From Trichlorobacter lovleyi SZ (GTDB lineage: Bacteria > Desulfobacterota > Desulfuromonadia > Geobacterales > Pseudopelobacteraceae): a stretch of 32,000 bases of DNA. The position numbers were made by a program, and so were the translations under genes. The stretch is taken from NCBI RefSeq assembly GCF_000020385.1, contig NC_010814.1, positions 2,460,001-2,492,000 on the forward strand, read 5' to 3'. The notes beneath the pieces are model-generated. The model was not told the origin of the DNA. It searched no databases and saw nothing but the letters and a program-made list of their open reading frames with translations. This document shows positions 1-32,000 of this stretch, in pieces (the first letter of the stretch is position 1; each line of letters starts with the position of its first letter).

Positions 1-47
1 GAACAGACCACGTCCTTCATGTATTGGTGTACCGCCCAGGTACTGTT

Positions 48-75
48 GCCGTCCCCTCCGGGGGGCGGCTTTTTT
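48..75 (+). terminator. Rho-independent terminator of an off-window upstream + strand gene
   Basis: GCCGTCCCC (48-56) pairs with GGGGGCGGC (60-68) with one G-U pair. Loop is TCC, followed by T-run 70-75. Confidence 0.6.
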
Positions 76-185
76 CTGCGAACCTGACTATTTCGCGCGT
101 AGTTGAGGGAGAACAGACGGCCGGTTACACAAAGAGAACGCCGTGAAATGGAAGTAGTAGTACGTCTGTTTCGGAAAGGAACGGC

Positions 186-2225
186 ATGCTGAAACGCAAT
201 ATCAGGAGGCAGGTACTGGTTCCACTGTCACTTACCTTCATCATCCTCACCATCTCGTTTATCTACACCAGCTACCGAATCAGGATGGATGATTATGAGC
301 GGGGGATCGCGCACCGTTATAAGCGGGTCCAACATATCCTGAAAAGTCTGATTGGCGACCGGACACGTTTCATGACCTCCTCAATCGCCTTCATCGCTGA
401 GCAGCAGCAGTTCCAGGATGCCATGCGCAGCAAAGACCGCCAGGCACTCCTGCAGCTCGGTCATCCCATACTCAAACGGCTCTTCAGCCAGCAGCAGATC
501 ACCCATTTCTATTTTTATGACCCAAACGGGGCGATTATCCTGCGGGTCTATGACCCGCAGGACACCAGCGCCTCTCCGATGCGACATACCCGTCAGCAGG
601 CAATGGTGCGGGGTGAAACCGTTTCCGGACTTGAACTGGGCCGGAACGGCACCTTCACCCTGCGGGTTGTGTATCCCTGGAAAGTGCATGGTAAACTGAT
701 CGGCTATATCGAATTGGGCCAGGAGTATGACCACATCCTGCAGGAATTACGAGCGGTCACCCTGATTGATTTTACCGTGGCTCTGGACAAAAAGCAGCTT
801 GACCGTGAGTCCTGGGAACACGGCATGAAGCTGCTGGGACGTCCTGCAGACTGGAATCTTCTTCAAGATCGGGTCTTGAGTGATCAGACGGTCACCCTCC
901 CACCCACTGCTATTGCAGCGCTGCTTGAAACGGGCAAAGGGGAAGAGAAACAAACACAGCAGATCAAGATCAAAAATAGAACCTACGGGGCACGTTCGTT
1001 TCCGTTGCAGGACATCGTTCAAAAAGAGGTCGGCCGGTTTATCCTGATCACCGACCTGACCGACAGCATAGCCTCATTTCGCCTCTTCATAACACAGATC
1101 CTTGCCTTCAGCCTGTTGGTATGCGCCGGATTGTTCACCTACTCCTACCGTTTGCTGGGCCAGGTGGATCAACACCTCAGAGAAAACCGGGAACAGCTTA
1201 ACCGGGAGCTGGAGCAGCGGGCTGAGACCAACAGACAACTTGAGGCGGAGGTTGACGAGCGGCAGCGGGCCGAGGCGAATCTGGTCACCCTGAACGAGCA
1301 GCTTGAGCAACGGGTGCTGGACCGGACGACGCAGTTGAATCAGCTGAACCGGCACCTTGAGACCAGCCGCAGCGAACTGGAGGAGGCCTGCAGAAACCTC
1401 CAGTCGCAGCAGGCAACCATCCTGCAGCAGGACCGGATGGCCTGCATCGGACAACTGGCAGCCAGCGTGGCCCATGACATCAACAATCCGATCGGCTTCG
1501 TCTATGGCAACCTGGAGGTCCTGAAAAACTACTGGGGCAAGCTTGCAACCTTTCTGGCCGAGCAGGACACGCTGCTGGCATCCTTGCTGTCTCCCGAACA
1601 GCTGCGCCATACAGCAGAGCGTCGCCAGGCCCTGAAGGTGGATTACGTACTGAATGAGTTTAATGCCGTGCTTGATGAATCACTTGAAGGAGCGGAACGG
1701 GTCAACCGGATTGTGCTGAACCTGAAAGGGTTTTCACGTCTTGACGAGAAGGAGGCCCGTCTGGCCGATATTCACGACTGCCTGGAAAGCACACTGAATA
1801 TCGTGCGGAATGAACTGCGCTACAAGGCCGATATCAAAAGGGAGTACGGGGATATCCCCCGCCTGGTCTGTTATCCCCAGCAACTGAATCAGGTCTTTAT
1901 GAATCTGCTGATCAACGCCTCACAGGCCATTGAAAACTGGGGCGAGATCACCATCCGTACCTGGACGGACCGGAAGAATGTCTTTGTCGCCATAGGTGAC
2001 ACCGGCTGTGGTATTCCCGCCCAGAACCTTCAGCGCCTGTTTGAGCCGTTTTTTACCACCAAGGGATCCGGTGTAGGGACCGGTCTCGGCTTATCAATCG
2101 CCTACGAGATCATCAAGAAACATCACGGCGAAATAACGGTAACAAGCCGGCCGGGCAGCGGGACAGTGTTTACCCTGCGACTGCCGCTGGAACAAGCCGC
2201 CCAAGGGGAGGAAAGCCATGTCTGA
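186..2225 (+). CDS. Membrane sensor histidine kinase with two TM segments flanking a ~270 aa extracytoplasmic domain, a coiled coil, and HisKA plus HATPase domains
   Basis: 679 aa ORF. N-terminal TM is VLVPLSLTFIILTISFIY and second TM is ILAFSLLVCAGLFTY. Has a long EQ/R-rich coiled coil, H-box AASVAHDINNPIGF, N-box MNLLINASQA, G1 DTGCGI and G2 GTGLGLS. GGAAAGGA lies upstream of ATG 186. Confidence 0.9.
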   Translation: MLKRNIRRQVLVPLSLTFIILTISFIYTSYRIRMDDYERGIAHRYKRVQHILKSLIGDRTRFMTSSIAFIAEQQQFQDAMRSKDRQALLQLGHPILKRLFSQQQITHFYFYDPNGAIILRVYDPQDTSASPMRHTRQQAMVRGETVSGLELGRNGTFTLRVVYPWKVHGKLIGYIELGQEYDHILQELRAVTLIDFTVALDKKQLDRESWEHGMKLLGRPADWNLLQDRVLSDQTVTLPPTAIAALLETGKGEEKQTQQIKIKNRTYGARSFPLQDIVQKEVGRFILITDLTDSIASFRLFITQILAFSLLVCAGLFTYSYRLLGQVDQHLRENREQLNRELEQRAETNRQLEAEVDERQRAEANLVTLNEQLEQRVLDRTTQLNQLNRHLETSRSELEEACRNLQSQQATILQQDRMACIGQLAASVAHDINNPIGFVYGNLEVLKNYWGKLATFLAEQDTLLASLLSPEQLRHTAERRQALKVDYVLNEFNAVLDESLEGAERVNRIVLNLKGFSRLDEKEARLADIHDCLESTLNIVRNELRYKADIKREYGDIPRLVCYPQQLNQVFMNLLINASQAIENWGEITIRTWTDRKNVFVAIGDTGCGIPAQNLQRLFEPFFTTKGSGVGTGLGLSIAYEIIKKHHGEITVTSRPGSGTVFTLRLPLEQAAQGEESHV

Positions 2226-2628
2226 GCCGATCCGCATTCTCTGTGTGGATGACGAGGTCAACATCCTGAATGTCATCCGCAGACAGCTGTGCGACCTGGA
2301 TGTGGAGCTGCATCCGGCTTTATCAGCAGAAGAAGGATTACGGTTTTTGATGCATACGCAACCGGTACAGGTGGTCATTTCCGATTACCGCCTGCCGGGC
2401 ATGAACGGGATCGATTTTCTGAAAAAAGTTGCCACGGAATGGCCTGCTGTAACCGGGATCCTGTTATCCGGCTTTGCAGACCTTGAAGTGGTGCAGGACG
2501 CACTGGAACAGGGCAGACTGCTGGCCGTGCTGCACAAACCGTGGAAGGCAGAGGAGCTGCAAAAGCTGATTTCCGAAGCTGCCGGGAGGTCGGCCAAACG
2601 AACGTTGAGCGAGGTGGAACCATCATGA
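2218..2628 (+). CDS. Stand-alone response regulator receiver (CheY-like)
   Basis: 136 aa with ILCVDDE acidic pocket, phospho-acceptor context VVISDYRLPGMNG and HKPW motif. Overlaps the kinase stop by 8 nt, suggesting translational coupling. Confidence 0.85.
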   Translation: MSEPIRILCVDDEVNILNVIRRQLCDLDVELHPALSAEEGLRFLMHTQPVQVVISDYRLPGMNGIDFLKKVATEWPAVTGILLSGFADLEVVQDALEQGRLLAVLHKPWKAEELQKLISEAAGRSAKRTLSEVEPS

Positions 2629-3983
2629 CCCCCCAAAAATGCCGAGTCCTGTATGTTGATGACGAACCGGCCTATGGACGGCTCTTTTCCCGCGGGATGG
2701 AAGACGATGACCGCTTCAGCATTATTACTGCAACCAGTGGCGAAGAGGCCTTGCGCATCCTGCAGGACTGTCCCGTCCAGATCGTCTTGACCGACCTGTT
2801 GATGCCGCGCATGGATGGCCTGCATCTGCTGGAAGAGATCAAGCGCTGCTGGCCCGCCATCTTTGTCCTGATGTTGACCGGCGTTGACTCCGCCGACAAG
2901 GCGGTGAAGGCGATGAAGGCAGGTGCCTACGATTACATCCTGAAGCCGCTTGATATCGCCATGGTACGGCTGCAACTGGGAAAAATCCTGCAGCACCGCC
3001 AACTGCTGCAGGACACCCTGCCGCCTGCCGGTGACGACTACCGCTTTGAAAACATGGTCGGTAAGGATCCGATCATGTTTAAGCTCTTTGAAAAGATCCA
3101 ACAGGTGGCCCAAAGCGAAGCAACGGTCTTGATCTGCGGTGAAAGCGGCACCGGCAAGGAACTGATTGCCGAGGCGATCCACGCCAGAAGCCGGCGCTGC
3201 GACAAACCATTCGTGCGGGTCAACTGCGCTGCATTGACCGAATCCCTGATCAGCAGCGCCCTGTTCGGCCATGAAAAAGGTGCCTTTACCGGTGCAGCGA
3301 CACAAAAAACCGGTTTTTTTGAATACGCCTCCAAGGGGACCATCTTCCTGGATGAGATCGGGGATATTCCGGTTCAGACACAGGTGGCGCTGTTGCGGGT
3401 GCTTGAGATGGGCAGCTTTCAACGGGTGGGCGGCACAGAGACGATCAATGTGGATGTCAGGGTAATCTGTGCCACCAATCAGGATATGTCAGCGGCGGTC
3501 AAGGAAAAAACGTTTCGCGAAGACCTGTACTACCGGATCAATGTTGTCTCGCTGGCAGCTCCGGCGCTCAGAGAGCGTAAATCGGACATCCCGCTGCTGG
3601 CACATTTCTTTCTTGAACTGTATCAGCGCAAATCAGCCAAAACGATTTCCGGCTTCAGCGGGCCTGCCCTGACCCGGTTGTGTAACTATCACTGGCCCGG
3701 CAATGTGCGTCAACTGGCAAACAGTATTGAACGGGCGGTTATTTTCTGCCAGGGCCGTCAGATTCTGCCGGAGCATCTGCCGGACGAACTGCACAACGAG
3801 TCGGAACATGATTTTTCACTGACGCTGCATGACAGCTCACTGGCCTCGGTTGAGGAATCCTTGATCCGGACCGTGCTTGAAGAAAAGCACTGGCACCTCA
3901 GCCACGCTGCCGAGGCCCTTGGCATTGCCCGCGGCACACTCTACAGCAAGATGGAACGCTACCATATTCAAAAGGATTCCTGA
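2625..3983 (+). CDS. Sigma-54-dependent response regulator (NtrC-family enhancer-binding protein)
   Basis: The tracked ORF starts at 2541, but ATG 2625 forms an ATGA overlap with the preceding stop. It gives MTPQKCRVLYVDDE, a receiver domain. Also has Walker A GESGTGKE, the GAFTGA signature (EKGAFTGA) and a C-terminal Fis-type HTH (HAAEALGIARGTLYSKM). Confidence 0.9.
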   Translation: MTPQKCRVLYVDDEPAYGRLFSRGMEDDDRFSIITATSGEEALRILQDCPVQIVLTDLLMPRMDGLHLLEEIKRCWPAIFVLMLTGVDSADKAVKAMKAGAYDYILKPLDIAMVRLQLGKILQHRQLLQDTLPPAGDDYRFENMVGKDPIMFKLFEKIQQVAQSEATVLICGESGTGKELIAEAIHARSRRCDKPFVRVNCAALTESLISSALFGHEKGAFTGAATQKTGFFEYASKGTIFLDEIGDIPVQTQVALLRVLEMGSFQRVGGTETINVDVRVICATNQDMSAAVKEKTFREDLYYRINVVSLAAPALRERKSDIPLLAHFFLELYQRKSAKTISGFSGPALTRLCNYHWPGNVRQLANSIERAVIFCQGRQILPEHLPDELHNESEHDFSLTLHDSSLASVEESLIRTVLEEKHWHLSHAAEALGIARGTLYSKMERYHIQKDS

Positions 3984-4226
3984 CACCGCAGTATTGATGC
4001 ATGTCACCGTTTTTTCATCCGCGGCCTGACCGGACGGCAGGCCGCCCTGTCCCTATCGCCGGATTTCGAACAAAACTGCAATTAGCTCATTAATCAAAAT
4101 ATATCAGTACGTTAAAACAACAATTGACAAGACGGACACCTGTCTTTCGCCGGATAGCTCACATTTCTTCACCGCCGGACCGTCCTCAAAGCACATTACC
4201 ATCTGATATCACTAAGCTTTTATTCG

Positions 4227-4242
4227 TGGCACAGGCGTTGCT
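4227..4242 (+). promoter_or_regulatory. Sigma-54 (-24/-12) promoter for the decaheme cytochrome gene
   Basis: TGGCAC (4227-4232), N5 (aggcg), TTGC (4238-4241) is an exact match to TGGCAC-N5-TTGC. It lies ~90 nt upstream of ATG 4334 and directly downstream of a sigma-54 activator gene. Confidence 0.8.
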
Positions 4243-4333
4243 AGGTCATTTGCATAATGAAAGTGCAGCTACGCACCTGAGCAGAGACAGACTTCACACG
4301 ATGAAGGCACCAGCAACGAAAGGAGAGTATTGC

Positions 4334-6763
4334 ATGCAGATCAGGTTTTTAAAAAGTTTACTGGTAATGGCGGCAGCTGCATCCCTGTTTAGCGGATGTA
4401 GCGGATCAGGCGGAGGTGGCGGCACCCCTTCCAATCCCACCGCGACGGTAGTTGACGCCTCCACCTTAACCACGACAGAATGGGCCGGTCTTTCTCTGCA
4501 GGGAGAGATTATCGGTACGCCAACCATCAACAGTCCGCCGGTTGTCAAGTTCAGGATCACCGACGCCAACGGCAACCCGCTGAAGGGACTCGGATTTACG
4601 TCCCAAAGCGCCACTGCCACCGTACCCAGCTATCCCAACCTGGCCTTCTATCTGTCTAAACTGGTTCCCGGCACCAACGGCAGTCCCAGCAAATGGGTCA
4701 GCTATCTCGTCACCACCGTGCCGACCTACAAAAGTGCCACCGACAAGACAATTGTACCGGTCACCGCCACCCGCCCCACCAGCGACGCCCAGGGTACGCT
4801 GCTGGACAATGGTGACGGTACCTATCAGTACACCTTCTACCGCGATATCACCAAGGTCAAGGACGTGGTTGCCGGGCTTACCCTGACCGCTCCGAACTCT
4901 GCCGCAGACCTGGGCGACCTGACCTATAACCCGAACCTGACCCACCGCCTGGTAATTCAGGTGTATGGCGCAGCACGCGGCACCGGCAGAAACACCGCCG
5001 ACGGCAGCACCTCGCCGACTGCCGCCGTCAACGTGGCCAAAGCAGTCAACCTCGTCTACGACTTTATTCCTGCAACCGGCAAGGCTGTGACCAACGCCAA
5101 CACCCAGCGCGATATTACCTTGACCGCCAAGTGCAACGAGTGCCACGATCAGATCGGCACCACCACCCCCCACGGCGGCCGGATTGATACCCGAACCTGC
5201 GTACTCTGTCACAATGACCAGCGTAAGTTCGGCCGCACCAATGTGGCCTCGGTTAACGGTGTCTTTGCCACTGCAGCAAACGGTTATCTGCTTGACGGTG
5301 AAACCCAGGGCGACTTCCCGGTCTTTATTCACAAGATCCATGCCGGCAACTCAAAGGCGCTCACCAAATCGGGAGTCGGCTATAACTACGCCGATTCCGC
5401 AGAGTTCCAATACAGATTAAAGAAGTATCCCCAGACCGTCCTGAACTGCACCAAGTGCCACGAAAATTCGGCTGCTGCTCCCCAGGGGGACAACTGGAAG
5501 ACCGCCCCGAGCCGTCTGGCCTGCGGTTCCTGTCATGACGGCATCAACTTCGCCACCGGTGTTGGCCACATTGCCCAGAGCAGTGATGCAAACTGCAAAA
5601 CCTGCCATGATCCGGGAACAGCTATTGACCACGTGGCAGCCCACAAGGCAAAAGTCACCTCAAATCAGGATGCAACCCTGCGCACCATGAGTGCACAGAT
5701 TCTCGGCGTGACGGTTGCCGCAGACGGCAAGGTGACCGCGAACTTCAGGGTCACCGATAACGGTGTTGCCGTTACCTCACTGACGAAATTCACCAGACCA
5801 ACCTTCATTCTTGACAAACTGGTCAAGGGAACGGACGGAACACTGAGATGGGTCGGTTATACCAACCAGTACAACACCAAACTCTACAACGGTTCTGCCA
5901 TTGCGCCGGTACTACAGACCAAAGGTGAATCCTACAGCACCTCCGTAACGCCGAATGACCGCAACTACGGCACGCTGGTCGCCAATACCGACGGCACCTT
6001 CAGCTACACCTTTAAACTGAACGGCGCTGAACCGGAAGGCGATATCAGGAACGTCAACCACGCCCACAACGTTGGTACACCGGCCGGTTCCATCTACAAC
6101 AGCAATACCGGTAACGCCGAGTGGCTCTTTGCAAATCCGCTCTACTATCCCGCCGGAAAGATCACCTATGAGCCAACCAAGACCCATCGTGTGGCAATGA
6201 CCTTCAGCAAGGCCTATGTCGCCCCCGAGACCGCACCGGCAACCGGCGCACCCGGCGTTAACGCCTGGTATGACTTTGTACCGGCCGGTGGCGCGGTAAC
6301 GGAAACCCGCGATATCGTCAAGATGAATGATTGCGCCAAGTGCCATGCCAATCAAAAACTGCATGCCGCCTTTGACATTCAGGTATGTGTAACCTGCCAT
6401 GATCCGAGTAAGGATCCGGGCACGGGCGAGTCGGTTGCACTTGAGTACATGATTCACAAGCTGCATATGGGCAAAAACCTGCCCAGCGTGCTGGCAGGCG
6501 GGAAATACGTGGTCAACGTCAACCATGATTACAGCACGGCAGCCTTCCCCGGCATCATTAAAAACTGCCAGTCCTGCCACGTTGAAACCGGCAACGCAAA
6601 CGGTGCCAACTGGCGGACCAACCCGACTGCCAGTGCCTGTGGAACCTGCCATGACAGCACCAATACGCTGGCCGGCCATATCAATGTTGCACAATTTGCC
6701 AACAACTGCGCTTCCTGCCACGGCAGCGGCGCAGCGAAAGACACCCGGGTAGTACATCAGTAG
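4334..6763 (+). CDS. Lipoprotein decaheme c-type cytochrome with MtrC/OmcA-like (beta-domain + pentaheme) x2 architecture
   Basis: Start chosen at ATG 4334 with AAAGGAGAG upstream. Signal peptide is MQIRFLKSLLVMAAAASLFSGC, with lipobox LFSGC followed by a Gly-rich linker. Ten CXXCH motifs: CNECH, CVLCH, CTKCH, CGSCH, CKTCH, then CAKCH, CVTCH, CQSCH, CGTCH, CASCH. The two halves are clear paralogs. Confidence 0.9.
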   Translation: MQIRFLKSLLVMAAAASLFSGCSGSGGGGGTPSNPTATVVDASTLTTTEWAGLSLQGEIIGTPTINSPPVVKFRITDANGNPLKGLGFTSQSATATVPSYPNLAFYLSKLVPGTNGSPSKWVSYLVTTVPTYKSATDKTIVPVTATRPTSDAQGTLLDNGDGTYQYTFYRDITKVKDVVAGLTLTAPNSAADLGDLTYNPNLTHRLVIQVYGAARGTGRNTADGSTSPTAAVNVAKAVNLVYDFIPATGKAVTNANTQRDITLTAKCNECHDQIGTTTPHGGRIDTRTCVLCHNDQRKFGRTNVASVNGVFATAANGYLLDGETQGDFPVFIHKIHAGNSKALTKSGVGYNYADSAEFQYRLKKYPQTVLNCTKCHENSAAAPQGDNWKTAPSRLACGSCHDGINFATGVGHIAQSSDANCKTCHDPGTAIDHVAAHKAKVTSNQDATLRTMSAQILGVTVAADGKVTANFRVTDNGVAVTSLTKFTRPTFILDKLVKGTDGTLRWVGYTNQYNTKLYNGSAIAPVLQTKGESYSTSVTPNDRNYGTLVANTDGTFSYTFKLNGAEPEGDIRNVNHAHNVGTPAGSIYNSNTGNAEWLFANPLYYPAGKITYEPTKTHRVAMTFSKAYVAPETAPATGAPGVNAWYDFVPAGGAVTETRDIVKMNDCAKCHANQKLHAAFDIQVCVTCHDPSKDPGTGESVALEYMIHKLHMGKNLPSVLAGGKYVVNVNHDYSTAAFPGIIKNCQSCHVETGNANGANWRTNPTASACGTCHDSTNTLAGHINVAQFANNCASCHGSGAAKDTRVVHQ

Positions 6764-6779
6764 TCCGGCAGCAACACTG

Positions 6780-6815
6780 CCGGTCAGGTGCAACGCCTGA
6801 CCGGCGGTTTGTTTG
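6780..6815 (+). terminator. Putative terminator hairpin after the cytochrome gene
   Basis: CCGGTCAGG (6780-6788) pairs with CCTGACCGG (6796-6804), followed by CGGTTTGTTTG. Its 5' arm overlaps the 3' arm of a preceding hairpin (6765-6783). Confidence 0.45.
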
Positions 6816-6863
6816 TACACGCATTTCTCCTCCTTTGCTGCAGTGCTGAAGTGGTGCTGCCTG

Positions 6864-6892
6864 GCCGCCTTCTCCCGAGGGCGGCATTTTTT
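6864..6892 (+). terminator. Rho-independent terminator
   Basis: GCCGCC (6864-6869) pairs with GGCGGC (6880-6885). Loop is 10 nt, then ATTTTTT (T-run 6887-6892). Confidence 0.6.
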
Positions 6893-6932
6893 GTCAATCT
6901 GCTGAACGCCCCCTTTTAATCAGCCTTAGACA

Positions 6933-6961
6933 TTGTATTTACTGTCATTTTACAGTATAAA
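6933..6961 (+). promoter_or_regulatory. Putative sigma-70 promoter placed to give a leaderless gspA-like mRNA, with an embedded palindrome
   Basis: TTGTAT (6933-6938), 17-nt spacer, TATAAA (6956-6961). ATG 6968 is the 7th nt after the -10 and no Shine-Dalgarno is visible. The palindrome TACTGT-N6-ACAGTA spans 6940-6957. Confidence 0.4.
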
Positions 6962-6967
6962 AGCGGC

Positions 6968-8566
6968 ATGTACTGCACCTACTTCGGACTCAAAGAACGC
7001 CCCTTTACCCTTACCCCGAACCCGGATTTTATCTTTCTGGGCAAGGCCCATCAGGAGGCATTTGCCCATCTGCTCTACGGCATTGACCAAAAAGCCGGTT
7101 TTATCGCGTTAACCGGTGAAGTGGGAGCAGGCAAAACCACGGTCATCCGCACCCTGCTGACCCGGCTTACCCCTGAAACCCACGCCACAGCCCTGATCCT
7201 GAATCCGATGCTCTCTTCGCTCGGCCTCTTAAAGACGATCAACCGGGAATTCGGTATCTCGGATAGCGGTGAAGAGCCGGCTGAGCTGGTGGAAACACTG
7301 AACCAGTTTTTGCTGCAGCAGAAAGCGGCACACAAGACGGTGGTACTGGTTATTGATGAGGCCCAGGATATGGAGCCGGTGGTGCTGGAACAGGTCCGTC
7401 TGCTGTCGAACCTTGAGACCGCCACGGAGAAGCTGATCCAGATCATCCTGGTCGGCCAGCCGGAACTGGAAACGCTCCTGTCCCGCTCCGAACTTCGCCA
7501 GCTGAATCAACGGATTACCGTGCGCTATCATCTGACCCCCATGGATGCAGCAGATACACGCGACTACATCGCCCACCGCCTGAGGGTGGCCGGCGGCCCC
7601 CCTGAGATGATACGCTTCAGCACCGGCGCGGTGCAGACGATTCACCGCTTTGCCGGTGGACTGCCCCGCCTGGTGAATGCTGTTGCCGACCGCTGCCTCC
7701 TGATCGGCTATACTGCAGAGAGCCGCCAGATTGAAGCCGTCCAGGCCCGTCAGGCGATCTGCGAAGTGGCACCGGCCGAGGGGCGGCGCACCCGGCGGCG
7801 CACCCGGATTCTGGCTGCGGCCGTTGCCGCCCTCTTGCTGGGTGTTGCTGTGCTGGCCGGCATGGTTGCTACCCGTCCGGCTCCTGCCCCCCCGGCAGCA
7901 ACACCAGCCCCGCAACAGACCGCTACATCGTTAACCCGGCTGCTGCAACGACTTGATGAAGGCCGCAGCAATCTGGAGGCCTATCAGACCATTCTGAAGG
8001 CCTGGAATATCGCGCCGTCAGCAACGGTGCTCCCTATCGGCTCCCTTGAGCGGTCACTCAAACAGGCCGGCCTTGACATCTTTCGCTACACAGGAAATCT
8101 GGGGGGACTGGCGCGGATCGGCTATCCCGCGATCCTGGAACTGTCCCTGCCAAACAGCCAGAAGCGCTATCTGGTGTTTGGGGGTCTAACCAAAGAACTG
8201 GCTCTGGTTGCCACTGAGGCAGGCAGCTTGGCAGGGGTCTCGACCGCCGCGCTTGAACAGGTTTGGACCGGTCGTGCGCTGATCCCTTGGAAAAACATGT
8301 TGGGACTGCCGGTGCCGGTCCCGTACACGACCAACAACAGCCAGCGCGAGCTACTGGCACGCCTGCTGGTCTCGGCCGGGGCCTGGCCGCCAAACCAGCC
8401 GGTCATTACGGAGGGAGCGGTACGGGAAGCGCTTAAGACCTTTCAACAATCTCAAGGCCTTGAAGCAGCCGGAGTTGCCGGTGGACAGACTCTGCTGCTC
8501 CTGAACCGCCAGACACCTGACTTCAAGGTTCCAGTCCTGAAGAAAGCGGAGAGAACCGATCCATGA
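6968..8566 (+). CDS. gspA: ExeA/GspA-like AAA ATPase with C-terminal peptidoglycan-binding domain
   Basis: N-terminus MYCTYFGLKERPFTLTPNPDF is typical of the family. Has Walker A GEVGAGKTT, Walker B VLVIDEAQ, a TM segment ILAAAVAALLLGVAVLAGMV, and a C-terminal PG_binding-like segment VREALKTFQQSQGLEAAGVAGGQT. Confidence 0.8.
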   Translation: MYCTYFGLKERPFTLTPNPDFIFLGKAHQEAFAHLLYGIDQKAGFIALTGEVGAGKTTVIRTLLTRLTPETHATALILNPMLSSLGLLKTINREFGISDSGEEPAELVETLNQFLLQQKAAHKTVVLVIDEAQDMEPVVLEQVRLLSNLETATEKLIQIILVGQPELETLLSRSELRQLNQRITVRYHLTPMDAADTRDYIAHRLRVAGGPPEMIRFSTGAVQTIHRFAGGLPRLVNAVADRCLLIGYTAESRQIEAVQARQAICEVAPAEGRRTRRRTRILAAAVAALLLGVAVLAGMVATRPAPAPPAATPAPQQTATSLTRLLQRLDEGRSNLEAYQTILKAWNIAPSATVLPIGSLERSLKQAGLDIFRYTGNLGGLARIGYPAILELSLPNSQKRYLVFGGLTKELALVATEAGSLAGVSTAALEQVWTGRALIPWKNMLGLPVPVPYTTNNSQRELLARLLVSAGAWPPNQPVITEGAVREALKTFQQSQGLEAAGVAGGQTLLLLNRQTPDFKVPVLKKAERTDP

Positions 8567-9258
8567 GCAATATTCTTGAGGCACTGCGCAAGGCACAAGA
8601 CGAAAAGGGCAGGGCGGCTGATCAGACAATCACAGGGCGCGAATCACTGATTGCACACCGGACAACCCGCAGCTGGACCGACACGAACAAACGGGTCATC
8701 TGGCTGGGTGTTTCCGGCGCTGTGCTGCTTGCGGTAGTGGGCTGGCTGCTCTACGGCCCGTCAAAACCTGCTTCAGAGCCCAAAGTAGCCCTGACTGCAG
8801 CAGCACCTGTCAAAATGCCTGCTGAGCCGACCCTGCCGCCACAGCAAGCACCGCCGCCACCTCAACCCGCCCCTGCGGCGGTTGCAGTCCCGTCTCCTGC
8901 CGTTCAGGCACCTGCGGCGGCACCCGCACCGCCACAGACCAATGATGATGAGGAAAGTTCGCCGCGCCGGAAAAACCGCCCCGTACCAAACCGCGCTGTC
9001 GCGGTTCCCGCAGCTGCTCCCAGCCAGGCAGCGCAGCCGCCTCACAGCGCGGAAACCATCATTTCCGGTGTCCCGGAAGGGGTAAAACTGACTGGCATAG
9101 CTTGGCAGGACAGCCGTAAAATGCGCAGGGCGGTGATCAATGATGTGCTGGTTGGAGAAGGGGCTGTTGTTGCAGGGGCAAAGGTGCTTGAGATCAGACC
9201 AGGGCTGGTACGGTTTGAAAAAAACGGGGCACTATTTGAGGCGGCATTACCACGCTAG
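8563..9258 (+). CDS. gspB: GspB/ExeB-like protein (type II secretion protein B family)
   Basis: ATGA overlap with gspA. N-terminus is MSNILEALRKA. Has one TM (VIWLGVSGAVLLAVVGWLLYG), a Pro/Ala-rich linker and a conserved C-terminal domain (GIAWQDSRKMRRAVINDVLVGEGAVV...LEIRPGLVRFE). Confidence 0.7.
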   Translation: MSNILEALRKAQDEKGRAADQTITGRESLIAHRTTRSWTDTNKRVIWLGVSGAVLLAVVGWLLYGPSKPASEPKVALTAAAPVKMPAEPTLPPQQAPPPPQPAPAAVAVPSPAVQAPAAAPAPPQTNDDEESSPRRKNRPVPNRAVAVPAAAPSQAAQPPHSAETIISGVPEGVKLTGIAWQDSRKMRRAVINDVLVGEGAVVAGAKVLEIRPGLVRFEKNGALFEAALPR

Positions 9259-9283
9259 CAGCCCAGGCCGGTATAGCGGTTCG

Positions 9284-9829
9284 CTAGCCGGCATCAAACT
9301 CCCGCTGCCAGGCTTCAAAAATAGCAACCTTGTCGTCACCAAATTTTGCAAGATTTTTTCTGATCTTTTCCACTGACTTTTCTTTTTCAAGCCGATCCGG
9401 ATTCTTTGAAAAAAACAGGTCAGCATAACAGATGATCCGCTCTGCCAGAGTTTCCGGGGTCATATCCCGCTGCGGCAGCGGCAGATTCTGGCTGGTTATA
9501 TCGTTAATCGTAAGCCCCACCCCGGTATGTCGTTCACAGATCAGGGCATGCAGCGGCAACCCCTCTGCATCAAGCAGCTCTCTACCCAACACGCCGTGGC
9601 GAATATACGGTTCCGCACCATGGCAGGCAATATCCGGTGCATTCACCTTGCAGACACCGATATCATGCAGATAGGCAGCCTCTATGACCAGTCGGCGTGT
9701 TTCTGAGTCCGCATTAACTACAGCACAGGCAGAAAGTGCTTTACCAGCCACCATCCTGCCATGGATCATCAGGATCTCCACTGTTTTGGGACTGCAATAG
9801 CGTTTCAACAACTCTTCAACCGCTAACAT
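9284..9829 (-). CDS. HD-domain phosphohydrolase
   Basis: 181 aa with an HD signature (AYLHDIGV) plus downstream His/Asp residues (ICERHTG, CYADLFFS). Confidence 0.7.
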   Translation of the reverse strand: MLAVEELLKRYCSPKTVEILMIHGRMVAGKALSACAVVNADSETRRLVIEAAYLHDIGVCKVNAPDIACHGAEPYIRHGVLGRELLDAEGLPLHALICERHTGVGLTINDITSQNLPLPQRDMTPETLAERIICYADLFFSKNPDRLEKEKSVEKIRKNLAKFGDDKVAIFEAWQREFDAG

Positions 9830-9832
9830 GGG

Positions 9833-11371
9833 CTACCCCTTTCCAAAGAAATCCCGTAGACGCTTCAGGTAATCAACCGGGCTACGCTCACCTACGCCCG
9901 ACTCAACCTGCCGTTCCTGCTGTTCTTGGTTGCTGGCTGTGTGCCGTGTTAACGCTTCACCCAACCGCTCCATCAGTTTATCGTTACTATCCATCAGCTC
10001 AGCTATGGCTGTCTTGGAAAGTTCAGCCAGAATTACCTCGGTGAGAGCCCGCACCGTTGCCTTACGAGGCTCACCAGTCAAGAGTGACATCTCACCGAAC
10101 ATCCTGCCCTGCCCCAGACGTGCAACTTCGATTCCGTCAACCTCAACCGTCATCTCGCCACGCAGCACAAAGAACAGAGAACTGCCTGCATCCCCCTGCC
10201 TGACCGCAGCCTCACCAGGCGCAAAGGTACGCATCGCTGCACTATCCGCAAAATGGGCTACTTCATCAGCAGTCAGTACATCAAACAGATGGGATTGACG
10301 CACACCTGTCAGAATCTGATCCCGCTGATTGGGAAATGATTCTTTAAGGGGAGCAGTAACCAGTTGACGATGGGGAAAGGGAAAGCTCCAACCGGCACGG
10401 TGGACCGCATACCAGGCCTTGATCTGGAGTTCAGACAGAGCCAGATTACGCTGTCCCGGATCTGCCAGCCAGAATTTAAGCAGATAAACAATACTGCTGT
10501 CATTCATACTCTGGAGCCGGACTGCTGGTTCCGGCTCATCAAGCACAAGTGTATCTTCATGTAAAACCTGCAACAGTAGTTCCTTAGCCTGTTCAGGAGG
10601 CAGTTCATAGGGCAGCCCAATGGTCAGGGTCAGTGCAGCCCGTTCCCGGGCAGCCTCCTGAGGAGAACCGTGTGTGGTGACCACGCTCTGGACCACCACG
10701 GTATTGGGCACCAGCACCAGATTGTTATCCAGGGTACGCAGGGTGATGTAGCGGAAGCCGACATTGACGATCTCACCAAACAGGTTCTTTTCAGGAATGG
10801 ATATCCAACTTCCCCGTGCCATTAAGGAGTCAATCTGGACTGTAAAACCGTAAAAAGCATTGGAAAGTGTGGTCTGCATGGCAAAGGCGATGGCAGCAGT
10901 CAACACCGTGGTGGTGGTGATAACCGCAGACAGATCCACCTGAAACACCAGCCGCAGCGATGCAATTCCTGCCGCCAGATAGACTGCCAGACGGATAGCA
11001 TCCCTCAGCAGCATCGGCACATCACCATGCCGCCGGAGGCTGAGAACCATATCCACCAGCACGTAAATCAACAGTTTGGCCAGACAGATCAGTACGATCA
11101 CACTCTGAATACGAGCCAGAATCTGGCGATAGTTGGGATACCCGGTCAGAGTGGCCTCAAAATAGAGCAGCACCAGTCCCATCAGAGAGAGCTTAAGCGC
11201 GGTTGGGGCCAGAGAGGAAAGCGGCCTGCCCTGTACCCGACGCACCACCGTGACCGTAGTAAAGAACAGGATCACCACCAGCAGCACGACCAGCTTGTTG
11301 ACCAGAATAAAATTCAGATCCACCAGTGAAAGCATCCCCTGATTAAGCTGTTGTGCTGCTGACGTTGCCAT
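9833..11371 (-). CDS. MscS-family mechanosensitive channel fused to a C-terminal cyclic-nucleotide-binding domain
   Basis: 512 aa with multiple N-terminal TM helices. MscS beta-domain motifs are GEIVNVGFRYITLRTLDNNLVLVPNTVV. The C-terminal cNMP motif is FGEMSLLTGEPRKATVRA. Confidence 0.8.
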   Translation of the reverse strand: MATSAAQQLNQGMLSLVDLNFILVNKLVVLLVVILFFTTVTVVRRVQGRPLSSLAPTALKLSLMGLVLLYFEATLTGYPNYRQILARIQSVIVLICLAKLLIYVLVDMVLSLRRHGDVPMLLRDAIRLAVYLAAGIASLRLVFQVDLSAVITTTTVLTAAIAFAMQTTLSNAFYGFTVQIDSLMARGSWISIPEKNLFGEIVNVGFRYITLRTLDNNLVLVPNTVVVQSVVTTHGSPQEAARERAALTLTIGLPYELPPEQAKELLLQVLHEDTLVLDEPEPAVRLQSMNDSSIVYLLKFWLADPGQRNLALSELQIKAWYAVHRAGWSFPFPHRQLVTAPLKESFPNQRDQILTGVRQSHLFDVLTADEVAHFADSAAMRTFAPGEAAVRQGDAGSSLFFVLRGEMTVEVDGIEVARLGQGRMFGEMSLLTGEPRKATVRALTEVILAELSKTAIAELMDSNDKLMERLGEALTRHTASNQEQQERQVESGVGERSPVDYLKRLRDFFGKG

Positions 11372-11372
11372 A

Positions 11373-12287
11373 CTACCCCTCCAGTGCGCCGATCAGACTG
11401 CTAATGTCGGCAATGCCCCGCTCAGCCAGCCACTGTTCCATCCCTTCAGCAATCTCCTGAGCTGCAGCAGGGTTCACAAAGCTGGCAGTACCCACCTGCA
11501 CTGCGGTTGCACCGGCCAGAATGAACTCAAGGGCATCGGTTGCCGACATGATTCCACCGATACCGATCACCGGCACCTTGACCGCCCTAGCCACCTGCCA
11601 GACCATTCGCAGGGCAACCGGTTTGATGGCTGGACCGGACAGACCACCGGTTACATTGGCCAGCACCGGTCTGCGACGTTCCAGATCAATTGCCATACCG
11701 GTCAGGGTATTAATTACCGACAGGGCATCGGCCCCGGCCCCTTCACAGGCCTGGGCCATTTCTACAATATCGGTCACATTGGGAGAGAGCTTGACAATCA
11801 GGGTCTTTTGCGTGGCAGCGCGACAGGCCGCAACCACACTGGCAGCGCAGCCCGGATCAGTGCCGAACACGATCCCGCCCTGTTTGACATTGGGGCATGA
11901 GATATTTACCTCAAGGGCAGCAACCTCGGGAATCGCATCCAGACGGCTAGCCAGTTCGGCATACTCATCCGGGGTATATCCAAAAAAGTTGGCAATGGCT
12001 GGCGTATTCACGGAACGCAGGAACGGCACCTTTTTCTGGATAAAGGCATCAATCCCCACGTTCTGCAGACCGATGGCGTTCAACATACCGCCCGGAGTCT
12101 CCACAATCCGCGGGGTCGGGTTACCGGCGCGGGGCTTGAGGGACAGTCCCTTGGTAACAAAGGCACCGATCTTTTCCAGATCAACATACTGACTGAACTC
12201 CTCACCATAGCCAAAAGTGCCGGAGGCGGTCATGACCGGGTTACGCAGCTTGAGGCTGCCGATCTCAACAGACATGGCAGGTTTCAT
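11373..12287 (-). CDS. pyrD: Dihydroorotate dehydrogenase (class 1B) catalytic subunit
   Basis: 304 aa. Motifs: [44 protein letters not shown]. Directly followed by pyrK. Confidence 0.9.
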
Positions 12288-12288
12288 A

Positions 12289-13116
12289 TCAGTTCCCCTC
12301 CCATTTCAGTTCAGCCGCCTCAAAGACCGGGCCTTCGGTACAGACGCAACGGTAGTCAGGATTTTCAGTGCTGTGTTCAGCCCCCTGACAGACACAGCCC
12401 AGACAGGCCCCCATACCGCAGGCCATATATCCTTCCAGCGAGACCTGGGTTTTTACACTCCGCTTTGCTCCAATAACTGCCACAGCCTTCAGCATGCCAT
12501 GGGGACCGCAGGCAAAGATCTGTCCCTTGTTGGCGGTTGCCTCCAGACGCTGCTCCAGCACCTTGGTAACCAGACCGCACTCACCCAGCGATCCATCCTC
12601 GGTTGCAGTGTAGCACTCCACCCCTAAGCGCTCAAACTCGGTGATACAGAGCACATCATCCTTGGTACGACCACCGGCAAACAGGCGCACCGGCGAATCC
12701 TTGACCAGCTCTTTTGCCAGCAGATAGAGCGGAGCCAGGCCAACACCACCACCAACGATCAACTTCTCCTCACCAGCCGGGCCGTTCTCAAAACCGGTGC
12801 CCAGTGGGCCGAGGATATCCAGAATATCATTATCATGCAGGGTGGACAGCATGCCGGTACCCTTGCCCACCACCCGGTACAGGATCTCCAGGTAAGGCTG
12901 AGGAGCCGCGCCGGTGTAGGCAGGCTGCAGTGTTCCCACATCAAACACGCCAAAGGGGCGCCGGATCAAGGGATCAATTGACGGATTAACCCGTACCATC
13001 ACAAACTGGCCCGGTCTGGCGGCAAGCATCTCTGCCGGTGCGGTCATCCGCATCCGCCAGTAACCGGGAGAAACCTCGGCATTATCCAGAATCATTGCCT
13101 TAAACTGCATCAACAT
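12289..13116 (-). CDS. pyrK: Dihydroorotate dehydrogenase electron-transfer subunit (FAD / 2Fe-2S)
   Basis: 275 aa. FAD-binding motif RPFGV, C-terminal Cys cluster [11 protein letters not shown]...CVCTEGPVF, and adjacency to pyrD. Confidence 0.85.
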
Positions 13117-13558
13117 CCTCCTCCATCAGCTTTTTATCCATCAAAATAGCATCAATGTTATCTTCATAATAAGCCTTACGCAGGCCGGAACGCTGAAATC
13201 CGAACCGCTCATACAGTGCAATGGCCGGTTGGCTGGTGGCCCGTACCTCAAGCAGCAGCAGACGGGCACCACGCTGGATCGCCTCTTCACAGGCCCACTG
13301 CACCAGCTGCGCGCCGATCCCCCTGCCCTGCAGGGCCGGATCAACCGCCACGTCCAGAATCTCCGCCTCATCTAGCAAAACGGTCAGGCAGAGGTAGCCT
13401 GCCACCCGGCCATCCTGTTCCGTCACCACACAGCTCGCCCGCTCAGAAGCCAGTTCTGCCTGAAAATGGCTGCGGTTCCAGCCTCTGGGAAAACAGGCCT
13501 GTTCAATGGCCAGGACCTGATCCAGATCAGCTTCATACATGGGGCGTATACAGGACAT
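13100..13558 (-). CDS. rimI: Ribosomal-protein-alanine N-acetyltransferase (GNAT)
   Basis: 152 aa. GNAT motif A is QGRGIGAQLV. The N-terminus is RimI-like (YEADLDQVLAIEQACFPRGW). Overlaps the pyrK start by 17 nt. Confidence 0.75.
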   Translation of the reverse strand: MSCIRPMYEADLDQVLAIEQACFPRGWNRSHFQAELASERASCVVTEQDGRVAGYLCLTVLLDEAEILDVAVDPALQGRGIGAQLVQWACEEAIQRGARLLLLEVRATSQPAIALYERFGFQRSGLRKAYYEDNIDAILMDKKLMEEDVDAV

Positions 13559-13595
13559 AATCTGAGAAGAATAGCGTTATTGACGCTTGGAGGCA

Positions 13596-13640
13596 AACAA
13601 AAAAGGCACCTGCGCAAGTAACGCAAGTGCCTGTTTTTGT
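13596..13640 (-). terminator. Bidirectional hairpin terminator downstream of tRNA-Gln
   Basis: GGCACCTGCG (13605-13614) pairs with CGCAAGTGCC (13622-13631) with one mismatch. Flanked by an A-run on the + strand (T-run on the - strand) and by TGTTTTTGT. Confidence 0.55.
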
Positions 13641-13642
13641 TA

Positions 13643-13717
13643 TGGCAGGGGTGCCAGGATTCGAACCTAGGAATGCCGGAATCAAAATCCGGTGCCTTAC
13701 CGCTTGGCGACACCCCT
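13643..13717 (-). tRNA. tRNA-Gln (anticodon UUG)
   Basis: Reverse complement reads AGGGGTGTCGCCAAGCGGTAAGGCACCGGATTTTGATTCCGGCATTCCTAGGTTCGAATCCTGGCACCCCTGCCA. Acceptor stem is AGGGGTG/CACCCCT, anticodon stem CCGGA/TCCGG, loop TTTTGAT, T-loop TTCGAAT, with encoded CCA. Confidence 0.9.
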
Positions 13718-13757
13718 AAAAAAGAGAAAAGTTAAATAACAAATTATCTGCTATGAG

Positions 13758-14312
13758 TCAAGACTTTCGTGCAGAAAAAACTGCAGCCGCCCCTGCCTCA
13801 ATCGCCTTAACGTTGGCAGGAATCAGTCTATGGTTGCGTTCCGGCAGGGCATCCTTCAGCGCTTCCTGGAGCGATTCCAGCGTAAGCGCACCGGTTGCCG
13901 TGGCATAGGCACCGCAGGCCACCATGTTGACCATCCGTACATCACCCAGCTCAATGGCAATCCGGTTCATCGGCACGGCAAGCAGCTCCCGCCCTTCAAG
14001 GACAACTCCGGCAAGTTCAACCAAAGAGCTGTTAACCAGACAGATTCCGCCCTGCTTGACCTTTGCGGCATATTTATCAAAGGAGAGCTGGTTCAGTATC
14101 ACAGAGACCGAAGGTTCGCCAACCACCGGTGAACCGGTCTCACCATCGGCAAACACCACGGTACACATGGCTGCCCCGCCCCGTTTCTCCACACCATAGG
14201 CTGGAAAAAAAGAGACGTTTTTGCCTTCACGAATGGCTGCATAGGAAAGCAGGTTACCGGCCAGCAGCACCCCCTGGCCACCATATCCTGCAAAAAAGAG
14301 ATCATAACGCAT
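13758..14312 (-). CDS. 2-oxoacid:ferredoxin oxidoreductase gamma subunit
   Basis: 184 aa with N-terminus FFAGYGGQGVLLAGNLL, typical of the gamma subunit. Last gene of a delta-alpha-beta-gamma operon. Substrate (2-oxoglutarate, pyruvate or 2-ketoisovalerate) cannot be assigned from sequence alone. Confidence 0.85.
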   Translation of the reverse strand: MRYDLFFAGYGGQGVLLAGNLLSYAAIREGKNVSFFPAYGVEKRGGAAMCTVVFADGETGSPVVGEPSVSVILNQLSFDKYAAKVKQGGICLVNSSLVELAGVVLEGRELLAVPMNRIAIELGDVRMVNMVACGAYATATGALTLESLQEALKDALPERNHRLIPANVKAIEAGAAAVFSARKS

Positions 14313-14327
14313 AAAAATTTACTCCAG

Positions 14328-15071
14328 TTACAGGTTTTCGTTGTTTTTAAAGACACCCAGCGGGAAGTAGGGAATCATTTCACTGCCCACCCGCTCATTG
14401 GCTGCCAGCGGATTCATACCCCAGTTGGTGGGGCAGGCTGCCAGCGCCTCAATAAAGGCAAAGCCCTTGCCTTCCACCTGATACTGGAAGGCGTTTTTGA
14501 TGATCTTCTTGGCCTGCAGTACATTTTTAGGACTGTTCAGGGCCACCCGGGCCGAGTAGGCCACGCCATCCAGGTTGGAAAGCAGCTCTGCCATCTTGAA
14601 CGGCTTGCCGTCATTGGCCACATCCCTGCCATTGGGTGAGGTTGAGGTCTTCTGGCCCGGCATGGTGGTAGGGGCCATCTGGCCGCCGGTCATGCCGTAG
14701 GTGGTGTTGTTGACAAAGATCACCGTGATCTTCTCGCCACGGTTGGCAGCATGGATAATCTCGGAGGTACCGATGGCAGCCAGGTCACCATCTCCCTGGT
14801 AGGTAAACACGATCCGGTCAGGCCGGGCCCGCTTGACACCGGTGGCAACTGCCGGAGCGCGACCATGGGGAGATTCCACCACATCAATATTAAAATAGCC
14901 GTACAGGAACACCGAGCAGCCCACCGAGGCGCAGCCAATGGTCTTATCGACAATACCAAAACTGTCCATCGCCTCAGCAACCAGACGGTGGATTGAACCA
15001 TGGTGACAGCCGGGGCAGAAATGGGTCTGAACATCTTTTAAACTAACCGGTTTGGAAAATACCTGCTTCAT
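14328..15071 (-). CDS. 2-oxoacid:ferredoxin oxidoreductase beta subunit (TPP-binding)
   Basis: 247 aa. Motifs: CPGCHHG, and TPP motif GDGDLAAIG...[11 protein letters not shown]. Confidence 0.85.
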
Positions 15072-15083
15072 AGCGGTGCGTCC

Positions 15084-16145
15084 TTAACAGAATTTCTTGA
15101 TCTGGGTAAACAGCTCTTCCGGAGTGGGCAACGAGCCTGCCCCTGGCGGGCGGCCATAGAACTCCACCTCAGCATCCCGTGCAACAGCCAAACGAACATC
15201 ATCCACCATCTGGCCGGTGGAGAGTTCAATGGTCAGCCAACGCTTACAACGGGTCGAGAGATCGGCATAGGCCTTTTTCGGAAACGGGAACAGGGTGATC
15301 GGCCGCATCAGACCGACCTTGACCCCTTCTGCACGGGCCATTTCAACTGCAGTACGGGCAATACGGGAGGTGCAGCCAAAGGCGGTTACGATCAGCTCTG
15401 CATCATCAGTTGCAAATGTTTCCCAGCGGGCCTCTTTGTCAGCCAGTTCCTGATAACGGGCATGCATCTTCCAGTGGAATTTCTCCATCTCGCCATCACC
15501 CAGATAGAGCGACTTGACCACATGCTGCTGACCACCGCCGGTGCCGCGCACTGCCCAGTCCTTGGCTGGCAGATCAACTTTAGGACGGGGATTGGGAACA
15601 ATCGATTCCTTCATCTGTCCCAGTACCGAATCAGCCAGCACCATGGCCGGCATCCGGTATTGGTCAGAAAGATCAAAGGCCAGCATGGTCAGGTCATACA
15701 TCTCCTGGCCAGAGTTGGGGGCCAGCACAATAATCCGGTAGCCGCCATGCCCGCCCCCTTTGGTGGCCTGATGGTAGTCTGCCTGGGAGGCATCAATACC
15801 GCCCAGCCCCGGGCCGGAGCGCATGATATCAACAATCACGCCGGGCAGCTCGGAACCGGCCATGTAGGAGATCCCTTCCTGCTTGAGTGAGATGCCGGGG
15901 CCGGAGGATGAGGTCATGGCCCGCACGCCGCAGGCTGAAGCGCCCAGTACCATGTTAATGGCGCCAATCTCGCTCTCCACCTGAATAAAGGTGCCACCTG
16001 TTTTAGGAAGTTCACGGGAAAGGTATTCCGGGATATCGCTCTGGGGGGTGATCGGGTAACCAAAATAACATTGCACCCCGGCCTCAATGGCAGCCATGGC
16101 AACCGCTTCATTGCCTTTGACAAATTTTCGTTTCAGCGCACTCAT
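15084..16145 (-). CDS. 2-oxoacid:ferredoxin oxidoreductase alpha subunit
   Basis: 353 aa. Motifs: GNEAVAMAAIEAGVQCYFGYPITPQS, and TSSSGPGISLKQEGISY. Confidence 0.85.
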   Translation of the reverse strand: MSALKRKFVKGNEAVAMAAIEAGVQCYFGYPITPQSDIPEYLSRELPKTGGTFIQVESEIGAINMVLGASACGVRAMTSSSGPGISLKQEGISYMAGSELPGVIVDIMRSGPGLGGIDASQADYHQATKGGGHGGYRIIVLAPNSGQEMYDLTMLAFDLSDQYRMPAMVLADSVLGQMKESIVPNPRPKVDLPAKDWAVRGTGGGQQHVVKSLYLGDGEMEKFHWKMHARYQELADKEARWETFATDDAELIVTAFGCTSRIARTAVEMARAEGVKVGLMRPITLFPFPKKAYADLSTRCKRWLTIELSTGQMVDDVRLAVARDAEVEFYGRPPGAGSLPTPEELFTQIKKFC

Positions 16146-16364
16146 CTAGTTATCTTCCTTAAACACAGTAATGGCAACATCCGGACACATCTCGGCGCAG
16201 AGACTGCAACCGGTGCAGTTTTCAGGATTATTGAATACTGCCAGGGTATACCCCAAGGCATTGGGCTGGCTGCTTAAACTCACCAGTTTTTTGGGGCAGG
16301 CGATGGTGCACAAGCCGCACCCTTTACAACGATCTTCTTCAATTACGATATACGGCATATTCAA
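16146..16364 (-). CDS. 2-oxoacid:ferredoxin oxidoreductase delta subunit (2x[4Fe-4S] ferredoxin)
   Basis: 72 aa with two CxxCxxCxxxCP motifs (CKGCGLCTIACP and CTGCSLCAEMCP). Abuts the alpha subunit start. GAGGTG lies upstream of ATG 16364. Confidence 0.85.
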   Translation of the reverse strand: MNMPYIVIEEDRCKGCGLCTIACPKKLVSLSSQPNALGYTLAVFNNPENCTGCSLCAEMCPDVAITVFKEDN

Positions 16365-16400
16365 TCACCTCAGACAAAGTCAGCGAACAACGTTTTTAAC

Positions 16401-16439
16401 AGGCTGTTGAAATTGAAGTAGTAAAAACAGCCTTTTTTT
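16401..16439 (+). terminator. Inward-facing rho-independent terminator within the IS left end
   Basis: AGGCTGTT (16401-16408) pairs with AACAGCCT (16426-16433). Loop is 17 nt, followed by T7. It would block read-through into the transposase gene and has no T-run in the opposite direction. Confidence 0.5.
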
Positions 16440-16483
16440 AGTATATTTGTGCGCACAACACTCCGGTTTGATTGAGGAAAGTT

Positions 16484-17566
16484 ATGCGCGGAACTGATGT
16501 CCAGAATGAAGCTCTTTTTGCCTATGTGACGCCTGAGTCATTTGTACCCAAGGATCATCCCCTGCGTGCTATTCGCAGTATGGCTGATCAGGCACTTTCC
16601 GAGATGAGCCCGCTCTTTGACAGCATGTATGCCGATTCCGGTCGTTCTTCCATTGCCCCGGAGAAGCTGCTGAAAGCACAACTGCTGATGATACTGTTCA
16701 GCATCCGCAGTAACCGGCAACTGGTAGAGCAGATCCGCTACAACTTCCTGTACCGCTGGTTCCTTGGCATGGGACTGGATGATGAAATCTGGGATCACTC
16801 CAGCTTCACTAAGAACCATGAACGGTTAATTGGCTCTGATGTGGCCGCAGAGTTTCTATCCCGTATCCTTGCTCAGGCAGAGCGCAAGCGTCTCCTGTCC
16901 CGAGAGCACTTCACCGTTGACGGCACCTTGATTGAGGCATGGGCCTCCATCAAGAGCTTCAAGCCCAAAGACGGTCCGCCATCTGCCGGTGGTGGCAAAA
17001 ATAAATCAGTTGATTTCAAAGGCAAACAACTCAAAAACGACACTCATTCTTCCAGCACTGATCCAAACGCCAGACTGTACCGCAAGGGCAACACCAAAGA
17101 GGCCAAGCTCTGCTACCAGGGACACACCTTGATGGAGAATAGAAACGGTCTGATCGTCAAGACCAGCGTCACCACGGCAACCGGTACCGGAGAGCGTGAA
17201 GCCGCCAAGGCCATGATCAGACAATTGCCTCGTACTACCCGGCGTATCACCGTCGGTGCAGACAAAGGATACGACACCGAAGGCTTTGTCAAAGAGCTCA
17301 GGCAAATCAACGTCACGCCGCATGTGGCTCAGAACAACACCAGAAGGAAATCAGGCATTGATGGCAGAACCACCGCTCATCCGAATTACAGCATAAGCCA
17401 AAGGATCAGAAAACGGATCGAGGAAGGCTTTGGCTGGATGAAGACCATCGGCAGACTGAGAAAGACCATGTATCGAGGCATTGAGAAGATTGCCTGGCAG
17501 CTTGATCTCCATGCAGCGGCCTACAACCTGGTACGCATGAAAAACCTGGGGCTCGGTGTCACCTGA
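16484..17566 (+). CDS. IS5-family DDE transposase
   Basis: Tracked ORF starts at TTG 16472, but ATG 16484 follows GAGGAAA. The N-terminus RGTDVQNEALFAYVTPESFVPKDHPLRAIR matches the InsH-type N-terminal domain. The C-terminal DDE region contains VGADKGYD and a YRGIEK...AAAYNLVRM tail. Confidence 0.85.
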   Translation: MRGTDVQNEALFAYVTPESFVPKDHPLRAIRSMADQALSEMSPLFDSMYADSGRSSIAPEKLLKAQLLMILFSIRSNRQLVEQIRYNFLYRWFLGMGLDDEIWDHSSFTKNHERLIGSDVAAEFLSRILAQAERKRLLSREHFTVDGTLIEAWASIKSFKPKDGPPSAGGGKNKSVDFKGKQLKNDTHSSSTDPNARLYRKGNTKEAKLCYQGHTLMENRNGLIVKTSVTTATGTGEREAAKAMIRQLPRTTRRITVGADKGYDTEGFVKELRQINVTPHVAQNNTRRKSGIDGRTTAHPNYSISQRIRKRIEEGFGWMKTIGRLRKTMYRGIEKIAWQLDLHAAAYNLVRMKNLGLGVT

Positions 17567-17866
17567 GAGCGGCAAATCGGCCTTGGGGTGCATCAAGCAT
17601 AGGCAAATAAAGTTGAAAAAGAGCAACACAACCGAAAACAGCGACATCTGAACAGCGAAGCAAACTTAAAAAATCAGCCGGCTGACTGGAACGGACTCAA
17701 ATCGAGCCGATTTTCAACGACCTGTTAAGTACCAGAAGGATATTAGCGCGGTCAAACTTTTTTTCAGGCACACCACAGTTACAACAAAGAAACAGCTTGA
17801 TTTACCAATTGTATACTGTTAGAGGGAATCAGCAATTAAAATAAACACCTCAAATATGGAGGAAAC

Positions 17867-18391
17867 ATGTCATCAATACTGGTTGAATTAACGGCTAATA
17901 TTGTATCTTCGCACGCTGCAACAGTTGAAATGAGTTCCGACGAACTGTTACAAGAGATTCAAAAAGTTTATGCAGCGCTTAAAAACCTTGATTCAGACAA
18001 CGTGATTGAGGAAGGCACGGTTGCAAAGGAAGCTGCACCAGCTATTTCTCCCAAAAAATCAATTCAGAAGGATCAGATCATCTGTCTGATCTGCGGCAAG
18101 GGCGGCTTCAAGACCCTTTCCCGCCACCTGAAGCAGGCTCACGGTCTGAAGGCCAGCGAGTATCGCAAACAGTTTGGCATTGCCAGCGGCACCCCTCTGG
18201 CTGCTAAAAACTATTCTGAAGCCCGGCGTCAGTCAGCTATTAACAACAACCTTGGTGAAAAACTGGCAAAAGGTCGTGCTACCCGCATGGCAAATCTGGC
18301 AGCAAAGAAAGCGACCCTGGAAAAGCCTAAAAAATCTGTTCCGGCAAAGGCGCCAAAGTCTGCTGCTGCTCCCCGTGCAAAAAAGAAATAG
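17867..18391 (+). CDS. MucR/Ros-family zinc-finger transcriptional regulator
   Basis: 174 aa. N-terminus is LTANIVSSHAA. The zinc-finger segment CLICGKGGFKTLSRHLKQAHGLKASEYRKQFGI is diagnostic of ROS/MucR. Has a Lys/Ala-rich tail and GGAGG upstream. Confidence 0.85.
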   Translation: MSSILVELTANIVSSHAATVEMSSDELLQEIQKVYAALKNLDSDNVIEEGTVAKEAAPAISPKKSIQKDQIICLICGKGGFKTLSRHLKQAHGLKASEYRKQFGIASGTPLAAKNYSEARRQSAINNNLGEKLAKGRATRMANLAAKKATLEKPKKSVPAKAPKSAAAPRAKKK

Positions 18392-18412
18392 CCGGTTTGC
18401 CCCATTGACAAA

Positions 18413-18443
18413 AGCCGCCGCTGAAAAGCAGGCGGCTTTTTTT
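18413..18443. terminator. Bidirectional terminator between convergent mucR-like and rsmA genes
   Basis: GCCGCC (18413-18418) pairs with GGCGGC (18431-18436), followed by T7 on the + strand. An A-rich stretch precedes the stem. Confidence 0.65.
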
Positions 18444-19257
18444 ATAGCCCAAGCAGCACCGAAAGGGTTCGTGACAACAGGGCAAACTCTTCAATAGCAA
18501 GGGTCTCACCCCGTCGGCGGCCATCAATGGAACAGGATAGCAGCAACTGTTCAAGCTGCTCCGGCTCTGCCAGACCACCGCTTTTAAGACAGTTCCAGAG
18601 TGTCTTGCGCCGCATGCCAAAGGCAGCTTTAACCAGCCGCTCAAACAATGCCTGGTTACCCACCTCAACCCGTGAAGCAACAAGCGGGGTCAGGCTGATC
18701 ACCACAGAATCCACCTTGGGTGGCGGAAAAAAACAGCCCGGCGGCACCAGAAACTCACGCTTTACCTCAAACCACTGGCGAAACAGCACGGTAAGAATGC
18801 CATAATCACTGCAGTCAGGCTGCGCTGCCAGACGCTCACCCACCTCTTTCTGCAGCATGACCACCAGCCGGGAAAAACGCTGACGTTCTTCAAGAAACCT
18901 GAACAGCACCGGGGTTGAAATATTGTACGGCAGGTTAGCCACGACCTTATACGTGTGACTGCCCAGCAGCTGTTCAAAATCAACTTGCAGGATATCCTGT
19001 TCATGAATCATCACCTGCGGTTGTCCTGCAAACCGTTCACGCAGCAACGCAGCGAGATCACGATCAAACTCTACGGCCACCAGATGTCTGGCTTGTGCAG
19101 CCAGCAGTTCTGTTAATGCCCCCCTGCCCGGCCCAACCTCAAGCACCCGGTCAGTTGGCTGTAGATGCGCTGTTGTCAGGATCTTTCTGATAATATTATG
19201 ATCACTCAGAAAATTCTGGCCCAGGGCCTTGCGGGGACGGGGAAAAGACTGGTTCAT
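18442..19257 (-). CDS. rsmA: 16S rRNA (adenine1518/1519-N6)-dimethyltransferase
   Basis: Motifs ALGQNFLSDHNII and VLEVGPGRGALT. Start set at ATG 19257, which forms an ATGA overlap with the tsaD stop. The tracked ORF begins at an upstream TTG (19272). Confidence 0.9.
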   Translation of the reverse strand: MNQSFPRPRKALGQNFLSDHNIIRKILTTAHLQPTDRVLEVGPGRGALTELLAAQARHLVAVEFDRDLAALLRERFAGQPQVMIHEQDILQVDFEQLLGSHTYKVVANLPYNISTPVLFRFLEERQRFSRLVVMLQKEVGERLAAQPDCSDYGILTVLFRQWFEVKREFLVPPGCFFPPPKVDSVVISLTPLVASRVEVGNQALFERLVKAAFGMRRKTLWNCLKSGGLAEPEQLEQLLLSCSIDGRRRGETLAIEEFALLSRTLSVLLGL

Positions 19258-20282
19258 GGCAGTTGCTCCCAACGTGCCACCTGATCAAGGGGCCAAGTGG
19301 CGGTTGCATCCATGGCAAGGTCATCCTGACATCCGGCTGAGAGATAGGCATCACCCGCCACTGCCAGCATGGCTGCATTGTCACCACACAGAACAGGTGG
19401 CGGTATCTGCAACTCAATCTTAAGCCGGGTTGCCAGCTGCTGCATGGCATGACGCAGACCGCTGTTACAGGCCACACCACCACCCACCACCAGGCGTTGC
19501 AACCCTTCCTGTTTCAAGGCTGCCTCGGTTTTCTTCACCAGAACCTCACAGACCGCGGCCTGAAACGAGGCACAGAGATCATGCAGCTCAGCACCTTCCG
19601 GCACATGGGGCTGTTTCTTCAAGTGAGTCAGTACCGCAGTTTTAAGCCCGCTGAAACTGAAGTTGAGTGATTTGTCATGCAGGAGCGGACGGGGGAATTT
19701 CACTGCTGTGGGACTCCCCTGCTGTGCCAGACGGTCAATCAAGGCACCACCAGGGTAGCCAAGCCCCAGCAGGGTTGCGGTCTTGTCATAGGCCTCACCA
19801 ACCGCATCATCAATGGTACGCCCCAGAATACGATAGCGACCAATACCATCCACCCGATAGAGGTGGGTATGGCCACCGGAAACCACCAGAGCAAGAAACG
19901 GAAATGCCACCGGCTGTTCCAGAAAACCGGCCAGCAGATGGCCCTCAATATGATGTACCCCAACCAGTGGGATCTTGCAGGCCAGGGCCAGGGATTTTGC
20001 CATTGAGACCCCCACCAGCAATGCCCCCAGCAGCCCGGGACCACGGGTTACAGCAATCCCTTCAATCTCGGCCAGCGAAACACCGGCCTCATCAAGGGCC
20101 TGCCGTACAACCGGCGTGATCATCTCCAGATGTTTGCGGGAGGCGATCTCCGGCACCACGCCGCCATACTCGGCATGCACCGCCACCTGGGATGAGACTA
20201 CGCTGGACAGGACCAGACGGCCGTCGCGAACTACTGCGGCGGCCGTCTCATCACAGGATGTTTCAATGGCTAAAAGTACCAT
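19254..20282 (-). CDS. tsaD: tRNA N6-adenosine threonylcarbamoyltransferase
   Basis: 342 aa. Motifs: LLAIETSCDETAAAVV, HHIEGHLL, SGGHTHL, GGVACN. Confidence 0.9.
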   Translation of the reverse strand: MVLLAIETSCDETAAAVVRDGRLVLSSVVSSQVAVHAEYGGVVPEIASRKHLEMITPVVRQALDEAGVSLAEIEGIAVTRGPGLLGALLVGVSMAKSLALACKIPLVGVHHIEGHLLAGFLEQPVAFPFLALVVSGGHTHLYRVDGIGRYRILGRTIDDAVGEAYDKTATLLGLGYPGGALIDRLAQQGSPTAVKFPRPLLHDKSLNFSFSGLKTAVLTHLKKQPHVPEGAELHDLCASFQAAVCEVLVKKTEAALKQEGLQRLVVGGGVACNSGLRHAMQQLATRLKIELQIPPPVLCGDNAAMLAVAGDAYLSAGCQDDLAMDATATWPLDQVARWEQLP

Positions 20283-20366
20283 ATCAGCTCAATTTCTTTC
20301 CAATTCAGGAAACATGACATTCCCGCAAGGTCTCAGACCAGCACCGGGTTGCGAAAAAACATGTTT

Positions 20367-21686
20367 CTACAGCAGGTTGGCAGCCAATTCAGCCAGTTCT
20401 GACCGTTCACCTCTGGTCAGGGTCACATGGGCCGAGATCCGCTCGTTCTTAAAGCGCTCCACCAGGTAGGACAGGCCGTTACTGGAGGAATCCACATAGG
20501 GGTTGTCAATCTGGTACGGGTCACCGGTCAGGATGATCTTGGTCCCCTCTCCGGCCCGCGTCACAATGGTCTTGATCTCATGGGGGGTCAGGTTCTGGGC
20601 CTCGTCCACGATCAGGTACTGGTTTGGAATCGAACGGCCACGGATATAGGTCAGCGGCTCAATATCCAGCAGTCCCATAGCCATCAGCTCCTTGTAGCCT
20701 TTGTTGCTGTGGCGCTTTTCAGACTCATGGCCGGAGATCAGCAGTTCAACGTTGTCAAAGATCGGCTGCATCCAGGGAGTCAGCTTCTCTTCAATATCGC
20801 CGGGCAGAAAGCCCAGGTCCTTGCCCATCGGAAAGACCGGCCGGGAAACCAGCAGACGGTTGTAGACATTCTCCTCTGCCACCTTTTGCAGACCTGCTGC
20901 AATGGCCATCAGGGTCTTACCGGTACCGGCCTTGCCCACCAGGCTGACCAGCTTGATGTTGTCATCCACCAAGGCATCCAGAGCAAACTGCTGCTCACGG
21001 TTACGGGCATGGATGCTCCAGACCCCCTCCTTGGGTACTTTGCGGACCGGCACCACCTTGCCGGTGGCTGCATCAAAACGGCAGAGCGCCGTGTGGGAGG
21101 GATTACCGGTGTCGACCAGGGTGGCATACTCGTTGGGAAGCAGCCCTTCCGGAGCCTCAAGCCAGCCCTGACCGTAGAAGCGGTCAATGGAATCAGATCC
21201 CATATCAATAGTACGGGCACCGGCATACAGCTCCTGGATGTCAACCTTGTCGGACTCATAATCCTCTGCCACCAGACCGATGGCATCCGCCTTGATCCGC
21301 AGGTTGGTATCCTTGGTTACAAAGATAACGGTCTCATCGGGAAAGCGTTCATGGGTGACCTGGGCCACGGCCAGAATCCGGTTATCGCCCTTGTCATCCC
21401 GCAGATCCTTGGGCATCCGGTTCAAAGCCTGCTCTTCGCACAGCTCCACCCTCAGCAGACCGCCACCGGGCAGGCTGACGCCGCTGGAAAGCGATCCCTT
21501 TTCGCGCAACATATCCAGGACCCGTGAGATGGAACGGGCATTGCGCCCGGTTTCATTCATATCTTTCTTGAAACGGTCTATCTCTTCAATCACCGTAATC
21601 GGTATGATGATGGTGTTATCTTCGAACTTGAACAGCGCTTGTGGATCATGGAGGAGTACGTTGGTGTCGAGAATAAAGAATTTCAT
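20367..21686 (-). CDS. PhoH2-type protein (N-terminal PIN domain fused to a PhoH-like ATPase)
   Basis: 439 aa. PIN start is FILDTNVLLHDP. PhoH Walker A is GKAGTGKT, then IVDEAQNLTPHE and GDPYQID. Confidence 0.85.
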   Translation of the reverse strand: MKFFILDTNVLLHDPQALFKFEDNTIIIPITVIEEIDRFKKDMNETGRNARSISRVLDMLREKGSLSSGVSLPGGGLLRVELCEEQALNRMPKDLRDDKGDNRILAVAQVTHERFPDETVIFVTKDTNLRIKADAIGLVAEDYESDKVDIQELYAGARTIDMGSDSIDRFYGQGWLEAPEGLLPNEYATLVDTGNPSHTALCRFDAATGKVVPVRKVPKEGVWSIHARNREQQFALDALVDDNIKLVSLVGKAGTGKTLMAIAAGLQKVAEENVYNRLLVSRPVFPMGKDLGFLPGDIEEKLTPWMQPIFDNVELLISGHESEKRHSNKGYKELMAMGLLDIEPLTYIRGRSIPNQYLIVDEAQNLTPHEIKTIVTRAGEGTKIILTGDPYQIDNPYVDSSSNGLSYLVERFKNERISAHVTLTRGERSELAELAANLL

Positions 21687-22834
21687 GAATCGCCTTTCTG
21701 GGTAATTGAGATAAGAGCTTCACAGCAGGTGTCAATATCAGCAAGGGTGTTAAACCAGCCCGGGCTTATACGCAGGGTTCCGGCCGGGTAGCTGCCGATC
21801 GCACGGTGGGCACGGGGGGCGCAATGCAGACCGGCCCGAACCGCAATACCATACTCGCGATCGAGGCAAAAGGCCAGAATTGAGGGATCCCAGCCCTCGA
21901 CTGTCAGGGAAAGCAGACCAGAACGCTGTTCCGGCTGCTGCGGCCCGAACAGCCTGAAGCCGGTCAGAGCTTCAAGCCGTTGCCGCAGGTGTTCCGTCAA
22001 CTGCTGCTCATGCTGTCCGATTCCGGCAACACCGGTTTCAAGCAGAAATGCCAGACCGGCTCCCAATCCGGCAATACCGGGCAGATTATGGGTGCCGGCC
22101 TCAAACCCCTCAGGAAAACTGTCCGGTTGATGGTCCTGATCAGAGCTGCTGCCGGTCCCCCCGGCGATGAGCGGTCGCAGTTGCACGCCGGGGGCAACGG
22201 CCAGCAAGCCGGTCCCCTGCGGTCCAAGCAGCCCTTTATGGCCCGGCACCGCCAACAGATCAATCCCCATGGCCTGCATATCAATCGGAATAGTTCCGGC
22301 AGACTGGGCAGCATCAAGCAGCAGCAGCGCACCGGCTTCGCGGGCAATCACGGCGGCCTGCTGTATATCCTGAATACCGCCGGTAACATTGGAGACATGG
22401 GCCAGTGCAACCATCCTGGTATTCTTGCGCAGCGCCAGCCTGATCTGGTCAGGGTCCACCAGCCCCTGTGCATCAGCCGGTACAACCGTCAGCTCAACTC
22501 CCTGTTTTTCAAGCCTGAACAGCGGACGCAGCAGGGAGTTATGCTCCATGCAACTGGTAATTACGTGGTCACCCGGCAATAGTGTCCCCATGGTTGCCAG
22601 ATTCAGGGCCATGGTGGCATTGCCGGTAAATACGACGCGGGAGGAATCGGCACAGTTGAAAAGCCGTGCAGCAGCCTCGCGGGTATCCAGCACCAGACGG
22701 GAGGCATCCAATGCCCGGCCATAACCGCCCCTGCCGGGAGACGCCCCGACCTGTTGCATCGCCTGCAGGGCCGCCTGATAGACCTGATCAGGCTTGGGAA
22801 AGCTGGTGGCTGCGTTATCAAAATAGATAGACAT
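21683..22834 (-). CDS. Class-V aminotransferase, cysteine desulfurase family
   Basis: 383 aa. PLP-lysine context is VPGHKGLLGP, with RAGLHCAP near the C-terminus. Forms an ATGA overlap with the phoH2 start. Confidence 0.75.
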   Translation of the reverse strand: MSIYFDNAATSFPKPDQVYQAALQAMQQVGASPGRGGYGRALDASRLVLDTREAAARLFNCADSSRVVFTGNATMALNLATMGTLLPGDHVITSCMEHNSLLRPLFRLEKQGVELTVVPADAQGLVDPDQIRLALRKNTRMVALAHVSNVTGGIQDIQQAAVIAREAGALLLLDAAQSAGTIPIDMQAMGIDLLAVPGHKGLLGPQGTGLLAVAPGVQLRPLIAGGTGSSSDQDHQPDSFPEGFEAGTHNLPGIAGLGAGLAFLLETGVAGIGQHEQQLTEHLRQRLEALTGFRLFGPQQPEQRSGLLSLTVEGWDPSILAFCLDREYGIAVRAGLHCAPRAHRAIGSYPAGTLRISPGWFNTLADIDTCCEALISITQKGDS

Positions 22835-22847
22835 AAATATAGACCGC

Positions 22848-24341
22848 TTAAGGAGCCGTTACCGGACGTTCTTTCAGAAAGGGAACAAACATGACCAATG
22901 CAGTACCCTGCTTCCGCTCCGGGTCAAGGATACCGGCTGCAATCCGGTTTTCATCGGCACTGCCCCACCAATTGAGCAGGGCTGCAAACGGTTCGCTGCC
23001 ACGGTTATGCAGATTGCCTGCCCTGTTATCGCCAAACACAGAGCCGGCAACACTGCCGCGGGCGTTTTCAAGCAGGAGCCCAACTCCGCTGTTCTGTATG
23101 AAGGAGGAACTGTTGATGCGTATTCTCACCCCCACCAGTTCAGCTCCGCTTTCACGGTTCTGGGAAAAGCGGCAGAGAAAGAGCTGGCCGTCTCCCCCGG
23201 TCAACCTCAGTCCGCTCCTGTTCTCGGCAAACAGGCTACTGGTCAGGCGAAAACGGCACTGATCCGCCGCAACCCCTTCCTGGGAATTACCCAGCACCTT
23301 GACACCGGACAGGGTAAACGACGAATGTTGCGCCGCGATCCCCTGACGATTCTCCCGCACCGTACTGTCACGCAGGTCAAGTTCACTGTCGGAAAGTCTG
23401 CACCCCCTGTCACAGCGGCTGATGGTGCAGCCCTGCAAACCGGCTTCGGAATCATACAGGGCAACACCGGTCCGGGATTTGGAAACCACGATACCGCGCC
23501 CCGAAAAACGGGAAAAATGCGCTTCAATACCGGTCTGGGCCCCTTCAATACGGCAATGGTCAAAGCTGTTCTTTTTCTCACTGTTTAACAGCACCACGCC
23601 CCCCCAGTCACCGGCCAGCGGATTACTCAGGGCGGGCGCGAAGACAACCGGCTGCTGCAGCGTGCCGTTGACCACAATCCGCCCCTGCACCACCAGGCGC
23701 GAAAGCTCTGCTGAACCGGGTCCGGGAGCAAACCGGACCTGGGTGCCGGGGTCAATCCGCAAGGTGGCCTGGGGTGCAATTACCAGTGCCCCCCTGACCA
23801 GAACCGTGCCACGCAGCACCATATCCTCTGCAACGGTCTTGTTGACCAGCACGGTATCCGCCTTTTCCAACGCAGTACGAATCGGCTTTGACAGATCAGG
23901 CTTGGGGGGATCGGGCTGTGGTTTGACGGACAGGGGATCGTTCGTGACAGGTGTCCCACTTGGCAGCAGACGGCTGTCAAGCGGCCCCTGCTTTGCTGTT
24001 TTCTGTTGAGCCGGCTGTTCAGTCCCCTGCGGCAACGGTTTCGCTGCAGGGGGTGGTGGCTGGGGAACTGTCATGGAGACGGTCACCGTCTGCCCTTTAA
24101 GCGGGGCGTCCTGGGCATGAAACAGTTGCTGGCAACCGGCCTGAGTCGCAACCAGACCAACAAGCAATACAAAACGGCGCAGGAATGCCGGAGTCGCGTG
24201 ACCGCTTTTCAAGATGGACGGCACTGCCGGCAAAATATTCAAATTATTAAATATACGAATAATGTTCATAGCATAGTATCCAGAGAGCGTAATTTTTAAA
24301 AACCTTCCTGTATTCAAAACTTTGCTGATCACACCAAACAT
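22848..24341 (-). CDS. Right-handed parallel beta-helix repeat lipoprotein (NosD/CASH-like); start codon uncertain
   Basis: Lipoprotein-like signal is FLRRFVLLVGLVATQAGC. A Pro-rich linker (PQPPPPAAKPLP...PDPPKPD) is followed by repeated ~23-aa units (CRIEGAQTGIEA, SKSRTGVALYDS, ISRCDRGCRL, VRENRQGIAA, NSQEGVAA, ENRSGLRL, NRESGAEL, NSGVGLLL). Neither ATG 24341 nor ATG 24269 has an obvious SD. Confidence 0.7.
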   Translation of the reverse strand: MFGVISKVLNTGRFLKITLSGYYAMNIIRIFNNLNILPAVPSILKSGHATPAFLRRFVLLVGLVATQAGCQQLFHAQDAPLKGQTVTVSMTVPQPPPPAAKPLPQGTEQPAQQKTAKQGPLDSRLLPSGTPVTNDPLSVKPQPDPPKPDLSKPIRTALEKADTVLVNKTVAEDMVLRGTVLVRGALVIAPQATLRIDPGTQVRFAPGPGSAELSRLVVQGRIVVNGTLQQPVVFAPALSNPLAGDWGGVVLLNSEKKNSFDHCRIEGAQTGIEAHFSRFSGRGIVVSKSRTGVALYDSEAGLQGCTISRCDRGCRLSDSELDLRDSTVRENRQGIAAQHSSFTLSGVKVLGNSQEGVAADQCRFRLTSSLFAENRSGLRLTGGDGQLFLCRFSQNRESGAELVGVRIRINSSSFIQNSGVGLLLENARGSVAGSVFGDNRAGNLHNRGSEPFAALLNWWGSADENRIAAGILDPERKQGTALVMFVPFLKERPVTAP

Positions 24342-24357
24342 ATCTTAACATTTGCTG

Positions 24358-24412
24358 TTGACAGCACATATATGTTGTGGTTCTATCACCACGTCAGCAC
24401 AAAATGTTGTGA
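24358..24412 (+). promoter_or_regulatory. Putative nrdJ promoter overlapped by two NrdR-box-like palindromes
   Basis: TTGACA lies at 24358-24363 and a weak -10, TTCTAT, at 24381-24386. Box 1 is GCACATATATGTTGTG (24364-24379) and box 2 is GCACAAAATGTTGTGA (24397-24412). The shared right halves ATGTTGTG are 32 bp apart. Box 2 matches about 12/16 of the recalled consensus acaCwAtATaTwGtgt. Box 1 has one extra nt between its half-sites. Confidence 0.5.
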
Positions 24413-24504
24413 TCAGCCCGTAACCGTCTGCACCACCTTCATCAGCATTTCCCTGTACCACGTTATAAAGCATATAGGAACCATCTGACAAGGAGAACAC
24501 AACC

Positions 24505-26742
24505 ATGCCCGCACAAGCGTCTGCTGCCGGTCAACCTGCGCTCACCCCCAACGCCCTTACCGTCCTTGAAAAACGCTACCTCAAACGGGATACCAGCGGC
24601 AAACCGCTTGAGACCCCTGCTGATATGTTCCGCAGGGTTGCAGAGACCATTGCCGAGCCTGACAAAAAATTTGACAAAAAGGCCGATGTCAAAAAACTTG
24701 CGGACCGCTTCTACGAAATGATTGTCAGCTTTGATTTTCTGCCCAACTCCCCCACCCTGATGAATGCAGGCCGTGAACTGGGCCAGCTTTCGGCCTGCTT
24801 CGTGCTTCCGGTGGGCGACTCAATTGAAGAGATCTTTGATGCGGTCAAGTTCACCGCCATGATCCACAAATCAGGCGGCGGCACCGGTTTCTCCTTCTCC
24901 CGTCTGCGTCCGGCCAACGATCTGGTCAAGACCACCACCGGTGTCTCCAGCGGCCCGATCTCCTTTATGCGGGTCTTTGATACCGCCACTGAAACCATCA
25001 AACAGGGCGGCACCCGTCGTGGCGCCAATATGGGTATCCTGCGGGTTGATCACCCCAACATCATGGATTTCATCATGTGCAAGGCCGATCAGAAGCTGTT
25101 TAACAACTTCAACATCTCGGTCGGCCTGACAGAAAAATTCATGGAAGCGGTTGAGCGTGACGAAGAGTACGATCTGCTCAACCCCCGTGACAAAAGCAAG
25201 ATGGGTACCCTGAATGCCCGTAAGGTGTTCCAGCGGATCGTCAACCAGGCCTGGGAAAACGGCGAACCGGGCATCATCTTCCTTGATCGGCTGAACCGTG
25301 ATAACCCGACTCCCCATGTCGGCGAGATCGAATCAACCAACCCCTGCGGTGAGCAGCCGCTGCTGCCCTATGAATCCTGCAACCTGGGCTCCATCAACCT
25401 GGGACGGTTTGTCAGCGAAGGGGCGATTGACTGGAGCCGCCTGAAAGGGGTTATCCATGACGCGGTCCACTTCCTGGACAACGTGATCGAGGCCAACAAA
25501 TACCCGCTGCAGCAGATCCACGACATGACCCACTCAAACCGCAAGATCGGTCTGGGGGTCATGGGCTGGGCAGACATGCTGATCCTGCTGGGTATACCTT
25601 ACAATTCAGACGAAGCGGTAAAACTGGGCAAGAAGGTCATGCAGTTCATCAACGATGAAGGCCATGCCGCCTCGCGTGAACTGGGCCAGAAGCGCGGTTC
25701 GTTCCCCAACTTTACCGGCTCAACCTTTGACAAAAAAGGTGCCCTGCCGCAGCGGAACGCCACCGTCACCACCATCGCCCCCACCGGCACCATCTCCATG
25801 ATCGCCAACGCCTCTTCCGGCGTAGAACCGCTCTTTGCCATCTCCTACGTCAAGAACGTCATGGACGGCACCAAACTGGTGGAGGTCAACCCCACCTTTG
25901 AACAACTGGCCAAAGAGCGCGGTTTCTATTCAGCAGAGCTGATGGAGAAGATTGCAGAACATGGCAGCGTACATGATCTGGACGAGGTTCCTGCCGACGT
26001 CCGCCGGGTTTTTGTCACGGCCCATGACATCACCCCGGAAGACCATATCCAGATGCAGGCCGCCTTCCAGTACCACACCGACAACGCCGTATCCAAAACG
26101 GTCAACTTCCCCAATACCGCCACCATTGAAGATGTTGAAAACGTCTACATGCTGGCCTACAAGACCGGCTGCAAAGGGGTCACCATCTACCGTGACGGCT
26201 CCCGCGACGAGCAGGTTCTCTCCACCACCAGGAAAGAAGAAAAAGCCGCCGTTGCTGCTATTGGAACCGAAGATGACAAACACGCCATCAAGCGTGAACG
26301 TCCCAAGGCGTTGAAAGGCTGGACCTACCAGATGCAGACCGGCTGCGGCCCGCTCTATATCACCGTCAACGAAGACAAGAACGGCCTGTTTGAACTGTTC
26401 ACCACCATGGGCAAGGCCGGTGGTTGCGCGGCATCACAATCAGAGGCGATCGGACGGATGGTCTCACTGGCATGGCGCAGCGGCATCCAGGCCCGCCAAG
26501 TCATCAAGCAACTGCTGGGCATCTCCTGCCACTGTCCTTCCGGCTATGGCGAAAACCGGGTACTCTCCTGCGCCGACGCTGTGGCCAAGGCAATTCAGGC
26601 CCACATGCTTGAAAACGGCTACGACCTGAATGCAGAAGCGGCCCAGCATGAGCGTGGCGCCTGCCCTGAGTGCGGCGGCATAGTCGAGCACGAAGGCGGC
26701 TGCATGGTCTGCCATGTCTGCGGCTATTCAGAGTGTGCCTAA
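24505..26742 (+). CDS. nrdJ: Adenosylcobalamin-dependent (class II) ribonucleoside-diphosphate reductase
   Basis: 745 aa. N-terminus LTVLEKRYLKRD, SPTLMNAG, active-site TNPCGEQPLLPYESCNLGSINL, and a C-terminal Cys cluster CPECGGIVEHEGGCMVCHVCGYSEC. AAGGAGAA lies upstream. Confidence 0.9.
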   Translation: MPAQASAAGQPALTPNALTVLEKRYLKRDTSGKPLETPADMFRRVAETIAEPDKKFDKKADVKKLADRFYEMIVSFDFLPNSPTLMNAGRELGQLSACFVLPVGDSIEEIFDAVKFTAMIHKSGGGTGFSFSRLRPANDLVKTTTGVSSGPISFMRVFDTATETIKQGGTRRGANMGILRVDHPNIMDFIMCKADQKLFNNFNISVGLTEKFMEAVERDEEYDLLNPRDKSKMGTLNARKVFQRIVNQAWENGEPGIIFLDRLNRDNPTPHVGEIESTNPCGEQPLLPYESCNLGSINLGRFVSEGAIDWSRLKGVIHDAVHFLDNVIEANKYPLQQIHDMTHSNRKIGLGVMGWADMLILLGIPYNSDEAVKLGKKVMQFINDEGHAASRELGQKRGSFPNFTGSTFDKKGALPQRNATVTTIAPTGTISMIANASSGVEPLFAISYVKNVMDGTKLVEVNPTFEQLAKERGFYSAELMEKIAEHGSVHDLDEVPADVRRVFVTAHDITPEDHIQMQAAFQYHTDNAVSKTVNFPNTATIEDVENVYMLAYKTGCKGVTIYRDGSRDEQVLSTTRKEEKAAVAAIGTEDDKHAIKRERPKALKGWTYQMQTGCGPLYITVNEDKNGLFELFTTMGKAGGCAASQSEAIGRMVSLAWRSGIQARQVIKQLLGISCHCPSGYGENRVLSCADAVAKAIQAHMLENGYDLNAEAAQHERGACPECGGIVEHEGGCMVCHVCGYSECA

Positions 26743-26749
26743 CTAGAGA

Positions 26750-26779
26750 TTGACAAGGCGGAGCACCTTTCGCTATAAA
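26750..26779 (+). promoter_or_regulatory. Near-consensus sigma-70 promoter for tRNA-Gly
   Basis: TTGACA (26750-26755), 18-nt spacer, TATAAA (26774-26779). The predicted TSS is a few nt upstream of the mature tRNA 5' end at 26794. Confidence 0.55.
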
Positions 26780-26793
26780 AGGTGCTCCATTGA

Positions 26794-26868
<75 letters not shown>

Positions 26869-26877
26869 TACAAATAC

Positions 26878-26904
26878 AAGGAATCCCTAGGGATTCCTTT
26901 TTTT
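26878..26904 (+). terminator. Rho-independent terminator after tRNA-Gly
   Basis: AAGGAATCCC (26878-26887) pairs with GGGATTCCTT (26890-26899), followed by a T-run to 26904. Confidence 0.7.
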
Positions 26905-26955
26905 GTACGCTTTTTTTTGACCATTTTCAGCCTCATTTTGGTCAAAACGGGCGCT

Positions 26956-28437
26956 TTATTTATTGTCGCTGATTGGGGCACCATATCCATCGGCTGCTCC
27001 ACAACTGATGCTTTGCGGCAAGGCAACCAGTGCACACCCTGGTTGCGAAACCTGATCCTGCTGCGGCTTATCATCCCTGATCTCGGTTGCCAGCATACTG
27101 GCGAGGGTTTTGATAACATCAGGCGTCATGCCGCTTGCCGCTGTCAAATCAACCCCCCGTTCCTGCAGATATATCGCCGCAAATGCACGTTTGAACTCCT
27201 CAGGCTCCATAATATCGCGTCCCAGGTGCTCCAGGATCGCCTCGCGTTCCTCCAGCAAGCCTTCCCGGAATTCACCGTAGGTGTCCTCCGTCAACCCCGA
27301 CCGCGATGAATGGCCGACCATGTTTTTCAACCTTGCCGAATCGATCCCCAGCAACACCATCCAACCGACAAAAGTATGCCTCAGACTGTACATATCGCGG
27401 TGCGGCAAGCCAGATGACTTCAGTGCAAGGCCCCAAATTTTCTTTAAAATGGTGCTGTAGTTGAGTGGTGTGGCACCATCATCCATAGTGAACACATACT
27501 CAGTCTTGGACGAATTGACAGCTTGCATGATGCTAACACGCAACCGATCTGTGAGCTTGATTTTCCGGCCACGGAAGATTGTTTTGAGCTTGCTTTTCTC
27601 TTCACCACGTGAAATTGAGCGCTTAATATCAATGTATGCATCATGTATGCAGTCTTTTTTTAATCCTTTAAGCTCAGAGAAAATCATACCCATGCGCATT
27701 GCCTCAAACAATGGACGATAGTGCTCTGGCACATGGACAATAAAATGCTGCCACTCGCTTAGCAACCACACTTCACGCGGCTTGTGCCTGATGTCGCCAT
27801 CATCATCAAACATCGCCTCAATTTTTTTGATTCGGCGGAATGCTGGTGGAAATGGATCAGACAACTGCCACTTGTTGTCAGCATTTGCCTCAGTAAATAT
27901 TCGACGCACCAAGTTCAAAATATTTCGCATGCGTTTGGCAGATAAAAACTTACCGGCGTTTTTCCCACCCTGATGTTTGAGATTACGCACAAACACCTTG
28001 AGGAGCGTTGGCGTCAACTGACCAAAGGTGAGATCGCCGATCATCGGGTAGATTCTTGACCTCAACATTTCAGCGTAGTCCGATTTTGTGGTGGTTGATA
28101 GTGTTTTAGCCTCCTCTTCAAACCACTGTCTACCATATTCTTCGAGCGTAACATCACTGGATTTGATCACCGGCAAGCCAAACAGGCTCCGCTCTATTGA
28201 AGAAAACTTCTCAATGTCAGCCTGTTTGGCAAAAGGAAAATACTCCTTGAAACGGAATGTCTGATCATCAAGTGCAACACCGATCTTGTTGAGAAACAGA
28301 ACCAGATTATGTCTATTTTCTGGTGTATCTTTTTTCCCGCTCGCCAAGCGCACCCGCTCGTTGTAAATCCTGCAGTCGATATACAGCTTGTTTCCAATCT
28401 CCCTGATACTTCCAAATTCTGGATGTTTTGAAACCAT
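26956..28437 (-). CDS. int: Tyrosine-type site-specific integrase (phage integrase family) with N-terminal arm-binding-like domain and a long C-terminal tail
   Basis: 493 aa. The catalytic region contains ...MYSLRHTFVGWMVLLG...MVGHSSRSGLTEDTYGEF (R, H-x-x-R, H and Y signatures). AAGGAG lies upstream of ATG 28437. 106 residues follow the presumed catalytic Tyr. Confidence 0.85.
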   Translation of the reverse strand: MVSKHPEFGSIREIGNKLYIDCRIYNERVRLASGKKDTPENRHNLVLFLNKIGVALDDQTFRFKEYFPFAKQADIEKFSSIERSLFGLPVIKSSDVTLEEYGRQWFEEEAKTLSTTTKSDYAEMLRSRIYPMIGDLTFGQLTPTLLKVFVRNLKHQGGKNAGKFLSAKRMRNILNLVRRIFTEANADNKWQLSDPFPPAFRRIKKIEAMFDDDGDIRHKPREVWLLSEWQHFIVHVPEHYRPLFEAMRMGMIFSELKGLKKDCIHDAYIDIKRSISRGEEKSKLKTIFRGRKIKLTDRLRVSIMQAVNSSKTEYVFTMDDGATPLNYSTILKKIWGLALKSSGLPHRDMYSLRHTFVGWMVLLGIDSARLKNMVGHSSRSGLTEDTYGEFREGLLEEREAILEHLGRDIMEPEEFKRAFAAIYLQERGVDLTAASGMTPDVIKTLASMLATEIRDDKPQQDQVSQPGCALVALPQSISCGAADGYGAPISDNK

Positions 28438-28522
28438 ATCATCTCCTTATCATAGGCACCTCCTCAGACGAGTCTTGTTCGCATAAGCAGGATACTCCGT
28501 AATCTGCTGGTTGTATAGTTGG

Positions 28523-28912
28523 TCAGAGGATAAATGCCGGTCTTCTTTTAGTGATCTTTGTTACTGCTGGTTCACGCTTATTTCTGGCAGTTTTTTCTTT
28601 AACCAGAGTGTCCGCCTGAGCCGTTGCTTGCTGCACCAGTTCTTTTGCAGGATTGTGACTCGCAGTAAATTCAAATTCACCTTTTTGATTGATCAACAAA
28701 TCACTAAACAGCCCCATCTGACGCAACTTTTGGTCACGCGCAATCATTTCTCGACATGGCCAATAAAATTTCATTTCGCTGCCATCCCGGATATAATCAA
28801 CACTGTCTATGTATTGTCCGCTTTTTACCCGATTGAATACTGAAGTGCGACCAAGCTTGCGTCGCTCACAGTATTCATCAAGCGTCAATATGTCGGTTGT
28901 GATTAGAGCCAA
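28523..28912 (-). CDS. Excisionase-like / small DNA-binding protein (putative Xis)
   Basis: 129 aa located immediately upstream of int on the same strand. HTH-like segment is LTLDEYCERRKLGRTSVFNRVKSGQY, with a basic C-terminal tail. The tracked start is TTG and no in-frame ATG is nearby, so the start is uncertain. Confidence 0.5.
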   Translation of the reverse strand: MALITTDILTLDEYCERRKLGRTSVFNRVKSGQYIDSVDYIRDGSEMKFYWPCREMIARDQKLRQMGLFSDLLINQKGEFEFTASHNPAKELVQQATAQADTLVKEKTARNKREPAVTKITKRRPAFIL

Positions 28913-29301
28913 CTGTCATCCTGTGCCTTGGTGGTGGTGAATCAACTGAGTCCATCTAAGCACAAGAAAAATATAAAATGGCGATATGTCAACACGTATA
29001 TTCAACATGTTACACGATTTATTAGAAAAAAATAATTTTAAGAGGTATTTTTTTTCAAAAACACACCCAACTCGGCGTGGTGATGCTTCTAGTTGCATGA
29101 GCAGTTCAGTAGTTACCAATTCCGCAATAACTCTGCCTCTACAGTGCCTGCGCCCCTTCCCCGCCTGAGCCAAGATGTGTTACCGGCCTGATAGATCTGT
29201 ATTGAGCTAAAGGGCCTGTTAGGCCATAAGATCGAGCAAAAACTTCCAGACGAGCGGATAAAGATGTAGAATGAACCCAGTTGCAAGCAACTGGAGCCCA
29301 T

Positions 29302-29610
29302 GTGACGAAACGCGTTGCCTATAACCTTTACCTCTCTTTACCCTTACACCGTCAGATGACCCGACTGACCGAAGCCGGCTTGTCGGCGTCAGCAGTCGCG
29401 CGGTTGGCCGTACAAAAACGGCCTATCATCCTGCCAGATGGCGACGATGCAAGCTGTCCGGTACGCACCACAATTTATGTCGGCAGTGACACTACAGCTG
29501 TACTGACAGAGTTGGCCAGTGCCCATGGCGTGAGCAAAGCAGAGGTGTTACGGCGATTATTAACTGCCTATCTCGATGCAAACCGTGACTGCATTAATGC
29601 TCTTTTTTGA
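29302..29610 (+). CDS. Tandem ribbon-helix-helix (CopG/Arc-like) DNA-binding protein
   Basis: GTG 29302 is preferred because GGAG lies 5 nt upstream. The alternatives TTG 29281 and ATG 29356 lack an SD. There are two RHH-like modules: KRVAYNLYLSLPLHRQMTRLTEAGLSASAVARLAV and RTTIYVGSDTTAVLTELASAHGVSKAEVLRRLLTAYL. Confidence 0.55.
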   Translation: MTKRVAYNLYLSLPLHRQMTRLTEAGLSASAVARLAVQKRPIILPDGDDASCPVRTTIYVGSDTTAVLTELASAHGVSKAEVLRRLLTAYLDANRDCINALF

Positions 29611-29633
29611 TGACGTATTTTTTGTTGCATCCA

Positions 29634-29656
29634 ATATACATTATTTGATGTATAAT
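29634..29656 (+). promoter_or_regulatory. Consensus -10 (TATAAT) overlapped by a 7-bp-arm palindrome; putative promoter/operator of the three-gene cassette
   Basis: TATAAT lies at 29651-29656. TATACAT (29635-29641), N6, ATGTATA (29648-29654) form a perfect inverted repeat overlapping the -10. No good -35 at 17-nt spacing; TTGCAT lies 20 nt upstream. Confidence 0.45.
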
Positions 29657-29693
29657 ATCTATGGTAGTGATCATTTGTGGTTAAGGAGAACAT

Positions 29694-29891
29694 ATGGTTG
29701 ATTTGGTGGGCAGATATCACGATCTATTCCGGCTAACGGCTGAATACAGCCTACTACCGGCACATTTGCTAGCCGTAGCACACTGGCACGGTCTGGCTAC
29801 CTGCGTTGGTTGTCTAGCTCTTGCAGCCCACGTCATTGCGGCAATTGGTCATAACAAGGGTAAACGTCATCAAGGCGCTGTCGAGGCATAA
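29694..29891 (+). CDS. Small hydrophobic His/Cys-rich protein of unknown function
   Basis: 65 aa with a strong SD (TTAAGGAGAACAT-ATG). The hydrophobic core is LLPAHLLAVAHWHGLATCVGCLALAAHVIAAIG, and the C-terminus is basic. Confidence 0.55.
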   Translation: MVDLVGRYHDLFRLTAEYSLLPAHLLAVAHWHGLATCVGCLALAAHVIAAIGHNKGKRHQGAVEA

Positions 29892-29892
29892 C

Positions 29893-30513
29893 ATGACTGT
29901 ACTGATGAGACAGACACTGGAGAGCAATCGCACTGAATTGGCAGCGCGTTGCAAGGCTGTCAGCAAGGCAGCTACGTCACAGAAAATTTGCCACCTAAAA
30001 ATGGAGATAGTTAACAGCCAAGTCCTGGATATCCCTGTAGCCGGAAGAGTAACGTCATGGCGTCCACTCAGGGTAGTCGTCACTGTTGCGCACAATGAGC
30101 TTGTATTTTGGGAAAGACTGGTCGATTCACACATCGCAAGAAAGGATGAAACAGGCCTGCGCTGGTCTGCTGACCGATTTATCACCCATAACGACTCTTT
30201 AGCCAAAGTCGCGCTCAAAGAGATCATTGACCAGCAACAGCAACGCGCTGCATGCCTCGACAGTGCCATGCTCACTGCCGGATTGGGAGGTCTCATTGTG
30301 TCGCTGGCTTCACCGGCATTTGGGGCAGCCCTGTTAATGATAGCCCTGTTGGTTGGTCAGGCTGGATGGCTGGTGGCCTACAGACTATCACGTCAGATTC
30401 AAGTTCTTATCGAGTGGCTGGATAGCAGTAAAGTAAGCCGAACAGCCCTTATAACTGAACAACCACCTTGGCGCAGAAAAGGAGTGGCAGGTCATGATAC
30501 TTCCCGGACATGA
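29893..30513 (+). CDS. Membrane protein of unknown function (soluble N-terminal domain plus two C-terminal TM helices)
   Basis: Start set at ATG 29893, with GAGG 6 nt upstream, one nt after the previous stop. The tracked ORF begins earlier at 29821, inside the previous gene. The TM region is LTAGLGGLIVSLASPAFGAALLMIALLVGQAGWLVAY. No recognisable family. Confidence 0.55.
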   Translation: MTVLMRQTLESNRTELAARCKAVSKAATSQKICHLKMEIVNSQVLDIPVAGRVTSWRPLRVVVTVAHNELVFWERLVDSHIARKDETGLRWSADRFITHNDSLAKVALKEIIDQQQQRAACLDSAMLTAGLGGLIVSLASPAFGAALLMIALLVGQAGWLVAYRLSRQIQVLIEWLDSSKVSRTALITEQPPWRRKGVAGHDTSRT

Positions 30514-31216
30514 TCACACCTGGATGACGCTCCAGCTCAATTGGCAAGATGCAGCAATCAGGGGTCTTGGGCCTGTGCGGATGGCGCGGGCATCGGTTCG
30601 TCGAGAAAGATTTCCATGGGTCACAAGTACAAGTGTTATCGCGGCAATCCAAGATAATGCAACTACGTCTAAAAAACTTTGGCTCTATGCAAGCTCGAAC
30701 CCTGACCAGGTTGCCAGGCGCTGGCATCGGCCGTTTCTAATCGCACATAAAGGCGGCATGAGCTTGACTACGGCCGAGGAGTTTTTTTCGTGGCCGATGT
30801 GTGAGGCGATCTGGTCGGAGCTACATGATGCAGATGTTACAGACTTGGTAACAATTGTGAGTTGGCCGTATATTACCAAGAGCTGGGTCCAGCATGCATT
30901 GCCAGGATGGGATATGGCAGACAACGGCGCAGGTGAGTTGACGTTTTGGCGCAAGACAACGGCAAATTTAGGCGTAGAAGCGATGGTCGAGGTGACGCCA
31001 TCAGCAATCAACATTTACCTGGGTGACGAGATTTTTGCGCCAAGGCTGATTCCGGGCGATCTGGCGTTTTCGTTGCCGGCCCAATTTCCGAATCTGGATA
31101 TTATGTATCATCTTTTGCCAGAACGGATCACGCACGAGGCCCGGGCTGTCATGCGATGGTACCGCAGTGTGCTTTTCCGTGCGACAATATTAGAGGCGCC
31201 ATCAGTAACAATATGA
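30494..31216 (+). CDS. Trp-rich soluble protein of unknown function
   Basis: 240 aa. GGAG lies 9 nt upstream of the ATG. Overlaps the previous gene by 20 nt. I recognise no motif. Confidence 0.55.
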   Translation: MILPGHDHTWMTLQLNWQDAAIRGLGPVRMARASVRRERFPWVTSTSVIAAIQDNATTSKKLWLYASSNPDQVARRWHRPFLIAHKGGMSLTTAEEFFSWPMCEAIWSELHDADVTDLVTIVSWPYITKSWVQHALPGWDMADNGAGELTFWRKTTANLGVEAMVEVTPSAINIYLGDEIFAPRLIPGDLAFSLPAQFPNLDIMYHLLPERITHEARAVMRWYRSVLFRATILEAPSVTI

Positions 31217-31225
31217 CTAGACGCT

Positions 31226-31261
31226 ATTGTACGCAGTACAATGCAATTGCGCTTTCCTAAC
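31226..31261 (+). repeat. Hairpin-plus-tail unit R1
   Basis: Hairpin is ATTGTAC-GCA-GTACAAT and tail is GCAATTGCGCTTTCCTAAC. Confidence 0.85.
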
Positions 31262-31311
31262 GCTTTTTTGTCTTTATTGAAGTCGGGATCTTAGTTGGTC
31301 ATTTGCTTAGC

Positions 31312-31347
31312 AATGTACGCAGTACATTGTAATTGCGCTTTTCTGAC
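31312..31347 (+). repeat. Hairpin-plus-tail unit R2
   Basis: Hairpin is AATGTAC-GCA-GTACATT and tail is GTAATTGCGCTTTTCTGAC. Confidence 0.9.
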
Positions 31348-31436
31348 TGGTGAAGGCAATTTCGACGAGAAACAGTCAGGCCAGACGTTTTTTTGTCGTC
31401 TGTTTAGGGCGTAGAGCAAGACAAGCGCAGCCGATT

Positions 31437-31472
31437 AATGTACGCAGTACATTGCAATTACGCTTTTCTGAC
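31437..31472 (+). repeat. Hairpin-plus-tail unit R3
   Basis: Hairpin is AATGTAC-GCA-GTACATT and tail is GCAATTACGCTTTTCTGAC. Confidence 0.9.
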
Positions 31473-31536
31473 CGTTTAACGCGGAATCCCAAGTTTTGCA
31501 GTTTTGGCCAGAAAAAAGAGACGATTTATGTCGTAT

Positions 31537-31572
31537 AAGTAACACGGTTACTTGTAATTGCGCATTTCTGAC
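31537..31572 (+). repeat. Hairpin-plus-tail unit R4 (diverged stem sequence, conserved pairing and tail)
   Basis: Hairpin is AAGTAAC-ACG-GTTACTT and tail is GTAATTGCGCATTTCTGAC. Confidence 0.85.
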
Positions 31573-31606
31573 TGCTATATGACATTGATAATCTGCCATG
31601 CGCTGC

Positions 31607-31861
31607 TCACAGCAATAACTTTTTGCGCCAGTCGATCTTGTAGGGTTTCTGTTGATCGTCTGGAGATATGATTGTGCTGTTATGCTGACTACTGAGGAAT
31701 AGCTGCAAAGCTTCGTCAATAGGAAGGCTAAAGTCAATCTTAGCACTCAAACGGTCATTTGCATCATGGCTAGCAACAATGGCATCGGGAAATGCACTAC
31801 GAACCTGGTTAACTAGCGCATGGATGGTATTACGTTCACCAGACAATCTGAATTTGATCAT
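31607..31861 (-). CDS. Small protein of unknown function
   Basis: 84 aa from ATG 31861 (GTG at 31864 is the tracked start). AGGAGG lies about 10 nt upstream. Its start abuts the stop of the upstream partial ORF (TAGTGATG). No recognisable family. Confidence 0.5.
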   Translation of the reverse strand: MIKFRLSGERNTIHALVNQVRSAFPDAIVASHDANDRLSAKIDFSLPIDEALQLFLSSQHNSTIISPDDQQKPYKIDWRKKLLL

Positions 31862-31863
31862 CA

Positions 31864-32000
31864 CTATGCTGCCTCCTGTTCAGTCGACAATGTTTTAGGT
31901 GTGCGACGACCTTTACATGATCTGACAGTGTTTAGGGGCGTATCAGCAACAGACATGCCGTCGATCGATGCACCGTTTATCGATGCTTCTGACGGTTGCT
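31864..32000 (-). CDS. 3' end of an ORF continuing beyond the window (unknown function)
   Basis: Manual translation of the minus strand gives an open frame from 32000 to TAG at 31864-31866: ...QPSEASINGASIDGMSVADTPLNTVRSCKGRRTPKTLSTEQEAA*. It is translationally coupled to the next gene and is absent from the ORF track because it has no start in the window. Confidence 0.4.
   Translation of the reverse strand, partial: QPSEASINGASIDGMSVADTPLNTVRSCKGRRTPKTLSTEQEAA

Follow-up and report, generated by a model that had tools for sequence, protein, structure and literature searches.

Organisation of the island locus

The window analysed here is a 32,000-nt stretch of the Trichlorobacter lovleyi SZ genome, and the features considered below are, in window coordinates:

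26794..26868, + strand: tRNA-Gly(CCC), the island integration site on the attL side (ARAGORN)
26956..28437, − strand: tyrosine integrase with arm-binding domain, 493 aa (Pfam Arm-DNA-bind_2 and Phage_integrase; phrog_1, E = 1e-32)
28523..28912, − strand: 129-aa protein in excisionase position (weak Cox-like match, phrog_575, E = 0.15)
29302..29610, + strand: tandem RHH protein, 102 aa, likely module repressor (Pfam RHH_1, hhalign)
29635..29656, + strand: promoter and candidate operator; palindrome TATACATTATTTGATGTATA at 29635-29654 overlapping the −10 TATAAT at 29651-29656
29683..29688, + strand: Shine-Dalgarno AAGGAG of ORF1, 5 nt 5' of the ATG (read from sequence)
29694..29891, + strand: ORF1, 65 aa, small membrane protein (ATG 29694, TAA 29889-29891; sequence, dN/dS 0.10, profile)
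29893..30513, + strand: ORF2, 206 aa, hairpin membrane protein (ATG 29893, 1 nt past the ORF1 stop)
30494..31216, + strand: ORF3, 240 aa, Trp-rich soluble alpha/beta protein of an orphan family (ATG 30494; AF2 model)
31226..31572, + strand: array of four composite units (31226-31261, 31312-31347, 31437-31472 and 31537-31572)
31607..31864, − strand: 85-aa ORF, a variable neighbour, first of a convergent pair whose partner, a 269-aa coiled-coil protein, lies past the window end

Immediately right of tRNA-Gly(CCC) the GC content drops from about 0.57 to 0.44-0.52, and a related island (L024, Geobacter sp. UBA4074) occupies the same tRNA. The attR of the island was not found in the 13.6 kb searched. 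From its position, the 129-aa protein is taken to be a probable excisionase. An earlier note on this DNA had placed a cassette of three tightly packed, translationally coupled + strand genes between int/xis/RHH genes and a hairpin array; re-reading the coordinates and junctions confirms both the placement and the layout, with a gap of 1 nt between ORF1 and ORF2 and an overlap of 20 nt between ORF2 and ORF3. The −10 and strong Shine-Dalgarno sequence that it reported before ORF1 are the TATAAT and AAGGAG listed above. The RGGAG form of the latter is kept in all loci aligned; GAGG lies 5' of ORF2, and AGGAG 5' of ORF3. The RHH gene had been started at TTG 29281 (109 aa), but GTG 29302 (102 aa) is the most likely start; the Pfam RHH_1 match (E = 3e-7) covers residues 62-99 counted from the TTG, equal to residues 55-92 from the GTG.

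The cassette genes are under selection

A relative, locus L001, shares 65-75% identity in ORF1 and ORF3, and dN/dS against it is 0.10 for ORF1, for ORF3 and for the RHH gene. ORF2 is only 33% identical between the two, with pN (0.46) below pS (0.79). ORF1-ORF2-ORF3 stand in the same order in L001, L011, L012, L015, L019, L023/L055, L024 and L050, and the order RHH-ORF1-ORF2-ORF3 is constant over about nine divergent loci, in which ORF3 identity falls to about 20%. A profile search with ORF1 found a copy in every newly recovered locus. The ORF2/ORF3 overlap (4-26 nt) is present in every locus where both genes are intact and adjacent, namely the window, L001, L012, L015, L019 and L024. Given the dN/dS of about 0.1 and this recurrence in unchanged order, ORF1-3 are genuine genes under selection rather than chance ORFs.

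A candidate operator covers the ORF1 promoter

The RHH protein is a tandem, its N-half aligning with its C-half (hhalign probability 86.6%, E = 4.5e-6). It is 39-65% identical across six loci and showed no significant similarity to characterised RHH proteins beyond the generic RHH_1 domain. About 85 nt separate its gene from ORF1, and this spacer, alignable across the six loci, holds a separate conserved promoter. Over the −10 lies a 20-bp palindrome, TATACA-N8-TGTATA, that the earlier note had missed. The palindrome is unique in the window and present in one copy per related locus, except in L019, which has a second copy upstream of the RHH gene. The operator/promoter DNA is conserved even where the proteins have diverged to 40% identity or less. 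Scanning public genomes and metagenomes with the operator pattern returned five true loci with the module and 32 chance matches without any; all four genes are present in four of the five, and L041 ends after ORF1. A promoter scan called no −10/−35 pair at ORF1 and found no good −35 at 16-18 nt; the promoter assignment is based instead on TATAAT, which is conserved across loci. Most plausibly, the RHH protein acts on the palindromic operator.

A promoter that is probably repressed would also suit an addiction module, in which ORF1 and ORF2 would be membrane toxins, the RHH protein a labile repressor or antitoxin, and loss of the island would kill the cell. The RHH protein weakly matches RelB/VapB-type antitoxin models (E = 0.004-0.05, far under cut-offs), and the module is usually found beside an integrase, where island toxin-antitoxin modules often sit. 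We nevertheless regard this as improbable: the RHH gene and ORF1 are uncoupled by their spacer and separate promoter, unlike type II toxin-antitoxin pairs, no toxin family was detected, and three conserved downstream genes with a cis array exceed the needs of an addiction module. A type II toxin-antitoxin system proper was rejected on the uncoupled RHH gene, the sub-threshold antitoxin matches and the lack of a toxin family.

Two membrane proteins and an orphan soluble protein

ORF1 has an N-terminal amphipathic helix, the motif LLPxHLLxxxH and a single predicted TM segment, its sole hydrophobic stretch (about residues 32-54). Its description as His/Cys-rich and hydrophobic holds for composition (7 His, 2 Cys) but not for conservation, which extends to His24, His30, His53 and in part His9, while the Cys residues are not conserved. 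For ORF2, the soluble N-domain and two TM helices proposed earlier are borne out: a basic N-domain (pI 9.7), predicted to be cytoplasmic, precedes a TM hairpin (about residues 122-163) whose turn bears a conserved Pro, and the tail is amphipathic and very basic (pI 11.3). The TM segment gave the sole weak match for the three proteins, to the PHROG holin family phrog_785 (E = 0.006).

ORF3 is Trp-rich, as noted before (12 Trp in 240 residues), and mildly acidic (pI 6.2). Its family is defined by a length of about 230-240 aa, invariant R39, W100 and P101, near-invariant W17, E96, A105, W139, E166 and R221, and a gene directly 3' of one for an ORF2-like hairpin membrane protein; the window ORF3 falls within this definition. 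The family alignment has no conserved His or His cluster, and the best-conserved Tyr, Y175, is His in one member and so is not invariant. With 17 clusters among 1.84 billion representative proteins, the family is so far limited to one bacterial lineage, and comparative power is low because only about 17 ORF3 protein clusters exist. The AF2 model reached a pLDDT of 88.9 and a pTM of 0.83; a model from a 3-sequence alignment (pLDDT 36) was discarded. Foldseek searches of PDB and BFVD with the model returned no match with E < 0.001, and all TM-scores were below 0.25, for which reason the top entries (di-domain ARO/CYC, TBP-like and MRP1/2) were not used. No internal duplication was detected in ORF3 when looked for.

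The earlier note had recognised no family or catalytic motif in the three proteins and had proposed HMM and structure searches. These were run and agree with it: Pfam, NCBIfam, PHROGs and PADLOC gave no usable match for ORF1-3, homologues included, and ORF3 found no fold relative. PADLOC-DB v2 had no match at E ≤ 1 for ORF1, ORF2, ORF3, the RHH protein or the window neighbours, and PDB sequence profiles gave nothing for ORF3, ORF2 or RHH. By tblastn, ORF3 had no match in phages or plasmids, nor RHH or ORF2 in plasmids; an alignment search of genome and viral collections with ORF3 returned pattern matches only and no relatives. The phage, plasmid and IMG/VR collections contain no member of the family.

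No HUH relaxase was matched in the module by Pfam or NCBIfam, and no relaxase, replication initiator, NTPase or coupling protein was recognisable in the module or its neighbours. The Walker motif GxxxxGK[ST], read directly from the sequences, does not occur in ORF1-3, which also matched no NTPase family. A partition system with an RHH centromere-binding protein was rejected for want of a Walker or actin-like NTPase partner. A phage holin/lysis cassette was likewise set aside, its only trace being the phrog_785 match, and ORF3 having no lysozyme-like or amidase-like fold or family.

Composite DNA sites follow ORF3

Each unit of the window array consists of a 7-bp inverted repeat with a 3-nt centre, followed by G(T/C)AATT(G/A)CGC, an A/T-rich 4-mer and CTGAC (CTAAC in unit 1). 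Across loci the unit reads as a 7-bp inverted repeat, then GTAA(G/T)TGCGC, then GTGAC. Arrays hold 1-4 units and begin 10-30 nt past the ORF3 stop. Of the related loci examined, all but two show this unit geometry 3' of ORF3 and on its strand; the exceptions are L050, with a single hairpin but no clear unit, and L055, whose ORF3 is interrupted. The composite motif gave 19 matches at the post-ORF3 position, one elsewhere in the 32-kb window and three in 427 kb of unrelated DNA; blastn of the array against plasmids gave none. The period in the window is irregular (86, 125 and 100 nt), and a comparison with L001 shows partial conservation of the spacers.

The palindrome arms covary, with 93.7% paired, five of seven pairs compensatory and none of 500 shuffles scoring as high. 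The unpaired stem cells are T.T, C.A and A.A rather than G.U, and the asymmetric arm pair AAGTAAC/GTTTCTT is kept in two very distant loci. These mismatches and conserved asymmetric arms point to sequence-specific recognition of the site as dsDNA or as hairpin DNA.

An alternative is that transcription of the operon runs on into the array, which would form a structured 3' extension of the transcript, with ORF3 as an RNA-binding or RNA-processing protein in a type III toxin-antitoxin-like or RNA-stabilising role. The strong stem covariation would fit this, as would the lack of a convincing terminator between ORF3 and the array and the place of the first hairpin, in all loci on the coding strand and 10-30 nt past the end of ORF3. 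The reading seems quite improbable, however, in view of the non-G.U mismatches and the arm pair shared by two distant loci, a fold z-score of only about −2.5, an Rfam search of the region without a match, and, in contrast to type III antitoxin repeats, units that recur every 86-125 nt with spacers conserved in part. A type III toxin-antitoxin system is expected to carry head-to-tail, identical repeats of about 35 nt upstream of the toxin gene, and was rejected on the array's position downstream of the genes, its period, its non-repeat spacers and the absence of an Rfam match. Other classes of repeat were excluded in the same way: a CRISPR array by the irregular period, the partly conserved spacers and the fact that no cas genes were seen in any locus; an integron attC, a dif/Xer site and a resolvase res site by geometry; intrinsic terminators by the polarity of the A/T run, which is not fixed between loci; and host REP elements by the absence of the motif from the remaining window.

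A constant module among variable neighbours

The earlier note had regarded the cassette as island cargo. This is not supported, since the cassette is invariant while the integrase type and the nearby defence genes vary; it is part of a constant unit with the RHH gene, the operator, the array and, usually, an adjoining recombinase. The order within the module is the RHH gene, the operator-covered promoter, ORF1, ORF2 coupled to ORF3, and the array. The true variable cargo across loci comprises type I R-M (HsdR/M/S), DpdE (E = 1e-187), DruE-like helicases, an IetA-like ATPase and SoFic. The genes downstream of the module differ too: the 85-aa/269-aa pair is conserved only in L018 (47% and 70% identity), and elsewhere unrelated genes take its place. 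In L015 and L016 the insertion lies within a comM-like gene. The contigs of L001, L015 and L016 (about 6 kb) have no terminal overlap, and the circularity check on them was negative.

Three different recombinase sets occur among the loci, and a recombinase adjoins the module in six or seven of the nine, not in all. The module of L001, L012 and L015 lies beside a tyrosine recombinase and a large Zn-ribbon/recombinase-like protein, with a small HTH protein added to the set in L012 and L015, whereas the window integrase is context outside the conserved module. In L019, L023 and L055 a small tyrosine recombinase sits inside the operon, between ORF1 and ORF2. The latter arrangement and the recombinase directly beside the module in most loci would be in keeping with a regulatory accessory to the neighbouring recombinases: a sensor linked to the membrane, through which excision or recombination of the island would be controlled. 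We consider this very improbable; the associated recombinases are of unrelated types, making a specific partner unlikely, and the array would be left unexplained.

The island setting is equally compatible with a role in defence, as the islands that hold the loci all carry defence genes. The idea, raised as pure inference in the earlier note, would be anti-phage or anti-plasmid defence or superinfection exclusion, with ORF3 as sensor, ORF2 and ORF1 as a membrane-damaging or membrane-blocking effector, the RHH protein as repressor and the array as nucleic-acid cofactor or decoy. Defence systems often pair a small two-TM effector with a soluble protein. The company of such genes (type I R-M, DpdE/DruE-like, IetA-like or SoFic, depending on the locus), the apparently tight operator control of the promoter and the weak holin-like match on the ORF2 TM hairpin (phrog_785) would all be consistent with it. 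Yet none of the three proteins has a PADLOC match, and the cassette does not vary between islands as a hotspot gene would, usually adjoins a recombinase directly and is tied to a conserved multi-site DNA array; to our knowledge, no described membrane-effector defence system has such an array. The family is also extremely rare and has no member in the phage, plasmid or IMG/VR collections. On balance we hold a defence function to be unlikely.

It is possible, though short of probable, that the cassette makes up the protein-coding core of a backbone module, conserved and self-contained, in a small family of Geobacter-type integrative islands.

A possible role in handling island DNA

Our best guess, offered tentatively, is that the cassette is a repressed, membrane-anchored module that handles island DNA for mobilisation or maintenance; the membrane complex, its DNA binding and its part in transfer or maintenance are what we infer. 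The ORF1-3 promoter would be held shut by the RHH protein. Upon its release, ORF1, ORF2 and ORF3 would assemble at the inner membrane, and the complex would engage the adjacent array on the island DNA and process, tether or hand over the excised island. The most likely purpose would be mobilisation through a helper conjugation system, the alternative being replication or segregation of the excised circle. The strongly basic parts of ORF2 that are predicted to be cytoplasmic count for DNA handling, and the mildly acidic pI of ORF3 counts against it.

That the complex may handle the excised island is suggested by the resemblance of the array units to MOBQ-type oriT nick regions. We know of no arrangement with multiple oriTs in tandem. 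The MOBQ oriT core consensus is TAAGTGCGCC, followed by CT after the nick, and the full consensus is NWACCNNTAAGTGCGCCCTYNN (PMC3832669). The unit spacer GTAA(G/T)TGCGC agrees with the core at 8 of 10 positions and lies in the same place beside the inverted repeat, a likeness noticed post hoc. The array units are without the CC|CT nick dinucleotides and have an A/T run instead.

A more specific version would make ORF1-3 a novel membrane-bound DNA-processing machine, in which ORF3 or a partner recombinase recognises, nicks or tethers the oriT-like array, giving a relaxase-independent route of transfer or segregation. We give this version little credence.

Should the module indeed handle island DNA, mobilisation or maintenance would here be carried out by an apparatus of proteins without known relatives, and the module would also show how small islands bearing restriction and other defence genes move between Geobacter-type bacteria of use in bioremediation. 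The general impact hinges on the mechanism being new, and the family is very rare. Whatever the function, ORF3 is confidently modelled yet unmatched in PDB or BFVD, and the operator and array offer concrete, cheap experimental handles.

Comparison with known systems

Relaxosome accessory proteins of the F TraY kind carry two RHH repeats in one polypeptide. With TraY and other RHH relaxosome/operator proteins the module shares this tandem at the head of an operon in which small membrane proteins come first; its own RHH protein is similar only through the generic RHH_1 domain and most plausibly acts on the operator. MobB of R1162 is a membrane-associated accessory protein, to which the membrane proteins of the module may be likened. 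The MOBQ regions (RSF1010/R1162 mobA-mobB-mobC with oriT) also have an RHH-type accessory protein. In cis they carry an inverted repeat immediately before a TAAGTGCGC-like core (PMC3832669), for which GTAA(G/T)TGCGC of the array units is the candidate counterpart. Unlike them, the module has no HUH relaxase, ORF3 has neither a conserved His triad nor an invariant Tyr, and the units come 1-4 in tandem, each with an extra GTGAC box and with CC|CT not conserved.

Partition cassettes (ParR/ParG with repeat arrays) likewise combine an RHH protein with adjacent repeated DNA sites, but the module has no NTPase and its array lies downstream of three unrelated genes, with composite units about 100 bp apart. 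Lambda RexA/RexB resemble the cassette as a soluble and a small membrane protein paired within an integrated element's control region, beside a repressor, yet they show no sequence or fold similarity to it (no PDB match) and have no DNA array. None of ORF1-3 is like Srap, GinD or TnpC of the multi-recombinase elements SEs, GInts and Tn554, and the window island differs from these in its lambda-type integrase and Xis-like gene at tRNA-Gly, whereas in L001, L012 and L015 recombinase sets similar to theirs stand beside the module, as context only (PMC10214605, PMC5385486).

Conservation of the three ORFs and their operator

The cassette follows a ribbon-helix-helix (RHH) gene on the same strand, and the coordinates of its three ORFs, with the 1-nt gap and the 20-nt overlap, are exactly those claimed in the earlier note. 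Within the gene that precedes it, ORF2 as well as ORF3 has a GAGG or AGGAG of its own.

Features of the RHH gene, operator and cassette
29302–29610, +: tandem RHH gene, likely start GTG 29302 (102 aa), not TTG 29281
29635–29654: operator palindrome TATACATTATTTGATGTATA, 20 bp, overlapping the −10 TATAAT of ORF1 (to 29656), conserved in all related loci
29651–29656, +: TATAAT (−10) of ORF1
29683–29688, +: AAGGAG 5' of ORF1
29694–29891, +: ORF1, 65 aa
29893–30513, +: ORF2, 206 aa, ATG 1 nt past the ORF1 stop
30494–31216, +: ORF3, 240 aa, 20-nt overlap with ORF2

L001, a metagenomic contig, carries a divergent copy of the region with RHH, ORF1, ORF2 and ORF3 in the same order (66%, 65%, 33% and 75% identity, respectively), its junctions being ATGA overlaps instead of the gap and overlap of the window. 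Nei–Gojobori estimates for this pair gave a dN/dS of 0.10 for RHH, ORF1 and ORF3; synonymous sites of ORF2 are saturated, yet its pN (0.46) is lower than its pS (0.79). Even ORF1, which at first sight convinces least, was recovered by BLAST or profile in every related locus. The gene order was kept among these loci. ORF1–3 are real genes, and selection together with synteny rules out spurious ORFs.

The RHH protein contains two RHH repeats in a single chain, the second matching Pfam RHH_1 and the first aligning with the second (hhalign, probability 86.6%). Its gene accompanies the cassette in all loci with enough flank, at 39–65% identity. All loci share DNA-level conservation of the ~85-nt spacer between RHH and ORF1, in the order T-run, palindrome TATACA-N8-TGTATA overlapping TATAAT, RGGAG and ATG. 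The palindrome occurs once in the window and once per related locus, except for L019, which has two, the extra copy lying just upstream of the RHH gene. A scan of public collections with operator+SD+ATG as the pattern gave 37 genomic and metagenomic loci. Profile searches identified the module in five of them, two from Geobacter MAGs and three on metagenome contigs. All four genes are present in four of these five; the fifth, L041, is truncated past ORF1 and carries RHH and ORF1. None of the four genes is found at the remaining 32 loci, mostly Firmicutes, which are chance matches, as is one viral-contig match. The DNA pattern of the operator palindrome is by itself sufficiently specific to pull the module out of public genomes. 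An addiction module, as another reading of this operon, is quite improbable, as the RHH gene is uncoupled and the parts are in excess.

ORF1–3 encode orphan proteins

Hydropathy scans predicted one transmembrane segment in ORF1 and, in line with the two helices proposed earlier, a transmembrane hairpin at about residues 122–163 of ORF2; the turn of this hairpin contains a conserved Pro, a basic N-domain (pI 9.7) precedes it and a very basic tail (pI 11.3) comes after it. ORF3, with 12 Trp and a pI of 6.2, has no hydrophobic segment, which agrees with its description as Trp-rich and soluble. ORF1, described earlier as His/Cys-rich, has some of its His in the conserved core R-x-H...W-x-A-E-Y-S-L-L-P-x-H-L-L...H that precedes the transmembrane segment; its two Cys are not conserved.

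No significant match was found in Pfam, NCBIfam, PHROGs or PADLOC for the three proteins, their homologues likewise lack a significant family match, and PDB sequence-profile searches were empty; the earlier note, too, had recognised no family. In an indexed search of 5.8 billion proteins, ORF2 had zero relatives and ORF3 only two. Searching 1.84 billion cluster representatives exhaustively with an ORF3 profile gave 18 matches, one being a repeat artefact; the remaining 17 are mostly full-length (214–240 aa), with one 173-aa fragment. In the alignment, R39, W100 and P101 are invariant and W17, L62, E96, A105, W139, E166 and R221 nearly so, with no conserved His, Cys, Lys or Asp suggestive of a nuclease or HUH enzyme. 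AlphaFold2, given an 18-sequence alignment, produced a confident ORF3 model (pLDDT 88.9, pTM 0.83), predicting two beta-sheet/helix lobes with a long C-terminal helix at the end. Foldseek searches of PDB and BFVD with this model returned nothing at E < 0.001, with all TM-scores below 0.25, so the model has no structural relative in PDB or BFVD. Judged by sequence, ORF1, ORF2 and ORF3 are all orphans. The ORF3 family is very rare and confined to one lineage, and its general impact is limited accordingly.

A conserved array of composite sites follows ORF3

Four composite units lie 3' of ORF3.

31226–31572, +: array of four composite units, starting at 31226, 31312, 31437 and 31537

Each window unit has a 7-bp inverted repeat followed by GTAATTGCGC, an A/T 4-mer and CTGAC, in fixed geometry. 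Where the end of ORF3 is intact, nearly all loci have 350–500 nt of non-coding DNA at this position, with repeats ~100 nt apart; the array is kept in all related loci but one, L050, which has a single hairpin and no unit. Across loci, the units align almost gap-free as a 7-bp inverted repeat whose arms are separated by a 3-nt centre (AAnnnAC NNN GTnnnTT), the 10-nt consensus GTAA(G/T)TGCGC, an A/T-rich 4-mer and GTGAC. Downstream of ORF3, the coding strand has 19 copies of the composite motif, compared with one in the rest of the window and three in 427 kb of unrelated DNA. The array is tied to RHH, operator and ORF1–3 through deep divergence. As an excision sensor, a reading that leaves the array unexplained, the module is very unlikely.

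The arms covary, with 93.7% of cells paired, compensatory changes in five of the seven pairs and none of 500 shuffles as high. They are also conserved in sequence: the last unit is AAGTAAC...GTTACTT in five loci, and the asymmetric pair AAGTAAC/GTTTCTT recurs in two very distant ones. An RNA-based arrangement would fit the position of the array right past the ORF3 stop codon, but the mismatch pattern and the sequence-specific asymmetry of the arms make it highly improbable. None of the mismatches is a G.U, a pattern that favours a DNA site, as duplex or extruded hairpin, over RNA. A third motif, (A/T)ATCCCAAC, read from the sequences, recurs in inter-unit spacers of several loci (window 31440–31500, L018 950–990, L015 5825–5840, L024 2940–2990), and in the first spacer of the window (~31282–31300) as reverse complement.

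Resemblance to MOBQ-type transfer origins

The module combines a repressor-type gene, an operator over the −10 and three proteins with coupled translation, of which two are anchored in the membrane and have basic cytoplasmic portions. Together with the cis array, this suggests an operon that would normally be shut and whose products may assemble at the membrane and act on the array as a complex. Relaxosomes classically include tandem RHH proteins and small accessory proteins of the membrane (F TraY, R1162 MobB/MobC). MOBQ-type transfer origins have an inverted repeat directly before the nick core, with the consensus NWACCNNTAAGTGCGCCCTYNN (PMC3832669). The layout of the units, an inverted repeat and then GTAA(G/T)TGCGC, resembles this, with an 8/10 match that was spotted after the fact; the 10-mer of the window's unit resembles the nick core TAAGTGCGCC, whereas the MOBQ nick dinucleotides are not conserved. 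G. lovleyi SZ also has an F-type tra cluster (PMC3403914).

Given the MOBQ-like layout and the relaxosome-type proteins, we tentatively rank first, as a possibility, that this repressed, membrane-anchored module handles island DNA for mobilisation or maintenance. Against it, no relaxase, initiator or NTPase is recognisable, and ORF3 has no invariant Tyr or His. We found no published description of the architecture of tandem RHH, operator, three-protein membrane set and tandem oriT-like sites. A genuinely new DNA-processing machine is rather improbable; most plausibly, the function is of a known kind, that of the backbone DNA-handling modules of integrative elements.

The module is constant while its surroundings vary

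The region is part of an island at tRNA-Gly(CCC) (26794–26868), where GC drops from ~0.57 to 0.44–0.52. NrdJ, encoded adjacent to it, groups with proteins of Trichlorobacter and Geobacter. The window and L024, both at tRNA-Gly, have a 493-aa arm-type integrase and a Xis-like gene. L001, L012 and L015 have a ~390–430-aa tyrosine recombinase and a ~590-aa Zn-ribbon/recombinase-like protein (572 aa beside the L015/L016 junction); in L012 and L015, a small HTH protein separates the two. This set is reminiscent of, but not identical to, the SE, GInt and Tn554 multi-recombinase elements (PMC10214605), so far reported from Gamma-/Betaproteobacteria, staphylococci and enterococci. In L015 and L016, the insertion is into a comM-like gene. 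One branch of the family (L019, L023, L055) has a small tyrosine recombinase (222–226 aa, catalytic domain only) inside the operon, between ORF1 and ORF2. L050 and the window's island, which continues in L002, have a serine resolvase downstream. Genes past the array are unrelated between loci, except for a pair shared by the window and L018 (47% identity for the 85-aa and 70% for the 269-aa protein) and absent from the other loci.

Variable neighbours of the module
L015 1–120, L016 1–80: left island junction, comM/Mg-chelatase-like gene broken at ...GLLFLDELP, recombinase set adjoining
L019 1560–2240, L055 4326–4994, L023: in-operon tyrosine recombinase
31607–31864 (−) and beyond the window end (L002 4768–5834): convergent pair, 85-aa protein and 269-aa Ala/Glu-rich coiled-coil protein
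L002 6380–13031: serine resolvase, Metallophos, HD_4, AAA+ protein (PADLOC IetA, E = 1e-29), two TPR proteins

Defence genes differ likewise: type I R-M in L012/13, L018 and L050, SoFic in L050, DpdE (E = 1e-187) with a DruE/DpdJ-like helicase in L011, and, in the window's island, an IetA-like AAA protein together with TPR, Metallophos and HD proteins, these L002 genes perhaps forming a defence system related to Ietas. With the surroundings variable and the module fixed, it is the cassette that stays constant in these islands and the defence genes that make up the cargo, the reverse of the cargo role first proposed for the cassette. A defence or exclusion function of the cassette would fit these companions and the membrane-hairpin protein; it is nevertheless unlikely, as it has no PADLOC support and explains neither the array nor the constancy of the module.

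Several loci show further rearrangements. In L055 (1967–3889), the ORF3 homologue is broken at about residue 175 and runs in frame into a large serine recombinase, which looks like the insertion of another mobile element. L050 (8335–9668) has two tandem ORF3-like genes of 225 and 219 aa (hhalign probability 64% and 97%), followed, with the single hairpin, by the resolvase and a complete type I R-M system. The 269-aa coiled-coil protein has a faint KfrA_N-like N-terminus (E = 0.9). In L005 (GCA_047291845.1, 256–1629), a second integrase (457 aa, Arm-DNA-bind_3) lies on the far side of the same tRNA-Gly, which suggests tandem islands at this site.

Follow-up and report, generated by a model that had tools for sequence, protein, structure and literature searches.

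What are the four short hairpin repeats that lie between two converging genes of an integrated island in Trichlorobacter (Geobacter) lovleyi, and what could the island use them for? They were noticed in a window of 32,000 nucleotides (the whole stretch of DNA analysed here), and a preliminary description made from its letters read each repeat as a folded element with a conserved tail, recalling the substrates of HUH enzymes. Comparison with related islands identifies the repeats, called units in the following, as true copies of a conserved two-part cis-acting DNA element in a small island family.

The island and its genes

The gap that bears the units sits inside an island integrated at tRNA-Gly(CCC) (Table 1). 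Islands at tRNA-Gly are also those of L058 and L067–L070, and tRNA-Gly fragments of 21–53 nt flank the islands in L067–L070. Upstream of the gap lies a four-gene module encoding a ribbon-helix-helix protein, a hydrophobic protein of 65 aa, a putative membrane protein of 206 aa and the orphan protein p240. The gap is convergent, as the preliminary description had it, the 240-aa reading frame ending at 31216 on the + strand and the 85-aa reading frame at 31607 on the − strand. Islands with the module carry genes for restriction-modification, metal efflux and other, uncharacterised cargo.

Table 1. Features of the island within the 32-kb window, in order of position.
Feature	Position	Strand	Remarks
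tRNA-Gly(CCC)	26794..26868	+	3' end is the island attachment site
Tyrosine integrase with arm-binding domain, 493 aa	26956..28437	-	Pfam Arm-DNA-bind_2 and Phage_integrase; PHROG 1, E 1e-32
129-aa protein between integrase and module	28523..28912	-	Excisionase-like N-terminal sequence by eye; no Pfam match
Ribbon-helix-helix (CopG-type) protein, 102 aa, first gene of the module	29302..29610	+	Pfam RHH_1, E 3e-7
Small hydrophobic protein, 65 aa, module member	29694..29891	+	
206-aa protein with putatively membrane-spanning hydrophobic C-terminal segment, module member	29893..30513	+	Overlaps the start of p240
p240, orphan protein, 240 aa	30494..31216	+	Units always 3' of its stop codon
R1, A-type unit, extra copy	31220..31264; hairpin 31226-31242, tail 31243-31261	+	Covariance model 41.9 bits
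R2, A-type unit, extra copy	31306..31350; hairpin 31312-31328, tail 31329-31347	+	Covariance model 50.6 bits
Two extra stem-loops 3' of R2: CTGACTG...CAGTCAG (31343-31379) and CAGACG...CGTCTG-TTT (31382-31405)	31343..31405	+	
R3, last A-type unit, partner of B	31431..31475; hairpin 31437-31453, tail 31454-31472	+	Covariance model 56.2 bits
Mid-box GGAATCCCAAG	31483..31493	+	ATCCC begins at +49 from the R3 start, halfway from R3 to R4
R4, B-type unit, AAGTAAC-ACG-GTTACTT	31531..31575; hairpin 31537-31553, tail 31554-31572	+	B stem kept between island types
Orphan protein of 85 aa from the second gene of the 269/85-aa operon; convergent neighbour	31607..31864	-	
269-aa protein (p269), C-terminal end, cut by the window end	31864..32000	-	Continues past the window

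For p240, AlphaFold2 predicts a model (pLDDT 75) with which fold searches against the PDB and BFVD gave nothing below E 0.03; the family alignment contains no invariant histidine, and tblastn against 72,556 plasmids detected no similarity. Invariant in p240 are R39, R221 and the W100-P101 motif; its family comprises 33 aligned members. The 269-aa protein of the convergent operon is predicted to consist of a three-helix N-domain, a single helix of about 110 residues and a disordered tail. Its match to KfrA_N is weak (E 0.9), its fold search was not significant, tblastn against plasmids gave no match, and IMG/VR held no relatives. Pfam and other family and profile searches recognised no relaxase, Rep, HUH protein, primase or coupling protein in any island, so that an island gene of this sort, as envisaged in the preliminary description, was not matched. 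The islands contain no transposase and no TnpA or RAYT gene either, and family searches found no ParA- or ParB-type gene in them.

The units in the window

A repeat search of the 32-kb window returned one repeat family with four direct copies, R1 to R4, starting at 31226, 31312, 31437 and 31537 (start-to-start spacing 86, 125 and 100), all on the + strand and each with a perfect 7+3+7 palindrome and, 3' of it, a tail of 19 nt. The 17-mers read ATTGTAC-GCA-GTACAAT in R1, AATGTAC-GCA-GTACATT in both R2 and R3, and AAGTAAC-ACG-GTTACTT in R4. Coordinates, sequences, spacing and the four same-strand copies are exactly those of the preliminary description (repeat and pattern search). The tail pattern GYAATTRCGCWTTYCTRAC has four matches without mismatch in the 32 kb, all on the + strand, and elsewhere in the 32 kb it has no match even when three mismatches are allowed; shuffled sequence gave a mean of 0.09 matches, and four matches in 0 of 100 shuffles. 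Perfect palindromes of the 7+3+7 geometry number seven in the window versus about two expected, four of the seven being R1 to R4.

Folded from single-stranded DNA, the hairpins have little stability (−3.4 to −6 kcal/mol, z-scores −1 to −1.9); what makes them significant is the comparison between islands and not thermodynamics. The two extra stem-loops after R2, which had also been pointed out beforehand, are present, with one internal SNP among near-identical copies, and absent from the gaps of L057, L058, L062 and L067; they are specific to the window island variant and lie outside the conserved element. An outer helix that would pair the 5' flank with the end of the tail was rejected as inconsistent (by eye), and so was a sigma-54 promoter in the gap, whose GG and GC would stand at inconsistent distances in the different islands (by eye).

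Occurrence in nine island types

Eight further island types were found, which makes nine with that of the window, all in Geobacteraceae (Geobacter-like bacteria). The units stand directly 3' of a p240 homologue in all nine, even at about 20% p240 identity, and in every island they begin, on the sense strand, at a distance of 9–54 nt from the p240 stop. An island has between two and four copies, and the orientation of the units, their position behind p240 and the order of their two classes (A, then B; see below) are kept in the nine types. They are present also in L076, where the 269/85-aa operon is missing.

A covariance-model search of 401 kb, of which 27 kb are host chromosome, found no further copies outside the gap, and the related F-type plasmid pPRO1 (200 kb) has none. 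Scanning 185,579 species genomes with the tail pattern revealed no REP-like spread; the 48 single matches, in unrelated phyla and none with an adjacent hairpin, are consistent with chance. A scan with the B-unit motif gave no match in viral contigs, and among metagenome contigs two unrelated A/T-rich ones, apparently chance matches. Neither blastn of the gap and the pooled units against phages, E. coli genomes and plasmids nor Rfam 15 gave a match to the gap, the sole Rfam match being a chance sR35 outside it (E 0.68). These searches uncovered no genome-wide REP family, which the preliminary description had named as a ground for refutation, and the related islands brought to light further compensatory stem changes.

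Covariation of the stems

The core of the preliminary description was that pairing is kept while the stem sequence varies and that the tail is the sequence-specific part, and this is borne out by the family. Six island types provide 16 distinct units, in which 98.2% of the stem cells are paired; five of the seven pairs change on both sides, none on one side only. That level of covariation was reached in 0 of 500 shuffles, and slid controls gave 26–46%. With three distant types added (22 distinct units, nine island types) there are 13 different stems, in which 146 of 154 stem positions are Watson-Crick and one is G·T; the one-sided changes in this set are T·T or A·A. Stem changes in the homologous islands are thus compensatory, the reverse of what the preliminary description had named as its counter-evidence.

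Stems differ even within one island, those of L067 being AAAACAC, TAATCAC and AAGTAAC with tails that are alike. Since such differences are symmetric, one sequence-reading dimer is not a sufficient explanation. The A units are most conserved at the apex ACGCAGT, which is constant in most islands, and least in the outer stem, a gradient opposite to that of a typical dimer operator.

Two classes of unit and their tails

All four units of the preliminary description exist, but they are not equivalent. Two classes can be told apart, A with a variable stem and B with a near-invariant one (AAGTAAC/GTTACTT), the latter identical in seven of the nine island types and near-identical in the other two, with a loop that varies (ACG, TGC, TAC, GTT, GCA). 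The distance from the last A unit to B is 99–102 bp in eight of the nine types. In five, the window island and closer relatives (L057, L062, L063 and L067), ATCCC occurs as a box at +49/+50, counted from the last A unit. R3, which has the best covariance-model score of the window units, precedes unit B by exactly 100 nt. The minimal functional core appears to be one A and one B at about 100 bp, to which the window adds two extra A copies.

Across the family the tail has the form ...CG(C/G) or TGC, four A/T, GT(G/A/C)AC; its two parts are separated by four A/T positions whose sequence is free (TTTT, AAAA, ATTT). Tails are alike within an island and different between islands, and they fall into the groups {window, L064}, {L057, L067} and {L058, L062}. 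The p240 identities group in the same manner (75, 60 and 58% within groups versus 31–41% otherwise). Tail types follow the p240 module, not the convergent 269/85-aa operon, whose 269-aa protein groups differently. We infer that p240 is a candidate recognition or processing protein for the units. The KfrA-like p269 was rejected as the binder, since islands whose tails differ have almost the same p269 N-domain, the phylogeny of p269 conflicts with the grouping of the tails, and the units persist without it.

A proposed origin-type site

Tentatively, we see in the units an origin-type cis site for transfer or replication that would work through a folded hairpin and a specific tail. From the A + box + B element the excised island would start its transfer or its replication; the inverted repeat would form an intrastrand hairpin once the DNA is single-stranded or locally melted, and the adjoining tail would be read sequence-specifically by a protein of the same module, possibly p240. 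The tail-reading protein might act as adaptor to a relaxase that a conjugative helper element supplies. This is the most likely explanation on the grounds that structure is kept while sequence varies, that position, order and orientation are fixed across the nine island types, that the tail and p240 groupings agree, and that the units are confined to the gap.

Relaxases offer a precedent, in that cleavage needs the structure of the hairpin rather than its sequence, plus adjacent bases, and the nick of the MOBF, P, Q and V families lies 8–12 nt 3' of the inverted repeat (PMC6736028). The helper-dependent islands MGIVchHai6 and MGIVmi1 carry a MobI-like adaptor beside their own oriT (PMC5397120). 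In L067 the island and an element bearing F-type T4SS genes are arranged in tandem, with a tRNA-Gly fragment where they meet, and G. lovleyi SZ has a chromosomal tra island of the F type (PMC3403914); an element with F-type T4SS genes is a possible helper for the island.

Against an origin stand the islands' want of a recognisable relaxase, Rep, HUH protein, primase or coupling protein, the failure of p240 to match a fold or a plasmid homologue, the weakness of the hairpins, and the related plasmid pPRO1, which is free of units. Moreover, template-switch mutation can keep short palindromes perfect without selection for folding (PMC8794818), and the agreement between tail and p240 may be explained by plain linkage instead of co-evolution.

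A possible protein-binding array on double-stranded DNA

The main alternative to an origin, possible if somewhat unlikely, is that the units form a double-stranded protein-binding array, i.e., a centromere-like, regulatory or architectural nucleoprotein complex, in which dimers would occupy the palindromes, a second domain or protein the tail, and A and B would be joined by a bend at the mid-box. The 7+3+7 geometry sets the half-site centres 10 bp apart. The fixed A-to-B distance with ATCCC at its middle and the near-invariant B stem with its variable loop look like a complex on double-stranded DNA, and a bipartite tail with a free A/T spacer is typical of duplex recognition; both points tell against an origin. 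HU genes are present in the islands of L067 and L076. The single G·T pair and the T·T or A·A nature of the one-sided changes place the constraint at the DNA level, and RNAalifold finds the B hairpin as the sole conserved helix. F sopC, P1 parS and the lambda ori iterons are same-orientation repeats with internal dyad symmetry, and P1 parS has heptamer and hexamer boxes around an IHF bend. The preference of the preliminary description for a folded element over a dimer operator stands as far as covariation goes, but recognition on the double strand receives partial support from the fixed spacing and from the invariance of the B stem.

Such an array is, however, difficult to reconcile with three different palindromes in one island, whose symmetric differences one protein would have either to read or to ignore, and with A units that are more conserved at the centre than in the outer half-sites. 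A partition centromere would come with a ParA/ParB-type operon co-varying with the repeats, which the islands do not have. The only clear candidate DNA-binding operon adjoining the units is the 269/85-aa operon, which they do not follow and which they outlast in L076.

Unlikely, on the other side, is a bolder form of the origin: that p240, with its two putative membrane partners, is a new non-HUH family of DNA-processing initiator, akin to a relaxase or a Rep or serving as relaxosome adaptor, with A + box + B as its origin. If so, small integrative islands would have a new kind of system for mobilisation or replication, in which the hairpin is recognised by its structure and the tail acts as an address that has diverged from island to island. 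Iteron-type origins combine same-orientation repeats and a neighbouring Rep gene with DnaA boxes and an A/T-rich unwinding region; here repeats of one orientation lie next to an orphan gene, p240 is not recognisable as a Rep, and no DnaA box was seen by eye.

Improbable readings: RNA elements, MOBQ sites, recombination sites and selfish repeats

Quite improbable is that the units act as RNA in the 3' UTR of the p240 operon, as stability or processing hairpins or as a 3'-UTR-derived small RNA. Their place shortly behind the p240 stop on the sense strand of every island would suit this, and folding of the entire gap is a little more stable than that of shuffled sequence (z −2.2 and −2.4). RNA helices, however, are expected to pass through wobble intermediates, and only one G·U-type pair occurs in 154 stem cells, with no one-sided change to another standard pair in the 16-unit set. 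Rfam has no match, the hairpins lack a trailing U-tract, and RNAalifold joins A and B by no conserved structure. In L057 a terminator-like hairpin with a T-run, read from the sequence, lies between A and B, which would leave B off that transcript. Intrinsic terminators were rejected, the stems being A/T-rich and followed by GTAAT... and not by a T-run, as was a CRISPR array or ToxI-type tandem RNA repeat (spacing of 86, 125 and 100, non-contiguous, no Rfam match and no such genes).

The inverted repeat of R1162, like the units, has a 3-nt loop, and the preliminary description had noted a shared core and had likened the geometry to an oriT of this type. That the units are a multi-copy MOBQ (R1162/RSF1010-type) oriT nicked by a MOBQ HUH relaxase is nevertheless very unlikely. 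The MOBQ consensus is NWACCNNTAAGTGCGCCCTYNN (PMC3832669), and MOBQ relaxases cleave 3' of the inverted repeat, 8–12 nt away (PMC6736028); such a site would have the nick core TAAGTGCG/CCCT (the slash marks the nick) immediately behind the inverted repeat. In favour, GTAAGTGCGC stands directly after the hairpin in unit B of L063, GTAAGTGCGG in L058 and GTAATTGCGC in the window, the MOBQ-like TAAGTGCGC being exact in one variant (L063) and one base off in the window, L058 and L062. Yet the core is lost in five of the nine island types (L057 and L067, which have TAATGTGGA, L076, L078 and L080), and CCCT past the putative nick occurs in no unit; the shared core is therefore not a property of the family. 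The islands encode neither a MOBQ nor another HUH relaxase (the enzymes with the three-histidine motif), in that no island protein matched a relaxase family, and p240 has no invariant histidine and no fold match. In the one conjugative relative that was looked at, an HD-domain protein, possibly a MOBH-type relaxase, lies beside a TraD-like protein.

There is likewise very little probability that the units are a secondary recombination site, made of sites for the integrase or a recombination factor, or the relic of an old junction, the gap being the seam of two fused elements. The left and right modules differ in phylogeny, which places a recombination breakpoint in the gap or close to it. The mid-box, (T)CGAATCCC, is similar to that part of the att core TTCGAATCCCGTTTCCCGCTCCA which belongs to the T-loop of tRNA-Gly, and some 5' flanks (AAAATGGTC, TTTTGGTC) resemble inverted repeats beside the integrase stop. 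No gap, however, contains a copy of the att core within 6–7 mismatches, real att sites have no hairpin-tail counterpart, and the arrangement is stable over nine diverged island types. The motif WWWTGGTC is also scattered elsewhere in the islands; integrase arm sites were rejected because the motif is too common elsewhere and att-core copies are missing from the gaps. A selfish or structural repeat with no island role (REP/RAYT-type, or a miniature derived from IS200/IS605) is hardly credible: a copy number of two to four and a hairpin with conserved flank recall REP and IS200/IS605 ends, but genome-scan matches are chance-like, the units keep to one gap in 401 kb with position, order and spacing fixed, and no TnpA or RAYT gene accompanies them. 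Multi-site transposon ends (Tn7 TnsB, Mu MuA, Tn402 TniA) were rejected, since the window and the other loci have no inverted copies and the islands no transposase.

Significance for island mobility

Many islands have an integrase but no recognisable genes for transfer or replication, and their mode of movement is often obscure. Here a fragment of about 140 bp together with one or two proteins provides a testable handle on the mobility of islands in Geobacteraceae, organisms used in bioremediation. If p240 acts on the units, it would represent a new DNA-processing or adaptor family; even if it does not, the units are a clean natural case of stem covariation at the DNA level with a fixed two-site geometry.

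Comparison with known systems

F sopC, P1 parS and the lambda ori iterons resemble the units as same-orientation palindrome repeats with two kinds of box and, in P1 parS, a bend site in the middle. There the protein reads the half-sites, which keeps their sequence conserved, whereas the island stems differ within one island, and the islands have no ParA/ParB, SopA/SopB or O-type gene. In RSF1010 ssiA and ssiB and other single-strand initiation signals a hairpin and a single-stranded tail are read on one strand. The units may share this design, but the islands lack a primase gene.

The relaxase sites at oriT (MOBF/P/Q/V, MOBH) have in common with the units a short inverted repeat used as structure, a sequence-specific flank and a fixed polarity (PMC6736028), and some island variants share TAAGTGCGC with the MOBQ consensus. 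The islands differ in that no relaxase is recognisable and the MOBQ core is unconserved, and in having two classes of unit about 100 bp apart, up to four copies and A/T-rich stems of 7 bp.

MGIVchHai6 and MGIVmi1 (MobI-like) and the MGIs that mimic the SXT oriT are likewise small integrase-bearing islands without a relaxase. In MGIVchHai6 and MGIVmi1 a gene of unknown fold lies beside a large intergenic region proposed as oriT, and the helper is a conjugative element with a MOBH relaxase (PMC5397120); the potential helper here is an F-type T4SS element at the same attachment site. Unlike them, the present islands have the putative site downstream and not upstream of the gene, and p240 has no detectable similarity on the 72,556 plasmids, among which mobI-carrying IncA/C plasmids are to be expected.

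The oriT mimics of the pWBG749 family are structurally conserved inverted repeats whose divergent arms set specificity via the ribbon-helix-helix factor SmpO, and the staphylococcal plasmid pWBG762 has three mimics of different subtype (PMC8136818). Sequences and hosts are unrelated to ours, and the staphylococcal core, unlike the units, has a known nick site and a known relaxase; the island module, for its part, also opens with a ribbon-helix-helix gene.

The units and their range

The four units behind p240, the 240-aa orphan protein encoded by 30494..31216 (+), are real, conserved and under strong constraint, and they occur only with a single gene module, that of a small and so far undescribed family of integrative islands. 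A repeat search of the window returned a single four-copy direct family at 31226, 31312, 31437 and 31537 (R1-R4; spacing 86, 125 and 100 nt), the same four same-strand copies as in the preliminary description. Each opens with a perfect 7+3+7 palindrome, as had been stated, and the tail pattern proposed for them matches four times with 0 mismatches; allowing three mismatches adds no further site in the window (0.09 matches in shuffled sequence). Perfect 7+3+7 palindromes number 7 in the window versus about 2 expected, and four of them are the units. Others lie in the host part at 542-558 and 14716-14732 (GCGGGTCTATGACCCGC, AAGATCACCGTGATCTT); like the tRNA-Gln gene at 13643-13717, also host, they are unrelated to the units. 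The unit hairpins are weak as single-stranded DNA (−3.4 to −6 kcal/mol, z-scores −1 to −1.9), and thermodynamics alone is therefore insufficient to pick them out.

Protein searches and exact look-ups recovered eight further island types, whose p240 is identical to the window copy at 75% (L064), 33-36% (L057, L058, L062/L063, L067-L071) or, in the distant types L076, L078 and L080, about 20-23% of positions. Same-strand units of the same design start 9-54 nt past the p240 stop in every locus with DNA there, except L077, where a distant p240 homologue stands among other genes and no unit is present. A covariance model built from 16 units, a search already suggested in the preliminary description, recovers the distant-island units at E 1e-10 to 4e-3 and has no match besides the units in 401 kb of sequence that takes in the complete window and plasmid pPRO1 (200 kb). 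The p240 family is rare (a search of 1.8 billion sequence clusters gave 33 representatives with E ≤ 0.001), and the ten relatives looked up are annotated 'hypothetical protein' or unnamed.

In the gene table of one distant relative the module order is RHH, DUF6908 protein, 60 aa, 160 aa, p240; this module adjoins a 1208-aa helicase/PLD-nuclease/Zn-ribbon protein and a resolvase, and same-strand genes follow p240, with no convergent gap. In L080 a perfect 9+1+9 palindrome (3471-3489, CCATACTATCATAGTATGG) opens the gap after the p240 homologue, before two units.

Features of the island region, and A-type stems by island (window coordinates unless a locus is named)
Feature	Location	Remarks
tRNA-Gly(CCC)	26794-26868	integrase gene comes after
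Tyrosine integrase, 493 aa	minus strand, after tRNA-Gly(CCC)	
129-aa protein	after integrase	N-terminus excisionase-like by eye; without family match
Module, four plus-strand genes		ribbon-helix-helix (RHH) protein, 65-aa hydrophobic protein, 206-aa protein with hydrophobic C-terminal segment, p240
Gap with units	31217-31606	between 240-aa ORF end 31216 (+) and 85-aa ORF end 31607 (−)
A + box + B core	31431-31575	
Promoter + palindrome region	L001 5835-5960 (= window ~32674-32800 if extended); L057 9880-9995; L058 9895-9995; L062 815-900; L067 12110-12260	
A stems	window	AATGTAC, ATTGTAC
A stem	L058 and L062	AAGATAC
A stem	L057	AAATAC
A stems	L067	AAAACAC, TAATCAC
A stem	L076 and L080	AATGAC

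Anatomy of the units

The units fall into two classes, of which B is the unit most distant from p240 (R4 in the window). The B stem is AAGTAAC/GTTACTT in 7/9 island types, with near variants in L078 and L080, and its loop is variable (ACG, TGC, TAC, GTT, GCA). The A stems vary between islands and even inside one island, around an apex that is a constant AC-GCA-GT in the six closer island types.

The structural claim of the preliminary description, that pairing is kept and stem sequence is not, was upheld. Among 16 distinct units, 98.2% of stem cells are standard pairs; 5/7 stem pairs change on both sides and none on one side only. The observed pairing or covariation score was reached by 0/500 shuffles, and sliding the partner by 1-3 columns as a control lowered pairing to 26-46%. 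With the distant islands added, 146/154 cells are Watson-Crick, one is G·T and 7 are mismatches, in 13 distinct stems. The alignment was set by hand in fixed register, N being inserted in two units with a 1-nt shorter junction, and its cells count sequences and not independent events.

The family-wide tail consists of a CG(C/G) or TGC block, four free A/T positions (TTTT, AAAA, ATTT, AATT) and GT(G/A/C)AC, with GTGAC(C) at a fixed distance from the stem. Tails are similar inside an island and different between islands.

Measured between unit starts, the last A unit and B are 100, 100, 112, 101, 101, 99, 102, 101 and 101 nt apart in the nine island types. The sequence between is poorly conserved. 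In 5/9 island types an ATCCC box begins at the midpoint (+49 or +50). Extra A copies, of which the window has two, stand at variable distances (86-128 nt), and we therefore take A + box + B to be the conserved core.

TTG(G)CCAGAAAAAA is common to the window (31503-31517) and distant L076 (~8858-8872), about 20-30 nt before unit B; the two A-B spacers are otherwise not alignable. The first unit of L063 (1735-1778, minus strand) has a 1-nt deletion (AAGATACGCATATCTT) that leaves a 6-bp stem and a 4-nt loop. A dimer binding the duplex would then meet half-sites at a changed spacing; an error of assembly or a copy in decay is just as possible.

The genes that accompany the units

Tail types group the islands as {window type, L064}, {L057, L067} and {L058, L062}. 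p240 groups in the same way (identities 75, 60 and 58% versus 31-41% for other pairs), and the 206-aa protein does so more weakly. The 269-aa protein of the convergent 269/85-aa operon groups otherwise: the window type, L057 and L062 share about 70% mutual identity, with L067 as outlier at 40-45%. Because these groupings disagree, the islands are mosaic, the breakpoint lying at the gap or past it, and it is the p240 module that the units accompany. L076 has units but no 269/85-aa operon.

The 269-aa gene is preceded by a conserved sigma-54-type promoter, yGGCAC-N4/5-(T/C)CTGCA, after which the palindrome CAGTAATACTG is repeated 3-4 times at intervals of 10-14 bp, immediately ahead of the ribosome-binding site. 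In L067, whose 269-aa protein is most diverged, this palindrome becomes CAGTAGTACTG. The repeats are candidate sites for the 269-aa protein and probably form its autoregulatory operator. The model of this protein comprises a three-helix N-domain, a single helix of ~110 residues and a disordered tail; in a fold search its matches to HTH domains were not significant, and its sole named source is Trichlorobacter lovleyi.

In contigs encoding an identical p240, the region beyond the window continues from the convergent 269-aa/85-aa operon to a serine resolvase and then cargo. Among the core proteins, Pfam, PHROGs and NCBIfam gave matches only for the integrase, the RHH protein and the resolvase.

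Islands that share this core differ in cargo: metallophosphatase, HD, AAA and three TPR proteins in the window island (L001 7444-14253), type I restriction-modification, Fic and DUF1643 in L057 (355-9677), and HU with Czc-type metal efflux in L067 (12644-20666). tRNA-Gly is followed (window 26880-26947) by the terminator hairpin GGAATCCCTAGGGATTCC and its T-run; inverted repeats TTTTGACCATTTT / ATTTTGGTCAAAA adjoin the integrase stop there, are kept in L058 and L067 and are possible arm-type sites of the integrase. In L057 (T. lovleyi CP058409) the end of a Mu-like prophage (15120-20810; CI-like repressor, Ner-like HTH_35 protein, 703-aa MuA-type transposase, AAA_22 MuB-like protein) directly adjoins the island integrase.

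What the units may be

The most likely reading, held tentatively and at somewhat less than even odds, is an origin-type cis site. The hairpin would act as structure and the tail as address, a module-encoded protein would read the site, and a relaxase would perhaps be borrowed. For a folded strand speak the symmetric changes at five stem positions, found also between units of one island, and the A-unit centre, which is more conserved than the outer arms, the reverse of the pattern of a sequence-reading dimer. The MOBH relaxase TraI was shown to need hairpin structure, not hairpin sequence, plus specific neighbouring bases, and relaxases of the MOBF/P/Q/V types nick at a point 8-12 nt past the 3' side of the repeat (PMC6736028).

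The main rival, a protein-binding array on duplex DNA, is less probable, at roughly one chance in four. In its favour are the A-B distance fixed at ~100 bp with its central box, the invariant B stem with free loop and the bipartite tail with A/T spacer. Template-switch mutation, which copies one arm onto the other, can also keep short palindromes perfect without selection for folding (PMC8794818). The folded-strand and duplex lines of evidence do not exclude each other. Both relaxosomes and replication origins begin as complexes of protein on duplex DNA and later expose a hairpin.

The remaining probability is shared by a function as RNA, a genuine MOBQ oriT, a relic of recombination and a selfish repeat. 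Against an RNA stand the lack of an Rfam match, the near absence of wobble pairs, hairpins without U-tracts, the B hairpin as sole conserved helix and, read from the sequence of L057, a hairpin resembling a terminator, with T-run, that separates A from B. The likeness to the R1162/RSF1010 (MOBQ) oriT that had been suggested does not support assignment to that family. The published MOBQ consensus is NWACCNNTAAGTGCGCCCTYNN (PMC3832669); L063 unit B has GTAAGTGCGC directly 3' of the hairpin, and the window has GTAATTGCGC. In no island does CCCT come next; the sequence is TAATGTGGA in L057 and L067, and the motif is gone from the three distant islands. No island protein matched relaxase, Rep, HUH or primase families. 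p240 has no invariant histidine, no fold match in PDB or BFVD despite a usable model (pLDDT 75, pTM 0.76) and no homologue on 72,556 plasmids. The units may still function as relaxase sites do.

Possible helpers and comparable systems

Islands of the p240-module family are arranged in tandem at the tRNA-Gly site. L067-L070 share one island but differ in what lies to its left: there are four different neighbours, all of which end in a tRNA-Gly fragment of 21-53 nt, which indicates that elements accumulate there in tandem. The left neighbour in L067 (1-6600) carries F-type conjugation genes: TraN, TraU and TraG_N of the T4SS, and an S26 peptidase. An F-type tra island in the chromosome, with plasmid pPRO1 of Pelobacter propionicus as a relative, is known from G. 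lovleyi SZ (PMC3403914). pPRO1, which has no hairpin-tail unit by the covariance model, has an F-type mating-pair system and a TraD-like protein adjoining a 506-aa HD-domain protein (173408-176487; L075 23408-26487) that may be an unrecognised MOBH-type relaxase. MOB-suite types pPRO1 as 'non-mobilizable'.

The general design of a hairpin with recognition tail on a mobile element is already known, and the clade carrying these units is narrow. By analogy, the closest documented design is that of the Vibrio mobilizable islands, which encode a MobI-like adaptor next to an oriT of their own and rely on IncA/C plasmids for the MOBH relaxase and the mating pore (PMC5397120). The units may be likened, by analogy only, to the multi-copy oriT mimics of staphylococcal plasmids, with their diverged inverted repeats and RHH specificity factor (PMC8136818).
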